From IMG/VR virus record IMGVR_UViG_3300021964_000015: 64,000 nt of DNA; one strand, written 5' to 3'. The DNA is from a virus. A program made the position numbers and the translations under genes. This document shows positions 1 to 64,000 of this stretch, piece after piece (position 1 is the first letter of the stretch; the number at the start of each line of letters is the position of its first letter). Under the pieces are notes generated by a model. The model made no database searches. It had not been told where the DNA came from and worked only from the letters and a program-made list of their open reading frames with translations.

Positions 1-971
1 AGAGTAGGACTAATTTATTTGCATTTAGTGCAACTTTTGGTGGGTGGGGTGTATCTAGCAGCGGAGACGGTTCTAATCCTACTAGCCAAACAGTAAGTAT
101 TTCTGCTCCTGATAATACTACACAAACACGTGAATTAACATTCAACAGAACCACTGCCAGTACTAGCAATACTTCTCTTTTTAGTAAAGGCCAGCAGTTG
201 TCTGGTGCTAGCGTCCCAACTGGATCAATTTACGTTAAAGCAGCACGACAGTCTGACATAGGGAAAATCATAAATGTTTATTTATCCCAAACATTCGTAC
301 CTGTAGCCGATCTTCAAGAGGTAACCCTTACAGATAGTTGGCAAAGAGTTTCGAGCGTAGGACAAAATACTTTTACAACTAGCCTTGTAGTGGGTTTATA
401 TGGCGGAACTGCTTCCACTGGCGAAGTTAAAGTTTTGCTTTGGGGCGCCCAACTAGAAGAAGGAGCCTTCCCAACCTCCTACATCCCAACCACCGGCACA
501 GCGTTGACTAGGAACGCGGATGCGGCGAGTATTACTGGGAGTAATTTTAGTAGTTGGTACAACAATACTGGAGGAACTTTTTGCGTAAATTGCAATAGCG
601 CAGATGGAGTAAATGGAGTATTTGCCGTCGGTACTGCTACAAATCCAAACGAAACTTTAAGCTATGATTTCTCTAGTTTTAACAGTTTATCAGCAGATGT
701 TGTACTTAACGGAACATTCAACCCAGTAGGTTCTCCGCATAAATTTGCATCTACGTCTCAAACAGGCGCAATTTCTTTGTGTGCAGATGGTGTTTTGCAA
801 GATATTGATACGGCAACAAACGCACAAAGAGATGGAATCGTACTAAGAATTGGTAATAGAACTACCTATGGCGGGGGGATTTCATCATCACATTTAAACG
901 GCACCCTCTCCCGCCTCACCTACTATCCCTATCGCTTAGCAGACACCCGCCTGCAGTCCCTCACTGCTTAA
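1..971 (+). CDS. tail fibre / receptor-binding-like protein, 5' partial
   Basis: Frame is open from the window edge. WGAQLEEGAFPTSYIPT motif and C-terminal G..SRLTYYP.RL shared with the next gene. Confidence 0.75.
   Translation, partial: SRTNLFAFSATFGGWGVSSSGDGSNPTSQTVSISAPDNTTQTRELTFNRTTASTSNTSLFSKGQQLSGASVPTGSIYVKAARQSDIGKIINVYLSQTFVPVADLQEVTLTDSWQRVSSVGQNTFTTSLVVGLYGGTASTGEVKVLLWGAQLEEGAFPTSYIPTTGTALTRNADAASITGSNFSSWYNNTGGTFCVNCNSADGVNGVFAVGTATNPNETLSYDFSSFNSLSADVVLNGTFNPVGSPHKFASTSQTGAISLCADGVLQDIDTATNAQRDGIVLRIGNRTTYGGGISSSHLNGTLSRLTYYPYRLADTRLQSLTA
441..558 (+). repeat. 118-bp conserved block, copy 1 (copy 2 at 1702-1819)
   Basis: High nucleotide identity by manual alignment between two otherwise divergent paralogs. 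Confidence 0.9.
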
Positions 972-975
972 TATC

Positions 976-2250
976 ATGCCCTGGACTACTACAAACACCG
1001 CCAAAGGCGACAACAAGCTCTATTCAGATGCTAAGGGCGTGGTGCCGAGCCTAGACCTGCGCTTTGCATCACAGAAAAATCTGAATGATTATATGACGGG
1101 CCAGAACTTGATTACGTTTAGTCGTCCAGTAGGTGCTAACCAAAGCCCTGGTACCTACGTCGATGAGAACGGAATCATTCAACTATCAACTGCTGATACA
1201 CCACGCTTCGATCACAACCCAGCGACGGGCGAAAGCCTTGGGTTGTTGATTGAGGAGAGTAGGATTAACCGTGTTCTTCTTTCAATCCCTCCTGCTACCA
1301 GCTCTACTGGTTGGAGTGTAGTCAATGCAACAGGTACTGCTAACGCAATAAGTGCTCCTGATGGCACTTTGAGCGCCACAGAATACAGCATTATCAATAG
1401 CGATCCCAGCACTAAAAGAATATTTAGTTGGCCAATACAAAATCAACCAGTCATAAATCGAACTGTTTCTGTTTTTGCCAAAACAGGTACAGCTAACGAA
1501 TTGTACATGACTGGAATAAATGCAGCTGGAACCATAGTCATAAATTTAAATACAGGCGTGGTAACTACGAACACGTCGGAAAGCACTGTGACAACCGAAG
1601 AATATTTAAATGGCTGGTGGCGTATAGTCCTTACTCAAAATTCCGGTAACGCCTTGCTTTACACGGCCTTACCTTCAGGACAAAGCGGCACCTTTTATCT
1701 TTGGGGCGGCCAAGTAGAAGAAGGATCCTTCGCAACCTCCTACATCCCAACCACAGGCACAGCACTAACGCGGTCGGCGGATGACGCGAGTATTACTGGA
1801 AGTAATTTTAGTAGTTGGTTTGTACAGAATAATGGCAGCTTTTACTGTAAAGCTGACTTACAATCCCCCGCCTCCAGTGGTCAGAGTCCTATATTTTCTG
1901 TCGATAGCTCAGGTGCTAATTATCGAGTAGCATCCCGTCGCGCCACTTTGGGAGTAAGAAACAGTTCATCAGGAACTGATGGTATAGATATTACCAACTT
2001 TTCGGTGTGGAATGGTGAAGTTAAGGAGTTTGCTTTAACTTGGGTCGCCAATGATTGTGCTTTGGTCGATTCTGGAACTTTAATAGGAACTGACACAACT
2101 ACTCTAAATCCACTTTCAACCGTAAACCAGCTACTTATCGGCAATGTTAATGTCGGCGGATTTCTATCCAGAATGGGAGGCCACATCTCCCGCCTCACCT
2201 ACTTCCCTGATAGATTAGAGAACAGTGTTTTGCAAGCAATTACGCAATGA
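976..2250 (+). CDS. tail fibre / receptor-binding-like protein (paralog of upstream gene)
   Basis: PSLDLRFA, PRFDHNP...GLLIEESR and WGGQVEEGSFATSYIPT motifs typical of phage tail-associated lectin-like proteins. Confidence 0.75.
   Translation: MPWTTTNTAKGDNKLYSDAKGVVPSLDLRFASQKNLNDYMTGQNLITFSRPVGANQSPGTYVDENGIIQLSTADTPRFDHNPATGESLGLLIEESRINRVLLSIPPATSSTGWSVVNATGTANAISAPDGTLSATEYSIINSDPSTKRIFSWPIQNQPVINRTVSVFAKTGTANELYMTGINAAGTIVINLNTGVVTTNTSESTVTTEEYLNGWWRIVLTQNSGNALLYTALPSGQSGTFYLWGGQVEEGSFATSYIPTTGTALTRSADDASITGSNFSSWFVQNNGSFYCKADLQSPASSGQSPIFSVDSSGANYRVASRRATLGVRNSSSGTDGIDITNFSVWNGEVKEFALTWVANDCALVDSGTLIGTDTTTLNPLSTVNQLLIGNVNVGGFLSRMGGHISRLTYFPDRLENSVLQAITQ
1702..1819 (+). repeat. 118-bp conserved block, copy 2
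   Basis: Aligns without gaps to 441-558. Confidence 0.9.
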
Positions 2251-2780
2251 CCAGCGGAGTTATGAACGAGCAAAGGATTAAAAATTTTTGGGCAAAAGTC
2301 AAAAAAACTGAAAACAAAGTAGAGTGCTGGCTATGGGAGGCGGCAAAAAACGATAAAGGTTACGGGGTTTTTCAGGTAGGCTGGAAAGTTCAAAAACGCG
2401 CCCATCGCATAGCATACGAACTTACCTATGGAACCATCAAAGAAGGTTTAATTGTTTGTCACACTTGCGATAATCCGTCTTGCGTGAATCCTTACCATTT
2501 ATTTCTTGGTACTGTTAAAGATAACGTTGATGATATGATTGCCAAGGGCCGCAAGGTAAATTGCTATGGACAAAAAAACGGCGCGGCCAAATTAAGCGAT
2601 CAAGATATTGTAGCAATTTATTTTGACGAGAGGACAAATGTTGAAATTGCAAAAATCTATGGCATAAGCCCTTCATTTGTAAGCCAGGTTCGTAGAAAAA
2701 AGATTCGCAAAAAAGCTACCGCGCATTTGCCTGAGCAACTAAAACGCAAGCCTGGTTCAGGAAGCCCTGCTTATCGTTGA
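2247..2780 (+). CDS. HNH homing endonuclease
   Basis: CWLW..KGYG..RAHRIAY..VCHTCDNPSCVNPYHLFLGT..DN motif with HTH-like C-terminus. Confidence 0.9.
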   Translation: MTSGVMNEQRIKNFWAKVKKTENKVECWLWEAAKNDKGYGVFQVGWKVQKRAHRIAYELTYGTIKEGLIVCHTCDNPSCVNPYHLFLGTVKDNVDDMIAKGRKVNCYGQKNGAAKLSDQDIVAIYFDERTNVEIAKIYGISPSFVSQVRRKKIRKKATAHLPEQLKRKPGSGSPAYR

Positions 2781-2783
2781 AAA

Positions 2784-2831
2784 ATGGAACGCCTCCCTGA
2801 CGCAACTCTTCAAGCCATCACCGCATCGTAA
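2784..2831 (+). pseudogene. displaced 3' end of tail-fibre gene (ERLPDATLQAITAS*)
   Basis: Peptide aligns with DRLENSVLQAITQ* (end of 976-2250) and YRLADTRLQSLTA* (end of 1-971). Confidence 0.75.
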
Positions 2832-2962
2832 TCCGCTAGTATGCGCAAGCAATCTTTCACCGAGAGATCACAAGCGTTCCGTAGCGTCCGGCTGCGTTAA
2901 GGCTGGCACCGCGTGAGGACCAGCTACCGGACACCAAATTAATTTTTTGTTTCTTGGGTAAG

Positions 2963-3289
2963 ATGAGTATTCCTAATTTCAAGTCCCAAGAAGATTGGGA
3001 AGCATTTGCCAGCATGTTTGATGCACGCTGGCATTGCAAGAAAGCATTGCTAGAACGTGTCAAAGATGATCTATATCCTAAGTATGAATGGTTTGAACTC
3101 ACTGCAGGAGCACTTGAAACTATCAATGACATCGTACAATCTCTGTTGTATGACACAGAGTTTGAATTTGAGCAGAAGTATCCTGAATACAAACGTGATA
3201 TGGATGATATTTTTGTCCCACGCCAATCATTCAAAGAAACTGTGACAGAAGCATTGCTAGAAGCAAATCAAAAATTATCAAATTTATAA
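2963..3289 (+). CDS. hypothetical protein
   Basis: 108-aa acidic ORF from ATG 2963. Confidence 0.7.
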   Translation: MSIPNFKSQEDWEAFASMFDARWHCKKALLERVKDDLYPKYEWFELTAGALETINDIVQSLLYDTEFEFEQKYPEYKRDMDDIFVPRQSFKETVTEALLEANQKLSNL

Positions 3290-3663
3290 GTAATTCGCAG
3301 CTCGCCACCAAGGCTTTTCACTGCTTCACTAGCATTTGCTGGTGGAGCCATTTCTATTAACACTGAAGGAACCCCCTCGTCTGGTAGTGGCGTAATTTTT
3401 GCATTTGGAAATTTTTGCTTCGCCTGTTTGCTTAATTTGTCAGACAAAAGCTTGTTCTCATTATTTTTCCATTGCTCCAACAGTTGTTTTGCCTCACCAT
3501 TGATTTCCTCCATCACCACTTTTGTTTTCCATTCTGACCACGCAGGTAAGCATTCCTTCATTGCCTCTTTAAAAGAAGAAATTATTACAAGCCATGGAAA
3601 CCTAGAAACTGCCCATAAACCAGCTTCGTAAAACAATGCTTTAAACCAACTTTCTGCGCTCAT
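3268..3663 (-). CDS. hypothetical protein in lysis module
   Basis: Overlaps the endolysin stop (ATGA coupling). Confidence 0.7.
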   Translation of the reverse strand: MSAESWFKALFYEAGLWAVSRFPWLVIISSFKEAMKECLPAWSEWKTKVVMEEINGEAKQLLEQWKNNENKLLSDKLSKQAKQKFPNAKITPLPDEGVPSVLIEMAPPANASEAVKSLGGELRITYKFDNF

Positions 3664-4613
3664 TGGCTTTCTTGAAATACGCTCACGTACACCGTGCCAC
3701 TTTTTGTAAGTGGCACTAGCCTGTCCCTTAAGTCAACATTAAAACATCTAATGCAACCATGGGTGGAAAATAATGGTTGTTTGGGCTGCCATGCACCAGG
3801 CCAACCACATGCACTTCCGCCACCGTGAATCATGATGCCTGCTCTGCCATATTTTGCTTCTTGATTTTCAAGCTCAATCAAATCAAAACTATACCAACCA
3901 TAGGAAATTAACGTGCGATTAAAATAAGGAGATTCGCCATAAATTTCGTAGTCTTTATAAATGGCGCCAATTTTATAAAGCCCAGGAGGCGTGTCTGAAT
4001 TGACCACCTTCCATTCAAAATCACTATATTGTCCTCGTGCCAAGCAGGGAATTTCCCAAAGAAATTCCCCTGCGAAATTGTACGCCTTCATCGTTTCCAC
4101 TACATCATTGACGATGAGGTGGTGATCTCCTTGTTTGAAACCTTCTTGATGAGGCGTTCTATTTGGGCCAATCATTGTGACAGTGGTTGATTCTGGAGCA
4201 TATTGCTTCATCAGCTTTGAAAGCTTAACAGGATAGGAAGGGTCGGTGGCATATCCTTGCTCTTTTAACATTCTTGCTGCGGCATAACGATTGGGCGCAT
4301 TATTTACGCCTTTAAAATGCCGATAGTTTTTATACCATTTTGTAACTAAATATTCAATGCATGCATTAAGACTAGGGAAATCAATAAAACTTGCTGTGAT
4401 TGTCACCCATTGACCATCGTACCATTCTTGAGTGCTACGATTAGAACCACCTCCTTTTAAACCTAAGTAGTTATTTTTTCCTGAAGTGTGAAGTCCAAAG
4501 CCGCTTTCTAGGCAGCATTGAGCAGCAACTAATTCAGGAAATCGTGCACCATGTTTCCTGGCAATTTGGAAGCAATCGTCCCAAAAAGCCAAATTATTTT
4601 TCCACATAGCCAA
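3660..4613 (-). CDS. endolysin: GH73 glucosaminidase plus YkuD/L,D-transpeptidase-like domain
   Basis: AQCCLESG..NNYLGLK..GYATDPSY (GH73); TPPGLY..IMIHGG..THGCIR (YkuD-like). Confidence 0.85.
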   Translation of the reverse strand: MAMWKNNLAFWDDCFQIARKHGARFPELVAAQCCLESGFGLHTSGKNNYLGLKGGGSNRSTQEWYDGQWVTITASFIDFPSLNACIEYLVTKWYKNYRHFKGVNNAPNRYAAARMLKEQGYATDPSYPVKLSKLMKQYAPESTTVTMIGPNRTPHQEGFKQGDHHLIVNDVVETMKAYNFAGEFLWEIPCLARGQYSDFEWKVVNSDTPPGLYKIGAIYKDYEIYGESPYFNRTLISYGWYSFDLIELENQEAKYGRAGIMIHGGGSACGWPGAWQPKQPLFSTHGCIRCFNVDLRDRLVPLTKSGTVYVSVFQESQ

Positions 4614-4628
4614 TGGCCAATAAGTGAA

Positions 4629-4772
4629 TTAGTTCTTCACGCGAAACACAGCCTTCAGTCCAGTGAGGATGAGCTGAAGCACGTTATTTTCTTTGTAGGG
4701 AGTGCGTTCAATAATCTGGTCAGCAGCTGCAACGATAATGCCACCAATTACGAACCATTCAACGCCAGACAT
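4629..4772 (-). CDS. small membrane protein, holin candidate (47 aa)
   Basis: Read manually: MSGVEWFVIGGIIVAAADQIIERTPYKENNVLQLILTGLKAVFRVKN; directly upstream of the endolysin. Confidence 0.6.
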   Translation of the reverse strand: MSGVEWFVIGGIIVAAADQIIERTPYKENNVLQLILTGLKAVFRVKN

Positions 4773-4798
4773 TTGCTTTCCCGAGAGTTTTCTTTAGC

Positions 4799-4999
4799 TT
4801 AGCGCCTAATCTCCAAACTTCTCACTCTTGTTTCTAATTGCTGCACATTATCAGTGAGCGTATCAAGGTTTTTTGTAATAGCTTCCACTTGCGTGGTGAT
4901 CCTCATTTGCTGTTGTCCCACTGCAATTAGCATCCCACCAGATGCTAATAACATGCCCGCAGTTAGCGTAGCCACAAAGTTACTAACACCTTCGCCCAT
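4799..4999 (-). CDS. membrane-anchored coiled-coil protein (lysis module)
   Basis: N-terminal hydrophobic helix followed by a heptad pattern. Confidence 0.6.
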   Translation of the reverse strand: MGEGVSNFVATLTAGMLLASGGMLIAVGQQQMRITTQVEAITKNLDTLTDNVQQLETRVRSLEIRR

Positions 5000-5072
5000 T
5001 TGGCTTGATTCTTTTTATTTTATTATAGGAGCTTCCTTTAGTGGTAACAGTTTTTTAGACTAGCAATAGCAA

Positions 5073-5621
5073 TTGAAGATGGGCGTCATGTTTGTGGCGT
5101 ATGAGCCTGATGATTACATTACTGGACTTATTGAACTCAGGAAATCAGACGCCACCAGACGCTTTCGTAAATCAATCTTTGACGACTATCCTTTAAGGGG
5201 ACCACTAGGACAAGCAGCATGCGCATATTGTGGGCGATGGAATGAAAAACTGACCATTGATCACATTGTTCCCAAAAGCAAAGGAGGTCCTCATTTTGCG
5301 CGTTGGAACATGGTGCCAGCATGCAAGCGTTGTAATCTGGCGAAAACTAATTTGCCGGTGTTTGAATGGTGGCGACCAACCGTGCAATGGTCTGGACAGC
5401 GAGAAGAGGTGTTGATGGCTTGGACCTATGCGAATAGCTTCATTGATGCTCGCACTGATTCAGCAGAATATTGGAAGTTTCTTGCGGAAAATCGAGTGGT
5501 GCAAATGGTACAAGTGGGGCAAGAGGCAATTAAAAAAGACGAAAATCCAAGAAAAAAAGGGCCCTTTTGTGGCCCTTTTTCTTTACAAGATTTAGGAGGC
5601 ATTGGATGGGCTGCTGCTTAA
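5073..5621 (+). CDS. HNH endonuclease (McrA-like)
   Basis: [28 protein letters not shown]; true start may be ATG 5079 or 5088. Confidence 0.9.
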
Positions 5622-5777
5622 TCGCAACAGCTGAATTTTGCGTTCTTCTACTAGATGAGCAGAACTTACGCAAGAAATTAGTTCTAATGAAGGGTAGGAG
5701 ATTTCGTACACTTCTTGATTGTGGCAGTCCACATAGAAGCGCACTTGAGCGTCGTCAATGGATGTCATTGATTGCAT
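5592..5777 (-). CDS. hypothetical protein
   Basis: Last of a chain of overlapping minus-strand ORFs. Confidence 0.5.
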
Positions 5778-6018
5778 CTAGAGCTTTGTTCATATTGGAG
5801 AGTTGGCGTTGCGGCCATTCACGGGCATAGCTAATTGCCATTTTTAAATCGCGAATTAGAGGCTCAGCTCCGCAATCTTCTCCATCGTCACAGAGGTATT
5901 CATCAATAGAATCGAGGAGTCGCTCGTAACGGCTTTGAGACCATTGTTTCCGCCAGTTTTCGTCAAGCAATGGAGGAGTGTTTTCAATTGTCATTGGAAG
6001 TGCGTGGAAATTGATCAA
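5755..6018 (-). CDS. hypothetical protein
   Basis: Overlapping operon chain; start probably ATG 5994. Confidence 0.65.
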   Translation of the reverse strand: MINFHALPMTIENTPPLLDENWRKQWSQSRYERLLDSIDEYLCDDGEDCGAEPLIRDLKMAISYAREWPQRQLSNMNKALDAINDIH

Positions 6019-6289
6019 GGCGAATGGCGTCGTCGATGATTTTGTCAGTGGCAGCCATAATTTCGTCTAGTTTATTAAGCTTATCAAGATACCAGGCGGC
6101 TTTCTTGAGGCTATCTTTTCCCTTGTGTCGTTCTCGCCATAAATATTTAGCAATGTTCCCTTTTAGAAAGCCACGATACTCCTCAATGGTGAGCTGAGCT
6201 TCGATGGCTTCAATGCATTCAATCCCTTTGCCATTTGTGTAATGCGGAGGATTATTCACCATGTCAATGGCGTCAGAATGATTGCCCAT
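5984..6289 (-). CDS. DUF3310 family protein
   Basis: DMVNNPPHYT..IECIEAI..GFLKGNIAKYLWR..KG.DSLKKAAWYL signature. Confidence 0.9.
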   Translation of the reverse strand: MGNHSDAIDMVNNPPHYTNGKGIECIEAIEAQLTIEEYRGFLKGNIAKYLWRERHKGKDSLKKAAWYLDKLNKLDEIMAATDKIIDDAIRLDQFPRTSNDN

Positions 6290-6998
6290 TGTTTTTAAAT
6301 GCTTCAAAGGATTCGGAAACAATTGGTTCTGCAGCTTTTGCCATGCAATCGGCATAAGCGCGAATTTCCCACTGTGCATCAGCTGGTTGCCTGAGACTCA
6401 GGAAATGCAAAAGTGCCTGCAAGCTGCACGTCCATACGAAACTAGTGTAATGGCACGTTGGCAGGATGCCTCGTGCCTGCTCCTTGCTCACGCCTGCCAG
6501 CAGCAATGAGCCATATGCCTCTCTTACGGCCTGGAGCGCCTCAGCGTAAGCATTGAAAGCAATGCCTTGCGCGTCCTTTTCAAGCGGGCCTGCTGATGCT
6601 TGCTTGTTACTTTCGCTTTGCTTTCTAAATTCCTTTGGGAAATAAAACTCTTCTTCATCAGCTGCGCAATAACGAAAGCTTTTTTCATTCCAGCCCAATT
6701 GATCATTTGCATAGGAAGAACCAATTACATGCTTCCACCATTGTCTTGCAACAAAGAGTGGTGCTTTGACTTGCCATTTAAAAACTACGCCTCTAAAAGG
6801 ACTTGTGTGTCGATGGGCAACCAAGTAATTGAGAAGCTTCTTTTCCCTTGTGCCGAAGTCTGGCGTTTCAAGGTCAAAACTTTGCCGCGCATCACAAACG
6901 ATGTCAATGTCACTTCCCATGTAGTCGAGAAGCCGAACAGCGCTAATACCATCACCGAGGGGATCATGCTTTTCAAAAGAAGAAGAGGAATTAGTCAT
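6273..6998 (-). CDS. thyX: FAD-dependent thymidylate synthase
   Basis: HTSPF, APLFVARQW.KH, WNEKSFRY, KEQARGILP, LR...AQWEIR motifs. Confidence 0.93.
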   Translation of the reverse strand: MTNSSSSFEKHDPLGDGISAVRLLDYMGSDIDIVCDARQSFDLETPDFGTREKKLLNYLVAHRHTSPFRGVVFKWQVKAPLFVARQWWKHVIGSSYANDQLGWNEKSFRYCAADEEEFYFPKEFRKQSESNKQASAGPLEKDAQGIAFNAYAEALQAVREAYGSLLLAGVSKEQARGILPTCHYTSFVWTCSLQALLHFLSLRQPADAQWEIRAYADCMAKAAEPIVSESFEAFKNNGQSF

Positions 6999-7357
6999 TT
7001 TTCGTGGCGAAGTCTTGAAAGTGCTGTGACACTAATACGGGAAGGATGTTGTGAGGTGGCATCCCAAACCACTTTTGCTTTTGATAGGTTCCTTCCAATA
7101 GAGTCCTGGTAGGTTTCAAGAGAAAGGATGCATCCTTTGATTCCTGAATTAATCCAACCAGCTGCTGTGAGTGATAGTAACACCACTCGCTGTCCTTCTT
7201 TAAATGGCTCATGATGACATGCTTTTAAGGACTGCCGGAAAGCTGTTTGAGGCAAAACCGTAATAGATGGTTCGGAGGTTTCGCCAGATTTTGCATGGTG
7301 CACAAACGCCTTCCGTCTGTCTAGCAGGGTTACGCTAGAGGAAAAGGAAAAGGCCAT
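6995..7357 (-). CDS. hypothetical protein
   Basis: Coupled to thyX by ATGA overlap; start uncertain. Confidence 0.5.
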   Translation of the reverse strand: MAFSFSSSVTLLDRRKAFVHHAKSGETSEPSITVLPQTAFRQSLKACHHEPFKEGQRVVLLSLTAAGWINSGIKGCILSLETYQDSIGRNLSKAKVVWDATSQHPSRISVTALSRLRHEK

Positions 7358-7742
7358 GCAGTACAGCTTGCCGGTGATTTTGGATTACGATGGGAAGAAA
7401 CGAATTGTTGAAATGGGACCATTTGAGCACAGCATGGAAAGGGAATTTTCAATGGCCGTCAACAAGAAGGCTATTGATGAATGCCAAGACATCAAACAGC
7501 TCAAAGAGGTGGCTGGGAATTTACTGGTGGGATGGAGCAATTTGCAGGGCGCCGTAAGTGAATTGATCAAAGAAAACATCAAGCTGCGTCATGCCATTCA
7601 ATTGCAGGATAGGGATTTGGAGGCTGCAGAGAAGCTAATGATGGAAGCGGCTGAGCTTATTGAGAAGCGAGGTGTTGATCATTCCAAATCGCCTTTCCAA
7701 TCTTCTCGATCCAGGAAACGTTGGTGGCAGTTGTGGAAGTGA
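7356..7742 (+). CDS. hypothetical coiled-coil protein
   Basis: 128-aa ORF with purine-rich upstream region. Confidence 0.65.
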   Translation: MQYSLPVILDYDGKKRIVEMGPFEHSMEREFSMAVNKKAIDECQDIKQLKEVAGNLLVGWSNLQGAVSELIKENIKLRHAIQLQDRDLEAAEKLMMEAAELIEKRGVDHSKSPFQSSRSRKRWWQLWK

Positions 7743-8037
7743 GAAGGTAAACCTTCCATCCACTTATCATGGCCAGATTGTATTTTCTGGCATCCCGATC
7801 GTATCCTGACCCTGAAACATGGCGGCCCCTCATGTAGGTGCCGCCTTGAATTTCAATGAGAGAGCGGGAGGAAGGAAAGGCGAAATCAGCTCTGTAACGC
7901 TTAGAGCGTTTGCTTTTAGCGTAGCGCTCTTGAAAATCTTCTTCCCACATTGGCACATCACTAAACTCACGGAGAAGAGTTAGTTGGGGCCAATGTAGTT
8001 TCCATTCTGCATGGAATTTATCTTCAAGAGCACTCAC
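7657..8037 (-). CDS. PD-(D/E)XK / Vsr-like endonuclease (possible resolvase)
   Basis: YRADFAFP..LIEIQGG..RH..GY.RD..KYN.A...GWKV. Confidence 0.8.
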   Translation of the reverse strand: MSALEDKFHAEWKLHWPQLTLLREFSDVPMWEEDFQERYAKSKRSKRYRADFAFPSSRSLIEIQGGTYMRGRHVSGSGYDRDARKYNLAMISGWKVYLLTSTTATNVSWIEKIGKAIWNDQHLASQ

Positions 8038-8041
8038 GAGA

Positions 8042-8608
8042 TCACACCTTTGCAGTGGTTACGCTAGCGCCTTGGTTTTGATACTTGCCTTCATAAGGCT
8101 TTGCCACTTCACCACAACGGAATAACACCACTTGAGCAATTCCTTCATTGGCATACACGCGAATATGCCTTGCAGTGGGATTAATGAGACTCATTGTGAG
8201 ATGACCAGACCATCCAGGTTCGATGGGGGTGATGTTGGCAATAAGGCCAGCACGAGCATATGTGGACTTGCCCCAGCACAGCCCCATCACATCGTTTGGC
8301 ATAGTGAAACGTTCAACGCTCACGCCAAGAGCATGACAACCAGGAGGCACAAGAAAGAAGTCGCCATTGACGCTTGCCTGCAAATGGGCTTGACGCCCTT
8401 CTGGAGCTTCTTTCACGTCAAAACAAGCAGCATTTTGCTCGTAAACAACGAAAGACGATGGTGACAAGCGAATGTCATAGCCGCTTTGGCTAAGGCCAAA
8501 ACTAAGAGCAGGTTGTCCATTGGCAAGGCTTTTGGTTTTCTCGCCCACATAGGGCATGAAAATGTCCAGTTCAGCAAGCTTGCTGATTTCGATGTCGTTA
8601 AGGAGCAT
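8042..8608 (-). CDS. dcd: dCTP deaminase
   Basis: SFGLSQSGYDIRL, GKSTYARAG, TPIEPGWSG, YANEGIAQ, GKYQNQ. Confidence 0.92.
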   Translation of the reverse strand: MLLNDIEISKLAELDIFMPYVGEKTKSLANGQPALSFGLSQSGYDIRLSPSSFVVYEQNAACFDVKEAPEGRQAHLQASVNGDFFLVPPGCHALGVSVERFTMPNDVMGLCWGKSTYARAGLIANITPIEPGWSGHLTMSLINPTARHIRVYANEGIAQVVLFRCGEVAKPYEGKYQNQGASVTTAKV

Positions 8609-8626
8609 TGCAGGAAAGAAAGGGAC

Positions 8627-8655
8627 AAAAAAGGGCGCTTTTAAGAGCGCCCTTA
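8627..8655 (-). terminator. intrinsic terminator
   Basis: AAGGGCGCT/AGCGCCCTT stem followed by a T-run on the minus strand, after the SSB-like gene. Confidence 0.65.
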
Positions 8656-8681
8656 ATTTTCACTTCAGAGCAAACGATGGA

Positions 8682-8954
8682 TCAGAAAAGATCGTCGGAA
8701 GCTTTGCTGCTGGCACCACCAGCATTGGAAGAGTTGTCCCACATGGAGGCATAACCCTTAGCTCCATCAATCTTGCCTTTCACTTGCACTTGGCCAGTGA
8801 AGCCAGGCTGAGAGGCGTTGGTTTTGCGATCGTTGTTCCACAAGGAAGCTTGCAGGCTGTACATGCCACGATCATTCGGGCCTTTTTCCTTGGCTTCGCG
8901 GAAAACATCAGCAGGAATGTCGATGGCGACTTTGTAAAGAGGCTGGCTGGCCAT
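8682..8954 (-). CDS. single-stranded DNA-binding protein (putative)
   Basis: Small beta-rich protein with QP.FTG motif and acidic DDLF C-terminus, next to exonuclease and annealing protein. Confidence 0.65.
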   Translation of the reverse strand: MASQPLYKVAIDIPADVFREAKEKGPNDRGMYSLQASLWNNDRKTNASQPGFTGQVQVKGKIDGAKGYASMWDNSSNAGGASSKASDDLF

Positions 8955-9001
8955 GAAAAGAAAATGAGAACGAAATAACAGTAGCAACTACAGAGAGGAA
9001 G

Positions 9002-9766
9002 TCAAGCCCCTTTATCCATAGAAATTGTGAAGGGCACACCACCTGGATAGTGGTCAAAGAAGAACTGTTGAGTCTTTTGGACCATCACACCAGCTTGTGC
9101 CACCAGTTCATTGGCATCAAGGCTCACCACTTGCGCTTCTTGCCCTTCGCCAGTGTCTGGATCGTAAATGGCAATTGCACAATGAGCCTCATCAATCTCA
9201 ATTGAATACATCTGCTCAATGGCCTGCACGTAGCTGCCAAGTTGCATTTTGTAGTCAGCCAATTGATACGTGGGCTTTTCCTTGTAGCTGGTTTTCCAAT
9301 CAAGCAGTGCATAAGCACCATTTTTCATGGTTGCCAGCATGTCAAATGTGCCGGAATAGCCAATCTCTCTAGAAGGGCAATACCAACCAATGGCACTTTC
9401 CACCAACAATGGTTCGTTGATGGAATCAAGGAAATTTTGGATGGAAGTGTAGTAAGGCATATATTGAGGAGCCTGTTCAAAATGCTCCTCAATATCTTCC
9501 CCATTGAACAAATCCTCCAATACGCCATGAAGCCAATTGCCACGTTCGACAGCATTACGAGTGCGGCGATTCGCCTCTTGATCACCCACTCTCTTTCGCC
9601 AGTTAATTAGCGCCATTGTTTTACCAATGGGAGCAGTGGCTGATGCAACTGTCGTCACAGAAGGCAAGACTGCGCCTTGTGGTACATTTGGGAAATCATC
9701 AGAAACGTAATATCGTTTCTTATTGATTTGAAGCCTGTTTGGTTCAAAACGAGCGAATGGTTTCAT
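9002..9766 (-). CDS. PD-(D/E)XK exonuclease
   Basis: LPSVTTV..RGNWLH..YSGTFD..LLDWKTS..QLGSY. Confidence 0.88.
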   Translation of the reverse strand: MKPFARFEPNRLQINKKRYYVSDDFPNVPQGAVLPSVTTVASATAPIGKTMALINWRKRVGDQEANRRTRNAVERGNWLHGVLEDLFNGEDIEEHFEQAPQYMPYYTSIQNFLDSINEPLLVESAIGWYCPSREIGYSGTFDMLATMKNGAYALLDWKTSYKEKPTYQLADYKMQLGSYVQAIEQMYSIEIDEAHCAIAIYDPDTGEGQEAQVVSLDANELVAQAGVMVQKTQQFFFDHYPGGVPFTISMDKGA

Positions 9767-10071
9767 TTCTCATTCATGTCCCAGAAGTACTCGCAGCCTG
9801 CTTCTGTGTGGGGCGGAGAGGCGAATTGTGATTGGTATCGGTCAGGAGGCGCCATATAACGCCAGCAGTTTTCTTTGACAGGGCATTCGTCCCCTGTGCA
9901 CATTGCAATGTCAGGCATGAGATGGCGATTAAGAAACGGTTTAAGAAACTGACGATCCAATAGACCAGAATCAATAACAGAAGAAAGCAAAGCTGCCACA
10001 CGTTTTGGACTGCTGAGGCTTTCCTCCGGAAAACTCCAATAAGCTTCATTTGCTTCCTCCCACCAGCTCAT
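9763..10071 (-). CDS. hypothetical protein with C-terminal Cys4 domain
   Basis: DIAMCTGDECPVKENCWRY..CEYFW; internal ATG at 9918 may be the real start. Confidence 0.6.
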   Translation of the reverse strand: MSWWEEANEAYWSFPEESLSSPKRVAALLSSVIDSGLLDRQFLKPFLNRHLMPDIAMCTGDECPVKENCWRYMAPPDRYQSQFASPPHTEAGCEYFWDMNEK

Positions 10072-10330
10072 CTTCGCTTTTTGTTTTTCCGAAGAGTGGT
10101 CGATTTTCCCAGACATAACCTTCAAATGCTTCAATGATGCTACCTGGAAGGAAACCAATGGCTAGTAGATAGTTCGCCATTTCTTCAACCACTTCATCAC
10201 AATACATTTTGCGATGCTTGAATTGCACTTCTGACATTGTTTCATTGTTATGTGAATAACGCCAGAGATGCACGCCAGCTTCAGGGTCCATTTCAGAAAG
10301 CCGAGAAGAACTGTTGAAACTAGAAGTCAT
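10046..10330 (-). CDS. hypothetical protein
   Basis: Member of the overlapping operon chain. Confidence 0.6.
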   Translation of the reverse strand: MTSSFNSSSRLSEMDPEAGVHLWRYSHNNETMSEVQFKHRKMYCDEVVEEMANYLLAIGFLPGSIIEAFEGYVWENRPLFGKTKSEDELVGGSK

Positions 10331-10467
10331 GGGAAGAGTGCTTTGAAGAGCAAGTAGATGAGCCATGAGGCAGCAAGTGAAGCTGCGCTAAGCACCAGAA
10401 ATAAACCAAGTGGATCATGTTGAAAGTAAGTGGGGAGGAAGCTCAGTAATTGGGCAGTCATCATCAT
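10327..10467 (-). CDS. small membrane protein (46 aa)
   Basis: Read manually: ..HDPLGLFLVLSAASLAASWLIYLLFKALFP*; ATGA overlap with the next gene. Confidence 0.5.
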   Translation of the reverse strand: MMMTAQLLSFLPTYFQHDPLGLFLVLSAASLAASWLIYLLFKALFP

Positions 10468-10518
10468 CTATGCAAACCGTGCCAGAAAAGGCGGCAGCCA
10501 AAACTGCCGCCGCAATGT

Positions 10519-11388
10519 CTACTTTTTTGCCTCCACGAATGCCTTCACTGCTTCGATGGATTGTTGAGCTGTTGTAGATGAAGCGCGAATAGCGTCCAAA
10601 TCTTTGGTCAATGTTGCCTTGGTGATCTTGATGCCCTTGTCCTTCACCCATGTTGTTACGAGAGTGGTGATTACATTGCCAAAATCGCCTGGTGTTTTCA
10701 CATTGGCACCAGTGGTGAGACCAACAGTGTCCAGTGCTTCCTTCACTGCTTCTTGACAAGCTCTTACGCTTGTCAAGCCAAGAGGATTGGCTTCACAGAA
10801 TTCAACAAGCGCTTCTTTTCCGTTAAAAGTGCCACCAGTAGTCTCCGGTGCAGCCTGTTTGGCCACAGGAGCAGACTTTGGGGCTTCCTGTTGCAAGGGA
10901 AGTTTAGGAGCGCCTTTTTGCTCCTCTTCTTTAGGGATGTCTTCACCAGCATAAAGACGAAGGCCAAGGCCAGTAAACGTAGCAATGCATTTCACTGCAG
11001 CACGTTGACAGTTGTCGCTAATTGCACGACCATCAAGCTCTTTAATTGCATTGTGCCGCCTATCCATCACTGGAAAGATGAGAGCGACAGTGCGCTTCAT
11101 GCCATCAGTAAGATAAGGCCGAAGGTAGTAGCAACCAGGAGCACCAAAGACCACTTCTCCGACAGTTTTTTCTTCAAAAGCAACGAAGAAAGTGGGGAAA
11201 TGTTCTTTGAGATAGCGATAGGCAAATGGCCATGACAAGTAGGAAAGGCCCTTGTAGTCTTTTTCAATGTGCTGGCCAATGTCAGGCGTGTCATAAGCAG
11301 CTTTAAAAGCTTCAGCGCTAATTTCAAGAGGAGCGAAGATACCGTTGTAGCGATCGGTCATTGCTTGTTGTGCAGAAGAATCAGTCAT
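10519..11388 (-). CDS. Sak3/DUF1071-like single-strand annealing protein
   Basis: IEK..GLSYLSW..PVMD.R..QRAAVK.IA..GLGL.LYAGEDIP. Confidence 0.82.
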   Translation of the reverse strand: MTDSSAQQAMTDRYNGIFAPLEISAEAFKAAYDTPDIGQHIEKDYKGLSYLSWPFAYRYLKEHFPTFFVAFEEKTVGEVVFGAPGCYYLRPYLTDGMKRTVALIFPVMDRRHNAIKELDGRAISDNCQRAAVKCIATFTGLGLRLYAGEDIPKEEEQKGAPKLPLQQEAPKSAPVAKQAAPETTGGTFNGKEALVEFCEANPLGLTSVRACQEAVKEALDTVGLTTGANVKTPGDFGNVITTLVTTWVKDKGIKITKATLTKDLDAIRASSTTAQQSIEAVKAFVEAKK

Positions 11389-11409
11389 GTTAAAAGCAGG
11401 AAAAAGGAC

Positions 11410-11664
11410 TTAGGAAAGGCAGCTTGCGTTGCTTGAGCTGTAGAAGAAAACAAGGTATCTTCCTGGTTGCTCTGCATTTCCTAGGATGATGCTTTCGCCA
11501 GGAAGTGGCCAATCGTTTACGGCTCTGATGTCTGTGATTTCTTCGCATTGCTTTTCATCAAAAACATCTTGAAAAACAGCATCTTCAGAGAAGAGTTTAA
11601 TTTCGCAATCTTCATTGAATTTGAGAAAATCATCAATGTGTTTTAGTAGTTCAGAGGCTTTCAT
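11410..11664 (-). CDS. hypothetical protein
   Basis: 84-aa ORF coupled to the upstream gene. Confidence 0.65.
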   Translation of the reverse strand: MKASELLKHIDDFLKFNEDCEIKLFSEDAVFQDVFDEKQCEEITDIRAVNDWPLPGESIILGNAEQPGRYLVFFYSSSNASCLS

Positions 11665-11954
11665 GAAGGGAACAAGAAATCAGTGTTGACAGTTTTGGGG
11701 AATAGCTTGTCGGGGTCAAGGGTGTCTTTTGTGTGATCAAAGCATTCCTCCCATGCTCCATTTGATAGCGTTGCGCTACCTTCCCAAATGGGAGTGGAGC
11801 GGATGAGACGTTCGAGTGTTTCGCTTTTGCTTTGCTCTGCCTCTTTGGCTATTGCCTCCAAGTGATTAAAGGCTGCGTCTGTAACGCAAAACGTTCTGCG
11901 TTTTTTGTTTTCACCGTGAACAGCACCCATAGGCATTGATGAGACTTGCCGCAA
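11661..11954 (-). CDS. ribbon-helix-helix (CopG-like) regulator
   Basis: KRRTFCVTDAAFNHLEAIA...SKSETLERLIR; first gene of the divergent operon; start probably 11936. Confidence 0.65.
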   Translation of the reverse strand: MRQVSSMPMGAVHGENKKRRTFCVTDAAFNHLEAIAKEAEQSKSETLERLIRSTPIWEGSATLSNGAWEECFDHTKDTLDPDKLFPKTVNTDFLFPS

Positions 11955-12100
11955 TCTACCGGCCCCAGAAAGTTATGCAACCCTCATCTTTTGAGTCTCT
12001 TGAGTCTCACTATGATTTCTAAACCAATTATGAAGACGCCGCTTAAAGGGGTTGCTTTCCTTGGATTTTTTGCTACAACGTTTCCATTCTTGTCCTTGCC

Positions 12101-14098
12101 ATGGCATTCAGTATCCTTGAACACCTGTCCAAATTAGAAGAAAGTAATCACAAAGGCAAGTACATTTGTCCCGTATGTAATGGAAATGACTTCTCCGTTA
12201 ATTTAAGAACAGGCGCATACAATTGTTTTAATGATGATTCTGCAAAACATCGTGCAGAAATAAGAAATGTTCTTGCTCCATTGCAACGATGGGAAAGGCC
12301 ATTACGATCGCCAGGTTCCTATTGTTTTGCCTATAAAAACAAAGACAACAAAGAAGTAATTAATGTCATCAGAAATGATACTTCTGGCAAGAAATCAATC
12401 AAGCAAGAATATCCAACTGTCAATCAAAATGATCGCACTAGAAAAGCAATTATCGATGAAATTAGACATAACATTCTTCCATATCGTTATGACGAAGCAA
12501 TACAAGCTTCTGAAGCAACTGGTCTTCCCATTTTTGTTGTTGAAGGGGAACTCACTTGTGATGCAGCGTGGCAAATTGGCCTCCCTTCAATCACTTTCTT
12601 AGGTGGCAGCGGACAATACCGTGCCAATAGTGACTATTCGCAGCTTTTCCGTGGCAAAAAGATAGTACTTTGCCCCGATCGTGATGAGCCTGGTGTGGCT
12701 CTCATGAAAGAAGTGGCAGGTGATAATCCAGGTGCTCAATGGCTTTATGCCGAACCAGATAATTTTGAATGGGATAGTCTGCCACAAAATGGTGGTTATG
12801 ACCTTGCCGATTGGATTGAAGAAGGCGTCACGCAAGAACTCATCATTTCCTCCATTGTTGCTCATGATCGCCATGAAGGGAAAGATGGGCTGCCTTCATA
12901 CGAGGAAATCATCTCCACATTTGAACGCATGGTTGGCCTTTATGGCAACGATGCACGAGTGATTTTTGAAGCTCGTCAATGGATGAGTAGTAGGGGCGTC
13001 AAACTAAACACGCAAGAAGTGGAAAAGCTTCTAGAGGAAGCTCGTGATCGCGTGCATGGTCGTGAAGATCTTGAAATCTTGGATGCAAAAATCATTGCCC
13101 AATCAGAAGATTGTCGTCAATGGACGATTGCTGGCATCTTGCCTGAAAGCAGCGTGATGCTTTTAGCTGCTGCACCAGGAAGCGGTAAATCAACCATCCT
13201 TTACAACTGGGCTCTGCATGTGGCCACTGGTAGAGATTGGAGTCAGCGGCGATGCAAGCAAGGAAAAGTGCTCATCATTCAATGCGACGAACCAATTGTT
13301 GATGCTGCAGAAAAGCTACAAATCATTGGTTACGACGATGATGCATTAAGCAATGGGATGATTGATTTTATTGATCGCTGGCGTTTTAATAACATCCCTC
13401 AGCTCCTTTCCTACATCAAAAAGAACAGGCCAAGGCTCATCATGATTGATAGCCTCACATCATGCTTGGCTGGTATGGACGTTGACCTTGTGCGTTCTGA
13501 TGCTGGCAATTGCATTTATGAACTGCGTGACATTGCCAACCAATATGGTTGCTCCATCGTCATCCTCCACCACTTAAACAAAACTGGTGGCATTCGTGAT
13601 AGCTCCAGCTTTGAAGCCAATGTGAGTGAAGTGGTGAAGCTTTACCGCCCTGAGAATGCTGGCAATCCAGACGAATTTATTTTTGAATGGAGCAAAAGCA
13701 GGAGCGGCTTGAGTGGCAAGCATTTTCTCATTCGAGAATCTGCCACTTACGGCTGGTTCTATAAAGGGCCTGTTGATGGCGATCCTGAAGGTTTCATGCG
13801 TGTGGTGCACATGGCAAATAACTATCCGCATGAGCGATTCAGTCCTCATCAAATGTATGCAAGGCTTTCGCTGACAAGCACTGCACACTCACGACGCACC
13901 TTAGAGCAAGCTCGTAGGCAAGGGCTTATTGATTCATCGTGGCAAATTGGACCAGCTGGAGAGCGCGAAAGGCTTTATCACTCATGGAACTACAAAGCAC
14001 CAGAAGAAACAATGGAAGAGCCAGTTGAGGAAGAACAATTCCCCACCATTGATTCTTCTCCTTCTACAGCGCCTGATTACGACGACCTTCCTTTTTAA
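12101..14098 (+). CDS. primase-helicase (Zn finger + TOPRIM + AAA_25/RepA-like helicase)
   Basis: CPVC; VVEGE, PDRDEPG, DLADW (TOPRIM); AAPGSGKS Walker A, IMIDSL Walker B, ILHHLNK. Confidence 0.9.
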   Translation: MAFSILEHLSKLEESNHKGKYICPVCNGNDFSVNLRTGAYNCFNDDSAKHRAEIRNVLAPLQRWERPLRSPGSYCFAYKNKDNKEVINVIRNDTSGKKSIKQEYPTVNQNDRTRKAIIDEIRHNILPYRYDEAIQASEATGLPIFVVEGELTCDAAWQIGLPSITFLGGSGQYRANSDYSQLFRGKKIVLCPDRDEPGVALMKEVAGDNPGAQWLYAEPDNFEWDSLPQNGGYDLADWIEEGVTQELIISSIVAHDRHEGKDGLPSYEEIISTFERMVGLYGNDARVIFEARQWMSSRGVKLNTQEVEKLLEEARDRVHGREDLEILDAKIIAQSEDCRQWTIAGILPESSVMLLAAAPGSGKSTILYNWALHVATGRDWSQRRCKQGKVLIIQCDEPIVDAAEKLQIIGYDDDALSNGMIDFIDRWRFNNIPQLLSYIKKNRPRLIMIDSLTSCLAGMDVDLVRSDAGNCIYELRDIANQYGCSIVILHHLNKTGGIRDSSSFEANVSEVVKLYRPENAGNPDEFIFEWSKSRSGLSGKHFLIRESATYGWFYKGPVDGDPEGFMRVVHMANNYPHERFSPHQMYARLSLTSTAHSRRTLEQARRQGLIDSSWQIGPAGERERLYHSWNYKAPEETMEEPVEEEQFPTIDSSPSTAPDYDDLPF

Positions 14099-14115
14099 TT
14101 AGCAATTGATAGTTA

Positions 14116-14144
14116 CGCCCGCCCTTTTAAGGGGCGGGCTTTTT
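14116..14144 (+). terminator. intrinsic terminator
   Basis: GCCCGCCC/GGGCGGGC stem plus TTTTT after the primase-helicase. Confidence 0.8.
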
Positions 14145-14203
14145 AATGCCAAATTGAGCTAACATAATACAAATTAAGTTAAGGCCGCGGCCTAGTTATT
14201 GCA

Positions 14204-14416
14204 ATGGTTTTCGAGCATAATCCTGGTCTTGCTTTTCTTCATAGCGTCGTCACTGGTGAAGAAACCAATGCTGCAGAAGCTGCAGAAGCCAAGGCTGAAA
14301 TTGAGGAAATCACAAAAGAAATCCAAGAGGATGCACGATTAGAGCGTCCGCAATGGCAAATGCCAGAAAACATTCCATCAGCTCCACGCATTGATTGGCG
14401 TGGTTTTGGCCGTTAA
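14204..14416 (+). CDS. hypothetical protein
   Basis: 70-aa acidic ORF. Confidence 0.55.
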   Translation: MVFEHNPGLAFLHSVVTGEETNAAEAAEAKAEIEEITKEIQEDARLERPQWQMPENIPSAPRIDWRGFGR

Positions 14417-14517
14417 GAAAAAGGCTCAGGCGGGGTGTGGTAGACTGGTCACGGAAAGTCCCGAGCGCACCCTGTTCCAGGATCGTTCAGGATCAACTTC
14501 CCTCTCGCTGCCTGGCC

Positions 14518-14550
14518 TTCCAGCACGAGCGTCGCCCCCAAAGGCGACGC
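14518..14550 (+). repeat. isolated TTCCAG-hairpin(CCCAAA loop) unit
   Basis: TTCCAG-N5-GCGTCGCC-CCCAAA-GGCGACGC; same geometry as the units at 24.5-24.9 kb. Confidence 0.75.
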
Positions 14551-14676
14551 GGATCGATGCACTAGGCCAAGAGAATCTTTCAAAAAAAAGCTTCTCAACG
14601 CAGCTAGCATCAATCGCCTACGAAGCGTTCAGGCGAAAAGTAGCTTGTAACATTGCGAAAGAAATCAACTTCTGCA

Positions 14677-14946
14677 ATGATTCAACCTCCTAAGCCTGTC
14701 GAAACTCTGCCATCGCTAGAGCACAATGGCGTAGAGATTGTTTGTCGCATTCATCATGGCTTTTCAACGCCAGCGAAAGGTAATAGTCCTGCACCACGTT
14801 ATTTGTATGGTGCCGTGAGCCCACAAGGCGAACGGCATTGGCGTCGTAACCTTTTAGAACTTGAAGCGCTTATCGACGCTGGTTTTAATGTGAAAGATGA
14901 CGATGGAGAGGAAAACAATAAAGAAGGCAAAGAAGATGCCGCATGA
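14677..14946 (+). CDS. hypothetical protein
   Basis: 89-aa ORF from ATG 14677. Confidence 0.65.
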   Translation: MIQPPKPVETLPSLEHNGVEIVCRIHHGFSTPAKGNSPAPRYLYGAVSPQGERHWRRNLLELEALIDAGFNVKDDDGEENNKEGKEDAA

Positions 14947-15127
14947 CATCGAATTGTCTGATGAAGAATGGAATGAAATGGATGCCATAAGGAGGGCCAT
15001 TGGGGATGGCCCTCCTGCCGTATCGTTTGAAAAAATGGAAAGGTTTTCTGAATTGTTTGTAAGAACCTTGCCATATGAAGGCGATACAATTGCATCAAGT
15101 ATTACGATTGACAATGCCACAGCCTGA
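14897..15127 (+). CDS. hypothetical protein
   Basis: Overlapping chain; start probably ATG 14936. Confidence 0.6.
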   Translation: MTMERKTIKKAKKMPHDIELSDEEWNEMDAIRRAIGDGPPAVSFEKMERFSELFVRTLPYEGDTIASSITIDNATA

Positions 15128-15839
15128 AATTCACTTTTCCAGCAAGGAAGAATGTACGCGCTATGCAGTGAAAGTATTGGTTGATGCTGGCATGAGGCCA
15201 GAGGAAATTGAGCGCGTAAGAGTGAAAAATAAGCCTGGTGTCAATATGGCAAAAGATCTCGTTGGTCTTAGGCGATATATGGTGCAAGAGCTTCTTGCTG
15301 CCAATATGAGCAATCGTCAAATTGCTGATGCATTGCAAATTGGTAAAGACACTGTAAATGCTGATAGACATCACGCTAGAGCTTTATACACTGAAAAACT
15401 ACTTGCGTCCGCAGACGTGCATCGGGCACGTCTGCTCAAGGAGCAAATGGATTTAAAAGAAAAGGCCCTGGAGAATTTTGAACATAGCAAACGGAAACGC
15501 ACCATCACTTTTCAAGATGGCGAAGAAAGCAATGGCAGACAAAGTATTCGTATTGAAGAAAGTGCTGGTGATGTGGGCTTTTTAAATGTTGCTAAAAATG
15601 CATTGGTGGAACAGGCTAGGTTGTTGGGCCTGCATGAATTGAAGCGTGAAGAGCAACAAGATAAAACTTATCAACAATTCCTTAAGGATTTGACCGTCAC
15701 CATTGACAAGGAAAAACAGCTCAATAGTGCTGATGAGCTGCGTCAAAATGCAGTGCCAGTGGATGTTGTAGAAGAAGATGCCAATGCAAGTCCAAATGTA
15801 ATCATGCCTTCTAAAGATTCTTTTAACCTTGATGCTTGA
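15114..15839 (+). CDS. HTH protein, terminase small subunit candidate
   Basis: HTH MSNRQIADALQIGKDTVNAD, helical middle, GD..FL....ARLLGL pattern. Confidence 0.55.
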   Translation: MPQPEIHFSSKEECTRYAVKVLVDAGMRPEEIERVRVKNKPGVNMAKDLVGLRRYMVQELLAANMSNRQIADALQIGKDTVNADRHHARALYTEKLLASADVHRARLLKEQMDLKEKALENFEHSKRKRTITFQDGEESNGRQSIRIEESAGDVGFLNVAKNALVEQARLLGLHELKREEQQDKTYQQFLKDLTVTIDKEKQLNSADELRQNAVPVDVVEEDANASPNVIMPSKDSFNLDA

Positions 15840-15851
15840 CAACGTTTAGTT

Positions 15852-16325
15852 TTGTCGGCACAATGTCTGTGTTGCTTTTTTGTTTTGTCTTTTTCATTTG
15901 ATAGCGTTGATGATTTCCTTCGCAAAGCAAGCGAAGCAAAAGCTCAACAACGAGAAGGCTTTGAAGGGTGGGCTGATGATTTGCTTTCCGATAAGCAAAC
16001 TGTTGGCGTGCCCATTGATATGGCAGACGCCATTGGTGATCTTGTCAAAAGCTATGGTGATGAAGCCCTACGGCAAATCGCCTTATTTGCTCTTGGTAAA
16101 TGGTACGCCATTCATACTGGCGTAATTCAAGAGATGGTGGTCAATGAAGACAATTGCGGCACTGTTGCTGCTGCAATGGATGCTGCACGTATTAGTAGTG
16201 CAGTGCAACTCATTGAAGGGTTGGGAAGCTTTGGTGGTGATGATCATTGGCGAGACATGCTTAAAGAAACCTTGTTGTCTGAAGTGGATGAACTAAATGC
16301 AAAAAATGACAACTGGGAGGATTGA
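15852..16325 (+). CDS. hypothetical protein
   Basis: Helical ORF; start uncertain. Confidence 0.65.
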   Translation: MSAQCLCCFFVLSFSFDSVDDFLRKASEAKAQQREGFEGWADDLLSDKQTVGVPIDMADAIGDLVKSYGDEALRQIALFALGKWYAIHTGVIQEMVVNEDNCGTVAAAMDAARISSAVQLIEGLGSFGGDDHWRDMLKETLLSEVDELNAKNDNWED

Positions 16326-16504
16326 CTATGCCAGTGGATATGCCAAATGCAATGCGCACGTTTCTCATCACAACAAGTGCTGGTGATGCCATCACAATGT
16401 CAGCCATTGATGAATGGGAAGTGAAAAAGCTTTTTATTCGTACTTTTCCTCGCAAACGCATTTGCACCATTCATGAATATCCTCGTAACCTCTGTAAAGA
16501 CTAA
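16322..16504 (+). CDS. hypothetical protein
   Basis: 60-aa ORF adjoining the upstream stop. Confidence 0.5.
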   Translation: MTMPVDMPNAMRTFLITTSAGDAITMSAIDEWEVKKLFIRTFPRKRICTIHEYPRNLCKD

Positions 16505-16606
16505 GCATCGCCTTTGGGGGCGATGCTTCTTAAATCAATAAAACAATGAACCGTCTTTTCTTTTCTTTTCGTTTTTCCATTACTGACGTAGGAGGTCTCA
16601 TCCAAA

Positions 16607-17140
16607 TTGGCACCACAACAATCGAATGGACAAATACGAGGCCACCAGGCACTCAACTCATGGGAGCACCGTTCTGGGGGTGGACAACAGTCGTTTTCCC
16701 AGCCAGTCATTGGTATTTCGGGCGTTAATTCACTTTCCTATAAGAAAGTGCACATTTGTATTCCCCCTGCATTGGCTGAAGAAATTACTGCCAAAGGGAA
16801 AGAAAATCCTCCGCCTCATCCAGTGTGGACAAAACAAGTGCCACATAAGCGTTATTTCATCATTGCAGCGGAATCTCTTGAAGATCTCACTGAAATTGCT
16901 GATTTCGCTCGCGTGGAGTTGGAAGAGCCTGAGCTACCGCTCACCAAAATCCGTCGCCAGTCCTTCCAGAGCCTCCTGCATCGTGCCAATCGCTATGCAG
17001 TGCTGGAACCATTAGGAGAGTGCCATTGCGTTGCTGTGGCGTGGCGAGACAAGCCTCTCAAGACGACAAAGGCATCGTCAAAAGTGGCGAAGGAACTACG
17101 TGACGGAAGGTTGCGAAGTCGATTGACACCTTGGTTTTAA
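16607..17140 (+). CDS. hypothetical protein
   Basis: Long ORF followed by a terminator; start unclear. Confidence 0.55.
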   Translation: MAPQQSNGQIRGHQALNSWEHRSGGGQQSFSQPVIGISGVNSLSYKKVHICIPPALAEEITAKGKENPPPHPVWTKQVPHKRYFIIAAESLEDLTEIADFARVELEEPELPLTKIRRQSFQSLLHRANRYAVLEPLGECHCVAVAWRDKPLKTTKASSKVAKELRDGRLRSRLTPWF

Positions 17141-17153
17141 TGAGGCATCATTC

Positions 17154-17183
17154 CGGCAAGGGCTTGATGCCCTTGCCTTTTCT
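17154..17183 (+). terminator. intrinsic terminator
   Basis: GGCAAGGGC-TTGAT-GCCCTTGCC-TTTTC. Confidence 0.7.
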
Positions 17184-17192
17184 TCTGGAATC

Positions 17193-17588
17193 ATGCAGCA
17201 CAAAATCAAGAAAATGTCAAGCATTACCACTGACAATGGTCTTGCTGTGTTCATTCAAAGTCAACTCACTGACACTCTGCCTGTGATGATTGGCAGTCAA
17301 CCAATCATTGAAAGTAAGTTTAAAGTGGAGGAATTGCTGGATTATATTCAAGCAATGGAAGTTGCAATAGAGACCATGAAAAATGAGGCGGAAGAAACTA
17401 AGCATCCTGCCACCATTGTTAATGCAATAAATTCTTTGGAATGGTTGCAACATCGTTTTGAAAGGATGGCTGACGATGCAAACGCAATGCACAAGGCCAT
17501 TGTCAACCACATGGCACAAGAAAAGCCTGAGCTAATGCAAGGCTATTTGTCTGCATTCAGTAAGGCAGTAGGCCAAGGAGAAGTATGA
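17193..17588 (+). CDS. hypothetical protein
   Basis: 131-aa helical ORF. Confidence 0.65.
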   Translation: MQHKIKKMSSITTDNGLAVFIQSQLTDTLPVMIGSQPIIESKFKVEELLDYIQAMEVAIETMKNEAEETKHPATIVNAINSLEWLQHRFERMADDANAMHKAIVNHMAQEKPELMQGYLSAFSKAVGQGEV

Positions 17589-17758
17589 TGAAAAAGGCAA
17601 TGATTGACAAAGAACTAATGCAAGCAACAATGAAACCTTCTGAATTCTTTGAAAAGATGTCGCAATATATGCAACGCCTTGAAAATAAATTAGTGGAGGT
17701 TAAGTATAAAGAAAACGAGGAAATACTGGCTCTCTATCGAAAGCTAATCTCTATTTAA
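17585..17758 (+). CDS. hypothetical protein (57 aa)
   Basis: Read manually; ATGA overlap, GGAG upstream. Confidence 0.55.
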   Translation: MMKKAMIDKELMQATMKPSEFFEKMSQYMQRLENKLVEVKYKENEEILALYRKLISI

Positions 17759-17789
17759 TCTTCTTCGTTTATAAAACAAAAGGCCCCCT

Positions 17790-17948
17790 TTAAGGGGCCT
17801 TTTTTAATGACCAATTAGTGTCGCCAGGAATTGGTTCTGTCCCATAGTCATAAGTGTCATAATCTTCATCGTTCCTTGGATCATATATTTCGCCATTGCG
17901 TAACCATCGTGCAAGGCGTTCGCGTTCTTGTTGTGCAGACAATTTCAT
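17790..17948 (-). CDS. small acidic hypothetical protein
   Basis: GGAGG before ATG 17948; ends in a bidirectional hairpin at about 17778-17806. Confidence 0.6.
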   Translation of the reverse strand: MKLSAQQERERLARWLRNGEIYDPRNDEDYDTYDYGTEPIPGDTNWSLKKAP

Positions 17949-17980
17949 ACATCCCTCCCATTGCCCTTTCATTATCGCGC

Positions 17981-18195
17981 AAAAGAAAAGGAGGGCTTTC
18001 GCCCTCCCTCTCTTTATGGCTTCCGATGAGCGATTTAGCAGGAGAAGATTCTCGACTGCAGATACAACGTGCTCCTGAGACTCATGCGTCTTGGTTTGAT
18101 CGCAACGATCGCACCCACGTTGTCACGCCCGTCCACCCTTACAGCTCGCTGCACAAGGCAACGAGGGAAGCCGTTAAGCCTCCAGGACCAACCAC
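17981..18195 (-). ncRNA. putative structured ncRNA with pseudoknot
   Basis: Extended -10 TGgTACTAT (18202-18210), several complementary stems, GAAA-loop terminator with U tract (17981-18007). Confidence 0.65.
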
Positions 18196-18345
18196 TCAGA
18201 AATAGTACCACCTCTCACTCCCATCGTTCCTCGTGAACCATGTAGGAATGATGAAGCACACGCCATTGCTCATTGAAATGGGCCACAATGGTGAAACTGC
18301 GCCTTGGCGACTTGCGCAGGCTCCTGGACTTACTTTTCTTTATTG

Positions 18346-18702
18346 ATGCTTCGTTTAATTTCCTCCGTTTTGCTGCTCAGCGTCATTGCACCACATACGC
18401 AAGCAGCCACTTTTCAATGCGGCCAAGCTTCACACTATGGCATTGGTGATGGCTATCACGGTCAACGCACTGCAAGTGGTGAACGTTTTGATGCCTATGC
18501 AATGACAGCAGCTCATCCATCGCTACCATTGGGCACCAAAATCCTCGTCAAGAACCAAGCAAATGACAAAGACGTGCTGGTCACCATCAATGATCGTGGT
18601 CCGTACATCCATGGTCGCATCGTGGATTTGTCTTATGGCAGCTTTTCTCGCATTGCCCATCCTGGCCAAGGCGTTGCTGATGTGTGCCTGATGGAGTTGT
18701 AA
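18346..18702 (+). CDS. rlpA: RlpA-family (double-psi beta-barrel) lytic transglycosylase
   Basis: Signal peptide; GQASHYG, TASGERFD..AMTAAHPSLP.GT, VTINDRGPY, RIVDLS. Confidence 0.9.
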   Translation: MLRLISSVLLLSVIAPHTQAATFQCGQASHYGIGDGYHGQRTASGERFDAYAMTAAHPSLPLGTKILVKNQANDKDVLVTINDRGPYIHGRIVDLSYGSFSRIAHPGQGVADVCLMEL

Positions 18703-18741
18703 AGGCTTGTGATACCATTGGCAAGGAATGTTCAAGGCGCC

Positions 18742-18771
18742 TTGACGGGCGCCTTTTTTGTGCTCTATACT
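18742..18771 (+). promoter_or_regulatory. sigma70-type promoter overlapping a terminator hairpin
   Basis: TTGACG (in the loop of AAGGCGCC/GGCGCCTT) N18 TATACT. Confidence 0.65.
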
Positions 18772-18825
18772 TCCGAGCACAGGCGTATCAGCGTCTCTCG
18801 CCCGAGAGGGTCTCTTCTGAAAATC

Positions 18826-19218
18826 ATGACAACCAAGCATTTCAGCGTCAGCAAAAAAGCCCAGCAAACACTTGGCATTACAGTGCTTAACGTAATGCAA
18901 CATTGCGTGGTCATTCGCACTGAACGCGGCCCTCGTTTTATGAGCCGTAAAGTGTTTGACTCATGGGAAACCAAGCAACGCATGGCTCGTGCTCAAGCTT
19001 GTCATGCTCGATATATTGCAAATAACGTGTGGATGGTTCTTGATCCTGCTACTAACACTGAAGCTCATACTGTCATTCGCACTGGCGCCAACAGCAAAAA
19101 TATTGAAGGGAAATGGGCTTGCACTTGCACTGATGCCCATTTCATGATGGAGCGTGGTCAGGAGCCTTGTTGTAAGCACATCTTGGCTGCCCATTTGCAA
19201 CTGGCTATGGGCTCTTGA
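18826..19218 (+). CDS. SWIM zinc-finger protein
   Basis: WACTCTD...CCKHILAA (CxC..CxH). Confidence 0.8.
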   Translation: MTTKHFSVSKKAQQTLGITVLNVMQHCVVIRTERGPRFMSRKVFDSWETKQRMARAQACHARYIANNVWMVLDPATNTEAHTVIRTGANSKNIEGKWACTCTDAHFMMERGQEPCCKHILAAHLQLAMGS

Positions 19219-19323
19219 TAGAGCTGAGCTGGGCTTCACGAGGCCCAGCTCTTGCCGCTTGCTCTGTAGCGGGTAACGCCCATGAAGAAATCATTGGGAA
19301 CCCACATCCTATAGCATTTCTGA

Positions 19324-19536
19324 ATGATGGCATTTTCCGTTAATGATTTAGTGGATCTTTTTGATTATGGTTTTCGGCAATGGAGAGGAGAATATATTGT
19401 TATTAAACTACCAGCAGATGAACGTGGGCTTTATAAAATTCGTAACATGCGCACCAATAGCCAGCAGTTCGTTCGCGAGAAAGTCTTGCGCCGCAATCGT
19501 TTAGGGCCATTCCGCATCGAAAGCTTGCAGCCTTGA
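19324..19536 (+). CDS. hypothetical small beta protein
   Basis: 70-aa ORF, FSVNDLV start typical of SH3/KOW-like phage proteins. Confidence 0.6.
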   Translation: MMAFSVNDLVDLFDYGFRQWRGEYIVIKLPADERGLYKIRNMRTNSQQFVREKVLRRNRLGPFRIESLQP

Positions 19537-19547
19537 TGGCTGTGATA

Positions 19548-19596
19548 TATGATTCTTTTCACGGGGCGAGAGCCTCACAACTTTCTGATCATCATG
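19548..19596 (+). promoter_or_regulatory. repeated promoter/leader unit
   Basis: TATGAT, then GGGGC-GAGA-GCCTC hairpin, then CTGATCATC-ATG. Confidence 0.7.
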
Positions 19597-19842
19597 ACCA
19601 TCGCCGCTCCTCCCTTGCAAGCTGCAGCGCACCATGCGCATCTGGGACTGACCATGGACAGAAACATTGAGGCAATCTCACGCATCAGCCCTGCTAACAG
19701 CGCTTTTACCAATCCAAAAGGTGGTTATGGCGTTGTGGTTCAACGGAAAAATCCTACACGTTATGCACGCAGGCTTAAACAAAGATTGACAGAAAAACAA
19801 AACCGCCAAGTTATTGAAAAGAAAAACAATGGATTCCTTTGA
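19594..19842 (+). CDS. hypothetical basic protein
   Basis: Start placed from the conserved leader. Confidence 0.6.
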   Translation: MTIAAPPLQAAAHHAHLGLTMDRNIEAISRISPANSAFTNPKGGYGVVVQRKNPTRYARRLKQRLTEKQNRQVIEKKNNGFL

Positions 19843-19867
19843 CGCCTAAACCGTTTGATATTGGCCA

Positions 19868-19885
19868 TTTGTAACGATATGTAAA
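19868..19885 (-). promoter_or_regulatory. HLR1-like (RpaB) site
   Basis: TTTACATA-TC-GTTACAAA on the minus strand matches (G/T)TTACA(T/A)(T/A)-N2 direct repeat. Confidence 0.55.
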
Positions 19886-19927
19886 GGCAGAAGCGGGGGC
19901 TCCCAAAGCCCCTGCTTCGCTGTGCTG

Positions 19928-19978
19928 TATAGTTCTGTCATCGGGGGCGAGAGCCTCCACCACCTCCTGACAGTCATG
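19928..19978 (+). promoter_or_regulatory. repeated promoter/leader unit
   Basis: TATAGT, GGGGGC-GAGA-GCCTCC hairpin, CCTGACAGTC-ATG. Confidence 0.7.
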
Positions 19979-20341
19979 ACCGTCACCATCAACGAAACTG
20001 CCACCTGCCCCAGCTGCAACGGCACTGGCAAGCTTTCTCATTTCAGCCACATTGCAAATGGCGATTGCTTTGCTTGTGGCGGCACTGGCACCATCACTTT
20101 TAAAAGCTTCATCGGTGACAGCAGCGACGTGATCTTGGAAGTGTTTAAGCACGGTGGCAAGTTCTGGCACGCCTACCTTCGTTGCCGCACTTGGAAAAAC
20201 TACGTCAGCCCTTCGCATGGTCCCATGCATGAATGGGGCAAAGATCTGTGGTGCAAGCGCATTGATGACGCAGAAGAGGCTCGTGAACTGTGGCGCAATG
20301 CAGCCAACACTGGCATCAAAACCGCCATCTGTGATGACTGA
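19976..20341 (+). CDS. protein with DnaJ-type CxxCxGxG zinc finger
   Basis: CPSCNGTG...CFACGGTG. Confidence 0.75.
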   Translation: MTVTINETATCPSCNGTGKLSHFSHIANGDCFACGGTGTITFKSFIGDSSDVILEVFKHGGKFWHAYLRCRTWKNYVSPSHGPMHEWGKDLWCKRIDDAEEARELWRNAANTGIKTAICDD

Positions 20342-20389
20342 TTGTTAAGCCAAGAGCGGGGCCACCAAAGGCCCCGCCTTTCCATGCTG

Positions 20390-20435
20390 TATAGTTCTTT
20401 TCACGGGGCGAGAGCCTCACTTCCTGATCATCATG
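20390..20435 (+). promoter_or_regulatory. repeated promoter/leader unit
   Basis: TATAGT, GGGGC-GAGA-GCCTC hairpin, CCTGATCATC-ATG. Confidence 0.7.
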
Positions 20436-20690
20436 ACCACCATCCCTACCATCCACCTCAACGGCACCAGCGGCACCATGCTGCGTGATGAATACGCCGC
20501 TGCCTATGACGCCATTGGTAAAGCTATCAACGCTTTAGCCAATGCCACGCTGAATGGCCGTGATTTCTATCCACAAGGTACTGAGGCTTACTATCAAGCC
20601 CGAAAGGAGCGTGACCAAGCTTTTGCTCAGCTTGATGCTGCTCATGGCTATGTGGGGCAAATGCTTGCTGGCATCTGCGATCAAATGTGA
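20433..20690 (+). CDS. hypothetical protein
   Basis: PTIHLNGT..NGRDFYPQG; strong codon bias. Confidence 0.75.
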   Translation: MTTIPTIHLNGTSGTMLRDEYAAAYDAIGKAINALANATLNGRDFYPQGTEAYYQARKERDQAFAQLDAAHGYVGQMLAGICDQM

Positions 20691-20705
20691 GCACTGTATA
20701 AGCCC

Positions 20706-20921
20706 ATGCAATCAACGAAAATAAGCGGCCCCAAAAGGCCGCGAGAGATTGAACTCCTTGCTGCTGCCATTGCTCCCAAAACGCAAGACATCTTTATTTG
20801 CACCATTGGTGAGCGTAATTCTCATAGCCAAGTGGTTCATCGCATCTACATTGGCAAAGATAGTTTCAAATGGACCATTAGAACCATTCGTGCCTTCCTA
20901 ACAGAGCAAGGCCTCATTTAA
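20706..20921 (+). CDS. hypothetical protein
   Basis: 71-aa ORF in the early cluster. Confidence 0.55.
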   Translation: MQSTKISGPKRPREIELLAAAIAPKTQDIFICTIGERNSHSQVVHRIYIGKDSFKWTIRTIRAFLTEQGLI

Positions 20922-20942
20922 CCTTCCCATCGCTTCCAAATC

Positions 20943-21248
20943 ATGCATCTTGTTTGTAATTACAACAGCAACGGTCCGTATTTTGCTCCTACGCAAGGGC
21001 AATATCATGCTGCTCGTCTCAAAGACCTTATTTTCCATGTGAGGCTATGCATGGAAGATGGTGACTACCAAATAGGCGTGTTTGATGATGAAGGGCAATG
21101 TAAGGGCATCTGGGTGGATGAAAGTGAGCCCATAGACGATGGGGAAGGGGGAATGACTCTTTCTAAGCCTGATTATGTGCTGTATCGTCCTGGTGACATC
21201 AGTGCAGGCATGTGGAATTTGTATCTTCGTAAATTCAAAAGAAAATAA
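20943..21248 (+). CDS. hypothetical protein
   Basis: 101-aa ORF followed by a hairpin at 21255-21282. Confidence 0.65.
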   Translation: MHLVCNYNSNGPYFAPTQGQYHAARLKDLIFHVRLCMEDGDYQIGVFDDEGQCKGIWVDESEPIDDGEGGMTLSKPDYVLYRPGDISAGMWNLYLRKFKRK

Positions 21249-21276
21249 TGGAAAAGCCGGTCCCCCCAAAAAGGGA

Positions 21277-21423
21277 CCGGCTGGTTTCGTATCGGGAATC
21301 TTGATAACATGCGTTTATCGAGAATCTGCGTAAGCCACCAGTCAGAACCGGCTAAGTGCGTATCTGGAAATTTTGGAACCGGCTAGGGTCGTATCTAGGG
21401 TCCGGCTAGGGTCGTATCTAGGG
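21277..21423 (+). repeat. four copies of CCGGCT-N5-CGTATC
   Basis: Copies start at 21277, 21348, 21379, 21402. Confidence 0.85.
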
Positions 21424-21446
21424 AGATCCTAGTGGAGGTTTTTGAA

Positions 21447-21552
21447 AATGAGAATCATTCTCAACTAGTCCTCTTGATAATGAGAATCATTCTCAACTAG
21501 TCCTCTTGATAATGAGAATCATTCTCAACAAGCTTATTGAGAATCGTTCTCA
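21447..21552. repeat. tandem Fur-box-like palindromes (32-bp period)
   Basis: TGAGAATCATTCTCA at 21449, 21481, 21513 and TGAGAATCGTTCTCA at 21538. Confidence 0.85.
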
Positions 21553-21592
21553 TTATGCGCCTATGCGCATGGACGCATAAAGGCACGACGCC

Positions 21593-21680
21593 GTGTGCCA
21601 GTCCAGGATTGGCACACAGTACAGGCGTTCTTGTGCCAGTCCCAAATTGGCACACTGTGCCAGCCGCCAGATTGGCACAC
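21593..21680. repeat. three GTGCCA-N9/10-TGGCAC palindromes
   Basis: Start at 21595, 21633, 21657. Confidence 0.85.
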
Positions 21681-21711
21681 CTTGCAATCGAGAATCGTTC
21701 GCAATAGTGGC

Positions 21712-21764
21712 TTATGCGCCTTGAAGCATAAAGAGGCGATGCTTTTATGCGCCTTGAAGCATAA
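21712..21764. repeat. two TTATGC-N8-GCATAA palindromes
   Basis: Identical 20-mers at 21712 and 21745. Confidence 0.85.
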
Positions 21765-21795
21765 AAGGCTAGGTATAAAAAACTGCGCGAGGCTA

Positions 21796-21862
21796 TTTGA
21801 GCCCTACTGTTCTGGCCTATGCAAGCCCTACTGTTCTGGCCTGTTTGAGCCCTACTGTTCGC
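21796..21862 (+). repeat. three 24-bp-period direct repeats (AGCCCTACTGTTC core)
   Basis: Core at 21800, 21824, 21848. Confidence 0.85.
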
Positions 21863-22192
21863 CTCTTGCTTTATATGTATACAAAAGCAAAGGCGCCCGC
21901 TCAAACGGGCGCCCGCATGGTATGGGCTGCTGTTCTTGTGAGCTTTTGAGCTATGGCTTGACGGGATGGCGGTATGCATGGTACGCGCGCGGGCGCGGTT
22001 CCTTTATTGCTGCCAGCATCTCCCGGCTCGTTGTTTCCAGGCAATGCGCCAACCACGGAAACCGGCGCATTCTTCCGAAGCTTGTGACGGTTAGCACTCC
22101 GGCCTATTTTTCCGAGAAATGGCCGCGCTTGCCTTTAGTGTTCTCTCAACGGCAAACGGGAGCGATCCTGAGCCGTTGCTCTTCTGTTCTTC

Positions 22193-22450
22193 ATGCATCC
22201 CATGGCACGTATGTCACCCAGTGAGCTTGACCGCATTGCGCGTCAGGCATCCGAAGCGATCGGCGCAGATATATTCTGGCAACGCTCAGAATCAGGCCAC
22301 CACGTTATGCGCAAGTGGGGCCTAGGTGCGCAAGCTATGGCCGAATGCCTGACAATGCGGGAGGCATTCCACTACATGCAAGGCATGCGAGACGCTGCGC
22401 AATTGGCAAAGCAAGCCAAGCGCGTTGTGTTGCCTGGCGAGCCTGCCTGA
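22193..22450 (+). CDS. hypothetical protein
   Basis: First ORF after the repeat array. Confidence 0.6.
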   Translation: MHPMARMSPSELDRIARQASEAIGADIFWQRSESGHHVMRKWGLGAQAMAECLTMREAFHYMQGMRDAAQLAKQAKRVVLPGEPA

Positions 22451-22491
22451 TTCTTTCTTTCTTTCTTTAACCGTTCCTTTGCTTTAGTCTC

Positions 22492-23184
22492 ATGCGTCTT
22501 AATTTCCTTAAGTTCCATCTCTCCACTAAAAGCAGCAACGCCAAAACAGGCCCCATCGCAGTCTCAACTAGCAGCAAGGCTACGTGCTCTCCTACGTGCC
22601 CGTTCTTGCCTGAGAATGGCGGGGGATGCTATGCCGCTAGCGGGCCCTTGAATCTGCACTGGTTGCGCGTGTCAAGCGGTGAGCGTGGCCACTCCTTCGC
22701 AGTGTTCCTAGAGAAACTGCAAGCGCTGCCCAATGGTGCAGCATTCCGCCACAATCAGAGCGGGGATCTCCCACATAATTCTGGCCGCATCTCGCAAACG
22801 TTCATTCGGCGGATTGTCAAAGCAACGCAGCATCTCCGGGCTTTCACGTACACTCACCACGATATAAAGAAAGGGGACAACCTAGCACTGCTACGTTATG
22901 CCAACCGTAACGGTTTCCGCATTAACGTGAGCTGTGAGACTGAAGCAGCAGTGGACGATGCTATCAGCGCTGGATTGCCAGCAGTGTTGGTTGTTCCGTC
23001 TGACGAAAAACGCACCACGTGGCACACTTCAGGCGGAAACGTGGCGATCGTCTGCCCAGCTCAACGCAGCGATACCACCACGTGCAGCGACTGCATGCTC
23101 TGCCACAAAAGGGGGGCAAAAGTGGCCATTGCATTTCTCGCCCATGGCAACGGCAAACGTAAGGCTGAAGCCTCTCTATGCTAA
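22492..23184 (+). CDS. Cys-rich protein, Gp88-like (possible metal or Fe-S binding)
   Basis: SSNAKTG, CxxxCP...GCYA, FRHN.SGD, YTH, CPAQ...CxxCxxC. Confidence 0.6.
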   Translation: MRLNFLKFHLSTKSSNAKTGPIAVSTSSKATCSPTCPFLPENGGGCYAASGPLNLHWLRVSSGERGHSFAVFLEKLQALPNGAAFRHNQSGDLPHNSGRISQTFIRRIVKATQHLRAFTYTHHDIKKGDNLALLRYANRNGFRINVSCETEAAVDDAISAGLPAVLVVPSDEKRTTWHTSGGNVAIVCPAQRSDTTTCSDCMLCHKRGAKVAIAFLAHGNGKRKAEASLC

Positions 23185-23212
23185 TTTCCTCTCCCGTTCT
23201 TTCTTTCTGATC

Positions 23213-23374
23213 ATGCTCGTTATCATCACCACAGAAACCCATTTAGGCGGTTCTGAGCTTCTCAAACGACGCCACGAAATAAAAGCTGCATCCATTGAAG
23301 CGGCACTCTCTAAATTCTCTTTGCTGTCTGGCCTTTTGCCGGGCGAAACAATCGAAACCATCCAAGAGGTCTGA
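23213..23374 (+). CDS. hypothetical protein (53 aa)
   Basis: CTGATC-ATG start context like the other early genes. Confidence 0.5.
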   Translation: MLVIITTETHLGGSELLKRRHEIKAASIEAALSKFSLLSGLLPGETIETIQEV

Positions 23375-23377
23375 ACA

Positions 23378-23563
23378 ATGTTCACCATCACGGCTTGCGA
23401 TGAATACGGCCAAGACTACATCTTGCAAACATTCCCAGATGTAGATTCTGCCAGAGATGAGCTTAATTTTCTTCTCTATTGTCAGGACAATCTGTACAGT
23501 TACCGCCGACAGCTTGCAATTGCCGAACTCTCCGAACAATTAGAAGCCCACGACATGCCCTAG
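23378..23563 (+). CDS. hypothetical protein
   Basis: 61-aa acidic ORF followed by a terminator-like hairpin (about 23589-23621). Confidence 0.6.
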   Translation: MFTITACDEYGQDYILQTFPDVDSARDELNFLLYCQDNLYSYRRQLAIAELSEQLEAHDMP

Positions 23564-23914
23564 AAGCCGCTGCAAGGCCCGCAAAAGCAAGCCCGCTAGC
23601 ACTGCGCCTAGTGGGCTTTTTAGTGGCCTTCTAGCCTGCTAGGACGGCGTTTGAGAGTGCTGGCGTTTTGCTGCTGCTGACTGAAGAGCTTAGAGCTAAG
23701 GGGAATTTCTCTAATTCCGACCTCAAAAGTCGGGATTAACAAAAATTAATCAAAGCGCTGATCAGCACTTTTTATCAGTCAATTCTTGACCTTTTCGGCG
23801 TTCTGTGAGAGGATGGTGCAGCGCAGTAACGGCGGGATAATTCGAAAGGCGTGCCGGGCTACCCCTCCAAAAACCGACGCCACCTTCATTCATTTTTCTC
23901 TATGCACTAATGCA

Positions 23915-24442
23915 TTAAGGACAAGCGAGGTTCATTTTTGTTTGGCAGACATTGCGAGCAAGTTTATAAAGTTCCTGTTCGTTAGCGTCATTTTTAATGG
24001 CGTTGGCTCTATGGGAAACGATGATGACATTTCCTTTTACATAGCCTTTAGAGCTATCAATGCGATCGATGGAAGGACTTTCTGGGAAGGCCTTAGCTTT
24101 CACGCCAAGACCAGTTTGCACTTTCCAGCGTAATTTTATTCCAAGGTAAGGGCAATGCGAAGGGAGGCCCAATGAGCGCAAATACTCGATGTCTATATTG
24201 TGAGCAAGGTTTTTTTCTTTTGCTCTTTTTTTGGACCCCTGCAACATTTTGCTTAATTGATAAGCTTCTGGATTGGCGCGCTGAGCTGCCGCTTCTCGCC
24301 CAGTGCGACGATATTCACGCTTTCGTTTTCGTTCGCATTCTCTGCATTCTGATTGCCTTCCATCTTTTGCTTTTGTCTGTTTATTGAATTCTGAAAACGG
24401 CTTCGTTTCGCCGCATTTTGAACAAACTTTAGCTGCTTCCAT
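23915..24442 (-). CDS. HNH-like endonuclease with N-terminal Zn finger
   Basis: KVCSKCGETKP.SEF..CRECE; CPYLG..PSIDRIDSSKGYVKGNV..SHRANAIK. Confidence 0.85.
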   Translation of the reverse strand: MEAAKVCSKCGETKPFSEFNKQTKAKDGRQSECRECERKRKREYRRTGREAAAQRANPEAYQLSKMLQGSKKRAKEKNLAHNIDIEYLRSLGLPSHCPYLGIKLRWKVQTGLGVKAKAFPESPSIDRIDSSKGYVKGNVIIVSHRANAIKNDANEQELYKLARNVCQTKMNLACP

Positions 24443-24550
24443 GGAAAGCTAACAATTGGGCAAATCATAGCCATCATTCTTGAAAACGCAGTGTTGCTAT
24501 GGCGAATCAAGGCCCCAAAAGGGCCGCAGATGAGCCATATGGCGAAGCTT

Positions 24551-24947
24551 CGTTCAGAACATTCCAGCATAAAGAGCGCCCCCAAAAGGCGCTCTTTTTT
24601 CAGAACCAAAATCAGCACTTCTCTCCCATTGTTATTTCCAGTACTAAGGGCGGTCCTCAAAAGACCGCCCTGCTTCAGAACTAAAGTGAAACCATTCCAG
24701 GATTTACAGCGAAACCATTCCAAGATTTACGCTTTTTTTTCGTTGCACGCAGTATCCCCTTGCATTGACCAGTATCGCTTGAGGATTTTTTCAATCGACG
24801 CCGCTTTTGGGGCGGCGTCTAGATCTGGAAGGACATTTGCTAGTCCTGGAAGAATCGTTCAGACTTTATGTTCTGAAGATCGTCGCCGCTTTTTGGGCGG
24901 CTCCTTGTGCTGGAAGAACAGCCATTTTGCACTGGCAGTTCTGAACG
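24551..24947. other. symmetric non-coding element, replication origin candidate
   Basis: Two plus-strand and two minus-strand TTCCAG-hairpin units converge on a 20-bp direct repeat; bounded by inverted CGTTCAGAAC. Confidence 0.6.
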
Positions 24948-25243
24948 GAGGCGTCGATGGTGTGTTCGAGACTAGTCGAAAACTTATCGTGCCGTTAGAA
25001 AGTTGTCATCCGTTGCACCATGCTTAGCATAACGTCGCTGTCAAGGGCCTTTTTGTATCAAGGCGATACCAAAACAGGCGTTTTTCGAGAATATTGCCAG
25101 TAAGCTTCAGCTTTTCTTAATAATTCCTAGAGACAAAATGCTTATTGTTCGCAAATTCTGAAGATAAAGCTAAAAAGTAACTAAAACTACTTGCCTCCCA
25201 TTGTTCTTTCTTTAGCCTGAAAAAATACAGCCAATTAAATACC

Positions 25244-25432
25244 ATGTGGGACGATCTTCCCGAACCATTCATGATTGGTGCCATCAAGCTTTGGCCCGTT
25301 CATAGTCGTCCCGATATGAAATGGTTCATTGCTTACGAAGGTAAGCCGTATTATTTCCCAAGCAAATCTGCTGCCATTTTGTTCGCCAAAGATCGCCAGT
25401 CCATTGAAGATCCTGAGATGCTTTGCGATTGA
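25244..25432 (+). CDS. hypothetical protein
   Basis: 62-aa ORF after an AT-rich promoter-like region. Confidence 0.6.
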   Translation: MWDDLPEPFMIGAIKLWPVHSRPDMKWFIAYEGKPYYFPSKSAAILFAKDRQSIEDPEMLCD

Positions 25433-25528
25433 GCCGAAGAATTGATTAAGGCACCAGAAGCCGTAGCTAAACTGGTTCCGTTCAAGAGCCGCCTTTGAGG
25501 GGCGGCTCTTTCGTCTCATTCAAGATCA

Positions 25529-26956
25529 ATGACGGCAACAGAAAACAATCGCTGCATCAAAGTAGCTCGCACTGGCAGGGTTGAGAACTGGCTTAATGAC
25601 CCAGAGGGGCGGCTCGGAGTTAGCTGCACAGTATTCAACGTTCAGGATTCAATGGAGGGCAGTGACGGCATTGAAGCATCATGGCGTTTTGTTAGTCATG
25701 GTTTGCGCAATGGTGCTGGCGTAGCTGTGCATTTGTCTGATTTGCGTGCAAAAGGAAAAGAAAATGGCAAGGGGCTTGTTGCTAGTGGGCCTGTAAGTTT
25801 CGGCAAGATTTATTCCTCATTGAACGAAATCTTACGTCGTGGTGGTAAGTACAAGAATGGTGCAATTGTTTTGCATTTGGACTATACGCACGAAGATATT
25901 TTTGATTTCATTAATGCTTCGCGAAGTGAATTACCTTGGGTGAAGCGTTGCGTGAATGTAGACGATGCATTTTTTGATAATGCATCGCCCGAGCTTATTT
26001 CCGCATTGTTGAATGGTATTTCGTCTGGTGATATTTGGCTGACAAAAATTCGTTATGACCAACGTGGCAATCGCATTCGTAGCAATGTGTGCCTAGAAGT
26101 ATTTCTTCCCCATCGTGGTACGTGCCTATTGCAGCATGTAAATATGGGCGCATGCGCCATTGAAGATGTGGTTGGTGCATTTAAAGATGGCATGAGGCAA
26201 TTGTGTGAGCTTCATAGCACCACTGGCGTTGGTGATTCCGGCGAATATTTGAAGCCTGAAAATGATCGTCAAGTGGGACTTGGCATGTTGGGCCTTGCTA
26301 ATTTCTTGGCACAGGAGAAGATTTCTTATAAGGACTTTGGCCATGCCTTGAAAGCAGTGAATGATGGCGAGCCTGGTGCCATTACCAATGCACGCACTGC
26401 TGCGATCATGTTGAAGCAGGCAATGATGGAAGCAGCTGCAATTGCTCGTGAATACAACATGGACAGGGCCTTTTGCATTGCTCCTACTGCGTCATGTTCC
26501 TATCGCTATAAGGACTTAGGAGGTTTCACGACAGCCCCAGAAATTGCCCCTCCCATCGCTCGTCATGTTGATCGCGACAGCGGCACGTTTGGTGTGGAGA
26601 GCTTTGATTATGGCGAAGTGGAAACTGCTGCGGAAGTGGGCTGGGAAGACTACAAGCGCGTGGCTGATGAATTAGTACGCATGTATCAATCCACTGGATT
26701 ATTTCATGGCTATTCGTTTAATTCATGGTCTGATGTGGTCATTTATGACGAAGCATTCCTTCGTGATTGGCTAGCATCACCACAGACAAGCCTTTACTAT
26801 TCGTTGCAAGTTCTTCCGGACACGCAACGTAAAGATGACGCCTATGCGGCGCTAGATGACGATTTTAAGAGCATGTTTGGTCTCAATGAAGAGACTGAGC
26901 AGAGTTCTGCAGCTTGTGATCTAGAGGCTGGATTTTGTAGCGCATGCGCTGAATAG
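25529..26956 (+). CDS. nrdA: ribonucleotide reductase alpha subunit, class I, short cyanophage type
   Basis: VSC, SNVCLE active-site loop, IAPTASCS, SLYY tyrosine pair, C-terminal CxxC. Confidence 0.9.
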   Translation: MTATENNRCIKVARTGRVENWLNDPEGRLGVSCTVFNVQDSMEGSDGIEASWRFVSHGLRNGAGVAVHLSDLRAKGKENGKGLVASGPVSFGKIYSSLNEILRRGGKYKNGAIVLHLDYTHEDIFDFINASRSELPWVKRCVNVDDAFFDNASPELISALLNGISSGDIWLTKIRYDQRGNRIRSNVCLEVFLPHRGTCLLQHVNMGACAIEDVVGAFKDGMRQLCELHSTTGVGDSGEYLKPENDRQVGLGMLGLANFLAQEKISYKDFGHALKAVNDGEPGAITNARTAAIMLKQAMMEAAAIAREYNMDRAFCIAPTASCSYRYKDLGGFTTAPEIAPPIARHVDRDSGTFGVESFDYGEVETAAEVGWEDYKRVADELVRMYQSTGLFHGYSFNSWSDVVIYDEAFLRDWLASPQTSLYYSLQVLPDTQRKDDAYAALDDDFKSMFGLNEETEQSSAACDLEAGFCSACAE

Positions 26957-27051
26957 GGGAGTTTTCCCTTTCTATTGACAAAGAAAAAGGGGAGCTTTGG
27001 GGCTCCCCTTTGTTTCCATCACACCAAACCATCGAACTATACAGCACAGCA

Positions 27052-27789
27052 ATGGCCACTGCAGCTAAAAGTCCCTATACCAACATGATTGAGAAGAAGC
27101 GTCCCTGGCAAGCAGTGCCAGTGGAAAAGGGCGCTGTTGTTTCTGGCAGTGAGGACACAATTTTCCGTGCATTGGCACTGCGTCATCTTGAACTGCCTGT
27201 GAAGGATTTCTTGCAGCAAGGGCTGGAGCGTGATCTTCCGGCTACACCAGGCGTTGTTGAAGCATTGCTTCATAACCAGCAGGATGAGGAGCGTCATGAC
27301 CAGGCTCTCAATTACATTGTTGCCGCTCATGGCAGTGATGAAAAAGCAGAGAAGGAAGTGACCAATATTTTGAAAGCATGGAACGACCATCCTGCCCATC
27401 CAATTTTGAAGGCGTCTGTATTAGAGCGTTCTATTTTCTTTGTAATTTTGCCATTTTTCCGTTTTAATGGTGACATTGGCATGCGCACTGTTAGTGCTGA
27501 TATTTCCCGTGATGAAATTAGTCATGTTGGCATTCATTCTTTAGTTGCCAAAGAATTGAATGAAGGTGCTGGTCAAAGTTTAAACAAACTACGTCGCGCC
27601 ACTGCATTGTGGATTTTTGACAAGCTTGGCACTAGTGAAAACAAATGGCTGGACAAAGATTTCTGGCTGCGTCAAAGTGACAATTTGTTTGAACGTGGCA
27701 AGGCTGAGGAACTGTCGGACACGCAACGCAGTCGGATGCCAGCGTTTTTTGAGGCATCAAATACTAATCTTCCTAGCTACGGAAGGTAG
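27052..27789 (+). CDS. nrdB: ribonucleotide reductase beta subunit (ferritin-like)
   Basis: DEERH and DEISH metal-binding motifs; directly downstream of alpha. Confidence 0.82.
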   Translation: MATAAKSPYTNMIEKKRPWQAVPVEKGAVVSGSEDTIFRALALRHLELPVKDFLQQGLERDLPATPGVVEALLHNQQDEERHDQALNYIVAAHGSDEKAEKEVTNILKAWNDHPAHPILKASVLERSIFFVILPFFRFNGDIGMRTVSADISRDEISHVGIHSLVAKELNEGAGQSLNKLRRATALWIFDKLGTSENKWLDKDFWLRQSDNLFERGKAEELSDTQRSRMPAFFEASNTNLPSYGR

Positions 27790-27804
27790 TGATAGTATGC
27801 GAAG

Positions 27805-27868
27805 GGGAAGCTAAGACAGCGCCGAGCACATAGCCCAGAAGAGCCAGGTGCAATTCCTGGCCTTCCCA
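27805..27868 (+). pseudogene. degenerate tRNA-like element (CAT at anticodon position, no D-arm)
   Basis: GGGAAG/CTTCCC-A acceptor, CCAGG-TGCAATT-CCTGG T-arm; weak anticodon stem. Confidence 0.5.
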
Positions 27869-27894
27869 TTGTTTCCTTTTCATCGTCAGTTGCA

Positions 27895-28446
27895 ATGGAA
27901 GATTTTTACACTTATGCCTACCTGCGAGAAGATGGCAGCCCGTACTACATAGGCAAAGGACGAGGAAATCGGGCTTGGGCGCCTCACACAAAGTGTGCAG
28001 CCCAAAGGCCAAAGGATAAAAGTCGAATAATACTACTAAAACAAAACTTGTCAGAAGCAGAAGCATTTCGACACGAGGAATACCTGATTGCAATTCTGGG
28101 ACGAAAAGATCTCGGCACAGGATTGTTGCGCAATATGACAAACGGTGGAGAAGGAAGCTCTGGATTCTCCAGTGAGGTAATTGAGAAGATTCGCAAGGCC
28201 CGTCAATCTCAACCGTGTCCACGAAAGAACTCAGCTCACAGCGAAGAAACAAAAGCTCTCTATCGCAAGCAGCGCAAGCAATATGAATACACCTTTTACG
28301 GTCCTAATGGAGAGATCGTCACTGGCTTATCGCCAACTGAAATGTGCGCATTGCACCCGCAACTGCAAAGAGGAAACCTGATAGCGGTTGCTCGTGGATC
28401 CAAGAGTATCCACAAGGGATGGAAGGCTTCCCGCGTAAAGATCTAG
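27895..28446 (+). CDS. GIY-YIG-like homing endonuclease with NUMOD-type domains
   Basis: FYTYAY..PYYIGKG..RA, E..LI, LRNMTNGGEG, HSEETK. Confidence 0.8.
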   Translation: MEDFYTYAYLREDGSPYYIGKGRGNRAWAPHTKCAAQRPKDKSRIILLKQNLSEAEAFRHEEYLIAILGRKDLGTGLLRNMTNGGEGSSGFSSEVIEKIRKARQSQPCPRKNSAHSEETKALYRKQRKQYEYTFYGPNGEIVTGLSPTEMCALHPQLQRGNLIAVARGSKSIHKGWKASRVKI

Positions 28447-28452
28447 GGAATC

Positions 28453-29004
28453 ATGTCGCTATTTGTCACCTCGGACACCCACTGGGGTCACACCAAGATG
28501 CTTACTTTCGTGCATACTGATGGCACCCCCGTGCGCCCATTCTCTTCAGTGGAGGAGATGCACGAGACGATGGTGGAGCGATGGAACAATGCCGTCGGTC
28601 CTAGGGATACGGTTTACCACCTAGGAGACGTGGCCATCCCGCGCAGTGGGCTGCGCGTGCTGGAGCGTCTCAATGGAAGGAAGATTCTCATTCGCGGCAA
28701 TCACGATATCTTCAAAATGGCTGACTATGCGAAGTATTTCTATGACATTCGCGGGTGTCATTACAGGGATGGCCTGGTATTTAGTCACATTCCCCTCCAT
28801 CGTGATTGTTTCATCTCAGAGCGGTATTGGGGAAATGTGCATGGCCACCTCCATCGTCACACTGTGATGTATCAAGGAATGCCCGATCCGTTCTATTTCA
28901 ACGCTTGTGTAGAAGTTAATAGCTTTACACCTGTAGCATATGAAGAGATAAAGGCGCACTTCGCGGATGTCCGAGCGTCGAACGTTCAACACGCCGCTGC
29001 GTGA
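28453..29004 (+). CDS. calcineurin-like metallophosphoesterase
   Basis: SDTHWGH, HLGD, RGNHD, SHIP, HGHLH. Confidence 0.9.
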   Translation: MSLFVTSDTHWGHTKMLTFVHTDGTPVRPFSSVEEMHETMVERWNNAVGPRDTVYHLGDVAIPRSGLRVLERLNGRKILIRGNHDIFKMADYAKYFYDIRGCHYRDGLVFSHIPLHRDCFISERYWGNVHGHLHRHTVMYQGMPDPFYFNACVEVNSFTPVAYEEIKAHFADVRASNVQHAAA

Positions 29005-29167
29005 GCCGCTCAATCCCATCATCCATCGCTTGTTACAGGCTGTGGATTGGCACAACTCTCAGTATTTCAAGGACAACAATCCTTGGCACCTACAGAAGGC
29101 CGATATTATCAGGCAGTATGTGCGCGAGCTGAAGGCTTGGGTGTATGAGCAAGAGGAGAGGGCTTGA
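28967..29167 (+). CDS. hypothetical protein
   Basis: 66-aa ORF filling the gap to the MTase promoter. Confidence 0.6.
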   Translation: MSERRTFNTPLREPLNPIIHRLLQAVDWHNSQYFKDNNPWHLQKADIIRQYVRELKAWVYEQEERA

Positions 29168-29191
29168 CACGCTTTGCGCCCCCCTTATCAT
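29164..29191 (+). promoter_or_regulatory. sigma70-type promoter, probably giving a leaderless mRNA
   Basis: TTGACA-N16-TATCAT with ATG 7 nt downstream. Confidence 0.55.
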
Positions 29192-29197
29192 GTTCGC

Positions 29198-29980
29198 ATG
29201 ATCAAACCCCTCACTGTTCTTGACCTCTTCTCGGGAATTGGTGGCTTTAGCTATGCAGCGGAACGTCTCGTCGGCGGTTTCAAGACCATCGCCTTCTGTG
29301 AGCCAGATGGAGCTTGTCAGCGTGTTCTCAACAAGCACTGGCCCAACACGCCCGTATTCCCAGATGTCCGCACGCTCTCAGCGGAAGCCGTCAAAGAGCT
29401 TTGTCCAAGTGGACTTTCTCTCGTCACTGCTGGCTTCCCCTGTCAAGACCTTAGTTGTGCAGGAAAACAACTTGGTTACGATGGGGAACGCAGTGTATTG
29501 TTCTATGAAATCATCCGTTTGGCTAGGGAGCTTAGACCTGACTTCCTCTTACTTGAAAACGTTAGAAATTTACTCTCTCACCAAAACGGGGAAACGTTCC
29601 AAGAAACCCTCTTTCAAATTGCCAAAGCAGGGTACGATGCAGAATGGGCAGTTATTCCAGCAAGTGATTTGGGAGCCTGTCATAGAAGGGAACGTATCTG
29701 GATTGTTGCCTACGCCAACAACTCGCGATTACAAAGACAGCGGACCGAATGTGAACTATCAGAAAGCAGCGGACAAAGGGCGCTTACCTGGTGCTGTGGT
29801 GATTCAATGCTCAGCCCAAAATGGGGGGGGTACATATCTAAACCCGTCCTTTGTAGAGGAGATGATGGGCTATCCCATCGGGTGGACAGACTTAAGCAAT
29901 TAGGAAATAGTATTGTTCCACAAGTTGCCGCCATTCCATTGCAGCGAATTAAAGAGCTGGCGAATTTAGAGGCTGAATGA
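29198..29980 (+). CDS. DNA (cytosine-5) methyltransferase, alpha polypeptide (motifs I-VIII and X)
   Basis: DLFSGIGG, GFPCQDLS, ENV, HRRERIW, LGNSIVPQV. Confidence 0.92.
   Translation: MIKPLTVLDLFSGIGGFSYAAERLVGGFKTIAFCEPDGACQRVLNKHWPNTPVFPDVRTLSAEAVKELCPSGLSLVTAGFPCQDLSCAGKQLGYDGERSVLFYEIIRLARELRPDFLLLENVRNLLSHQNGETFQETLFQIAKAGYDAEWAVIPASDLGACHRRERIWIVAYANNSRLQRQRTECELSESSGQRALTWCCGDSMLSPKWGGYISKPVLCRGDDGLSHRVDRLKQLGNSIVPQVAAIPLQRIKELANLEAE
29220..29903 (+). CDS. nested alternative-frame beta polypeptide of the C5 methyltransferase (TRD plus motif IX)
   Basis: 227-codon ORF in the +1 frame ending LLPTPTTRDYKD...LNPSFVEEMMGYPIGWT; start uncertain. Confidence 0.72.
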   Translation: MTSSRELVALAMQRNVSSAVSRPSPSVSQMELVSVFSTSTGPTRPYSQMSARSQRKPSKSFVQVDFLSSLLASPVKTLVVQENNLVTMGNAVYCSMKSSVWLGSLDLTSSYLKTLEIYSLTKTGKRSKKPSFKLPKQGTMQNGQLFQQVIWEPVIEGNVSGLLPTPTTRDYKDSGPNVNYQKAADKGRLPGAVVIQCSAQNGGGTYLNPSFVEEMMGYPIGWTDLSN

Positions 29981-30180
29981 AAAAGATTTGGCGACTCTGG
30001 GCTCTGTCTCTGGGTGAAAAAGCTGGAAAGCACGACCGTGAGGCGGATACGGTAGCCATAATTCGCACTTTTATTTTTGCTTCTTATTTAATTACAAACA
30101 TTGCCATCGTTGCAAACGCTTGGCGTCACTGGAATGACCAGCCATCGAGTTGTGTGCAGACATTAGGAAAGGGGGCCTGA
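29977..30180 (+). CDS. small membrane protein
   Basis: WRLWA.SLGEK....DREAD.VA.IRT plus one TM segment. Confidence 0.7.
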   Translation: MKKIWRLWALSLGEKAGKHDREADTVAIIRTFIFASYLITNIAIVANAWRHWNDQPSSCVQTLGKGA

Positions 30181-30192
30181 GCCCCCTTTCCC
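30164..30192. terminator. bidirectional terminator
   Basis: GGAAAGGGGG/CCCCCTTTCC stem between convergent units. Confidence 0.7.
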
Positions 30193-30280
30193 TTTGCCTA
30201 GCGCTTTGACGGTTTGAACGACGAGCGAACGTCGTGGCGAGGTGAAAAGCGCGTCAGCTTGCCAAGCTTACCACAGCGGT

Positions 30281-30400
30281 TCAGAACCAATGAGGCTTGG
30301 GTACGTAGGCTACGCCTCGGTAAACAAGGCTTGCCATTTGTGCTTCGCGTAGGCGAGCAGCCTTCTCAAGCTGCTGCTTGATGAGAGCGAGAGGGTTCAT
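30281..30400 (-). CDS. DUF4278-type downstream peptide (39 aa)
   Basis: MNPLALIKQQLEKAARLREAQMASLVYRGVAYVPKPHWF with L.YRGV.Y motif; GGAG upstream. Confidence 0.8.
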   Translation of the reverse strand: MNPLALIKQQLEKAARLREAQMASLVYRGVAYVPKPHWF

Positions 30401-30415
30401 GGTTGTTCTCCACAG

Positions 30416-30470
30416 CCTAGACCCCGTTCCATGTCTAGGGTGCATGCAACCTGTCGCCAGGTCGAACGTA
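30416..30470 (-). promoter_or_regulatory. glutamine-II (Downstream-peptide) riboswitch
   Basis: 5' CGUUC can pair with loop GGAACG; stems ACCUG-GCGA-CAGGU and CUAGAC/GUCUAG; upstream of a YRGV.Y peptide. Confidence 0.8.
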
Positions 30471-30486
30471 AATTCATCCTATCAAA

Positions 30487-30560
30487 TACCCCCAACAGGA
30501 TTCGAACCTGTACTGTGGCGATTTTAAGTCGCGTGTCTCTACCAGTTGGACTATGGGGGC
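30487..30560 (-). tRNA. trnL: tRNA-Leu(TAA), short variable loop, no encoded CCA
   Basis: GCCCCCA/TGGGGGT-A acceptor, GTC/GAC D-stem, CTTAAAA loop, ACAGG-TTCGAAT-CCTGT T-arm. Confidence 0.9.
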
Positions 30561-30561
30561 A

Positions 30562-30731
30562 TGAGCAGAAGCGGAACGCATTAGTCCCATAATGGTCGTG
30601 CGGCGACCCTTCTGCCTGCTTCATCGCCGTGTTGCACGGCAGCATAAAGAATCTTCCCCTTTCTTTATGCAAGAGGTCATGAGCCTCGTAAGCCATATGG
30701 GCGTCCCCGCATGGCTGCATCGCGAATGCAG
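30562..30731 (-). ncRNA. putative multi-hairpin ncRNA upstream of tRNA-Leu
   Basis: TATACT -10 at 30736-30741 followed by five adjacent hairpins and a branched domain. Confidence 0.55.
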
Positions 30732-30747
30732 GAAAAGTATAGCTTAT

Positions 30748-30888
30748 TTACTGGCGCCATGACCAATAGACAACGCCTCCTTTTTCAAGGATGCACCGAT
30801 GGTAATGGCGAGCTTCTGAAAGCGGGATGCAAGTTTGATGCTTCCTTCCATCGATGATGTATTGAATGCAAACAGTATTGCCATTCAT
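30748..30888 (-). CDS. hypothetical protein (46 aa)
   Basis: Read manually; ATGA overlap with the CP12-like gene. Confidence 0.5.
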   Translation of the reverse strand: MNGNTVCIQYIIDGRKHQTCIPLSEARHYHRCILEKGGVVYWSWRQ

Positions 30889-31127
30889 ACGTCGTACACG
30901 CGACATTCCAAGGCGTAAGGATGGAGGGCGCAGAAATTGTCCAATTGTATTGACGTGTCGAAAGGGTGGCTCATCTCCTGGCGATATGCGTCCATTGCGG
31001 CGTTGTATTGTTTTTGTGCATTATTTGCTTCTTCACTATCAGAGCCATGCGTGTTGAATGCCATGGTTAAATCAAAAGAAGCATCTACGACTTTTGCGAA
31101 AGACTGATGGAGATGTTCGCTGTCCAT
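30885..31127 (-). CDS. cp12: CP12-like protein
   Basis: C-terminal LDNFCALHPYALECRVYDV matches the CP12 C-x8-C-R-x-Y-D motif. Confidence 0.75.
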   Translation of the reverse strand: MDSEHLHQSFAKVVDASFDLTMAFNTHGSDSEEANNAQKQYNAAMDAYRQEMSHPFDTSIQLDNFCALHPYALECRVYDV

Positions 31128-31155
31128 TGTATTCCCTTGAACATCTTCAGAATAA

Positions 31156-31344
31156 TCAAGCTTCAGGAGGTTGTTGTGCTTTTTGTTGCTTTTTCAAGAT
31201 TTGATAAGTTTTACGAAGGCGAGGCAGTAATGATGGCTGGTAGAAATGTTCGGCTGCAAGTAATTGCAGGGCAGTTTGACGATCGCTTTCAAGAAGGGTG
31301 ACAAGGAATTGCGCTTCTTGATAGTTAAGGGAGAAGTTGTCCAT
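31156..31344 (-). CDS. hypothetical protein
   Basis: 62-aa ORF between terL and cp12. Confidence 0.6.
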   Translation of the reverse strand: MDNFSLNYQEAQFLVTLLESDRQTALQLLAAEHFYQPSLLPRLRKTYQILKKQQKAQQPPEA

Positions 31345-31372
31345 TTAGAAAGATTTTTAAATATGTTAAAGC

Positions 31373-32746
31373 TTACAGGAAATTTTCAAGCCAATTGGCT
31401 TCATCATCTTTATTGGCTGCATGAATGCCTGCCGCCAATGCAAATGCATGGTCGTCAATACCAGTTTGCTTACCACCAGTGACTGACCATTGTCCACCAG
31501 CCTTATAGACAACAGTGAGGTTTTTGATTTCGGAAATAGCCTTTTCGTGGTTATAGATGTTGACTTGCCCAGCATTGAACAATTCGCGCATTTTTGAAAA
31601 TGCTTTTGTCTTGGAGCTAAGTGTCCAAGTGAGTTCTTCAATGGGGAAATCACCAGAGAGTGCTTGAATGGTGCCAGCACTGTTGTATTGGTCCATGACA
31701 ATCTTTTCAAACACATATAGCTTGTGTTGTTCTCGTATCCAATCTTCCACTGCATTGATATTCACTTCTTTCCTTCCATTGATTTCAAAATCAGCCACAA
31801 ACGTGTGGAATTTATCCACCACTAAAGTTCCATTATCAAAATGAACAATACAAGCAGTGTAATTGTCTCGACCAATGCCGCCGCGAGCAGGGTCAAGAGA
31901 AAGGACGTAAGAACCAACAAAACGCTCTTCTGGAGGAAGAGCTTTCCTTTTATCATCAATGCACGCTTCAACAACATCAGGAGAAATTAGGGCAGAAAGA
32001 TTAGCTGAGAATTGAGCGCCATATTCAACGTTAAATTTATCTGGATCACGCTGGCGTTCTAGATCAAGGAATTCACGAGAGATGGTTGGGTTCATCTCCC
32101 ATGTTGGGAGGTTTACTGCTTGAAGGTGAGGAAATCTTCCTGATGCTGCTTCTTTGAAATGTTGATAGAAGAGTCCATCAGTTAGCCATGGTGAGGATAG
32201 TTCAAGGATTTTGCCATCTTTACCGAACTGTGCAACTGCTGGCGAGAGTGCTTGATAAATGCCATTAGCGCCCGAGTTTGCATCTCCATCAACGGCAAAT
32301 GCGAGTTCGTCAAACACGCAAGCGCAACATGCAAGACCACGAGCGGCCCTACCAGAAGTGGGAATTGCTTTGAATACACAACCATTGCTCATTTCTAATT
32401 GATCTGCAGTTTCGCGGGCGATTTCTTGCGCGAAAGGGCTATCAAGGATGAGCTGACGGATGTTATTAAGGGCAATACGGCTTTGGTCTTGACTATTGGC
32501 AACGGTAAGGACGTACCACTTTTCTCCTTTTCTTACTTTCGCTTTGTATTTATCTTCTAAAACAAAGCAAATGTAAACGCAGGCTACTGCGGCCATCAAC
32601 GTTTTACCGCTGCGTCGTCCAAGTGCCCATGTTGCTTGTGAATAGCCTCCTGCGAAAAAGCTATCAAGAATTTCGGACTGTTTTGGATAGAGTTCAAGAC
32701 GCAGAGCGTGCTTAGCGAAATCAGAGCAAGAAAGCCTGGTCATCAC
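31373..32746 (-). CDS. terL: terminase large subunit
   Basis: LYPKQ, GRRSGKT, VFDE, SSP, SLDPA nuclease motif, DDHAFA. Confidence 0.92.
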   Translation of the reverse strand: MMTRLSCSDFAKHALRLELYPKQSEILDSFFAGGYSQATWALGRRSGKTLMAAVACVYICFVLEDKYKAKVRKGEKWYVLTVANSQDQSRIALNNIRQLILDSPFAQEIARETADQLEMSNGCVFKAIPTSGRAARGLACCACVFDELAFAVDGDANSGANGIYQALSPAVAQFGKDGKILELSSPWLTDGLFYQHFKEAASGRFPHLQAVNLPTWEMNPTISREFLDLERQRDPDKFNVEYGAQFSANLSALISPDVVEACIDDKRKALPPEERFVGSYVLSLDPARGGIGRDNYTACIVHFDNGTLVVDKFHTFVADFEINGRKEVNINAVEDWIREQHKLYVFEKIVMDQYNSAGTIQALSGDFPIEELTWTLSSKTKAFSKMRELFNAGQVNIYNHEKAISEIKNLTVVYKAGGQWSVTGGKQTGIDDHAFALAAGIHAANKDDEANWLENFL

Positions 32747-32834
32747 TTATTTCCCAAGGTTTCATAACCTTCACAATGTTGATGCACAGTTGTTCATCAA
32801 CTTTTAGAATAGTCACATCTGTAAGATTTTAAGC

Positions 32835-34715
32835 ATGGCAGACATTACAAGCAGCGAGGATTTGGTGCAATTGGGCCACAATTCTGGATATGGAATGCGT
32901 GCTGATGGTCTTCAGAATGTATTTACTGGCATGGGCACTAGTCGTGATAAAACGACTAGGACCACAGTTAAGCCAGTCACATTTATGGGGCATGAAGACC
33001 TTGAAGGTCTTTATGCGCATTGGTTGATGCGGCGCATTGTTGATCTAGTTGCAGATGAATGCACGCGAGAAGGATTTGAGATTTTATTTGGTGGTGAAGG
33101 CGTGAATGCAGAAACGCTTTCTGGCGTGGAGCAATCAATTGAAGATTTAGGCATTTTGCCCGCCTTTAATGAGGCGGCCAAAACATCACGACTTTATGGC
33201 GGCAGCGCACTTCTTTTGTACATCGATGATGGTCGTCCGTCTGATATGCCAGTGGACAAAAATAACATTCGTGCCGTTGAGGGCATGGAATGTTTGGACC
33301 GGCATCAAATTGCGCCAATCATTAGTGAAGATAGCCTCTATGACTATTCCAAGGCCACATATTATCAAATCATTTCAGGCGATTTAATTCAGCAGCCTAA
33401 TTTACGCGCCATTCATAAGGATAGGATTTTGCGTTTTGATGGCATTTGGTTGCCTTATCGCACCCGTCAGAAAAACTATGGATGGGGGATGAGTGTATTA
33501 CAAAGCGTGTATGAGAGCTTTAAGCATTACTACAGTGGCACTTCCTCCATTGCCACCCTTCTTACTGAATTTGACATTTTTGTGCACAAAGTGAGGGGCT
33601 TGGCTTCAATGCTTGCTGCTGGCAAGGAAAGTCAAGTGCGGGATAGGCTGCAGCTTAATGATATGAGCAAGAGCATTTATCGCGGCTATGCAATTGATGC
33701 GGAAAAAGAAGAGCTTGCTTTTGTTAGTCGTCAATTTGGTGGTGTTTCTGAAATCCTTGAAAAGCTAAGGATTGATATTATTGCTGCTTCTGGCATTCCA
33801 CACACATTGTTATTTGGCCAATCACCTTCTGGACTTGGTGCCACTGGTCGTAGTGAAGAACGTGATTTTGCAAAAGTTTGCCACCATTATCAGGAGACAA
33901 ATTTCCGGAAGCCATTGATGAAGCTGATGGAATACATCATGCTGAGCAAAAATGGCCCAACAAATGGTCGAATGCCAGACAATTGGCGAGTGAGCTTTAA
34001 GCCATTGTTTGAAATGAACGAAAGAGAGCTTGCTGACGTGAGAGCACGAGTGGCAGCAGTTGATGCTCGTTACATTCAAGTGGGAGTGCTTACGCCACAA
34101 GAAGTTGCTGATTCGCGGTTTGGAAAGAGCGAATACAGTATTGAGACCACCATTGATCCAAGTATTAAGCGGGAAATACCTGCAAAGGATGGTGGGAGCA
34201 GCGGCAAGATGGCAGTGCCTCCTGGTGGTCGTGATCCTTTGGATCAGGCAAATGGAAGCCTTCCAATGGATGGATCGCGTGATGCATCGCCTGACGCTTC
34301 GACGATGGATGAGGCTGGTTTGTATTTATCGAGAGATCTTGAAGCGGAACGCGGGGATGTTGAATTTAAAGACAAAGAGCTGCACAAAAAGGCAATTGCT
34401 GCAGCAAAGGCCAAGTTTAAGACTTGGCCTAGTGCAGTGGCTGGTGCTTATGTAACGCGAAAGTACAAAGAATTGTATAAGCGTAAGCATGGTTCATTGT
34501 CTGGTGCTTTCAAGGGTAAGAAGACCACTGCAGAGTATTTCAAGAAAGATGCCATCACTCCATTGAAGACTGAGGGCACCATTCTTGGTGGTATTGACGA
34601 AGCCGCGTTGATTTCCGAAGAGGACATCAATGCAGCATTGAATCAATGGAAACAGGAAGCTCCTGACAGGTTTAAGGACATCTTGGAGGCGGGTGATGTT
34701 GAGTCCGCTGAGTGA
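32835..34715 (+). CDS. portal protein (DUF1073-like) with C-terminal extension
   Basis: RRIVD..ADE.TREG, SRLYGG, IHKDRIL, WG.SVLQ, SGIP.TLLFGQSP.GL.ATG. Confidence 0.88.
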   Translation: MADITSSEDLVQLGHNSGYGMRADGLQNVFTGMGTSRDKTTRTTVKPVTFMGHEDLEGLYAHWLMRRIVDLVADECTREGFEILFGGEGVNAETLSGVEQSIEDLGILPAFNEAAKTSRLYGGSALLLYIDDGRPSDMPVDKNNIRAVEGMECLDRHQIAPIISEDSLYDYSKATYYQIISGDLIQQPNLRAIHKDRILRFDGIWLPYRTRQKNYGWGMSVLQSVYESFKHYYSGTSSIATLLTEFDIFVHKVRGLASMLAAGKESQVRDRLQLNDMSKSIYRGYAIDAEKEELAFVSRQFGGVSEILEKLRIDIIAASGIPHTLLFGQSPSGLGATGRSEERDFAKVCHHYQETNFRKPLMKLMEYIMLSKNGPTNGRMPDNWRVSFKPLFEMNERELADVRARVAAVDARYIQVGVLTPQEVADSRFGKSEYSIETTIDPSIKREIPAKDGGSSGKMAVPPGGRDPLDQANGSLPMDGSRDASPDASTMDEAGLYLSRDLEAERGDVEFKDKELHKKAIAAAKAKFKTWPSAVAGAYVTRKYKELYKRKHGSLSGAFKGKKTTAEYFKKDAITPLKTEGTILGGIDEAALISEEDINAALNQWKQEAPDRFKDILEAGDVESAE

Positions 34716-35358
34716 TAGTTGGCCGCGTTTCGATGCGGAATGGTCTTATGACGCAAATTTAGGGCGCTATCGGCGCCCTTCTGGTCAATTCATGAGCGAA
34801 AAGGCCGTCATGGCTTTGATTGATGGTCGTATTGACAAGCTGGGACAAGATTTGCGTCGCTTTACAGAAATGATGATTGATGGCAATATCACCATTGATC
34901 AATGGCAAGGTAGCGTTCGTGAAGCAATTAAAGCTGCACACATTCAAACAACAATTCTTGGTCATGGCGGAAGGGAAAGCATGGGAAGTGCGGAATATGG
35001 CCGCATTGGTCAAAGGCTTCGTGCGGAATATCGTTATCTACAGAATTTTGCTGGCGACATTTTGGCTGGCCGCGTTTCTGCTGCCATGGCTCTTGCTCGC
35101 GTGCAGCTATATGCTGAAAGTGTGCGAAGTTCTTACTGGGAAGGTGCCAGTAATCGTCAAGCCCAGCAAGGCTACTCTTTAATGCGTAGGATTTTGGATC
35201 CACAGGCTGCGCATTGTGATGATTGCGTGCGTTATGCAAGAGCAGGATTGGTGCCATTAGGAAGTTTGCCAATGCCTGGTCAGCGTTGTGAATGCAAAGC
35301 TAGGTGCAAATGTTCTGTGCAGTACAAAAGAAACGCTGTACCGAGTAGTCCTGTGTAG
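34693..35358 (+). CDS. MuF-like minor head protein
   Basis: Follows portal; C-terminal HCDDC...PG..CEC..RCKC. Confidence 0.7.
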   Translation: MMLSPLSDSWPRFDAEWSYDANLGRYRRPSGQFMSEKAVMALIDGRIDKLGQDLRRFTEMMIDGNITIDQWQGSVREAIKAAHIQTTILGHGGRESMGSAEYGRIGQRLRAEYRYLQNFAGDILAGRVSAAMALARVQLYAESVRSSYWEGASNRQAQQGYSLMRRILDPQAAHCDDCVRYARAGLVPLGSLPMPGQRCECKARCKCSVQYKRNAVPSSPV

Positions 35359-35395
35359 AAATGACGTCTAACATCATGCAAGACTTCATGGTGTT

Positions 35396-36592
35396 ATGGC
35401 AAAGATTTTGTATCACGGCGACGCAGCGGTGCAGACGGGATTTGGGCGAGTTGCTGAAAACCTGCTTCCCGAGCTAGCAAAGGAGCATGAAATTGTTGTA
35501 TGTGGAATCAATTGGTGGGGAGATCCCCATGATCTCCCTTATCGCATGTATCCAGCACATGCTGGTGGTTCCGATCCATTTGGTTCGCATCGTTTGCAGG
35601 AGCTTCTTGTGAAAGAGCGCCCTGATTTGGTGTTTGCCGTGAATGATATTTGGATTTTGAACAAGCTTTGGCGTGTGGCTAAGCCATTGAAAGAAAAGCT
35701 TGGCTTTAAGTGGTATGGATATTTTCCCACTGATAGCTATGGCTTTTTCCCAGAAGTGTTCAATGAATGCAAGGAATGGGATGGCATGGCTACTTACACT
35801 AATTTTGGTTTAGAGGAAGTGCGCAAAGCGGGGTGTGAAATGCCTTGTGACGTAATTCCTCATGGCATTAATCATTCGACATTCTTCCCGGTGAAGAAGG
35901 AAGAGGCACGTAAAGCACTTGGCCTTCCCGAAGATGCATTTTTTGTATTTAATGGCAACCGAAATCAACCACGTAAACGAATTGATTTGACCATCAAGGC
36001 ATTTATTAAGTTTGCTCTTGACAAGCCAGAGGCTCGACTGTGGTTGAATATGGGAGCAAAGGATCAAGGGTGGGATTTGATTCCCTTGTTTAAGCGTTTT
36101 TCTCGTGACTTTGGTTACGAGCCTACAGGCAAGTTGGTTTTAACCAGCAAGGATTTTGACGTGACAAACTGTCTTCCCATTGACAAACTAAATCTTGTTT
36201 ATAACGCTTGTGATATTGGCGTGAACACTTGCATTGGTGAAGGTTGGGGCCTTGTAAATTTTGAACACGCTGCAACTGGCGTGGCGCAAATTGTACCGGA
36301 CCACACATCGCTTAAGGAGATCTTCAATGAAATTCCTCGCATTCCCATTGAAAGCTGGGAGGTTGATTGCAATTATGGCCTTGACCGTGGCGTTCCTTCT
36401 GTCGATGGAATGGTGCAAATTCTTAATCACTACTACGAAAATCGCGAAGACCTTGAGAAAGTAGGCAAGTGGTGCTATTCTGCTTTGCAGCAGGAGAAGT
36501 ATCAATGGGAGAAGATTGGCGAGTCCGTGAGGACTATTGTCAACAACGTGCTGAAAGAAAGCACTGCTGGCAAGGGATTTGGTGATGCCTAA
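35396..36592 (+). CDS. GT4 (GT-B) glycosyltransferase
   Basis: TGFGRV, IPHG, NRNQPRKRID, EGWGLVNFE (E-x7-E). Confidence 0.9.
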   Translation: MAKILYHGDAAVQTGFGRVAENLLPELAKEHEIVVCGINWWGDPHDLPYRMYPAHAGGSDPFGSHRLQELLVKERPDLVFAVNDIWILNKLWRVAKPLKEKLGFKWYGYFPTDSYGFFPEVFNECKEWDGMATYTNFGLEEVRKAGCEMPCDVIPHGINHSTFFPVKKEEARKALGLPEDAFFVFNGNRNQPRKRIDLTIKAFIKFALDKPEARLWLNMGAKDQGWDLIPLFKRFSRDFGYEPTGKLVLTSKDFDVTNCLPIDKLNLVYNACDIGVNTCIGEGWGLVNFEHAATGVAQIVPDHTSLKEIFNEIPRIPIESWEVDCNYGLDRGVPSVDGMVQILNHYYENREDLEKVGKWCYSALQQEKYQWEKIGESVRTIVNNVLKESTAGKGFGDA

Positions 36593-37271
36593 GCGCAAAA
36601 TTAGAGTGGGAATTCCCACTCTTTCTTGTTATGACAAGCTTATTTATTTGTGCGATCATTTGTTGAATGATGAGCACCCCCGCTTAGAGGCGGAGGTGCT
36701 CATTTTGGACAATGGCGGGCGAATGCAAAATAGCGGAGCTATAAATGAGCTTGCGGAACTTTGCGATACGGAGAAATGGAAGGTTGCAGTGCCTCCGTAT
36801 AACTTAGGCGTTGCAAAATCTTGGAACTATCTTATTAATCAGTTGAATCAATGCATCATTTCCAATGATGACGTGGTGTTTGGACTGAATGACATTGAAA
36901 TGTTCTTGGAGGCGGCAGATGCAAATCCCGGCTCTATCCTTTTGGAGACGAATCATCCAGTTGGAGGTTTTTCTACTTTCTACGTGAATCGCCCAGAGCT
37001 TTGGCTGTCAATGGGAGGGTTTGATGAATTATTTGCGCCTGCTTATTTTGAGGACAACGATTGCCGTTGGCGCTTGCTTGTTGAGAATAATCCGGCAGTA
37101 AAAGTTAATCTTCCCTCATGGAGTCACGACAATTCAAGTACTTTACATCGCGGAGATGATCATTACAAGCGCATGCATTGGTGCTGCTTTGAAAGGAACA
37201 AAGCTTATTACCAAGTGAAATGGGGCGGACTGCCTGGCAAGGAACAATTTACAACAGCATTTAACAAGTGA
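36579..37271 (+). CDS. GT2 (GT-A) glycosyltransferase
   Basis: ILDNG, NLGVAKSWN, SNDD, GGFDE.F.PAYFEDND. Confidence 0.85.
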   Translation: MVMPKRKIRVGIPTLSCYDKLIYLCDHLLNDEHPRLEAEVLILDNGGRMQNSGAINELAELCDTEKWKVAVPPYNLGVAKSWNYLINQLNQCIISNDDVVFGLNDIEMFLEAADANPGSILLETNHPVGGFSTFYVNRPELWLSMGGFDELFAPAYFEDNDCRWRLLVENNPAVKVNLPSWSHDNSSTLHRGDDHYKRMHWCCFERNKAYYQVKWGGLPGKEQFTTAFNK

Positions 37272-37816
37272 TCATGGCTCATTACGAACAGCAGCAATTC
37301 ATGGGAGCAATGCGTTACTCCCTTCCATCGTTCTTTATTGGCGGAAGGATTGTTGAAATTGGCAGCCTTGACATCAATGGAAGCGTTAGGCGCTTTTTTG
37401 AAAAGCCAAAAGAATACATTGGCATTGATGTGGGCGCTGGTCCTGGTGTTGACGTGGTGTGTGAAGGGCAGAATTACGATGGCGCCACCAGTAGTTTTGA
37501 TGTGGCGGTTTCAGCGGAATGCTTTGAGCACAATCCGTATTGGAAAGAAACCTTCTCGAACATGGTGCGAATGGTTCGAGATGAGGGGCTTGTGCTTATG
37601 ACTTGCGCAACAACTGGACGCCCGGAACACGGCACGACAAGGAGTCATGCTGGAAGTAGCCCTTTAACAGTGGCGAAAGGATGGGAATACTATCAGAATT
37701 TGACAGAGGAAGATTTTGAAGATACTTTTGATTTGGAAAACATGTTTTCGGAATATTGTTTTAATGTGAATAAGAATAGTCATGATCTTTATTTTTGGGG
37801 GATTGTCAAAAAATGA
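37268..37816 (+). CDS. class I SAM-dependent methyltransferase
   Basis: VEIGSLDINGS, GID..GPGVD, FDVAVSAECFEH. Confidence 0.88.
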   Translation: MIMAHYEQQQFMGAMRYSLPSFFIGGRIVEIGSLDINGSVRRFFEKPKEYIGIDVGAGPGVDVVCEGQNYDGATSSFDVAVSAECFEHNPYWKETFSNMVRMVRDEGLVLMTCATTGRPEHGTTRSHAGSSPLTVAKGWEYYQNLTEEDFEDTFDLENMFSEYCFNVNKNSHDLYFWGIVKK

Positions 37817-38109
37817 CTGCCAAGCAACGCCAGTCCAAGATGCGTAAGGTGATGAAAGAGTTTGCTGCGGGCACCCTTAAAAGCAGCTCTGGTGAAGTGG
37901 TGAAAAACCGCAAGCAAGCACTTGCCATTGCATTAAGCGAAGCTGGTATGAGCAAGGGTGACAAGAGCGACGCTTATTGGGACGCTTACATTGATACGAT
38001 GTGTGGCTCTATGAGCAAGGAAAACGCAGAAGAGGAGATGGATGAAAGTGCTGGTGAAAAGCGCTGCAAAGGCTACTTGGCTGCGGTTAAGAAAAACAAG
38101 AAAAAATAG
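37813..38109 (+). CDS. DUF6496-like small basic protein
   Basis: KVMKEF..GTLKSSSG..V.NRKQALAIALSEA. Confidence 0.75.
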   Translation: MTAKQRQSKMRKVMKEFAAGTLKSSSGEVVKNRKQALAIALSEAGMSKGDKSDAYWDAYIDTMCGSMSKENAEEEMDESAGEKRCKGYLAAVKKNKKK

Positions 38110-38164
38110 GATCTTGGATTGTTTCCATAGGCAATTGTGCGTTTAAGATGCACAAAAAGCGAAG

Positions 38165-38488
38165 TTGCCAGTGGACAACATCAGAGTGGTCAGGGAAGAA
38201 GAGGATGGCATTAATGTGATGGAGGCGTTGCAGATTTTGTCTCGCAACGCTCATCGCAACACTTCTAGGTGGGAACTTGTTGAGAAGCAAGTGTTTAAAA
38301 ATGGGCGATTAGAGGAAACGCATGAATATGTGGTGAGTGAATATGACACGCCTGATCCACAATTTGAGCCTGGCAAGTTTTTAATTTTTGAAGCTGTTGC
38401 AATGGCAAAGGCTTACATCATGGAAGGCATTGAAGAGCAACTTGCTGCCATTCGTGGTGAGGATGATGATGACGATGATGAGGACTAG
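38165..38488 (+). CDS. hypothetical acidic protein
   Basis: 107-aa ORF with acidic tail. Confidence 0.65.
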   Translation: MPVDNIRVVREEEDGINVMEALQILSRNAHRNTSRWELVEKQVFKNGRLEETHEYVVSEYDTPDPQFEPGKFLIFEAVAMAKAYIMEGIEEQLAAIRGEDDDDDDED

Positions 38489-38767
38489 TTAGTCGTTTGT
38501 TGCATGAACAACAAACGACGGATAGCCCATAAGCCATAAAACGCTTAAGCCAAAAACGCCACTCATCACTTTGATTTGAGCAACATCTGGCGCGAGGATG
38601 CCATTTTCAATGCGGGAAATGGTTGCTTGGTCGCAGAATAATAATTCCGAGAGAGATTGCTGAGACAGTCCGCAGTTAAGGCGAGCGTCCCGCACTCGGG
38701 AACCTATGAGCATTTTGGCTTCAGCGAGTGAAGATTTGGGACTTTTTACCTTTCTGGAACCGAGCAT
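38489..38767 (-). CDS. XRE-family HTH regulator
   Basis: IGSRVRDAR..GLSQQSL....QATISRIENG..P. Confidence 0.88.
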   Translation of the reverse strand: MLGSRKVKSPKSSLAEAKMLIGSRVRDARLNCGLSQQSLSELLFCDQATISRIENGILAPDVAQIKVMSGVFGLSVLWLMGYPSFVVHATND

Positions 38768-38835
38768 TTTGCGTTTTTATGCAGACTAGCATATTAACTA
38801 CTATACTTTATAAATAAAGCCTTTACAGTATATGT

Positions 38836-40032
38836 ATGAGCACCACATCCTGCCGCTACGATTTTTCTCCCATTGAGAAATATGAAGTGACACCTGAAGG
38901 TTATCTTCGGGTGTGGGCTTCAATCGCTCGTACTGGTATTCAGCATTACACTGATGCTGATGGTTCTATCAGGAAGGAATACCGTCCTGAAACAGAAGTG
39001 GCGTCTCCGGAAAGCCTTGCCTCTTTTGCGGGGAAGGCAATCACTATGGAACATCCTCCTGTTCTTTTGGACAGTGAGAACACCAAAGATTACCAAATTG
39101 GCTTCACTGGTTCAGAAATTGTTTATGACAATGGCTTTGTTAAAGCTGTCATGACAGTTACTGATCGTGAAACCATTGAAAAGGTGACCAAAGGCGATGT
39201 TCGAGAAGTGAGCGCTGGCTACAGGGTTAATTATGATCCGACGCCAGGCGTTACCGATAGTGGCGAGCATTACGACGGCATCCAAAAGGAGATCAGTGGT
39301 AATCACGTTGCTATCGTTCGTCGTGGCCGTGCTGGCCCGCAGGTAAGGTTGCACTTGGATCGCCAAGATGCTGCTGACCCGTCTTTATTTTCTATTAAGG
39401 AAACCAAAACTATGAGCGCAAAAGTCGTTTTTGACGGCGCCGAGTTTGAGGTGAGTGAGAGCGTTGCTCTGGCGATCACCAAAGAACGCGAAGACGCCAA
39501 AATGTCCTACGAGGACATGAAAAAGAAGTACGACGAGCTGCAAGCTGCTGCTGATGCAATGAAGTCCGAAATGGATGACATGCATAAGGAGATGAAGTGC
39601 AAGAAAGATGCGGCTGATGGTCGCGCTGATGCACTGACTGAGCAAGTCGATTCCTTGAAGGCCGAACTGGAAGAAGCCAAGCAAATCAACGTTGATTCCA
39701 TCGTTGAAGAGCGTCTGGCTCTGATTTCCAAGGCTAAGCCTGTTCTTGATGCTGCCTATGAATTTGGCGGCAAAACTGCCCGTGAAGTGATGGTTGATGC
39801 CATCAAGGCTGTACGTGGCGATTCTGTTGCTTTGGACGAGCGTTCCGACGATTACGTTCTGGCAATGTTTGACACCATCTCTGAAGATGCTGCAAACCGC
39901 GCAGATTCGACTGAAGATCTGCGTAAAGCAGTGGCTTCCATTGCTACGCCTGCTTCTGCTCCTTCTTCTTACATTGAGAAGCTGCAGAATGCCTGGAAAT
40001 CCCCTCTCTCTGTCTCTAAGGAGGCTAAGTAA
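38836..40032 (+). CDS. DUF2213 prohead protease / scaffold
   Basis: TPEGYL, ARTGIQ.Y, IT.EHP, EVSAGY, NHVAIV.RGRAG, then coiled coil. Confidence 0.88.
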   Translation: MSTTSCRYDFSPIEKYEVTPEGYLRVWASIARTGIQHYTDADGSIRKEYRPETEVASPESLASFAGKAITMEHPPVLLDSENTKDYQIGFTGSEIVYDNGFVKAVMTVTDRETIEKVTKGDVREVSAGYRVNYDPTPGVTDSGEHYDGIQKEISGNHVAIVRRGRAGPQVRLHLDRQDAADPSLFSIKETKTMSAKVVFDGAEFEVSESVALAITKEREDAKMSYEDMKKKYDELQAAADAMKSEMDDMHKEMKCKKDAADGRADALTEQVDSLKAELEEAKQINVDSIVEERLALISKAKPVLDAAYEFGGKTAREVMVDAIKAVRGDSVALDERSDDYVLAMFDTISEDAANRADSTEDLRKAVASIATPASAPSSYIEKLQNAWKSPLSVSKEAK

Positions 40033-40035
40033 TCC

Positions 40036-40605
40036 ATGGCTGTTACCTTTACCACCAGCGCAGGTTCTGCAGGTGGCGTTCAGTCCAGCTATCCGCTGGA
40101 ACTGACTGCTGCACTGGAAGGCCAATTCGCTGACATTTCGGACAACAATGTTGCCACTTTCGTAAATGAAACTGGCGCCACTATTGCTTTTGGTGATCTG
40201 CTTGTTGTGAATGGTGCTGGCACCGTTGGCAACTCCGCCAAAACCATTGCTGCCACTGGCGACACCGTTGTGGGTGTGAATGCTCTCACCTACATCGAAG
40301 AGACTGTTCTTGATGCGAACAGCCGTCCCGGTGCTTCTAATGAGCAAGCTCTTAATGTGCTCAACAAAGGCGTGGTTGCTGTGTATGTGACCGGCGCTGT
40401 TGATTACACTTCGCCCGTTCGCGTGTACTACGTGACCAACACTGGCGCCACTGCTGGCGCACATCCTGGCCGCTTCTCGCATGCTTTTGTGAGCGGCAAG
40501 ACTCGCCGTCTTAGCGGCGCACGCTGGGTTTCCAAGACCACTGGTGCTGGCGTTGCTCTGCTGGAGCTGAACGGCCCTGATTTCACCCTCACCGCTGATT
40601 CCTGA
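40036..40605 (+). CDS. capsid decoration / cement protein
   Basis: Position between DUF2213 and capsid genes; Gly/Ala/Val-rich beta protein. Confidence 0.75.
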   Translation: MAVTFTTSAGSAGGVQSSYPLELTAALEGQFADISDNNVATFVNETGATIAFGDLLVVNGAGTVGNSAKTIAATGDTVVGVNALTYIEETVLDANSRPGASNEQALNVLNKGVVAVYVTGAVDYTSPVRVYYVTNTGATAGAHPGRFSHAFVSGKTRRLSGARWVSKTTGAGVALLELNGPDFTLTADS

Positions 40606-40617
40606 TAGGAGGACATA

Positions 40618-41532
40618 ATGAGCGAATTCCGTATGGACGAGGCTGGGCTGTTCCTTGAGCGCCAGCTTGAATACATCCGTCCCCAAGTATTTGAAGTCGA
40701 ATATGCCGACATCAAATATGCAACTATTCTGCCTGTGACTAGCGAAGCTGGTCCTGGTGCACAAACTTTCACCTATCGCATTATGGATGCGACTGGTGAC
40801 TTTAAGCTCATTTCTGACGCTGCTGATGATCTGCCGCGTGCTGATGTGAGCCAAACCGAGAAGAGCATCAACATTCGTTCTTTCGGTGGTTCGTTTGGTT
40901 ACACGGTGCAAGAGCTTCGTGCAGCACAAATGGCCAATGTGGCTCTTGAGCAACGTCGTGCTGCTGCAGTGCGTCGTGCTTATGAGGAGAAAGTGGAAGA
41001 AATCGCCATGTTTGGTGAGTCTTCTGTTGGCCTCGTGGGCTTCTTTAACAACCCCACTGTTGACGTTGTGTCGGCTGATAAGTGGTTCACTGGCGCTACC
41101 GCCACTGGCACCACTGCACAAGACATGCTGGATCTGCTGAATGAGGGCGTGACTGCCATCATCAATGGCTCCAACATGAAGGAGCAGCCTGATACCATCC
41201 TGATGGCATGGGAAGATTACAACCGCATTTCTATCACTCGTAATTCCGACTCTTCGGACATGACGGTGATGGAATACTTCCTGCGCACCAATCCATTCAT
41301 CCGTAATATTGAGCCCATCAATGAGCTTGATTCGGACAAGAGCAGCCTGAGCAAGAACCGTATGGTCATCTATCGTCGTGACCCCGGTAAGGTGCAACTG
41401 CACATTCCTCAGCCTCTGGAGCTGTTCCCGCCTCAACAGCGTGGTCTGGAATTCATCGTTCCTGCTCATGCTCGTGTGGGTGGCGTTTCTCTGTACTATC
41501 CGAAGAGCGTCATTTACATTCAGGCTCCTTGA
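40618..41532 (+). CDS. major capsid protein (DUF2184-like)
   Basis: FL.RQL.YI....FE..Y, DLPR.DV, RVGGV..YYP; strong codon bias. Confidence 0.88.
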   Translation: MSEFRMDEAGLFLERQLEYIRPQVFEVEYADIKYATILPVTSEAGPGAQTFTYRIMDATGDFKLISDAADDLPRADVSQTEKSINIRSFGGSFGYTVQELRAAQMANVALEQRRAAAVRRAYEEKVEEIAMFGESSVGLVGFFNNPTVDVVSADKWFTGATATGTTAQDMLDLLNEGVTAIINGSNMKEQPDTILMAWEDYNRISITRNSDSSDMTVMEYFLRTNPFIRNIEPINELDSDKSSLSKNRMVIYRRDPGKVQLHIPQPLELFPPQQRGLEFIVPAHARVGGVSLYYPKSVIYIQAP

Positions 41533-41599
41533 TAAGCCATTTATTGGCTTTTAAAAAAAGGACGGTTAGGCTAAGCAGCAGTTCTTTAGAACATCGCAA

Positions 41600-41986
41600 A
41601 TGTTTATCGCCTACCGTCCTGAACTTGAGAATCCGCCGCGAGAAGCCAGTTTTGGGGTGATTACGAAGCTTGGCGTGATCAACCTTGCTCCTGGTTTAAA
41701 CCAGGAAATTCCTGATGATCAATGGGAGGAAGCAAAAACGAACCCTACTGTTCAATCGCTTCTTCGCATTGGGGCAATTGAAGAAATGAAAGAACCAGTA
41801 CAAGTGGAAACTATTCCCAAGTCTGCTGAAAATCTTTCTCAACTTCCATTGACTCAAGCCATCCAGGCCATTGAACTTCTTCACGATGAGGAGAAACTCC
41901 GAGATTGGAAGAAGATTGAAGGTCGAGTGAGGGTGCGTAATGCAATCAATCGTCGTCTTGAAGCAATTCGCACAGGAAAAGCATGA
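41600..41986 (+). CDS. hypothetical head-associated protein
   Basis: L.PG.N N-terminus and helical E.R..V..AI..R C-terminus. Confidence 0.65.
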   Translation: MFIAYRPELENPPREASFGVITKLGVINLAPGLNQEIPDDQWEEAKTNPTVQSLLRIGAIEEMKEPVQVETIPKSAENLSQLPLTQAIQAIELLHDEEKLRDWKKIEGRVRVRNAINRRLEAIRTGKA

Positions 41987-42297
41987 CAGTCACCTATTCT
42001 GGCTTTTTAGAGCGCTTCCCTGAATTCAGTCCCCATCCATCGGGAATTGTGAACGGCGCCATTGAAAGTGCTACAGCTGATGTTTCGTCTGACATCTTTG
42101 GTGATCAAACTGACAGAGCTGTTCGTTTTCTTGCTGCTCACATTATTGCCATTCAACTTGCACAAATGGGCGTCATGATTGGCGCAACAGATGGCAAGGC
42201 ATATGGCAAAGGCTTAGATGCCACGTTGTATGGACAAGAATTTAAGCGTCTCACTGAAACTGCCTCAAATGCTTCAATTATTGGCTTTGTCGTTTAA
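41983..42297 (+). CDS. head-tail adaptor (DUF4054-like)
   Basis: F.ERFPEF, LAAH, T.YGQEF..L. Confidence 0.78.
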   Translation: MTVTYSGFLERFPEFSPHPSGIVNGAIESATADVSSDIFGDQTDRAVRFLAAHIIAIQLAQMGVMIGATDGKAYGKGLDATLYGQEFKRLTETASNASIIGFVV

Positions 42298-42686
42298 TGA
42301 CTAATCCTGCTCCGCCATTAGCTAATACCACTCTTGTATTTGCAGTGGCAAGCGGATATGCTGTTGATTCAGCCACGGGTAATTACGTTGAAATCACTGA
42401 TGATGTAACGTATTACGCGACATTGAAGCAAGTTAGAGACACTCGTTACGAACAGCGGATTGGGGCTGATGAAACTGCCATCTACATGAAAGGCAGATTA
42501 GTTAGCCCTCTAGCATTTTCGGGAGTGCCCCCTGGCAGTGTGGCTAAAGCCATCATTGAAAATCAGGAGGGGCGTTTTGAATTACTCCCTACGACCGAAA
42601 TGACTGACCATTACCGTCAGTTTTTGGGCACACCCATCCACGGCTACTTTAGAGTTGTGGGAGTAGGAAGTGTCCTTAATCGTTAA
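42297..42686 (+). CDS. putative head closure protein
   Basis: Synteny and size. Confidence 0.55.
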   Translation: MTNPAPPLANTTLVFAVASGYAVDSATGNYVEITDDVTYYATLKQVRDTRYEQRIGADETAIYMKGRLVSPLAFSGVPPGSVAKAIIENQEGRFELLPTTEMTDHYRQFLGTPIHGYFRVVGVGSVLNR

Positions 42687-42709
42687 TTACGCTCCTTCGC
42701 ATTGTTTCA

Positions 42710-43288
42710 ATGGCTATTCAACATCCCACTCAGATTATTAAGAGTCAGGACACCATTGTTTATGTTGGTGCCCTGTCTGGCGCCACTCGTCCTGCAATTA
42801 CGCCTGCTGTGGCTGGTGCATTCTCTCGCCCCACTTCCGGCGTGCCTGCCAACATGTACTTCCTTGGTGGCGTTACCAACGCTTCCGTGTCGTTCAATGA
42901 TGGTGAGCAGGAATACTACCTGCTGGGCAATGGCGGCTTCGCTGACAGCGTGAAAGTGACTCAGCGTTGCCAGGCTTCCATCACTTCCTACTTCCAGAAA
43001 GACCTGGATGGCAGTGCTATTGATGACACCGCATTTGACGAGGCAATGGACCTTGTGTTGCGTGGTCGCACTGAAAAAGATTTTGAGCTGTATGTGGAGA
43101 TCTTCAAGTTTCTTGGCGGTCAAACCTACGATCTCACTTGCTTTGCTGGCACGGTGATGAACTACAGCGAAAGCTATCCTGCCGACAATCTGGTAGAGAC
43201 CACTTTTGATCTTATGAGCCGAGGTACTTATGGCGTGGGTCGCTGCACTATTTCTGGTGGCATTCTGCCTACTGAGCCTAATTCCTGA
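42710..43288 (+). CDS. major tail (tube) protein
   Basis: 192 aa, high-expression codon bias, followed by a terminator-like hairpin (43311-43334). Confidence 0.75.
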   Translation: MAIQHPTQIIKSQDTIVYVGALSGATRPAITPAVAGAFSRPTSGVPANMYFLGGVTNASVSFNDGEQEYYLLGNGGFADSVKVTQRCQASITSYFQKDLDGSAIDDTAFDEAMDLVLRGRTEKDFELYVEIFKFLGGQTYDLTCFAGTVMNYSESYPADNLVETTFDLMSRGTYGVGRCTISGGILPTEPNS

Positions 43289-43361
43289 TTTATAGACAGA
43301 TAGATCGCCAAGCCCCCCAAAAGGGGGCTATTTTAATGAAAGGTATAGCCATGCGGAAAGA

Positions 43362-43769
43362 GTGAACATCCTTGAATTTCGCGACACGATTTCCAAGCTT
43401 CTCGCGGATTTGCTTGGTGTTTACACATTGCCCAATAATGCGACAGTGCCTGCATTATGGGTGGATGGAAGGAGTGGAGTGCCAAAAGGATGGAAGGTGC
43501 AAGGACTTGAGGCATCAATTAAGCAGTATCCTTCAAGGGCAAGTAGGCCATTGATGGGAATGGTGGAAATGCGCAAGTCATGGGAGCTTGTGCTTTCGCA
43601 GTATGATCCAGCTAGTGAAGATATGGACGAGGCGATTGATCGCATTTTGCGGCATTTTCCTGATGCAACGTTACAAGGGTTTCCTTCTAGTGATAGAGAA
43701 TATCAGTATGCACGATTTATTGTGCCTGATTTGGAAATTGCCACTCAATACATGATTAGGGAAAGATAG
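43362..43769 (+). CDS. putative tail terminator / completion protein
   Basis: Synteny and size. Confidence 0.5.
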   Translation: MNILEFRDTISKLLADLLGVYTLPNNATVPALWVDGRSGVPKGWKVQGLEASIKQYPSRASRPLMGMVEMRKSWELVLSQYDPASEDMDEAIDRILRHFPDATLQGFPSSDREYQYARFIVPDLEIATQYMIRER

Positions 43770-43771
43770 GA

Positions 43772-44218
43772 ATGGCTGGCATTGCACGTATTGTTGGCAC
43801 CAAGGATGTAGAAGCGGCTTTGGTGCAAGCGTTTAAAGAATGGACAGAAGATGTTAATGATATTTATTGGAGGGAGCGTTTTGAGAAAAAATACAAATAC
43901 GAGGGAGAGTCTACCACCAGAAAAAATGGAGAAGTGGTTGGCGATCCGCGAAACATTTTGGACACAGAAGCGCTTTATGAAAGCGGGGTGGAATCCTATG
44001 AATACCGCTCAGAAGTAAATGGCGCAAGGGCTGATTGGCATTGGGACGCCAAAAATAGTAGCGGGGAAGAATATGCGTGGTTTGTTCATGAAGGACAGGG
44101 GCCGTATTCAAGAGAACCTCGCAGGTGGACGGATGAGATGGCGTCTGAATATTTGTTTGAAACCAGTAATGTGAAAAGAGACTTGATGAGCAAAATTGAA
44201 AGCAAGCTAAATGGCTAA
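43772..44218 (+). CDS. putative neck / tail completion protein
   Basis: PRNILDT..LY.S, YA.FVHEG, PRRW. Confidence 0.6.
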   Translation: MAGIARIVGTKDVEAALVQAFKEWTEDVNDIYWRERFEKKYKYEGESTTRKNGEVVGDPRNILDTEALYESGVESYEYRSEVNGARADWHWDAKNSSGEEYAWFVHEGQGPYSREPRRWTDEMASEYLFETSNVKRDLMSKIESKLNG

Positions 44219-44477
44219 CCCTCCCATCGACTATCTAAAAAGCGCCAATGGAGAGGTGCATGTTATTAATGCATCTGTTGATGGTCCCACGTTAGAAGCT
44301 GGTATTTTGTGCGTGATTTCTTTCGCTGAAACCACCATTAGAATTTCAAACGAACACCATTCGTTCTTAATTGAACTCCCGGAAGACGTAAGAACCAAAG
44401 GCGAACGTCTGAAAGCATTTAACGTGCCGTTGGCAATTTTAAATTATGAGCAAGTACAGCTTCCTGTTGGCCTCTAA
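44211..44477 (+). CDS. hypothetical protein
   Basis: Overlaps both neighbours. Confidence 0.6.
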   Translation: MANPPIDYLKSANGEVHVINASVDGPTLEAGILCVISFAETTIRISNEHHSFLIELPEDVRTKGERLKAFNVPLAILNYEQVQLPVGL

Positions 44478-44991
44478 AGAGGCAGAATATTTTGAACTGA
44501 CGCCTGTATTGCGACTGCAGCGTCATGGTGGATGGTTGGTGGCGGAAAGCATTGAGCAAGAAGAGATTTCAAAAGCGCAAAGTCAAAATACGATTAAGGC
44601 TGTGCAATTAGCAAAGAAAATTGCAGCAGCGAAAGACATTGCTTTAGATGAAGCATTTGAGATGCTTCAAGGTGGCGCTGGTTTTTCCGAAAGCGAATTG
44701 CTGTCGGAGTATACGGAAGAAACTCTTTCGATGATCACATCGGGAGGATCTGCTGAATATGGCAATGCAAAGCTAATCACTGCTTTTTTGCGTTGTCGCG
44801 GTGAAGGACTTATTGGTGAAGAGTGGCAGCCCTTGAATGACTGGACCATTGAAGACACCAAGGCAATGACACGTGATTTGCAAGCGAAGATGCTGGAGTT
44901 TATTGCTGACGAGCAAGATTCGGAGGTGAAAGCAGCACAAGCAAAAAAATCGAGGAAGAAGGCAACGCAGGAAGCGTTGCCGAACGAATAG
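44446..44991 (+). CDS. tail assembly chaperone (gpG-like)
   Basis: Upstream of tape measure; A-AAA-AAA slippery site at 44943-44949. Confidence 0.75.
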   Translation: MSKYSFLLASKEAEYFELTPVLRLQRHGGWLVAESIEQEEISKAQSQNTIKAVQLAKKIAAAKDIALDEAFEMLQGGAGFSESELLSEYTEETLSMITSGGSAEYGNAKLITAFLRCRGEGLIGEEWQPLNDWTIEDTKAMTRDLQAKMLEFIADEQDSEVKAAQAKKSRKKATQEALPNE

Positions 44992-45416
44992 AGAAACGGG
45001 CTAGGGGCTTTTTAAAAAGCCTCACTGACTGGAACGCAATTTTCTTCAGGCTTAATGCTTCTTCATTAAAGGGAAGTCGTTGGTCTGAGGAGAATTTTTC
45101 CAAGCAAAAAGTAAAAGACGTGTTGGCCGCTTTAAAATTTTTAGAGCGGCACGATCATAATCAATACAATTTGCATAGCGTTTCTGTTGCCAAGATGGCG
45201 ACAATGGTTGCTCATGCATTGGGAGGAAAGAAGGTGAGTGTAACGCCTGATGACTTCTTACCATTTGACACTCGTCGGCTTAAGAAAGAAACTGGCATTA
45301 CAGAAGAAAGTGCAGCAGTATTGAAGCGTTTGATGAAAACGCGGAAGATGGATACAAGAGTGGTGTCTATGTTGGCTGAAGAACTTAAAAACGCATCAAT
45401 GCGCAATGATGAATAA
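44949..45416 (+). CDS. tail assembly chaperone -1 frameshift extension (gpT-like)
   Basis: The -1 frame is open from the slippery site through ORF 45120-45416. Confidence 0.75.
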   Translation: MEEEGNAGSVAERIEKRARGFLKSLTDWNAIFFRLNASSLKGSRWSEENFSKQKVKDVLAALKFLERHDHNQYNLHSVSVAKMATMVAHALGGKKVSVTPDDFLPFDTRRLKKETGITEESAAVLKRLMKTRKMDTRVVSMLAEELKNASMRNDE

Positions 45417-45468
45417 TATGGCAGCAAATTAAAGCTACACTTAAGAGAAGAATGTTGTAAGCGCAGTA

Positions 45469-48400
45469 ATGGCGGCGGAACTTCGGCTTGGCGTAGCTTT
45501 TGATCTCGTATATTTTCGTCAACAGCTTAAAAAGCTTGGCCGCATTGCTGCATCAGAATTTACTGCGCCCATTAAGATCAAGCTTGACAGGCGAGTTATT
45601 GATTCTGAGCTTAATAATTTACAAAGAGCGATAAAGCGCCGCAAATACAATATTGAGCTTAACATTGCAGGAAGTTTATCGAAGAAGACTTTTGAAGATT
45701 TGCAGGAGCGCTTAGATGCGCTTAGCAAGCGAGATAAGGTCGAAATTCCGCTAAGTATCAAAAACGGAATTCAAAAGAAGGATATTGATAAAACTCTTGC
45801 AGCTATTCGCGGTCGTATCAATCAGCACAAGACGCTGCGTGATGGCAAGATTGACATTGGCGTAAGTATTCAACCTAGTATTACAAACAAAGATGTTCAG
45901 GACGTAAAAGACGCAGCAAAAGAAAAATTAGATAAACTTACTGCTCTTGAAATTCAAAGCAAGATCAAGACGCCCAACCTAGAGGCTCTTTTAAAAGCGC
46001 TGAAAAAGAATTTAAACCGGCAAGATCCTTTGTCCGCGAAGGTAGTAATTAAGCCGCTTAGTGTAGCGCCTCCTCTAAAGGCGCTACAAAAGGATTTAAA
46101 CGCGCAAGAACCTCTATCTGTAAAAGCAATAGCTAAACCTGCTACGCCTGCCATTTCAAAGGCAGACGTGGCCGCGTTTAAGAATGAAATTGAGGAGAAA
46201 CTTTCTGGCATTGTCGTAAAAGTTAAAGCCGATATTCAAGGTGGTTTTGCCGCTGGTCCTGCTGGCGCTGCTGGCCTGTATGAATACATGCGCACACAGG
46301 GACTTTCTGGAGGGAATGTTCCTGGCGCAGTAGAAGTTGGACGAGAAGAGCGTCTTAGGAAGGCGTTGTCTGAATACACTGTCAAACAACTTCAGCAACT
46401 TGCAAGGGAACAAGATATTTCTGGAGTTTCTCGACTTAGGAAAGATCCTCTTATTGATCGGCTAATTGCTGATTTAAATCAAGATGTTGCAGAAGGTTTG
46501 CTTGGTAATATTAAAAACCAAATGAGGCAACAGGGTGGACAACCCATCCGCAGAAGCTTTTTAGATCAAATTGCAAGAGCCATTTTCTACATGGCAGGAG
46601 TGGATCCTGCGTATTTAAGGCAGCAAGCCGCTCAACGCAGGGCTCTTCCTGGAATTAACTTCCCTGCAACAGTCCCGCCTGGCCCTGGCATTGGACCATC
46701 TGGCTCTGGAAGGCTATTGGTTGGTGGAGCGAGCCCAAGAGGTCTTCCTGGTACTGCTTTTGGTGGCAAAGGATTTTTGCCTCCTCAATTAGGAGTGGAG
46801 CTTAAAGAGATTTTAAGAGACGCAGCGAGTGCTTTTGTTCAATCGCTGATGGCACAAGTAAGAAAGGTTTCAGTTAGAGACCTTGGAAGGCGTGCACTTC
46901 CTGCGCTTCCTGGCGCTTCAATGCGAGGCTTGCTTCCTAGTGCAGTTGGTCGCGCCCCATCATTGTATGGACAGTCTTATGCGTCCAGTGTCCAAGATCG
47001 AATTGCGCAGGCTTATCAGCGTTCGGCATTACGTGGCGCTGCTGTCATGGCAGAAGGTCCACGTGGAGGAATTTTAGGGGCAGGTGGAAGTGGAGCTGCT
47101 GGACCTTACCGTCCTTTTGCACAAGGTCAGCCTGGAGGAGCTATTGTTCCTTATCGTGCACCATCGTACAAGGCTGCATTTGACGATTCTCGAAGTGCTC
47201 AAATAAGCGAGGCGTTTAAGGGTGTCAATCAATACCTAGGAAAAGGCCGCGTGCCGTTGACGGGTGCAATTAGTGAACTTACTTCCGAATTTGGCAATGC
47301 CGTCAAGCAAGTGTTGCTGTTTGGTACGGCATACAAAGCGCTTGCATTCTTGACTTCATTGCCAGGAGAAGCTTTTAACGCAGCAAAAGGACTTGAGACT
47401 TTTAGGAATCAATTAAACGCAGTCACCGAAGGGAGCGGGCAGTTTGGTGCATCGTTGAAGTTTATTGAGAATGCAGTTGCACAGTTAAATGTGCCTATCA
47501 ATAGTGCCCGAGAAGGTTTTACTCGCCTTTATGCATCGCTAGAGCCATCTGGTTTTGATCCTGAAACCATTCAGCGTTTGTTCACTGGGATTACGGAAGC
47601 TTCTGCAACATTTGGCTTAAGCGCGGATCAAGTGGATAGGGTTTTCTATGCATTTGGTCAAATGGCTAGCAAAGGCCAAGTGATGTCCGAAGAGCTTAAA
47701 GGTCAGCTCGGTGATGTACTACCTGGCAGTGTTGCTTTGTTTGCCGAGGCGGCAAAGATGAGCATGACAGAATTTACTGCTGCCATGGAAGATGGTGCGT
47801 TTAAGGGCGAAGGCATGAAGGTGCTGCTTGAAAACGTGGCAACTTTAATGAGTACAAGGTTTAGTGACGCCGCCACAAAGGCATCACAAACTTTGCAGGG
47901 TCAAGTGAACGCGATGCAAAATGCATTGCAGCAAATGTACGAGCAGTTTGGGCCTATTGTTGATGCTATTGCCTCAGCATTTGGTCCACAGATTTTGGGG
48001 ACCATTCAAGCGGCTACAGACGCCATTCAGGCGTTAAATCTTGAAGTGGAAGAAGGTGGTGAATATTTTAAATTAATGAGCCCTCAGGCTCAGGGATTTT
48101 ATAAGATACTTCAATCACTTAAACCTTCAATTGAAGGTGCGGCGAGGGGAATAGGAGAGTTTGGTTCTTCCTTGGGCATCTTTATCGGTCCATTGATTAC
48201 GGCTTCTAAGCTTATTCTTGATTTTATTAGCATTCCATTCGTTGGCAGAGTCGCACTTTACACTGCTACATTGGCGTTGCTAACTTCTGGCTTCCAGCTG
48301 CTAGTAAAAACAGGAATTGTGCAAGCTATTGCTGCAGTTGTTCGATTTATTGCAGTGCTAAATGTTGCTCAAATTAAGATTTGGGTTGCAGGCATTCAAA

Positions 48401-50031
48401 GTGCAATTGCTTCATTGTTTGCAATGGTTGGAACGCTCAATAAGGCAACTATTGCTGCAAAATTAGCCACGGCTGCAACAGTTGGATTCAAGCTTGCTCT
48501 TGTTTCTTTGGGAGTGGGGGCAGTAATATTTGTATTGGATCTTGTTTTACAGAAGATGCTTGGCATTGGCAATGCCATTGACAATGCAAAACTTAAGACA
48601 CAACAGTTTAAGGAAGAGCTTGCTTCTGCTGCTGCATTTGGGGACACCGCTGTACTAAGCGCAAAATATACAGAGGCAGAACAGGAAGTCACCAATATTC
48701 AAAACAGAATCGCAGAGTTAGAGCGTAAAAAGCAACAAGGCACAGGATTGAGGCTGGCAGGTATTCAAGAGCTTGGAAGATTAAAGCAAAGCCTCCCTGA
48801 GGCTTTAAACAAAGCGGGCCAAGCAAAAGAAGCTTTTGAAGAAGGGACTAGGGTGGCCCTTAATAGGGAGCGCCAGAGGAAAAATGCTGAGCGCGATTTA
48901 AAAGATGTGCCACTCGCTCCGTCAGATAAGAAGGGACCAAAAGCAAAACGCCTGACGCCAATGGGGTTGATTGAGCTGACCAAACAGCTCAATGCAGCGA
49001 AAGAAGAAGGAAGAATTATTGATGAAATTGAATATCAATATAAGATTGACGTATTAAAGGCAAGTCAAGAAACAGAAGATATTGCGCGAAGGGAAATTGA
49101 CTTGGAGAATGCAGCCTCTAAGAGAAGAATGGAATATGGAAAGCTGGGCGAAGACATTGGAAGGCAAAGTGCACAGCAGCTTATTGAAGAATCAGAAGGT
49201 CGCAAGGAAATTGCACAGATTCAAAACGAGCAGAAATTTGCTGCTGGCGAGATAAATGCAAAAGAATATGAGCGCGTAAAGTTCCTTGCGGAACAAAGGG
49301 ACTTGTTGGAAGATTTTGGCAACATCCCTGGTGTAACAGACGAGCAAAAATCCTTATTTGAAAGGCTACTTGGAAAGATTCCAGAGCCTGGTACTATTGC
49401 AGCAAAAGTTAAAGAAATCAAGGATGAATTTGACAATCTTGCAGACAGCACTAATGTAATTTCCACTGCTGCTGTTGGCATTGGCGAATCCTTCTCCAGA
49501 GCATTCACTGACATTTTGACAGGGGCTCAAACATGGAGAGACGGTCTTGCTGGTGCATTTAAGAGCGTGGCAGGATTATTTGCAGATTTAGTCGCTCAAA
49601 TGCTTGCCAAATGGGCAGCGCTGCAAATTCTTGGCTTGTTCTTGCCAGGACAAGAAGGCTCAAGCTTGACTGCCGGAATTAAGCAGTATCCTCTTGTCGA
49701 AAGCGCCAATGGCAATGTTCTTCGTGGTGGTTTTGCCGCGTTCGCAAATGGCGGCATGGTAACAGGCCCCACTCTTGGTCTTGTTGGTGAAGGTCGTTTT
49801 AATGAAGCAGTGGTGCCACTTCCTAATGGCAAGAGCATTCCAGTGGATCTTGGTGATGGCGCAGGTAATAATATTTCCACTAACATTGTGGTCAATATGA
49901 ACAACGGTCAATCGTCTTCTAAAGTTACTGGCACTGGCAGTCAAGCCTTTGGTCGTGAAATTGAAGGCGCTGTTCGCAGTGTCATCCTTAAAGAAACTCG
50001 CCCAGGTGGCATTATTTACGGCTCTAGGTAA
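45469..50031 (+). CDS. tail tape measure protein
   Basis: 1520 aa; GQMASKGQV.SEELKGQLG tape-measure domain; C-terminal FANGG.V..PT..GE...EAVVPL. Confidence 0.92.
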   Translation: MAAELRLGVAFDLVYFRQQLKKLGRIAASEFTAPIKIKLDRRVIDSELNNLQRAIKRRKYNIELNIAGSLSKKTFEDLQERLDALSKRDKVEIPLSIKNGIQKKDIDKTLAAIRGRINQHKTLRDGKIDIGVSIQPSITNKDVQDVKDAAKEKLDKLTALEIQSKIKTPNLEALLKALKKNLNRQDPLSAKVVIKPLSVAPPLKALQKDLNAQEPLSVKAIAKPATPAISKADVAAFKNEIEEKLSGIVVKVKADIQGGFAAGPAGAAGLYEYMRTQGLSGGNVPGAVEVGREERLRKALSEYTVKQLQQLAREQDISGVSRLRKDPLIDRLIADLNQDVAEGLLGNIKNQMRQQGGQPIRRSFLDQIARAIFYMAGVDPAYLRQQAAQRRALPGINFPATVPPGPGIGPSGSGRLLVGGASPRGLPGTAFGGKGFLPPQLGVELKEILRDAASAFVQSLMAQVRKVSVRDLGRRALPALPGASMRGLLPSAVGRAPSLYGQSYASSVQDRIAQAYQRSALRGAAVMAEGPRGGILGAGGSGAAGPYRPFAQGQPGGAIVPYRAPSYKAAFDDSRSAQISEAFKGVNQYLGKGRVPLTGAISELTSEFGNAVKQVLLFGTAYKALAFLTSLPGEAFNAAKGLETFRNQLNAVTEGSGQFGASLKFIENAVAQLNVPINSAREGFTRLYASLEPSGFDPETIQRLFTGITEASATFGLSADQVDRVFYAFGQMASKGQVMSEELKGQLGDVLPGSVALFAEAAKMSMTEFTAAMEDGAFKGEGMKVLLENVATLMSTRFSDAATKASQTLQGQVNAMQNALQQMYEQFGPIVDAIASAFGPQILGTIQAATDAIQALNLEVEEGGEYFKLMSPQAQGFYKILQSLKPSIEGAARGIGEFGSSLGIFIGPLITASKLILDFISIPFVGRVALYTATLALLTSGFQLLVKTGIVQAIAAVVRFIAVLNVAQIKIWVAGIQSAIASLFAMVGTLNKATIAAKLATAATVGFKLALVSLGVGAVIFVLDLVLQKMLGIGNAIDNAKLKTQQFKEELASAAAFGDTAVLSAKYTEAEQEVTNIQNRIAELERKKQQGTGLRLAGIQELGRLKQSLPEALNKAGQAKEAFEEGTRVALNRERQRKNAERDLKDVPLAPSDKKGPKAKRLTPMGLIELTKQLNAAKEEGRIIDEIEYQYKIDVLKASQETEDIARREIDLENAASKRRMEYGKLGEDIGRQSAQQLIEESEGRKEIAQIQNEQKFAAGEINAKEYERVKFLAEQRDLLEDFGNIPGVTDEQKSLFERLLGKIPEPGTIAAKVKEIKDEFDNLADSTNVISTAAVGIGESFSRAFTDILTGAQTWRDGLAGAFKSVAGLFADLVAQMLAKWAALQILGLFLPGQEGSSLTAGIKQYPLVESANGNVLRGGFAAFANGGMVTGPTLGLVGEGRFNEAVVPLPNGKSIPVDLGDGAGNNISTNIVVNMNNGQSSSKVTGTGSQAFGREIEGAVRSVILKETRPGGIIYGSR

Positions 50032-50037
50032 TTAATC

Positions 50038-50391
50038 ATGGCGCAACCAACATTCACCCTCGAAGTCGAATACGGCTTAACAGCACGTAGAGGCACTCGC
50101 GTTAGACGAGTGCAATTTGGCGATGGTTATGAGCAAGTGGTGCCAGATGGTGCCAATACAGACTTGCGTTCATATGACATCACGACAGTACCCATCACTG
50201 ACGCACAAGCACAAGCATTAGATGAAGACTTGGCTGCATTGTCTGGTGATTTTTTCTATTCTCAATTCTTTCAAGATGATGCCGTTTATAAGTATCGCCT
50301 TGATCCAAACGAATGGGCATGGGAAAGCAGGGGTCCTGATGTTAATGTGATTTCATTCACCTGCAAGCGTATTTACGATTTCCGGGATTGA
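50038..50391 (+). CDS. minor tail protein, lambda gpM-like
   Basis: VQFGDGYEQ...G.N. Confidence 0.88.
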   Translation: MAQPTFTLEVEYGLTARRGTRVRRVQFGDGYEQVVPDGANTDLRSYDITTVPITDAQAQALDEDLAALSGDFFYSQFFQDDAVYKYRLDPNEWAWESRGPDVNVISFTCKRIYDFRD

Positions 50392-51803
50392 TAATGACAA
50401 TTCAACAAGACGTAACAAAAACTTGGCATGAAGCCGTAATTGAACTTTTTGAAATTGACTTATCGTCAATCACTGGCTCAGCGGTAGATAAGTATTATTT
50501 CACGGCAAATTTAATGCCGGACAATAGCAAAATTTCATGGAAGGGGCAAACATACGAGCCCTTTCCCATTGAAGCATCCGGTTTTGAACGTACAACAAAG
50601 GGGCAAATTCCTACGCCTGAACTGACGGTGGCCAATGTGTTGGGCACACTGGCTTCAGTGGTTAATAATTTTGGTGATTTAGTTGGCGCAAAAGTAACAC
50701 GGCGTCGCACATTGTTTAAATATTTAGACAACAGTTCATCGCCTGATTCGACGCAGGAATTTCCTGATGATGAGTTTTACATTGAGCGAAAAGTTGCAGA
50801 ATCAAGCACCACTATTACATGGCAATTATCAAGCAAAATTGATTTAGAAGGACTGCAGCTTCCTCGTAGGATTATCACGCAGAATTATTGCCTATGGAAA
50901 TATCGCGGCGCGGAATGTGGTTATAACGGGCCTGGAGTGGCAAATGAAAATGACCAGCCCATTGTCATTGGTGGTGCCACTTCTCCTCAAGGACAAGCAT
51001 ACATTGATGCATATGATGCTTTTGATAGGGCAAGGTCAAAACTTGCCACTGCGGAAGCGAAAAAGAATAACCTGCTAAGCCAGAAAGAGGCTTTATGCGA
51101 TCCCGACACTGCTGATGTTGTTAATACTAGATTTGGTTTCAGGGCAGACGCAGACGGTGGTTATTCGTTTGTAATTGAGGATATTGGCGTTGCTATTTGG
51201 AAGAATAGCGCAGTTAGTATCACCGGAGATAAGCCTCTTTATCGCCCTGATTTAAAGCAAAAAACAGGAAGACTTCCTGGTAACGGCAAAAATGGAACAG
51301 GCCCCATCTATGCGGTCACCCAATACAGCCCCAATCCAAATAACCAATTTGGGCTGCCTCCAATTAAAACAAATCTTGGCGGGTCAGGTAATACGTTTGC
51401 GGTAAAGGGACTTGACGGTATTTTTATTATTGTTGTCAATGGTTCAGTAGTTTTTGATACTGTTGATTTTGGCAATGAAGATTTTTTTGGTTTTGAGGTG
51501 GGACCAAAAGTTTCCAATGGTTATGCGCCCATTAGAAGTATTGCAAAATTAACCTATGAAAAACTTTCTTGCGGAAATATTACTAATCAATACGACACCG
51601 CTGTGGAAAAATATGACGAAGCATTAGTGGAATACGACGCAGCATTAGCCGCTTTAAATGCGGCTTATGCTGCTTTGCCTGACAGTGATGAAGTGAGACT
51701 TAGAGATAAGTGTGGAAAGCGTTTGCAGAGTTGTAGGTTACGTTTTGGCGTGAAAGGAGCGCTGCCGTTTGGTGGATTTCCTGCCGCCAACTTAGTCCGA
51801 TGA
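50388..51803 (+). CDS. minor tail protein, lambda gpL-like with large insertion
   Basis: IELFEIDL, GAKVTRRRT..KYLD, CLWKYRGAECGY ... DKCGKRLQSCRLRF..PFGGFP. Confidence 0.88.
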   Translation: MIMTIQQDVTKTWHEAVIELFEIDLSSITGSAVDKYYFTANLMPDNSKISWKGQTYEPFPIEASGFERTTKGQIPTPELTVANVLGTLASVVNNFGDLVGAKVTRRRTLFKYLDNSSSPDSTQEFPDDEFYIERKVAESSTTITWQLSSKIDLEGLQLPRRIITQNYCLWKYRGAECGYNGPGVANENDQPIVIGGATSPQGQAYIDAYDAFDRARSKLATAEAKKNNLLSQKEALCDPDTADVVNTRFGFRADADGGYSFVIEDIGVAIWKNSAVSITGDKPLYRPDLKQKTGRLPGNGKNGTGPIYAVTQYSPNPNNQFGLPPIKTNLGGSGNTFAVKGLDGIFIIVVNGSVVFDTVDFGNEDFFGFEVGPKVSNGYAPIRSIAKLTYEKLSCGNITNQYDTAVEKYDEALVEYDAALAALNAAYAALPDSDEVRLRDKCGKRLQSCRLRFGVKGALPFGGFPAANLVR

Positions 51804-52504
51804 TTAGCCTTTCGATTAAACAGCAAATTGCAGGAGAAGCCCAAAAAGCTTCTCCTGCGGAATGCTGCGGCTTTGTAGTGGATGGCCAGTTAGTACCTTG
51901 TTCAAACGTATCAGAGACACCGCTGACCACTTTCACCATTGCTGCTGAAGACTACGTGAGAGCGTCTGCAATGGGCGAGATTGAAGCCATTTACCATTCG
52001 CACGTAGATGGCGTGCGAGGCTTTTCACTGCCTGATGTGGCGGCTTGTAAGCAAAGTAATTTACCGTGGATTGTATTGCATGTGCCATCGGGAGATTTCT
52101 TCTACGCCAATCCATGTGGAGATGCTCCATATGAAGGGAGGCAATGGGTGTATGGCATTCATGATTGCTATGCAATTTTGAAAGATTTTTATGCAAGAGA
52201 ATTTAACGTTTTGCTTGATGATTTTGAAAGGGGAGAAGAACTTGAGTGGGAGAACAAAGGATGGACAATGTTTGTAGATAATTACGAAAAGCAAGGTTTT
52301 TATGAAGTGGAGTGTCCTGAAAAGAAAGGCGATTTTCTGTTGATGCAAATCAATGCACCATCATTGAATCATGCAGGAGTGATCGCAGGAGATGGCAATG
52401 GTTTTTACCACCATTTAATGGGGAGGCTGTCAGAAAAAAGTGTTTACGGGGGATATTGGGCTAAAGTAACATCTAAGGTGCTTCGTCATAGGGACGTAAA
52501 ATAA
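51800..52504 (+). CDS. tail assembly protein, lambda gpK-like (JAB + NlpC/P60)
   Basis: P.ECCG, YHSH..S..D, G.HDCY, NHAG, HH..GRLS. Confidence 0.9.
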   Translation: MISLSIKQQIAGEAQKASPAECCGFVVDGQLVPCSNVSETPLTTFTIAAEDYVRASAMGEIEAIYHSHVDGVRGFSLPDVAACKQSNLPWIVLHVPSGDFFYANPCGDAPYEGRQWVYGIHDCYAILKDFYAREFNVLLDDFERGEELEWENKGWTMFVDNYEKQGFYEVECPEKKGDFLLMQINAPSLNHAGVIAGDGNGFYHHLMGRLSEKSVYGGYWAKVTSKVLRHRDVK

Positions 52505-53139
52505 TGCAGCGACGAATGGTCCAAGTTAAGCTTTTAGGCGAATTGGGGCGTCGTTTTGGTCGTTCATATGAATTCATGGCCAACAATCCAAGGGAGATCA
52601 TTTCGGCGCTGTCTAATCAATTGTCTGGGTTTAGGGAATATTTAAATATTGCCCATGAAAATAACATGGGCTTTAAGCTTATCAATGACAATGCGGAGGG
52701 AATGGACTATGAAGGCGTGATGATGAGCTGCGATAGGCTTGTGATTGCTCCTGTCATTGCAGGTGCTGGTGGCAATGTAGGAAAGATTTTAATTGGGGCA
52801 GCATTGATTGGCCTTGCTTTTGTGCCTGGAGTTGGAGCTTTTGCCGCAACAAGCAAGGCTGTATTGGAAGGCGCTGCAGTTGCAGGTTCTTTAACAAAAG
52901 TGGGTACTGTTCTATTTGGCATTGGCGTGAGCCTATCTTTAACTGGCATTGCAGGATTGCTCACTCCACCAGTAAAAACGCCAAGCAGCGATTCGGAAAA
53001 GAAAGATAGCTTTCTTTTTGATAGAGCTGTAGAGCTTACGACGCAAGGTGCTCCAATTCCCGTTCTTTATGGGCGTTATTTAGCAGTGGCTCCACTTACA
53101 ATTTCATCCTCCATTGGCACTGAAACAATTCCTGTTTGA
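52504..53139 (+). CDS. tail assembly protein, lambda gpI-like
   Basis: VKLLGELGRRFG, I.PVIAGAG, QG.PIPVLYG. Confidence 0.9.
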   Translation: MQRRMVQVKLLGELGRRFGRSYEFMANNPREIISALSNQLSGFREYLNIAHENNMGFKLINDNAEGMDYEGVMMSCDRLVIAPVIAGAGGNVGKILIGAALIGLAFVPGVGAFAATSKAVLEGAAVAGSLTKVGTVLFGIGVSLSLTGIAGLLTPPVKTPSSDSEKKDSFLFDRAVELTTQGAPIPVLYGRYLAVAPLTISSSIGTETIPV

Positions 53140-55157
53140 TCATGGAAGATAAGTATTTAACTGGCGGTCAAGACTGGGCAATTAAAGGTGCTGGTGGCAA
53201 AGGTGGTGGTGAAGTTCCCACTGAAGACCCTGATACGCTACGAAGCAAGGCAAAAGCAAGTGTGCTGGCGTTGTTTTGCGAAGGCCCCATTCAAGGATTT
53301 CCTGATGACTTCACCGACAAGGAGCGACAACAAAGAATCTTTTTGAATGAAACACCATTAGTAGACAAGCAAAATAAGGACAATTTTGAAGATGTAGTAA
53401 TACGATTCAAAAACGGCACTCAAGAACAAAGTTCAGTTGCTGGTTTTAATGACGTAAGGATTGAGCAAACCGTTGGCACCAAGGTGTCAAAAGGCGTTGG
53501 CCCTATTTCTGTGACAACGATTAGCTCAGACCTTGACCGTATCAATGTAAGAATTGGTGTGGCATCGCTGTTTATTGTTGAAGAAGAAGGCGATGTAAAG
53601 GGAACAAAGGTTGAATTTAATATTCGCATCACTGATAATGCTGGCTTAGTAATTATTAACAAAGACGAAAAGATTAAAGGGAAAAGTCGTGGGCCTTATG
53701 ACGTTGAATTTAATTATGCATTAACTGGTACTGGTCCATGGACTGTAAGAGTAAAACGACTCACTCGCGATCCGAGAGACTTAAAAGAAAACAACGATTT
53801 ATTCTTCAAGGCAATTGTTGGCATCATTGAAGACACATTGCGCTATCCCAACTCTGCATTGCTGGGGCTGAAAGTTTCTTCTGAATTCTTCCAAAGCGTA
53901 CCTTCGATTTCAGCTGAATTACTGGGGCTAAAGATTAAGGTGCCGGTTAATTATGATCGCGGCTCTAATACTTACACTGGCGTGTGGAACGGTCAGTTTA
54001 AAACTGAATTTAGCAACAATCCAGCATGGGTGTTTTATGACATGCTGACTAACTCTCGTTATGGATGTGGTGCTGACCTTGATGCAACAACACAGGCTGC
54101 AGTGAATTCATTTGGCATCACGAAAGACGATATTGACATTTATTCTCTCCTTTCCATTGCAAAATACTGCGATGAAATGGTGCCTGATGGCAGGGGTGGA
54201 ATGGAAAAGCGCTTCACTTTTAATGCCTACATCAACAATCGTGGTGACGCCTATCAAGTGTTGAATTCAATTGCCGCGTCTTTTCGCGGCATGATTTATT
54301 ATGCCCAAGGATTGATTGTTCCCACGCAAGACAGGCCAGGAAATGTTGTAAAACAGTTCTCCCCCGCCAATGTAATTGTTGACATTAGTGGCGAAGGAGA
54401 GCTTATTAAGCCTCCTTTTGTTTACGAAGGAAGTGGACTAAAAGCTCGCAAGACAGTTGCATTGGTGTCATGGAACGATAGAAAGGATAACTACAGAAGC
54501 AAGATTGAATATGTGGAAGATAGAGAAGCAATTGATCGCTATGGCTATCGAGAGTTGGAGGTGAGGGCTTTGGGCTGCACTTCACAAGGGCAAGCCCAAA
54601 GAGTGGGACGCTGGGCCTTGTTGACCAATTTAAACGAAACGGAAACAGTGAGCTTTAGCGTGGCAGCAGAAGGATTTTTCTTAATGCCAGGCGAGATTAT
54701 TGAAATTGTTGATCCCAATAAAACCACTGGAATTTACGCTGGCATTGTTAGTGCATTGGGAGCAAGTGCAGTTGTCTTAGACAGAGAAGTTGCATTGGAA
54801 GTGGGCAAAACTTATTCAATTACCATTCGATCTGGAGATGCAATTGATTTCACTGCAACAGTAACAACTGGCCCTGGTTCAACAAATAACATTTCATTCT
54901 CTCCATCGTTCACTGAAGTGCCTGATCCACCAGCTGCATGGATCATTCGAGAAGCTACGGCGCAGCCCAGAAAGTATAGGGTTATTGGCGTTAATGAAAA
55001 CGATAATACTGTTGACGTGTTGGCGTCGTTTTACTATGAAAGCAAGTTCCAGGAAACTGATAATGCCACGTTATTGTCGCCAGAAATCACGTCAATCGCT
55101 GGCTTAACCGTCACACCAGTAGTTAGTGCTGGCAGCATTGTATTGCAATCAACGTAA
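53136..55157 (+). CDS. tail tip protein, lambda gpJ-like (C-terminally short)
   Basis: CEGPIQG, YPNSA, NNPAWV.YD.LTN.RYG, YCDEMVPDG.GG.E.RF, GCTS.GQA.R.GRW. Confidence 0.9.
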   Translation: MIMEDKYLTGGQDWAIKGAGGKGGGEVPTEDPDTLRSKAKASVLALFCEGPIQGFPDDFTDKERQQRIFLNETPLVDKQNKDNFEDVVIRFKNGTQEQSSVAGFNDVRIEQTVGTKVSKGVGPISVTTISSDLDRINVRIGVASLFIVEEEGDVKGTKVEFNIRITDNAGLVIINKDEKIKGKSRGPYDVEFNYALTGTGPWTVRVKRLTRDPRDLKENNDLFFKAIVGIIEDTLRYPNSALLGLKVSSEFFQSVPSISAELLGLKIKVPVNYDRGSNTYTGVWNGQFKTEFSNNPAWVFYDMLTNSRYGCGADLDATTQAAVNSFGITKDDIDIYSLLSIAKYCDEMVPDGRGGMEKRFTFNAYINNRGDAYQVLNSIAASFRGMIYYAQGLIVPTQDRPGNVVKQFSPANVIVDISGEGELIKPPFVYEGSGLKARKTVALVSWNDRKDNYRSKIEYVEDREAIDRYGYRELEVRALGCTSQGQAQRVGRWALLTNLNETETVSFSVAAEGFFLMPGEIIEIVDPNKTTGIYAGIVSALGASAVVLDREVALEVGKTYSITIRSGDAIDFTATVTTGPGSTNNISFSPSFTEVPDPPAAWIIREATAQPRKYRVIGVNENDNTVDVLASFYYESKFQETDNATLLSPEITSIAGLTVTPVVSAGSIVLQST

Positions 55158-55552
55158 TGGCACAGCTTGAAATCTCCTGGGACTATCCGCAGTTCAGTGG
55201 CTATTCAATTCTGAATGCCATTAACCCTGCCATTTGTTGGCAAGAGCCAATTAATAATCCTCTTATTAAAGAATTTAAAGTGGAGCTTTATAGAGAAGAG
55301 GAGGATGAATGGGTTGATTTAGGGGCAACAACAGCAGACTATGTAAGGATTGACGCAGCTGACTACGATGTATCAACTTCTTATCAGATTAGGATTGCTA
55401 CAATGGGCGTAAATAGGCGTCAATCACCTTGGATTTATGGTCAAAGGTTTATTGCGTCTCCATTACGCTTTGATTTCACGACATCTGACACTGTTAGGAT
55501 TCCTGACGGTCAATCCAAATTGAACCAGCGTTTGCTGTTCCTACTTTTTTAA
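55157..55552 (+). CDS. fibronectin type III-like tail protein
   Basis: W....F.VE...W......Y.IRI......S.W pattern; TAATG overlap with gpJ. Confidence 0.55.
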   Translation: MAQLEISWDYPQFSGYSILNAINPAICWQEPINNPLIKEFKVELYREEEDEWVDLGATTADYVRIDAADYDVSTSYQIRIATMGVNRRQSPWIYGQRFIASPLRFDFTTSDTVRIPDGQSKLNQRLLFLLF

Positions 55553-55554
55553 TC

Positions 55555-55959
55555 ATGGCCCTATTTGGTTTAGACGCTGCAGGAAATTCCGCTTACGTGC
55601 AGGCAGTGGGAAGTGGCGCGGAAGACACTCCATATATTCTTCAACATGATTTGCTACCTTCTGGCATCAAAAGCGCATGGGTGGCGAGCACTACTGATGC
55701 TGTGGTTGTTTCTGGCGTCACAGACAAGACTGTACGAGTGTTGAATTTGGTTGTCACTGCAACGACGGGTGGCACTGTTCAATTCCGCAGCGGAGCATCT
55801 GGCACCACTCTTACGCCTCCATTTCCAGTGACATCATCTGGCCAGCTTGTTTTGAGCAATGCAATGGGCATTATTGAGACAACAGTAGGAGAAGCATTGC
55901 AAACCGTTGTGAGTAGTGGCATTGATTACCAAGCATTTGTCACCTATCGCGAGGTGTAA
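55555..55959 (+). CDS. virion structural protein (putative)
   Basis: Beta-rich ORF in the tail module. Confidence 0.65.
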   Translation: MALFGLDAAGNSAYVQAVGSGAEDTPYILQHDLLPSGIKSAWVASTTDAVVVSGVTDKTVRVLNLVVTATTGGTVQFRSGASGTTLTPPFPVTSSGQLVLSNAMGIIETTVGEALQTVVSSGIDYQAFVTYREV

Positions 55960-55962
55960 ATT

Positions 55963-56787
55963 ATGGTACGCATTGTTGGCCAATTAGATGGATCAAATGG
56001 TCCATTAAATGGTCGTTTGTACGTCAAAGCTGGCGGCGCCTTTATTGGCGCCCCAGCAAAAGAATTAGTTTTCAAGATTGAAGATGGTGCTGTAGACATC
56101 GAACTACCGCCTTGTCCACCATCGCTTCCTTATGTTGTTGACTGGCGTGACATTGGTGACACCAGGAAGCTTTCATATTTAGAGCGATGGAGAGTGCCTG
56201 CCGTTGATGAGCTGCCATTGGATGAAGCTCGTGGTATTGCATTTAAGGGGCAAAAGAAACTAAGGAACATCAATCGTGGTGAGCTTATTGAAGCGACGAT
56301 GCTAAAAGGAGAAGTGCAAAAGCTTCAAGATAAGCTGGTTGAAAGAGAGATTGAATATCAAAATGTTGCACGTAGGTTAAAAGAAGCAGAAGGGAGTATT
56401 GCTGCTGCACAAGGTCAGGCTGCAATGCTTTCTGCGGAATGCACACTACTTCAGCAACGTGCCTCAAAGCACGTTGCGACGAAAGTAATTGAAAAAGAAA
56501 AGATTGTAGAGCGCTATATTCCTGATGAAATGCAGCGTCAGCAAGTTGCGTTTTATAAAGAAAAAATTGCGCTTTTGGAAATGCGCAACAGTGAACTGGA
56601 AGCAAGTGCTGGCAATGCAATTGCTACCAACACTTATTTTGCAAACCTTAATAAAGAGATTGATAGACTGAAAAGTGAAAAGCAGCAACTTCTTGCTCGC
56701 ATTGAAGAACTAAAACAGCCCTCTCGTAGCACTTCTGCATTACGAGCTGAGGCGATTGCAAATCTTGACAAACTTGCCAGCATCTAA
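55963..56787 (+). CDS. coiled-coil protein in tail module
   Basis: Beta N-terminus and long heptad C-terminus. Confidence 0.65.
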   Translation: MVRIVGQLDGSNGPLNGRLYVKAGGAFIGAPAKELVFKIEDGAVDIELPPCPPSLPYVVDWRDIGDTRKLSYLERWRVPAVDELPLDEARGIAFKGQKKLRNINRGELIEATMLKGEVQKLQDKLVEREIEYQNVARRLKEAEGSIAAAQGQAAMLSAECTLLQQRASKHVATKVIEKEKIVERYIPDEMQRQQVAFYKEKIALLEMRNSELEASAGNAIATNTYFANLNKEIDRLKSEKQQLLARIEELKQPSRSTSALRAEAIANLDKLASI

Positions 56788-57464
56788 TGGAAAGCATTAA
56801 CGTTACAGTTCGCGAGGGAGACAGCTTTGACGAGTTGTATCTTGCATTCCAGAAGCCAGTTGGTTCGCCTCGTGATTTTGGCAATTCAGAGCTGTTAGCT
56901 CAAATCAAAGAAACTTTTGGTGGCACTGTTGTCGATACGTTCGGCATTACCAAACTGAACACCACGGGACACTTAAAGCTGGCCCTTACTGCAAGCCAAA
57001 CTGAAACGCTGCGTCGTAATATTGCCACTGGTTACACCGAACGTGGCATCACTTATGACGTGGGAAGGCAAGCGGCGGATCCTGCTGATATTGGTGCATT
57101 GTATCTGTGGGACTTGAAAGAACTTTATTACGTGCAAGAAGGAAATGGCATCACTTCTATCACGCAAGGCACGCTTGTTGATGATATTTTGCAAACTTAT
57201 CGTTTTAGGGTGACGACAAGCGGCAATCATAATTTATCTTCCACTGACATTGTTCGTATAACCGGAGCAAGCGTTTCAGGCTACAATGCCACTTATAGTG
57301 CTAATACATTGAACATCATTTCCAATACAGTATTTGAAGTGATTCCAGTGGGCGGCACTCCACTGTTTAGTTCTGTTTCTTCCGGCGGCACTCTAAATGT
57401 GTTGAAAGAGGATACGATTGTATTAGGAACATTGCAGGTGAAACCCCGCATTACATCGCTTTAA
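56787..57464 (+). CDS. BppU-like tail accessory protein
   Basis: I.V.EGDSF, L.LT.SQT..L, Y.WDL, G.L.V.P.IT. Confidence 0.55.
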   Translation: MESINVTVREGDSFDELYLAFQKPVGSPRDFGNSELLAQIKETFGGTVVDTFGITKLNTTGHLKLALTASQTETLRRNIATGYTERGITYDVGRQAADPADIGALYLWDLKELYYVQEGNGITSITQGTLVDDILQTYRFRVTTSGNHNLSSTDIVRITGASVSGYNATYSANTLNIISNTVFEVIPVGGTPLFSSVSSGGTLNVLKEDTIVLGTLQVKPRITSL

Positions 57465-57470
57465 TGAAAA

Positions 57471-59021
57471 ATGCCTGACATTGAAGAAGGTCAACAGGTA
57501 GTAACGGTTGGTAGGTCAGAGCCGATTCAGGCTGGACAAGCCACAATGGCAGCTTCACTGCCAGTTGTTATTGCCAGTGACCAAACTCCAGTTCCTATTC
57601 TTGACAATCTGAGTGCACCATCTGAGGTGCATGATGATTTGCTTGGCAATCCACGGGTGCAAACAAGTTTGCAGCTTTGGGACAGCACTAACATTCTTGC
57701 CATTGATCCAAAAGCCTGGAAGCTGACGTTTGATGAAACTGGTACGCCAGACAATTCAAGCGTTACTCACCTTCCGCAAGAAAGTGGTGCGCAGCTTTTA
57801 ATTAATACGAATGCGCCTAATAGCACCATTGCGCGGATGCAAAGTCGTCTGGTGTTTCCTTATCAAACGGGGCGCATCACTGATGCAAGTTTTGGCATTA
57901 GCTTGCTTCGGGACAATAATGTGACCATTGAAGCTGGCATCTTTGATGGCAACAATGGTTATATTATTCGCATTATTGGCGACGATTTGTATTTTGTTCG
58001 TCGTACAAATTCTGGCGAAAGCCCTCAGAACAATGGCGCTCCCATTGGTAGTACTGATTTCACAATTAACGATCCCACAAGCCTTTATAACAACCATCGT
58101 TATCGCGTGCTGCCTGATGATCCTTCCGTGATGGAGGAGATTGTCCCGCGTTCTGCATTTAACGGTGACAAACTTGATGGACAGGGCTCTAGCGTCCATA
58201 CGCTGAGCTTGTCGAAGGTGACGATGTTCCGCATCCTAATGGGCTGGTATGGCGGCTCTGCGGCGCGTCTGATGGCTTATGTGCCGGTGGATGAGAATCT
58301 CCCTGCTGGCGCTACTGCACGCAATGCACGATGGGTGACCATTCATCAAATTAACACTTGCGATAGGCTGCCTTTCCCAAGTCTTGGCAATCCCAATTTG
58401 CCAATGACGTTCCAGCTTACCAAAACTGGAAACATTGCTCAGGCATGTTTCTTGAAGGTGTATGGAACCAAGGCCGAAATTGATGGTGGCGACGCGAGTA
58501 AGTATGACATTTATTCGCAAGAAAGCGATGCAGTAGTGATTGACCCTGGTCTCATCCGTCCATTGTTGACCATTCGCTGCAAGGAAAACATTACAAACGA
58601 TGATGGCAATAGCAAGCAAAATATCTTGCGGGCTGTTCCGTTGATGGCTAATTTGTCATCGCAATATCGAACCAAGTTTGCTTTGATTAAAAATCCAAGT
58701 GGCTTGGCTATTAGTGGAGCAATTGTTGATCCAGCAACTGCTTCTGGCGTGTTTACTTCTACGGCATCTCTTTCTGCCATTGAATACAATACAACTGCTA
58801 CTGGTGTGACTGGTGGTGAGCCTGTTGCTACGTTCTTTACGGGCGATGATGACGGTCAAAACATTTTGCTGGATGAGATTTTCCGTTACAACCGTGAATT
58901 CCTCACTCGTCCAATTTCCAATGAAGCTGGAAGCAGCGGCGACATTCTTGTGTTGACTGCTCAAAGCGTTGCAGACAGCGGCAATACAGTTGCTGGTTCT
59001 ATTACTTGGGGCGAACGCTAA
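57471..59021 (+). CDS. virion structural protein (paralog A)
   Basis: DLLGNPR, F.YQTGR, VPRS.FNGDKLDG.G.S, GWYG shared with the next gene. Confidence 0.7.
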   Translation: MPDIEEGQQVVTVGRSEPIQAGQATMAASLPVVIASDQTPVPILDNLSAPSEVHDDLLGNPRVQTSLQLWDSTNILAIDPKAWKLTFDETGTPDNSSVTHLPQESGAQLLINTNAPNSTIARMQSRLVFPYQTGRITDASFGISLLRDNNVTIEAGIFDGNNGYIIRIIGDDLYFVRRTNSGESPQNNGAPIGSTDFTINDPTSLYNNHRYRVLPDDPSVMEEIVPRSAFNGDKLDGQGSSVHTLSLSKVTMFRILMGWYGGSAARLMAYVPVDENLPAGATARNARWVTIHQINTCDRLPFPSLGNPNLPMTFQLTKTGNIAQACFLKVYGTKAEIDGGDASKYDIYSQESDAVVIDPGLIRPLLTIRCKENITNDDGNSKQNILRAVPLMANLSSQYRTKFALIKNPSGLAISGAIVDPATASGVFTSTASLSAIEYNTTATGVTGGEPVATFFTGDDDGQNILLDEIFRYNREFLTRPISNEAGSSGDILVLTAQSVADSGNTVAGSITWGER

Positions 59022-59030
59022 TTAACGATT

Positions 59031-61115
59031 ATGGCCTATTACCAGCTTTCCCCAGAAGTGGGGCAACGACAGTACGTTGTCGCAAGTGGCGCTAATGCCG
59101 GCACTGTTCTTCAGCAAGCTGGTGAATTTCCTACTGGCCAAGAACTAGGGGCAAACAGCATTCCGGCTGTTTTGCCCCTTTTTGGCACAGGGCTTCCAAT
59201 TAGTTTTTATAAAGAAAAGCCCACTGAAATTAAGAATGATTTATTTGGCAATCCACGAGCAGAAGAAACATTAAGCCTGTTTAATTACACTGATGACTAT
59301 GCATTTCGAGAGGATGTATACGTCAGTGAAATTCGTGGTTTGAATGAAGTTGGTGATGATGACGTAGAGAGTGCTAAGTGGTCTCAGCTGCAAGATACAT
59401 TAATTGAATACAGCCCGCTTCCTCTTGGTTACATTCAATACGACGCAAAACGACGTGGTGTTCGCATTGAACTTGCCAAATCAGAAGGCGGTTTTCAACG
59501 TGCTCGCATTAGTACTAAAAAACGCTTTCGTTATCAGACAGGGCGTGTAGTTCGTTCGTCTGTATGCTTGCAGATGAGCCTGGCAGAATTGCCAGCATGC
59601 GAAAAGCTTTGGGGCATTGGAGATTCTCTTGATGGCTTCTTTTTCCAAATTATTGCCGATGGTGAAGGGGATAACTTCCGCGTGGTTCATCGCCGTTCGT
59701 CAGGTGATGGCTTGGTCAAGGAAGTCGTTGTTCCACGCAGCAGCTTTAATGGGGATAAGCTTGATGGTACTGGCAGCAGCAACGCTTCTATTGACTTCAC
59801 CAAGAACTGCATGTACTTGGTGGAATGGGGATGGTATGGTGCCAGTTCTGCACGGTTTTATGCTTTTGTAATTGACGAAGCAGTAGATCTTCCTGTTACG
59901 GTTAGCAAAATCCCTCGTGGTCGATGGGTGTTGATGCATGAACTGTTGATTCCCGACAGTTTAGATGCACCAAGTTTGGGCACGCCTTCATTGCCCTTTA
60001 CCATTGAAATTAGCAACACTGGCTATCTTGTAGAGCCTCAGTACATTATTAAGTATGGTCTGAGCCTGCAAATTGATGGCGGCGAGACAGAAAAAGCAGA
60101 CATGCGTGCTGCTGATTTGTCTGAAGGGCGTGAAATTGGTCCAGTGTATGGCGGCTCTGAGGCCGCCCATTTATTCCCTATTTTTGCATTGAGAGGAGTA
60201 GATTTTGCTCCAAATCAAATTTTAAATAGCCAGCAAGCGCTTCCAAAATCAATGGATGTGTTTGCTAATTATCGCACTGAAATTGCAATCATTCGTGATC
60301 CTGTTTTTAGGAACTTAGAGCAGGAAGTGGGCCACATCAATGGCACACTTCCAAAGAATAGTGCCGGTAGTTATCGCGTGGCGGAGTCGCTACTGACGGG
60401 ATTGGATGGTGGTGGTAATGTTATTGAAATTGCCACTGAACAACCAAGCGTATTACCATTGTCGGCGCAAGAGCCTTACACAGCAACTGACATGGGCACC
60501 ATTGAAGGCAACTTCACTTTGCGTCAAGTGGTGGCCGGTAAAACTCTTGCAACTTTCTATGCAGGAAGTAATCAAGGCGAAAGGGTTGACTTGACTAGGA
60601 TTTATGACTTAGTGCGGGAAGCAATTAGCACTGAATATGACAGCAAGTTTAGTTTCCCTGTAACCAATGAAGATTATCAAATTGAAACCATTGGAGGAGA
60701 TGGCACTCTTACGCTTACTAGAAAGCACACTTTAGAAATTGGCTTTAGGTTTGTAATTGGCCTCAACACTTACTACGTTGTTTCTACTCCCAGTGTTTCA
60801 AGTATCAGGGTGAGTGAAACGAAAGGAGGAAGTGTTTTCACTGGTTTTAGCGGACAGGGTATTTCGGCTGGTGATTTTGGCACTGCTTTTTATGATTTAG
60901 TGGTTGATCAGGCCATTGCATCTCGTGCACGGCCAATTGATCAAGGCGCCATTGTTATTGCTGCTAGACGCATTCAAGACAAGCTTCTTCCGTTGTCTTT
61001 TGAACGTAAGAACGCAGAATGGATGCTCACTTATGATTGCGCCACTTCTGACACTTATAATATTGTTAGCCCATCTCCTGAAGTGCGAGTATTCCTTAAT
61101 TACGGGCTTCGATAA
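59031..61115 (+). CDS. virion structural protein (paralog B)
   Basis: DLFGNPR, FRYQTGR, VPRSSFNGDKLDGTGSS, WGWYG. Confidence 0.7.
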   Translation: MAYYQLSPEVGQRQYVVASGANAGTVLQQAGEFPTGQELGANSIPAVLPLFGTGLPISFYKEKPTEIKNDLFGNPRAEETLSLFNYTDDYAFREDVYVSEIRGLNEVGDDDVESAKWSQLQDTLIEYSPLPLGYIQYDAKRRGVRIELAKSEGGFQRARISTKKRFRYQTGRVVRSSVCLQMSLAELPACEKLWGIGDSLDGFFFQIIADGEGDNFRVVHRRSSGDGLVKEVVVPRSSFNGDKLDGTGSSNASIDFTKNCMYLVEWGWYGASSARFYAFVIDEAVDLPVTVSKIPRGRWVLMHELLIPDSLDAPSLGTPSLPFTIEISNTGYLVEPQYIIKYGLSLQIDGGETEKADMRAADLSEGREIGPVYGGSEAAHLFPIFALRGVDFAPNQILNSQQALPKSMDVFANYRTEIAIIRDPVFRNLEQEVGHINGTLPKNSAGSYRVAESLLTGLDGGGNVIEIATEQPSVLPLSAQEPYTATDMGTIEGNFTLRQVVAGKTLATFYAGSNQGERVDLTRIYDLVREAISTEYDSKFSFPVTNEDYQIETIGGDGTLTLTRKHTLEIGFRFVIGLNTYYVVSTPSVSSIRVSETKGGSVFTGFSGQGISAGDFGTAFYDLVVDQAIASRARPIDQGAIVIAARRIQDKLLPLSFERKNAEWMLTYDCATSDTYNIVSPSPEVRVFLNYGLR

Positions 61116-61124
61116 GGCAAAAGC

Positions 61125-61934
61125 ATGGCGGACGGTAGTTCTATTATCAGTGTTGCATTAAGCGGTCTTCCGAACGAAACGCAAGACCGTGCATATGCAT
61201 TTTGCATTGGCACTCAAATCTTTCAGAATCCAGACCAAGATCCTAGGGATGGGAGCTTTAGCTTTAAGGTGGATCCTGAGCTGTTTGATGTGAGCATTTC
61301 GGGAGATACTGTAGGAACAACGGCAATTGGCCTTGCTACAGCTGAAAACATTTCCTCCATTGCTTCTTGGTCTTCAACAGCAGAAATCAGTGATGACGGC
61401 CAAAGCTTTGGCGTGTATTGCGTAAGCTTTGCCGAGAATAGCTTGGTTAGCAACAAGATTAACATTTGTTGCGCTGGCAATACTATTGGCGCCATCCAAA
61501 AGAACCGTCAATCCACATCAACTGACATTGGTTTTGACACATTAACCATTTCAGGGCATGGCTATAGCAATGGCGATGCAGTTGTGATTTACAGCGGAAG
61601 CCCTCCTCCTCCATTGCAACTCAACACCACTTACTACGTGGCCACCTCTGGGGAAGATAAAATTCGCCTTGCTGCAAGTCATGGTCAATCACTAATTGGT
61701 GATGTGATTGACATTACTATTAGCGGTGGCCCAGCTTATCTGCGTAGTGATGATTTAATTGAAATTAGGCGCAATGGTATTTCAGAAGCTGTTGGCGTGT
61801 ATCGTAACGATACGCAAATTTATGCCATTGGTTCTAATGGTGAAACATTAAGGCCATTCTTTTGGACGAGAGAGTCTAGCAATAGTGCTACGATACCAGT
61901 ATTCAAGGAAATTAAAGTTAGCGGGGCTTCTTGA
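61125..61934 (+). CDS. virion structural protein (putative)
   Basis: Contains HG.SNGD.V.....L..NTTYYV....I.LA module, also seen in paralog B. Confidence 0.65.
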   Translation: MADGSSIISVALSGLPNETQDRAYAFCIGTQIFQNPDQDPRDGSFSFKVDPELFDVSISGDTVGTTAIGLATAENISSIASWSSTAEISDDGQSFGVYCVSFAENSLVSNKINICCAGNTIGAIQKNRQSTSTDIGFDTLTISGHGYSNGDAVVIYSGSPPPPLQLNTTYYVATSGEDKIRLAASHGQSLIGDVIDITISGGPAYLRSDDLIEIRRNGISEAVGVYRNDTQIYAIGSNGETLRPFFWTRESSNSATIPVFKEIKVSGAS

Positions 61935-61937
61935 TTC

Positions 61938-64000
61938 ATGGCTCAAACACGGTTGATTTCAGAGCTTGTTGAGCTTATCACTCCTAATAATGAAGATGTA
62001 TTTGTAATTGTTGATAACACTACAAATCCGTCGTTAGGCGTGACGAAAAAGATTTCGTATGCCTCGCTAAAAGAAGATTTACAAGACGTTGTTGCTACGC
62101 TCACGTCTGGCGGTACTGGCATCAATGCATCGTATAACGATTTAAATAATACGCTTACCATTTCAGTGGTTGATGATACAACCACTCAACGCACCATTGT
62201 TTCTTCTGGTGGCGGTGAAATTGGCACGCGCAAAGAAATTAATTTTATTGCAGGCACTGCTACCACTGTTAGCGGTGTTGATAATAGTGGAGAGAATCGC
62301 GTTGACGTGACGATTGGCGTTGATGCTTCTCAGATTAGCATTAACGATTTATCGTCCGCCTCTCCTCTTGAAGTGACGAAAGGGGGCACTGGTGGAAGCA
62401 CGGCAAGTGCTGCTCGTGGCAATTTAGGCGCAGCAAAGGCAGGAAGCAATAGCGACATCACTGCATTGACTGGTCTCACCACTGCGCTTTCTATCAACCA
62501 GGGTGGCACAGGCGCAGACACCGCTCAACAGGCATTGAAAGGCATTGGTGGCCTGAAATATATTACTGACGTAGGTGTTGGCGGCGAAAGCCTTGTCGTT
62601 AATGACACGGTGGAAGTAGCCAATGAATTCCGTGGTGAAATTAAAGGAATTAAGGCTGGTAATAGCACGATTAGCGTAACAACTGATGGCACTGATATTG
62701 CCGTCACTGCGAATCCCGACGATATTCTTGGTGGCGCCACTCAGAATGTCAGCCTCAATAATTATCGTCTTACTGACGTTGCATCGCCAGTTGGTGCCAC
62801 TGACGCTGCGAACCGTGCATATGTTGATCAAGTTAGCGCTGGTTTAAGTATTAAAGAAGCGGTGGTTGCAGCCACCACTACAAATATTGCATCCACGTAT
62901 GTGGGAAGCCCTGCCTTTACGCTCACTGTAACTGGCACTGGCGTTCCTTCTCTTGATGGCGTAAACATTACCAGCATTGGCACTAGGGTGCTGGTTAAGG
63001 ATCAAACCACTGCGACGCAAAATGGCATTTATGAGCTGACAACTGCAGCTGGCACTGGCGTTAGCGCAGTCTTCACCCGTGCTGATGACGCTAATAGCAG
63101 CGCAGAGGTGAAGGCTGGCATTTTCATGTTTGTGCAAAATGGCACGACAAATGGCAACCTTCAATTTACGCAAGTCACAAACGCGCCTGTTCTTGACACC
63201 GATCCGCTTGTCTTCTCTGTTTTAAACGACGCAACAATTGCAGATAATTCTGTCACTAATTTAAAGCTGTCTGACATGACAGCTTTGACAATCAAGGGGG
63301 CAGTCTCTAGTGGCAATCCGCAAGATTTGACACCCAATCAAGTGTTGGGCATTCTCAATAGCGGCACCACTAAACTTACTTCCAACGTTTTATTTTCTGG
63401 AACCACTGCAGCGGCTGGTATTGTTCAGCTTTATAACAATGTTGATGGCACGAGCAGTGGCTTGGCGGCCACTGCTAATGCCGTCAAGACTGCTTATGAC
63501 TTAGCTGCTGGTGCCATTCCTATTAGTGGAGGCACTTTTACTGGTCACGTTTCTGGCACCACTGCACCAGTTGGAACCAATACCACTCAACTGGCAACTA
63601 CTGCATTTGTTAATAGTGAAATTGCAAATGATGCCCCCACTAAAACTGGTGGTGGAGCAACAGGCACTTGGGGTATTTCCATTAGCGGAAATGCTGGCAC
63701 CGCCTCTGCATTGGCATCTGGCGTAAGCATTGGCTTAGCGGGTGATTTAAGTGGTAGTGCTGTTTTTAATGGCAACAGCAATATTACCATTACTGGCGTT
63801 GTTGCAGATGATTCTCATAACCATGTTATTAGCAATGTTGACGGGTTGCAAACTGCTTTAGATGCAAAGGCGCCGCTTGTTAATGCTGCATTGTCTGGCA
63901 CCCCAACTGCACCCACTGCAAGCGCTGGCACTGCAACCACTCAAATTGCAACTACTGCCTTTGTAGGAAATGCGGTTAATACATTAGCCAGCGGAACTGT
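61938..64000 (+). CDS. long tail fibre protein, 3' partial
   Basis: Starts MAQTRLISELVEL; GGTG.STA..AR.NLGA, DAANRAYVD, RVLVKDQT..QNGIY, TTQLATTAFV motifs; no stop seen before the window end. Confidence 0.85.
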   Translation, partial: MAQTRLISELVELITPNNEDVFVIVDNTTNPSLGVTKKISYASLKEDLQDVVATLTSGGTGINASYNDLNNTLTISVVDDTTTQRTIVSSGGGEIGTRKEINFIAGTATTVSGVDNSGENRVDVTIGVDASQISINDLSSASPLEVTKGGTGGSTASAARGNLGAAKAGSNSDITALTGLTTALSINQGGTGADTAQQALKGIGGLKYITDVGVGGESLVVNDTVEVANEFRGEIKGIKAGNSTISVTTDGTDIAVTANPDDILGGATQNVSLNNYRLTDVASPVGATDAANRAYVDQVSAGLSIKEAVVAATTTNIASTYVGSPAFTLTVTGTGVPSLDGVNITSIGTRVLVKDQTTATQNGIYELTTAAGTGVSAVFTRADDANSSAEVKAGIFMFVQNGTTNGNLQFTQVTNAPVLDTDPLVFSVLNDATIADNSVTNLKLSDMTALTIKGAVSSGNPQDLTPNQVLGILNSGTTKLTSNVLFSGTTAAAGIVQLYNNVDGTSSGLAATANAVKTAYDLAAGAIPISGGTFTGHVSGTTAPVGTNTTQLATTAFVNSEIANDAPTKTGGGATGTWGISISGNAGTASALASGVSIGLAGDLSGSAVFNGNSNITITGVVADDSHNHVISNVDGLQTALDAKAPLVNAALSGTPTAPTASAGTATTQIATTAFVGNAVNTLASGT

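Follow-up and report, generated by a model that had tools for sequence, protein, structure and literature searches.

What kind of gene, if any, lies on the minus strand between the RlpA-like gene and the small ORF of this viral genome? The original prediction was of a structured RNA standing alone there, with an extended -10 box and an intrinsic terminator of its own, no credible ORF and a fold that matched no known family. We examined these claims in the window (the whole stretch of DNA analysed, 64,000 nt) and in homologous loci.

In the window, an extended -10 promoter box, TGGTACTAT, occupies 18202-18210 on the minus strand and includes the -10 hexamer TACTAT (18207-18202). The 5' start of the RNA is predicted at ~18196-18199, immediately ahead of helix P1, and 4 nt separate the box (18210-18202) from the structured core (18197-18014, minus strand; 184 nt and 11 helices), which was delimited by a covariance-model match and by covariation. 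The core leads into an intrinsic terminator (17981-18015, minus strand), a G+C-rich hairpin with a GAAA loop and then a U-tract. From promoter to terminator, the whole predicted transcript on this strand is ~215 nt. The predicted fold of 230 nt has a free energy of -94.7 kcal/mol (z = -4.5 relative to dinucleotide shuffles).

Homologues were collected stepwise. A first set came from exact-pattern scans of IMG/VR and JGI metagenomes with conserved blocks; members were confirmed with a covariance model, R1, and chance matches were rejected. Divergent members were added from loci fetched through the neighbouring small protein, and a second model, R2, was built. In IMG/VR, a pattern based on the junctions matched exactly 98 times, and all 98 matches were recovered by the covariance model too. 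The final collection of 96 loci (88 distinct sequences) scores 59-195 bits with R2; the core in the window reaches 187 bits with R1 and 171.5 with R2. A covariance-model search of the window returned 18014-18197 as its sole match, i.e. the RNA is present in one copy.

The flanking signals are kept in these relatives. A TGNTANNNT box lies 4-7 nt ahead of the model start in all 28 first-set homologues with flanking sequence, and 4-12 nt ahead of it in 69 of 70 second-set homologues; its position is therefore kept in 97 of the 98 homologues with an upstream flank, including RNAs that score only 59-110 bits. A hairpin and T-run follow the RNA in 69/69 downstream flanks of the second set (L309 has no flank). 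Promoter box and terminator thus hold their positions even where sequence identity is low. The terminator stem itself is exchanged among relatives (GGGAGGGC, GGCGGGC, GGGGGGC or GGGCC) with no matching change in the core. No reading frame across the RNA is open throughout the homologues. Compared with the window, 116 indels have a length that three does not divide, versus 42 of triplet length. A 124-codon plus-strand ORF (17831-18205; TTG start), antisense to the small ORF and the RNA, is spurious because no frame is conserved and most indels are non-triplet; it is unconserved and should not be annotated. The promoter, the terminator and the absence of a credible ORF had therefore been read correctly from the window.

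The homologues are all on viral or metagenome contigs related to the Synechococcus siphovirus S-CBS4, at least 100 relatives of which carry the RNA, in samples from lakes, estuaries and the sea. The genome in the window is itself S-CBS4-like and siphoviral, has a terminase and is 78.5% identical to S-CBS4 across the structural genes. In S-CBS4, gp092 and gp093 are separated by 416 bp that carry no annotation, and the counterpart of the RNA falls inside this gap. The defining features of the family are all found in the window: the P1/P1b/P5 junction strands, the extended -10 box, the terminator and the divergent RlpA-like gene. As a separate observation on this genome, the gene at 15075-15839 (plus strand) is named 'RNase E' in S-CBS4 (phrog_645); Pfam shows only weak GerE and HTH_23 helix-turn-helix matches, and the name looks unreliable.

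To evaluate the structure, we used alignments of 29 distinct sequences (A7), 56 distinct sequences (A8) and all 96 matches, 88 of them distinct (A9). In A7 and A8, which were fitted to the structure model and whose pair counts are thus biased in its favour, 98.3% and 97.3% of cells are paired and 39 and 45 of the 54 pairs, respectively, carry compensatory changes; some of these counts are also inflated because all the homologues share one virus lineage by common descent. In the A8 controls, slid partners pair in 38-49% of cells and 0/500 shuffles attain any of the observed measures. In an independent ranking by mutual information across the 88 distinct sequences, the top 23 pairs all belong to the model. 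Some G-U pairs never vary, which fixes the strand of the RNA. Covariation across the 88 distinct sequences supports 11 helices.

The core consists of two domains, which are joined where P1, P1b and P5 form a three-way junction; counting all junctions, the fold that covariation supports includes three of the three-way and one of the four-way type. P1 is the true closing stem, formed by GUGGUU (18190-18195) and AGCCAU (18016-18021), with the consensus GUGGUY/RGCCAC (18195-18190 with 18021-18016); in A8, 100% of its cells are paired and 6/6 pairs have compensatory changes. In domain A, P1b, P2, P3 and P4 meet in a four-way junction that is closed by P1b (GUCC, 18185-18188, with GGAC, 18131-18134). 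Our first model had instead paired UCC with a 3' GGA (and GA with UC). P1b replaced it because 16 distinct sequences switch from C:G to U:A, for which the rival pairing gives A-C mismatches; the second pair of P1b is C:G in 69 distinct sequences, U:A in 16 and U:G in 2, and is never broken. P2 is the covarying hairpin GGAGGC/GCUUCC (18166-18183), with the loop UUAACG in the window and UUAAUU, C-GAAA-G or others in relatives. P3 is the hairpin CUCGUUG/CAGCGAG (18145-18165), in which 5/7 pairs covary and the loop varies in length. P4 (18131-18144) has a stem of only 2 bp, capped by a GNRA tetraloop (GUAA in the window), then GU and the GGAC of P1b; the family consensus of this region is CCGNRAGGGUGRAC, and the stem pairs never vary.

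Domain B comprises P5, then P6 with its two arms, and P10. P5 (GGGCG, 18126-18130, with CGCUC, 18028-18032) covaries at 5/5 pairs, which rank among those with the highest mutual information. P6, ACAACGUG/CACGUUGU (18064-18123), encloses P7/P8, P9 and the junction J9/6; all 8 pairs covary in A8, and the stem exists in at least nine different sequence versions that all pair fully. In the same alignment, 2/3 pairs of P7 and 3/3 of P8 covary in the P7/P8 arm (18093-18115), as do 4/4 pairs of the P9 hairpin (18078-18091; loop GCAUGA). J9/6 is the purine-rich strand CAGGAG (18072-18077). P10 (GCAG..GAG / CUC.CUGC, 18038-18059) varies in length among relatives, is 96.5% paired and has 4 covarying pairs. 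The strand AUCGGA (J5/1, 18022-18027) then joins P5 to P1. As an observation in its own right, 83 of the 88 distinct sequences of A9 have four self-complementary nucleotides (CAUG, CUAG or ACGU) in the P9 loop (18082-18087); this palindrome might permit loop-loop dimerisation.

Much of the structure originally drawn from the window alone survives: the hairpin CUCGUUG/CAGCGAG is P3, the 8-bp stem ACAACGUG/CACGUUGU is P6, and the hairpins GAUCG/CGAUC and AGAC/GUCU are P8 and P9, all backed by covariation. The closing stem and the pseudoknot, its only two wrong details, do not survive. The supposed closing stem GGCUUCC/GGAAGCC is paired in 89% of cells, yet 127/500 shuffles reach that value and one pair is unpaired in 15/29 sequences; GGCUUCC is the 3' strand of the local hairpin P2. 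The supposed pseudoknot between CAGGAG and CUCCUG is paired in 87.5% of cells; at three of its positions, 5-7 sequences fail to pair, and it loses to the local hairpin P10, which uses CUCCUG.

The mutual-information scan of the 88 distinct sequences gave no convincing non-nested pairing. Isolated pseudoknot candidates in A9 (columns 168-234, 188-239 and 76-234) were rejected, since their neighbouring positions do not pair. The third base of the P4 loop has its top mutual information with P1 pairs 2 and 3, in the direction expected of a tetraloop receptor. Docking of the P4 GNRA loop on P1 was nonetheless rejected: on clustering, the signal proved to be mostly shared descent, and there are many exceptions within clades.

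Conservation is concentrated at the junctions. The J5/1 strand AUCGGA is identical in 88/88 distinct sequences, and the P4 loop is GUGA, GUAA, GCAA or GCGA, i.e. GNRA, in the same 88/88. Essentially no variation is seen in the junction strands (GGUYCU, CCGNRAGGGUGRAC and AUCGGA), whilst both the sequence and the length of the helices change freely. From invariant junctions and exchangeable helices we infer that the function lies in the three-dimensional core and that the RNA most likely acts in trans.

Has such an RNA been seen before? A search of the whole 64-kb window with Rfam 15 (4227 models) at gathering threshold gave nothing at the RNA locus. The only two Rfam matches in the window lie away from it: a Glutamine-II riboswitch aptamer (43.9 bits) directly adjoining a tRNA (55.7 bits) at 30415-30560 on the minus strand. 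At E <= 10, the RNA region gave merely sub-threshold matches driven by the terminator, and eight divergent homologues likewise matched nothing credible in Rfam 15. That the RNA resembles no known family, as first suspected, therefore holds for the window and for these homologues. Amongst 185,579 species genomes, the junction pattern had 46 matches, 44 of them in non-cyanobacterial and mostly G+C-rich genomes; the two in cyanobacterial MAGs (L135 and L144; 2/46 inspected) both fall within coding sequence and were rejected as host homologues. Covariance-model searches of 151 sampled Prochlorococcaceae genomes for a homologue in the host family returned only noise, a G+C-rich match of 19-23 bits in which P1b and the GNRA loop are missing. 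A literature search found no paper describing the RNA; a catalogue of 10,006 unnamed viral candidate RNAs (PMC10690425) may already include the motif. Judged from these sequence comparisons, the RNA is a previously uncatalogued family with no relative in Rfam.

Orphan structured RNAs of phages and bacteria include GOLLD, ROOL, raiA and the T4 stable RNAs C and D. Like the RNA described here, these are stand-alone, have an elaborate covarying fold, are often phage-borne and were of unknown function when found. The new RNA has no sequence or model similarity to them (no Rfam match), its core of ~185 nt is far smaller than GOLLD or ROOL, and it is confined to one cyanosiphovirus lineage, beside an RlpA-like gene. 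The pRNA of phi29 is ~120-175 nt, has its own promoter and terminator and a three-way junction, and is conserved in structure over sequence; in all of these respects (a phage-encoded RNA with its own start and stop signals, a three-way junction and structure better conserved than sequence) the new RNA is similar. However, pRNA occurs in phi29-like podoviruses with protein-primed DNA, whereas the new RNA is in S-CBS4-like siphoviruses with a terminase, and the mutual-information scan of the 88 distinct sequences contained no covarying pair of complementary loops of the pRNA type; of loop complementarity, only the palindrome in the P9 loop was seen.

Three other identities were rejected. PrrB/RsmZ (RF00166) has sub-threshold matches over the 3' half and terminator of three homologues (13.2, 25.0 and 21.9 bits), and shares with our RNA a GGA in an unpaired segment, J5/1. 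An RsmA/CsrA sponge of this type is not supported: the scores of 13-25 bits compare with a gathering score of 44, the GGA in J5/1 is the sole invariant unpaired GGA, and the second GGA, in J9/6, is missing from many members. The simplest explanation of these weak matches is the terminator. A 6S RNA would be expected to form a long rod with a central bubble, closed by its two ends, in contrast to the four-way and three-way junctions found here, and there was no 6S match. A type III antitoxin RNA (ToxI-like), which would consist of tandem repeats ahead of a toxin gene and a terminator between them, was rejected because no tandem repeat was found and what is encoded downstream is an acidic peptide of 52 aa with one predicted helix.

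The reading that we favour, and consider reasonably probable, is of an uncatalogued stand-alone gene for a folded non-coding RNA, restricted to S-CBS4-like cyanosiphoviruses, which acts in trans via a partner-binding junction core. The extended -10 promoter would launch transcription at the foot of P1 and the intrinsic terminator would stop it ~215 nt on. The 184-nt core would then fold, with domains A and B arranged around the P1/P1b/P5 junction, and this three-dimensional core would carry the function by binding a specific partner. The partner may be a protein, of the host or of the phage, or else a small ligand, with the RNA acting in trans during infection. On the conservation pattern, action in trans through partner binding at the core is the most likely mode and linear, seed-type pairing with a target is less likely. 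More speculatively, the junction core (GGUYCU, GNRA-GGGUGRAC and AUCGGA) might be an active or binding site, in which case the RNA would be a ribozyme of a new class, or a sensor of ligands or proteins, deployed in trans to reprogramme the host; we regard this more specific proposal as possible, if on the unlikely side.

Of the alternatives to the partner-binding core, that of a base-pairing sRNA survives best, though we think it quite unlikely. Here AUCGGA or J9/6 would pair with host or phage mRNA, and the remaining fold would merely provide stability. A predicted stand-alone transcript with a Rho-independent terminator is what is seen with many bacterial sRNAs, and the 6-nt strand AUCGGA is both invariant and unpaired. 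Yet 11 covarying helices and a GNRA hairpin far exceed the architecture of a seed-type sRNA, and the invariant segments are junction strands within the fold rather than an exposed 5' or loop seed. Moreover, by hand check, there was no conserved complement at the translation starts of the RlpA-like gene or the small ORF, where the sequences differ among clades.

A ribozyme, self-cleaving or acting on another substrate, with the invariant junction strands as its active site, would account for the same features of the core; the size, complexity, strictly invariant junctions and freely varying helices are the pattern of a catalytic RNA. This is less probable still: no Rfam ribozyme family matched, neither a pseudoknot nor any other non-nested pairing was detected in the mutual-information scan, and the locus lacks the context expected for processing (repeats, an intron or a mobile element), with no tandem repeats.

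The remaining alternatives depend on the neighbouring genes. On the plus strand, an RlpA-like (DPBB) lipoprotein gene (18346-18702; Pfam DPBB_1, E = 9e-23) is upstream of and divergent from the RNA, as it is in 28/28 first-set and 68/70 second-set loci. The N-terminus of its product resembles a signal peptide. The divergent intergenic region (18211-18345 in the window) contains a conserved CACAAT box, which is probably the -10 element of the RlpA-like gene, and the two promoters are back to back in essentially all loci of the family. An obligate link between RNA and RlpA can be discarded: the RNA was found beside none of 70 other viral RlpA-like genes (45-63% identity). Downstream, on the minus strand and outside the RNA, is the small ORF (17790-17948; 52 aa, MKLS...YGTEPIPGD...), which is followed by a strong bidirectional terminator (17778-17803). 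The small protein is acidic, gave no Pfam, PHROG or Atlas lead, and is modelled by AlphaFold (pLDDT 59) as one N-terminal helix with the rest disordered. Its family has an invariant C-terminal motif, YDxxxYGTEPIPGDxxW, and relatives in at least 151 viral stretches; one relative, in a T4-like cyanomyovirus, sits directly after nrdB.

In most relatives, as in the window, the small ORF is 3' of the RNA on the same strand (gaps of 61-135 nt, and 179 nt in L011). Together with a conservation centred on junctions, which resembles an aptamer, this order of promoter, RNA, terminator and ORF would suit a cis-regulatory leader of the ORF, i.e. a riboswitch or other terminator-controlling element in which a sensed signal sets terminator formation. 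The new RNA shares with riboswitch aptamers (SAM-I, cobalamin, lysine) invariant junction strands, exchangeable peripheral helices, a GNRA loop free for tertiary docking and an intrinsic terminator directly after the closing stem. However, the motif ORF is convergent with the RNA in 20/70 second-set loci, all in one clade (e.g. L349, 754-1029, minus strand), so that part of the family has no gene under control. This largely refutes the leader, to which we now give very little credence. L178 has no small ORF, and in L011 a second, different terminator and a 110-nt insert separate the RNA from the ORF (9302-9480), which suggests recombination at the terminator. Since the conserved core does not change in compensation when one terminator stem is exchanged for another, there is no conserved anti-terminator; a crude search for terminator/anti-terminator duplexes found no consistent partner site and, unlike for the riboswitches, no alternative terminator pairing is conserved. 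The RNA locus also matches no riboswitch model in Rfam 15. Relatives of the ORF occur without the RNA in 75/80 fetched loci (L203-L282) as well as in a cyanomyovirus, which also removes an obligate RNA-ORF link, and the promoter-like leaders between terminator and ORF differ among relatives.

Those leaders have features of their own. In many relatives (e.g. L001, 3500-3570; also L004, L126, L174 and L205), the interval from the RNA terminator to the small ORF holds a conserved element in which a palindrome, CTAGCTAG or CCAGCTAGAC, precedes a TATAC-like box; from its sequence, this resembles an operator-bearing promoter. The window and the L010-type relatives have GCGCGATAAT in its place, together with a strong Shine-Dalgarno sequence.

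Least probable of all is a put-type processive antitermination RNA, whose nascent fold would modify RNA polymerase to read through the terminators that follow: a structured RNA directly behind a promoter and directly before one or two terminators has the right position, but in the convergent clade read-through would give nothing except transcripts antisense to the gene next door, transcription in the window would meet a strong bidirectional terminator after a single small ORF, and the fold is unlike the two-hairpin put RNAs.

The RNA is therefore a stand-alone gene rather than a leader, as first proposed, given that the small ORF lies on the opposite strand in one clade; the two terminators of L011 and the absence of the ORF from L178 agree with this. 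That the RNA keeps so strictly to its place between the RlpA-like gene and the motif ORF might reflect a local regulatory role. Since both protein families occur without the RNA, the linkage may instead have no functional basis and simply be a gene order that was inherited.

Much primary production is due to picocyanobacteria, whose siphoviruses are poorly understood. RNAs of comparable size and complexity have repeatedly proved to be ribozymes, sensors or parts of ribonucleoproteins. The family described here also marks the 416 bp for which the S-CBS4 reference genome gives no annotation, and the covariance models R1 and R2 can be used to annotate the S-CBS4-like phage lineage. As one member sits in S-CBS4, a cultured phage propagated on Synechococcus sp. 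CB0101, the family is directly testable. If the junction core does prove to be an active or binding site, an RNA with such a site would be in use by a widespread group of aquatic cyanophages.

Follow-up and report, generated by a model that had tools for sequence, protein, structure and literature searches.

The stretch of viral DNA analysed here, 64,000 nt in length and hereafter called the window, belongs to a siphovirus of the S-CBS4 group of Synechococcus phages, a cyanosiphovirus, and S-CBS4 is the only isolate with which the window shares DNA similarity. A gene-free stretch of ~780 nt (24443-25216) divides a leftward unit, represented by an endonuclease VII gene whose transcription is directed away from the stretch, from a rightward unit comprising a small ORF, a ribonucleotide reductase gene and the late genes. 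The reductase gene (25529-26956) was assigned with Pfam, and its protein is 85% identical to S-CBS4 gp001. The core of the gene-free stretch is formed by the element under study, which a preliminary description had drawn as four mirror-oriented units, each with TTCCAG and a hairpin, converging on central repeats and enclosed by inverted copies of CGTTCAGAAC. The features below include several parts which that description had passed over: H0, hairpin X, boxes A and B, the complementary segments b and d, and an outlying unit at 14518.

12101-14098: primase-helicase gene
14475-14550, plus strand: paralogous unit outside the element (unit proper 14518-14550), with TTCCAGGATCGTTCAGGATC, then TTCCAGCACGA-GCGTCGCC-CCCAAA-GGCGACGC
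23915-24442, minus strand: left flanking gene, endonuclease VII / HNH-type, 175 aa (PHROG endonuclease VII, 1e-36)
24498-24539, plus strand: H0, a three-tier stem-loop (TATGGC/GCCATA, ATC/GAT, GGCCC-CAAAA-GGGCC) with a GA/GA internal loop
24551-24560, plus strand: outer left CGTTCAGAAC, palindrome GTTC-A-GAAC, holding the sole copy of TTCAGAAC that is conserved in relatives
24562-24606, plus strand: unit U1, with TTCCAG at 24562, a 10-bp A-tract/GC/T-tract hairpin at 24571-24597 (loop CCCAAAA), T6, and TTCAGAAC at 24599-24606
24617-24641, plus strand: pyrimidine-rich box CTTCTCTCCCATTGTTATTTCCAG, conserved in both clades, with similar boxes at 25190-25215 and 27858-27880
24636-24681, plus strand: unit U2, with TTCCAG at 24636, a 9-bp hairpin at 24647-24671 (loop CTCAAAA), and TTCAGAAC at 24674-24681
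24682-24727, plus strand: two 23-nt tandem repeats, each with CATTCCARGATTTAC
24733-24740, plus strand: T8 tract (T5-T7 in relatives, in some after a weak hairpin)
24742-24772, plus strand: box A, GTTGCACGCAnTnTCCCCTTGCATTnACCAG, nearly invariant and the centre of motif polarity
24787-24830, minus strand (read 24830-24787): unit U4, with hairpin GACGCCGC-TTTTGGG-GCGGCGTC at 24797-24819, then CTGGAA on the plus strand
24794-24802, plus strand: segment b (ATCGACGCC), the complement of segment d; it shares positions with the 5' arm of the U4 hairpin
24830-24847, plus strand: hairpin X, AGGAC-ATTTGCTA-GTCCT, containing a 17-mer identical in all recovered relatives
24870-24915, minus strand (read 24915-24870): unit U3, with TTCCAG, a weak hairpin (5-bp perfect stem, 24885-24901), and TTCAGAAC
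24938-24947, minus strand: outer right CGTTCAGAAC, found in this lineage only
24950-24958, plus strand: segment d (GGCGTCGAT), the complement of segment b, which lies 150 nt upstream
25003-25035, plus strand: box B, a sigma-70-like promoter (TTGTCA-16-TAGCAT) overlapping the conserved GTTGCACnATGCnTAGCATAACGT
25050-25074, plus strand: hairpin H5, TTTTGTATC...GATACCAAAA, sequence conserved in both clades
25198-25216, plus strand: second pyrimidine box with CCATTGTT, ending at TTTAG before the small ORF
25244-26956, plus strand: right flank, with a conserved 62-aa ORF (25244-25432), a hairpin (25484-25510) and the ribonucleotide reductase gene (25529-26956)
31373-32746, minus strand: large terminase homologue
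32835: portal gene

All four units, both central 20-mers and both outer copies of CGTTCAGAAC lie where the preliminary description had placed them, and the inverted outer copies (24551-24560 and 24938-24947) were recovered as a repeat pair. The spacings that it gave, with the hairpin loop starting 19-20 nt and, in three units, TTCAGAAC 37-38 nt after TTCCAG, likewise hold in the window sequence; U4 has no TTCAGAAC. The sequence GAAACCATTCCA(G/A)GATTTAC occurs at 24688 and 24711, and these copies correspond to the two 23-nt tandem repeats.

The element is not a chance pattern, as its motifs are too clustered for chance. Five of the six matches to TTCAGAAC in 64 kb are inside 24553-24945, that is, within 400 nt, and five of the 18 window matches to CYCAAAAR are in 24514-24897. 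TTCCAG has 51 matches in the window, six of them in 24562-24915, with three on the plus strand at the left and three on the minus strand at the right. The pyrimidine motif CCATTGTT occurs 18 times, compared with 3.6 expected. When folded as single-stranded DNA and compared with shuffled sequences, U1, U2 and U4, which have 8-10 perfect stem pairs, gave z scores of -5.6, -4.3 and -4.5, respectively, whereas U3, with five, reached only -2.0; H0, which is flanked by the direct repeat TATGGCGAA, gave -3.6.

The preliminary description had allowed that the element might be protein-coding, and this possibility was rejected. Neither of the long ORFs (24491-25027 on the plus strand and 24253-24723 on the minus strand) has a Pfam match, and in relatives the coding frames are broken because the region carries whole-unit and many non-triplet indels. 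There is no tRNA or tmRNA in the element region, and a search of Rfam 15 gave no match in the region at the gathering threshold, the best sub-threshold hits (E 0.47-8) falling well short of the cut-off.

Conservation of the region among relatives

A search of viral contigs with the reductase protein yielded 80 loci, to which a search with the 17-mer of hairpin X added loci from viral and metagenome contigs. Matches to the 17-mer in unrelated contigs were chance matches within coding sequence, and after these and duplicates had been discarded, 27 distinct homologous regions were left. The exact conservation of the 17-mer has to be read with the fact that it served as the search pattern by which many of the relatives were found.

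In the 27 distinct relatives the region is non-coding and syntenic, and a 138-aa Endonuclease_7 gene stands in relatives at the position equivalent to the left flank. The blocks kept across the 27 regions are, in the left part, H0 with the outer-left CGTTCAGAAC, the pyrimidine box with U2, the T tract, and box A, and, in the right part, U4 with hairpin X, a hairpin in the place of U3, segment d, box B, H5, and the second pyrimidine box. The primary sequences of H0, box A and X are very highly conserved, which could just as well reflect protein binding to DNA, a point against the RNA-level reading considered below. In many relatives an ORF of roughly 220 aa is inserted after box B. A measure of the ORF-free stretches in relatives was too noisy and was dropped.

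The units themselves are less constant. U2 is the unit conserved most widely and U4 is near invariant, while U1 occurs in few lineages and is cleanly missing elsewhere, indicating gain or loss as a whole unit. The U3 of the window differs from that of most relatives and represents a copied U4 of the type seen in a different lineage (L173). The 23-nt tandem repeats are present in three copies in one 97%-identical metagenome contig, compared with two in the window, and are missing from the other 25 relatives; the repeated TTCAGAAC was also not found in relatives, where only the H0-adjacent copy is conserved. Thus, the exact design of four mirror units, which is accurate for the window, is specific to this lineage. 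On the question raised in the preliminary description of whether the element is absent or scrambled in close relatives, the answer is divided: the region is kept in 27 copies, but the number of units, U3 and the repeated TTCAGAAC vary.

In a distant clade, whose reductase is ~73% identical, the DNA of the region is not alignable but the architecture is analogous. There we observed a hairpin flanked by CCAGAA and CTCAGAAG, the sequence GAAACCAATGATTTTT, and a chain of covarying hairpins with a covarying long-range helix, GACG(C/T)TCC with GGA(G/A)CGTC. A canonical promoter (TTGAnA-17-TATCGT) stands in the position of box B and is accompanied by the same H5 hairpin. The loop sequence of the units is not kept in this clade, and its U2 has no plus-strand T tail.

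Pairing in the stem-loops and the strand that folds

The preliminary description had proposed that selection acts on secondary structure and not on the sequence of the stems, and the relatives bear this out through compensatory stems, covariation in H0 and covariation in a long-range helix between segments b and d. In U2, at least six unrelated stem sequences were found among the relatives with the geometry unchanged. For H0, 16 distinct sequences were compared over 14 pairs; 96% of the cells were paired and four pairs were altered on both sides, a level of covariation matched by 0-2 of 500 shuffles. Consensus folds gave changes on both sides in 8 of 39 pairs for the right half and in 8 of 21 pairs for the left half. 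Altogether, at least seven stem-loops in 24443-25216 are under pairing selection.

The b-d helix, 9-11 nt in length, occurs in three covarying variants: AGCGACGCC/GGCGTCGCT, ATCGACGCC/GGCGTCGAT, which is that of the window lineage, and GCGTCGCC/GGCGACGC. In 25 of the 27 relatives the two segments remain complementary over at least 8 nt at a distance of 150-190 nt, a result that shuffled controls rarely match, and the helix is also present in the minimum-energy fold of the plus-strand RNA (z -3.2). Because segment b overlaps the 5' arm of the U4 hairpin, b-d pairing and that hairpin are mutually exclusive. Pairing of this kind, persisting over a variable distance in competition with a local hairpin, is what folded single strands typically show, and it is hard to reconcile with proteins on duplex DNA.

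Which strand folds is less clear. For the right half, both strands fold better than shuffled sequences (z -3.2 and -4.8). Among the pairs predicted on both strands in the distant clade, there were 26 G.T and 11 A.C on the plus strand, so that the wobble counts weakly favour the plus strand. The GA/GA internal loop of H0, which is invariant on the plus strand, allows tandem G.A pairs and favours the same strand. The T tracts after hairpins are all on the plus strand. One H0 variant, in contrast, has a plus-strand A.C mismatch that would be a G.U pair on the minus strand. A rule that a loop with its U-rich part first marks the transcribed strand fitted 8 of 10 gene-end hairpins in the window, but it was contradicted by the cassettes at 19893 and 20356 and was abandoned.

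These results bear on whether the region contains one or more independent genes for small non-coding RNAs. Such an RNA might be a plus-strand transcript of ~105-140 nt with H0 at its 5' end, the pyrimidine box in its middle and U1 or U2 as its terminator, and a second, of ~190 nt, might span the b-d domain. The covarying three tiers of H0 with their invariant GA/GA loop, the single-stranded box between H0 and U2 that is conserved in both clades, the plus-strand T tails that follow U1 (T6) and, in many relatives, U2, and the retained b-d closing helix would all suit this arrangement. However, our scans did not find a promoter upstream of H0, the U2 of the distant clade lacks a plus-strand T tail, Rfam gave no match, and the evidence on the strand is mixed, with a weak plus-strand wobble bias and one H0 variant that fits the minus strand. 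We therefore consider independent small RNA genes improbable.

Polarity about box A and possible roles in replication and packaging

In each close relative the plus strand carries one to three copies of TCCAG to the left of box A and two to six copies of CTGGA to the right, with irregular spacing (25-42 nt). The mirror polarity noted in the preliminary description is thus real and is conserved in all close relatives, with box A as its centre. Termination of transcription does not account for these oriented CTGGA arrays, which is a second point against the RNA-level reading. CTGGAA was considered as a general terminator tail on the basis of three examples in the window and was rejected, as CTGGA is not enriched after hairpins 3' of the reductase gene in 42 relatives. 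As hairpins are not generally followed by CTGGA, the pentamer arrays are a peculiarity of this locus. Neither GCGWCGC nor TTCCAGSA was enriched as a genome-wide site.

The polarity would suit a replication origin, perhaps a bidirectional one and perhaps one that a structured transcript activates or primes. Initiation would then centre on box A and the central repeats, and the outward CTGGA arrays and hairpins would serve as polar sites for replication proteins on two diverging forks. The preliminary description had also favoured a bidirectional origin. Its suggestion of a GC skew analysis was borne out locally, in that the cumulative skew between 17 and 30 kb has a local minimum at 24,769, inside box A, although this switch is due in part to the loops, which are rich in C to the left and in G to the right, and is also confounded by gene direction. 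The 23-nt tandem repeats adjoin a T tract and differ in copy number (2 vs 3) between 97%-identical genomes, and the paralogous unit at 14518 lies just downstream of the primase-helicase gene, at a distance of 380 nt. Furthermore, lactococcal phage c2 has a non-coding origin in a similar position, between its divergent early and late genes, and this origin needs an untranslated transcript.

Several results argue against an origin. AT content in 80-nt windows across 24500-25000 is 0.46-0.60, with no AT-rich stretch at which unwinding would start. Both the 23-nt repeats and the repetition of TTCAGAAC are lineage-specific, being missing from other relatives, and the number of units varies. Iteron-type origins, such as those of lambda, P4 and plasmids, have at least three direct repeats of about 17-23 bp that are conserved as initiator sites, and two 23-nt repeats are present here. 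The primase-helicase gene is 10 kb from the element, and no counterpart of the 14518 unit was found at the equivalent place in the primase-helicase relatives recovered, which are 64-75% identical. A denser array of direct and inverted repeats, also gene-free, lies 3 kb to the left (21277-21915) and is a better candidate for a classical origin. In addition, the GenBank record of S-CBS4 is without the whole block, though that record may be incomplete. Taking both sides into account, the polarity and the local skew minimum stand in favour of the proposed bidirectional origin, but the missing AT-rich stretch, the lineage-specific repeats and the variable number of units do not, and we consider an origin a serious, though rather unlikely, alternative. 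The more particular proposal that the hairpins are loading or priming sites for the primase-helicase is not supported, as CYCAAA/TTTGRG loops are common throughout the genome, including in front of -10 boxes.

Known transcript-dependent origins also include ColE1 RNA II and T4 oriF. Like these and the c2 origin, the region is gene-free, lies where transcription diverges, is rich in repeats and hairpins, and may give rise to a structured untranslated RNA; it differs in having no AT-rich stretch and no sequence similarity to them. In the core origin of SV40 and at archaeal origins, pentamers and origin recognition boxes, respectively, flank an unwinding element in mirror polarity. The likeness to the present region lies in short oriented repeats with opposite polarity on either side of a centre, whereas here the spacing is irregular (25-42 nt), covarying hairpins are interleaved, and no unwinding element was seen. 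It is conceivable, though we think it improbable, that one or more large structured RNAs of S-CBS4-like cyanosiphoviruses, not described before, take part in a transcription-activated bidirectional origin. Transcripts fired outward from box A would then carry covarying hairpin domains (H0-U2 on one arm, b-d on the other) that, with the help of the polar CTGGA sites, would place the primase-helicase on each of the two arms. A search of the literature on cyanophage origins, the phage c2 origin and the S-CBS4 termini returned nothing usable.

The S-CBS4 record itself bears on a further alternative. Its last 435 and first 600-700 bases align at 91-96% identity to metagenomic relatives up to the very ends of the record, and its first base, just after the second pyrimidine box, corresponds to window position 25216. 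In the relatives, 4-5.2 kb lies between the two record ends (approximately window 21150 to 25216); therefore, the record lacks both gene-free repeat regions, through an assembly gap or a deletion. Because the missing block reflects one or the other, the record is no argument that the element is dispensable.

The start of the record might instead mark a physical genome end near 25216, beside which the region would be a packaging (pac/cos) recognition region with the oriented repeats bound by the small terminase subunit. Contig L138, an unrelated metagenome contig of 20 kb, begins no more than 1 nt from the homologous position, which together with the record start gives a weak hint of a physical end. 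In a rough count, the 4 kb upstream of the reductase gene had ~2-fold as many contig ends as the 4 kb downstream of it. There is also an analogy to the pac site of phage P1, in which oriented hexamer clusters flank the cut site. On the other hand, most assemblies, with 17 other contigs, read through the equivalent of 25216, the large terminase gene is 6 kb off and on the opposite strand, and the opposite end of the S-CBS4 record is not adjacent, being 4-5 kb away on the left. Covarying stems would also be unexpected for sites bound as double-stranded DNA, and we regard a packaging function as very unlikely.

Terminator-like hairpins and the probable promoter of the reductase operon

The units of the element have counterparts elsewhere in the window. 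Approximately 18 of its 41 strongest hairpins have GC stems with CYCAAA or TTTGRG loops, and several of these are gene-end terminators. Three, at 18734, 19893 and 20356, stand directly before the -10 box (TGCTnTATAnT) of the next small gene and are composite terminator/promoter cassettes of the PeSL (promoter-early stem-loop) kind.

Within the element, U1 and most homologues of U2 have a GC-rich stem of 8-11 bp with a loop of 6-7 nt, preceded by an A-tract and followed by a T-tract. The plus-strand tail is T6 in U1 and T3-T5 in many relatives for U2, with weak minus-strand tails, and U1 looks like a bidirectional intrinsic terminator, judged by this anatomy. Both U3 and U4 lack a T tail, whichever strand is read, and for this reason are not, from their sequence, classical terminators. 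A consensus terminator scanner called none of U1-U4.

A generic sigma-70 scan gave no convincing promoter inside the element, and the early -10 consensus of the phage (TGYTNTATANT) is also not present in it. Readings by hand of box A as a promoter, of the loops or of TTCAGA as a -35 box, and of AACAAT (the complement of CCATTGTT) as a -10 box were each rejected; TTCAGA is -35-like, yet no -10 box stands 16-18 nt on in U1, U3 or the outer copies, and U2 is followed by a weak CAGGAT. Only box B is promoter-like, and it is probably the rightward promoter of the operon of the small ORF and the reductase.

The region is real, conserved, structured and non-coding, and it is not described in Rfam or in the literature searched. 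The reading that we tentatively prefer, with a probability of roughly 40%, is that the element would be the core of a transcription hub acting at the RNA level and made up of the same hairpin cassettes as this phage has between its early genes, which would supply terminators and a structured leader before the reductase promoter. The hub would act chiefly through folding of the transcript. U1 and U2 would be bidirectional intrinsic terminators that insulate the leftward and rightward units from each other, and such insulation would matter because cyanobacteria are not known to have Rho. The right half (b, U4, X, U3 and d) would form a multi-hairpin domain of ~165-190 nt, which the b-d helix would close immediately before box B. 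Segment b has two possible partners, the 3' arm of U4 and segment d, and may thereby act as a switch for read-through or for use of the reductase-operon promoter. The mirror-like appearance in this particular phage would have arisen by duplication and swapping of units, in a manner that resembles the PeSLs of T4-type phages.

PeSL cassettes of T4-type phages cluster, degrade, and mediate the gain and loss of gene cassettes (PMC4122927; PMC2839356). Like the units described here, PeSLs are short modules in which a stem-loop with a variable stem is accompanied by conserved flanking boxes, and in both cases the repeats are found in plastic, endonuclease-rich regions where whole units are gained, lost or swapped (PMC2839356; PMC4122927). 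In the S-CBS4-like phages, module behaviour is seen in the gain and loss of U1, the replaced U3, the extra unit at 14518, the ORF after box B and the endonuclease genes alongside. The units differ from PeSLs in having no properly spaced -35/-10 pair and no genes between them, in their mirror orientation about box A, and in their occurrence in a cyanosiphovirus and not a T4-type phage. In addition, the parts of the region that do not belong to units (H0, box A, X and the b-d helix) are conserved across clades.

Compared with ordinary intrinsic terminators, U1 and U2 are alike in anatomy, whereas U3 and U4 are without a T tract, all the units have extra conserved flanking motifs, and they stand at a divergent and not a convergent gene junction. 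A further parallel is offered by boxB of lambda nutL and nutR, antitermination hairpins on the divergent early transcripts, which share with the present units the arrangement of small hairpins with A-rich loops placed symmetrically on the arms of a divergent region. However, the stems here are 8-10 bp and the loops 6-8 nt, as opposed to a 5-bp stem and a pentaloop in lambda, and neither a boxA-like consensus nor an N-like protein was identified.

Metagenomes from estuaries, the sea and fresh water commonly contain S-CBS4-like siphoviruses, and the region is present in dozens of independent contigs. For users of the S-CBS4 reference it matters that the record is probably missing 4-5 kb, including the element. 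The compact structures conserved in the region include a three-tier hairpin, a helix that closes a domain of ~190 nt and rivals a local hairpin, and pentamer arrays about an invariant box. If these structures act on DNA, they would mark the origin of a widespread phage group; if they act on RNA, they would constitute a regulatory RNA not described before, situated in front of a phage operon for nucleotide metabolism.

Near-identical sequences and the S-CBS4 record

We compared window 24431-25290 with a metagenome contig (Ga0070746_10023757, L241), which was 97% identical throughout, the main difference being a third copy of a 23-nt repeat. In addition, the first 141 residues of the window primase-helicase were matched with 100% identity by IMG/VR 3300006919_002224 (L321). 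Public metagenomes therefore contain the phage of the window or a near twin.

The GenBank record of Synechococcus phage S-CBS4 (NC_016766; its ends are L001 and L002) begins at the equivalent of window 25216 and ends in the middle of the homologue of window ORF 20943-21248. In relatives 91-96% identical to both ends (L169, L170, L186), 4-5.2 kb lie between them; this block corresponds to about window 21150-25216. The reference genome is probably missing it, owing to an assembly gap or a deletion.

By a rough count over the 80 reductase-protein loci in viral contigs (L083-L162), the 4 kb before the reductase gene held about twice as many contig ends as the 4 kb after it, and 9 of the 80 contigs begin about 400 nt or less just upstream of the gene. 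This points to some cause of broken assemblies in the region, whether repeats, hairpins, variation or genuine ends.

Many relatives have an ORF inserted directly after box B, the sigma-70-like promoter, in place of hairpin H5:

L084:2975-3643, ORF of ~220 aa

Homologues are found in L089, L091, L095, L106, L163, L165, L167, L170, L174, L178 and L183. The ORF is absent from the window and had no match in Pfam or PHROG; it behaves like a mobile cassette.

A further hairpin unit and pyrimidine-rich boxes

Another TTCCAG-hairpin unit, with stem GCGTCGCC and loop CCCAAA, has ~70% likeness to U3, the minus-strand unit at 24870-24915, and lies beyond the primase-helicase gene:

14418-14676, intergenic stretch with TTCCAGGATCGTTCAGGATC and the unit, 380 nt downstream of that gene
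14439-14447, extended -10-like TGgTAGACT within this stretch

The window holds 18 copies of the motif CCATTGTT, against 3.6 expected. Three copies are intergenic:

24626, plus strand, CCATTGTT
25198, plus strand, CCATTGTT
27866, plus strand, CCATTGTT

These three share a longer pyrimidine-rich box, YTYCCCATTGTTnTTTCY, and start codons follow shortly 3' of two of them.

Other features of the window

The protein encoded at 15075-15839 is named RNase E via PHROG 645, the same label as in the S-CBS4 annotation. Pfam gave weak helix-turn-helix matches only (GerE, HTH_23), and the protein may be a mis-annotated DNA-binding protein.

Compared with the studied element, one gene-free region bears a closer resemblance to a classical iteron origin:

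21277-21915, direct as well as inverted repeats of several families

Finally, at three sites a terminator-type hairpin is followed directly by a -10 box, TGCTnTATAnT:

18734-18771, hairpin whose own loop, TTGACG, is the -35 box
19893-19933, hairpin and -10 box
20356-20395, hairpin and -10 box

These are composite cassettes like the PeSLs (promoter-early stem-loops, terminator/promoter cassettes) of T4-type phages, here in a siphovirus.

Follow-up and report, generated by a model that had tools for sequence, protein, structure and literature searches.

The DNA analysed here is a 64,000-nt window of phage DNA, whose nearest cultured relative is the Synechococcus siphovirus S-CBS4. Within an island that spans less than 1 kb, the minus strand carries a CP12-like gene, a 46-aa ORF, a putative promoter (P1), a structured non-coding RNA (ncRNA), a tRNA-Leu(UAA), a riboswitch, a gene for a 39-aa peptide, a 3′UTR element and a terminator hairpin. 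An original prediction, made from the letters of the window, had listed a CP12-like gene, a 46-aa ORF, a promoter, a multi-hairpin RNA, a tRNA-Leu, a riboswitch, a YRG peptide and a structured 3′ region, and all of these are indeed found on that strand. The features of the island and its neighbours are as follows.

32835-34715, plus strand: portal gene, flanking the island
31373-32746, minus strand: large terminase gene (terL), flanking the island
30885..31127, minus strand: CP12-like gene, 80 aa (Pfam PF02672, 28.8 bits against a cut-off of 22.7)
30888..30748, minus strand: 46-aa ORF in the conserved frame, open and conserved in relatives
30765..30736, minus strand: putative promoter P1, TGGTCA, 18 nt, TATACT (-10 at 30741-30736; consensus scan)
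30562..30729, minus strand: structured ncRNA, about 168 nt, 7-8 helices, loops invariant (fold and covariation)
30561..30486, minus strand: tRNA-Leu(UAA), 76 nt (ARAGORN; Rfam, 55.7 bits)
30476..30484, minus strand: putative promoter P2, an extended -10 made of TG (30484-30483), one base and TAGGAT (30481-30476)
30471..30415, minus strand: glutamine-II (type 2, Downstream-peptide) aptamer (RF01704, 43.9 bits against a gathering score of 33, E 2e-7)
30400..30281, minus strand: 39-aa peptide with a YRGVAY motif (phrog_545, E 1.4e-11)
30274..30201, minus strand: optional structured 3′UTR element (fold z -2.81)
30192..30165, minus strand: terminator hairpin with a 12-bp G+C-rich stem and a 4-nt loop (fold)
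29174-29980: C5 methyltransferase gene, near the island

Comparison was made with 80 viral loci, collected by motif scans and a TerL-based search, in which the island lies 3′ of terL; three loci of the first motif scan (L002, L003 and L009) proved to be chance matches. With TerL identities of 76-99%, the relatives all come from a single phage lineage, and shared descent could account for some of the observed conservation. They form two clades: clade A, which includes the window (TerL 85-99% identical), and clade B (TerL about 77%). S-CBS4 shares 68% nucleotide identity with the window across the island and has an identical gene order; its layout is that of the window, except that its tRNA is a tRNA-Thr. 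In the S-CBS4 record, three hypothetical proteins are annotated in the island, while the tRNA, the riboswitch, the ncRNA and the 46-aa gene are all unannotated. A 62-aa ORF follows terL in 77/77 island stretches, and the 39-aa peptide is present in 68/77, cp12 in 24/77 and the 46-aa ORF in 26/77, the last two being absent from clade B. The predicted island thus stands as a hot spot for cargo, but the unequal occurrence of cp12 and the 46-aa ORF on the one hand and of the peptide on the other speaks against a single unit. In one relative (L136), the ncRNA and the tRNA remain although P2, the riboswitch and the peptide are all gone, which shows that the units are separable.

CP12 is a known auxiliary metabolic gene of cyanophages. 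The window protein shares with cyanophage CP12 the C-terminal Cys-Pro-Cys-Arg-x-Tyr-Asp loop, which binds GAPDH in cellular CP12 and which reads here as C-x3-P-x4-C-R-x-Y-D (Cys66 to Cys75-Arg-Val-Tyr-Asp, taken from the sequence). It differs from cyanophage CP12 in that, judging from its sequence and its relatives, the AWD_VEEL core is degenerate or missing and the N-terminal Cys pair (the PRK side) is absent, and in that its gene is coupled to a conserved 46-aa partner. A PDB sequence search with the protein gave no match at E up to 10. The product would presumably block the Calvin cycle by binding GAPDH.

The ATG of the 46-aa ORF overlaps the cp12 stop codon (ATGA or GTGA overlap), and the ORF is, on this sequence arrangement, predicted to be translationally coupled to cp12. 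An alternative 46-aa ORF obtained by plain ORF calling (30884-30744) was discarded, as it runs into stops in relatives. The 46-aa ORF has no Pfam match and a word-based homologue search was empty. The AF2 model of its product is a beta-beta-alpha-beta fold with a pLDDT of 93.3. CpcD/phycobilisome linker domains (PF01383) are its best Foldseek and VIA-align matches, but at E 0.06 or worse and with Z of 5.7-6.9, tied with unrelated chains; hhalign against CpcD gave P 0.005, and the fold is common among phages of non-photosynthetic hosts. A CpcD-like reading of the modelled protein is a weak lead.

At the other end of the island, the glutamine-II riboswitch and the YRGV.Y peptide that had been predicted from the letters are both recovered. 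The RF01704 match is full length (1-60), and the S-CBS4 copy scores 44.9 bits. The pseudoknot pairs CGUUC with GAACG in the window, while six relatives carry CGUUG and CAACG, a double compensatory change. The 39-aa ORF that bears the YRGVAY motif begins 14 nt after the aptamer, which therefore sits in the 5′ leader of a short YRG-type ORF. Against Pfam DUF4278 (PF14105), the peptide scores 12.9 bits, below the cut-off of 25.3, and the peptides of 11 out of 12 relatives match weakly, with a best E of 0.048. A profile search with the peptide yielded 144 cluster representatives, two of which (P0019 and P0020), found at about E 1e-10, pass PF14105 with 45.6 and 38.8 bits; a homologue search with a 43-aa relative of the peptide returned two close clusters only. 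Among relatives, residues Y27, R28 and G29 are invariant, and the whole peptide is identical in 18 loci drawn from both clades. By its sequence, the peptide is assigned to a phage-type DUF4278/IF17-like family. Type 2 glutamine riboswitches turn on translation of DUF4278 IF17-like genes, as shown for one copy only, in Prochlorococcus MED4, and NtcA represses the host genes of this riboswitch class (PMC6212724). Klahn et al. (PMC6212724) point out that the residues through which glutamine synthetase is known to be contacted are missing from short IF17-like proteins.

Downstream of the peptide, the predicted structured 3′ region is supported both by its folding energy and by an alignment of seven phages of both clades (alignment A8), in which 8 of the 20 pairs undergo compensatory changes. 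The element consists of an outer 7-bp stem around a 6-bp hairpin, preceded by a 5′ hairpin, and it is absent from S-CBS4 and many other relatives. The terminator that was expected to close the island is only partly upheld in the window, where the 12-bp hairpin is present but is followed by a poor U-tract, which is why a terminator scan did not list it; relatives have a canonical hairpin and T-run at this site. The hairpin faces convergent plus-strand genes.

The arrangement of aptamer and peptide closely follows that of the type 2 glutamine riboswitch loci in marine picocyanobacterial hosts (yfr6 and the MED4 DUF4278 gene; PMC6212724, PMC2864571), in which an RF01704 aptamer likewise lies directly 5′ of a short YRG-motif ORF and translation is likewise expected to be on when glutamine is bound. 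The differences lie upstream and in the peptide. In the host loci, a -10 element is followed by a perfect GTA-N8-TAC NtcA box (30/32), whose end lies 1-4 nt from the aptamer, and the start falls about 20 nt upstream. In the phage, an NtcA box was looked for at P2 of the window and none was found, and the -10 puts the predicted start at the first base of the aptamer. The host peptides examined (about 55 aa) contain three YRG-type repeats, whereas the phage peptide has one, placed after a helix-like N-terminal MNxLxLIK segment. As read from these sequences, the NtcA box has disappeared from the phage copy, which would retain glutamine sensing only. T4-like cyanophages have been mentioned as carrying a glutamine riboswitch (PMC9964418). 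In other cyanophage cassettes, the aptamer also precedes DUF4278-type micro-proteins, in some cases with a promoter at the A of ACGUUC; the present cassette differs in that it belongs to a siphovirus and has a single aptamer and no NtcA box, 17 nt behind a tRNA and an ncRNA. Most other viral copies of the aptamer are preceded by a stop codon or by another aptamer.

Between the coding features lies the multi-hairpin RNA that had been proposed 5′ of the tRNA, together with a promoter upstream of it, and both proposals hold up well. The predicted start of P1 is G30729. Numbered from the G of the ncRNA 5′ hairpin, positions T-12, A-11, T-10 and T-7 of the P1 -10 element are fixed in 35/35 distinct relatives. 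The RNA folds with an MFE of -70.7 kcal/mol (z -3.84), a value equalled by none of 200 shuffles. In an alignment of 12 clade-A sequences (alignment A3), compensatory changes affect 21/41 pairs, while shuffles gave 9.5 +/- 2.0 such pairs and slid controls 5-8; pairing cells amount to 95.1% against 86.2% in shuffles, and the observed covariation was reached by 0/500 shuffles. Many loop and junction bases are invariant beside the covarying stems, and many pairs are G-U wobbles, which correspond to A-C mismatches on the opposite strand, so that the fold fits the minus strand only. Helix 1 of the predicted fold, in which the 5′ end pairs with the GAUGAAGC stretch, shows no covariation and was set aside; a local hairpin at the 5′ end is favoured instead, as suggested by an A-U to U-A swap between the clades.

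A model built from the alignment (R1) matched 28 relatives at E<0.01. It found no match in 151 sampled Cyanobiaceae genomes and 3 picocyanobacterial genomes, a sample rather than a proof of absence, and it did not reach the clade-B RNA. Searches of Rfam 15 with the ncRNA of the window and of two relatives (L175 and L135) returned noise only, with E up to 5-10, and no family. The clade-B RNA differs in its body, which shows covariation of its own (15/41 pairs), and an invariant 26-nt motif at the 5′ end of this RNA occurs in at least 120 viral contigs. The kinship of the two RNAs rests on the promoter, the 5′ hairpin (with its A-U to U-A swap) and the position that they have in common. With both subtypes counted, the ncRNA is spread over some 145 viral contigs or more. 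On these comparisons, the RNA upstream of the tRNA clearly appears to be a selected, structured RNA and a real family outside Rfam.

The predicted tRNA-Leu, located at 30561-30486 by both ARAGORN and Rfam, has a cloverleaf with a UAA anticodon and an A73 discriminator, and its CCA end is not encoded. Its variable loop is 5 nt long and lacks the long variable arm typical of bacterial tRNA-Leu, while relatives have an 82-90-nt tRNA-Leu with the arm in the identical slot. The short form is no novelty, since S-CREM1 and Bacillus phage P59 have annotated tRNA-Leu genes of a similarly short kind. Across relatives, the slot holds the short tRNA-Leu(UAA), a long-arm tRNA-Leu(UAA), either of two tRNA-Thr(UGU) types, or nothing; the tRNA-less alleles retain a few bases resembling tRNA ends, which suggests deletion. 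TTA makes up 15% of the Leu codons of the phage and 3% of those of the sampled host loci, so that the tRNA would supply a codon (UUA) used far more by the A+T-richer phage than by the host, the usual reason for a phage-borne tRNA. A -10-like TAnnnT element directly upstream of the tRNA is absent in 30/31 distinct contexts; having no promoter of its own, the tRNA must be transcribed through the ncRNA from P1.

The riboswitch had been said to start about 17 nt after the tRNA, and 17 nt do separate the tRNA discriminator (30487) from the A of ACGUUC (30469). The further claim that this gap contains no evident promoter does not agree with the comparative evidence, and a separate start for the riboswitch, which had been named as a refuting result, is indicated as far as sequence comparison reaches. 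An extended -10 element lies in the gap, and its predicted start, A30469, is the first conserved base of the riboswitch, the A of ACGUUC. The element matches TGnTAnnnT at -15 to -7 from a purine start, and its position is conserved: T-12, A-11 and T-7 occur in 36/36 distinct contexts, G-14 in 29/36 and T-15 in 28/36, with -10 left free. With a wider pattern, TAnnnT stands at -12 to -7 in 40/40 distinct relatives, with an upstream TG in 30/40. The corresponding counts for the hexamer are 2/32 among host loci and 8/127 among the other viral riboswitch contexts. The hexamer is kept in alleles without a tRNA. In two relatives (L159 and L152), a terminator hairpin and T-run directly precede it, so that the riboswitch mRNA must have its own start there. 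The TAGGAT of the window is a modest match to the consensus and has no -35. Several unrelated phage contigs show full TTGACT-17-TAnnnT promoters in the identical geometry relative to the aptamer. The activity of P1 and P2 and the RNA ends that they define are inferred from consensus and conservation. In S-CBS4 (HQ698895), the equivalent predicted starts fall at minus-strand positions 4705 for the ncRNA, expected to be about 180 nt long there, and 4439 for the riboswitch.

Altogether, these findings make it fairly likely that the island is an accessory-gene hot spot 3′ of terL in an S-CBS4-like cyanosiphovirus, composed of separable modules with two promoters, in which read-through from P1 and initiation at P2 coexist. 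P1 would start a folded RNA of about 168 nt that runs straight into the promoter-less tRNA, and the RNase P cut at the tRNA 5′ end would set the 3′ end of the ncRNA. The window has no terminator between the tRNA and the riboswitch, and P1 transcripts probably read into the riboswitch unit for this reason; processing of the tRNA 3′ end in such transcripts would yield a second, 5′-extended riboswitch mRNA. P2, as a -35-independent extended -10 promoter, would place the 5′ end of the riboswitch mRNA precisely on the A of ACGUUC. By analogy with the host systems, glutamine binding would then switch on translation of the 39-aa IF17-like peptide, and the optional 3′UTR element and the terminator would close this unit. 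The earlier proposal, in which one transcript is cut into an ncRNA, a tRNA and an mRNA, would thus describe one of two coexisting routes: the lack of a tRNA promoter and of an intervening terminator speaks for it, while P2 would give the mRNA a separate start.

A stricter version of that proposal would make P1 the sole promoter, with the riboswitch mRNA arising solely from RNase P and RNase Z cleavage and TAnnnT acting as a processing or spacer signal. The tRNA without its own promoter and the missing terminator between tRNA and riboswitch, in the window as in most relatives, are consistent with such a scheme. Cyanobacteria are not known to have Rho, and P1 transcripts should accordingly continue, which also counts in its favour. 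However, a processing signal would hardly be expected to sit at exactly -12 to -7 with free middle bases and an upstream TG, to persist where there is no tRNA to process or where a terminator intervenes (L159, L152), or to have full consensus promoters as its counterparts in unrelated phages. We consider P1 as the only promoter to be unlikely.

The role of the ncRNA itself can be read in more than one way. It could be a cis-acting leader, riboswitch-like or protein-binding, that acts on the tRNA and peptide mRNA downstream, through their read-through or their stability, rather than a free-standing stable RNA. The numerous loop and junction positions that stay invariant next to covarying stems would suit a leader, as would the constant position of the RNA directly 5′ of the tRNA and/or the riboswitch unit and the lack of a terminator after it in most alleles. 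Yet in the L159/L152 subclade the ncRNA ends in a terminator of its own, no alternative pairing of the terminator/antiterminator kind is apparent, and the RNA persists whether or not a tRNA is present and, in L136, despite the loss of the riboswitch unit. A leader function is, on balance, improbable. It is also conceivable, at rather long odds, that the ncRNA represents a new class of complex-folded phage RNA that senses a metabolite or binds a host factor linked to carbon/nitrogen status and forms a two-sensor unit with the glutamine riboswitch; the invariant loops, the separate promoter, the wide spread and the absence from sampled hosts are compatible with such a sensor. That the conserved stretch is a DNA-level element (a packaging or recombination site by the terminase gene) or a functionless long tRNA leader is very improbable: it does lie about 650 nt 3′ of terL, and tRNA cassettes are exchanged right beside it, but its G-U wobbles would be A-C mismatches on the other strand, a conserved promoter lies exactly 7 nt upstream, its stems covary around invariant loops, and it is kept where the tRNA is lost.

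The island invites comparison with the tRNA cluster of phage T4, in which the small stable non-tRNA RNAs C and D share a transcript with tRNAs and are freed from it by tRNA processing. The ncRNA has no sequence or structural relation to RNAs C and D, and the island differs in having one tRNA, swappable or absent, and an ncRNA with its own conserved promoter.

The ncRNA adds a widespread structured RNA family, with exact predicted ends, to the short list of cyanophage non-coding RNAs. The alleles of the tRNA slot (short Leu, long Leu, Thr or none) form a natural series for the gain, loss and expression of phage tRNAs. Because S-CBS4 is cultured and shares the layout of the window, these predictions are open to direct laboratory testing. 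The island further indicates that siphoviruses, besides T4-like cyanophages, carry the glutamine-sensing switch of the host. If the switch has been rewired as its sequence suggests, the virus would respond to glutamine and not to the 2-oxoglutarate/NtcA signal of its host.

The slot between the structured ncRNA and P2, the predicted extended -10 promoter that precedes the glutamine-II riboswitch, was surveyed in loci L130-L209, and its content proved to be variable.

30486-30561, minus strand: tRNA slot, between the ncRNA and P2

It is occupied by a tRNA-Leu(UAA) of either a short (74-77 nt) or a long-arm (82-90 nt) form, by one of two types of tRNA-Thr(UGU), or by no tRNA at all. Alleles of the latter kind look as if they had arisen by deletion of the tRNA interior, because the few bases they retain resemble tRNA ends.

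A GTA-N8-TAC sequence of the NtcA type overlaps the -10 hexamer of P2 in the subclade formed by L157, L159 and L163 (3 of 40 distinct contexts); this overlap, which is absent from the P2 of the window, could be due to chance or could be a repressor-type site. In other phage contigs (L010, L016/L020, L071/L081, L102 and L118), a tandem glutamine riboswitch is preceded by GTA-N8-TAC, TTGACT, a 17-nt spacing and a TAnnnT hexamer, in a register that would make the A of its ACGUUC the first transcribed base. L220, which is binned as a Gammaproteobacteria MAG, also combines a glutamine-II aptamer with a promoter of the phage type and a peptide of the pattern MNVL...YRG; it is probably a misbinned phage contig.

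In the cultured relative, Synechococcus siphovirus S-CBS4 (HQ698895, about 4250-5340), a tRNA-Thr, the glutamine riboswitch, the ncRNA and the 46-aa ORF are all present, and all four are unannotated in the GenBank record. The protein encoded by the window's copy of this ORF, which is coupled to cp12 (30748-30888, minus strand), is predicted with high confidence to adopt a beta-beta-alpha-beta fold. Two aligners both rank the small phycobilisome linker domain (CpcD/ApcC) first among PDB entries, and the protein and this domain have a VP...GG.I stretch in common. Unrelated chains score equally well, however, and the fold is also frequent in phages infecting non-photosynthetic hosts.

Two plus-strand genes lie beside the island.

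29174-29980, plus strand: C5 methyltransferase, Pfam match to the first half of the model only
29977-30180, plus strand: 67-aa ORF, phrog_1679 (E 8.5e-30)

Since a nested ORF of 227 codons in another frame (29220-29903) carries apparent C-terminal methyltransferase motifs, the half-model match suggests that the methyltransferase gene is frameshifted or read in two frames. The 67-aa ORF is convergent with the island and its 3' end lies inside the terminator hairpin, which may therefore stop transcription arriving from either side.
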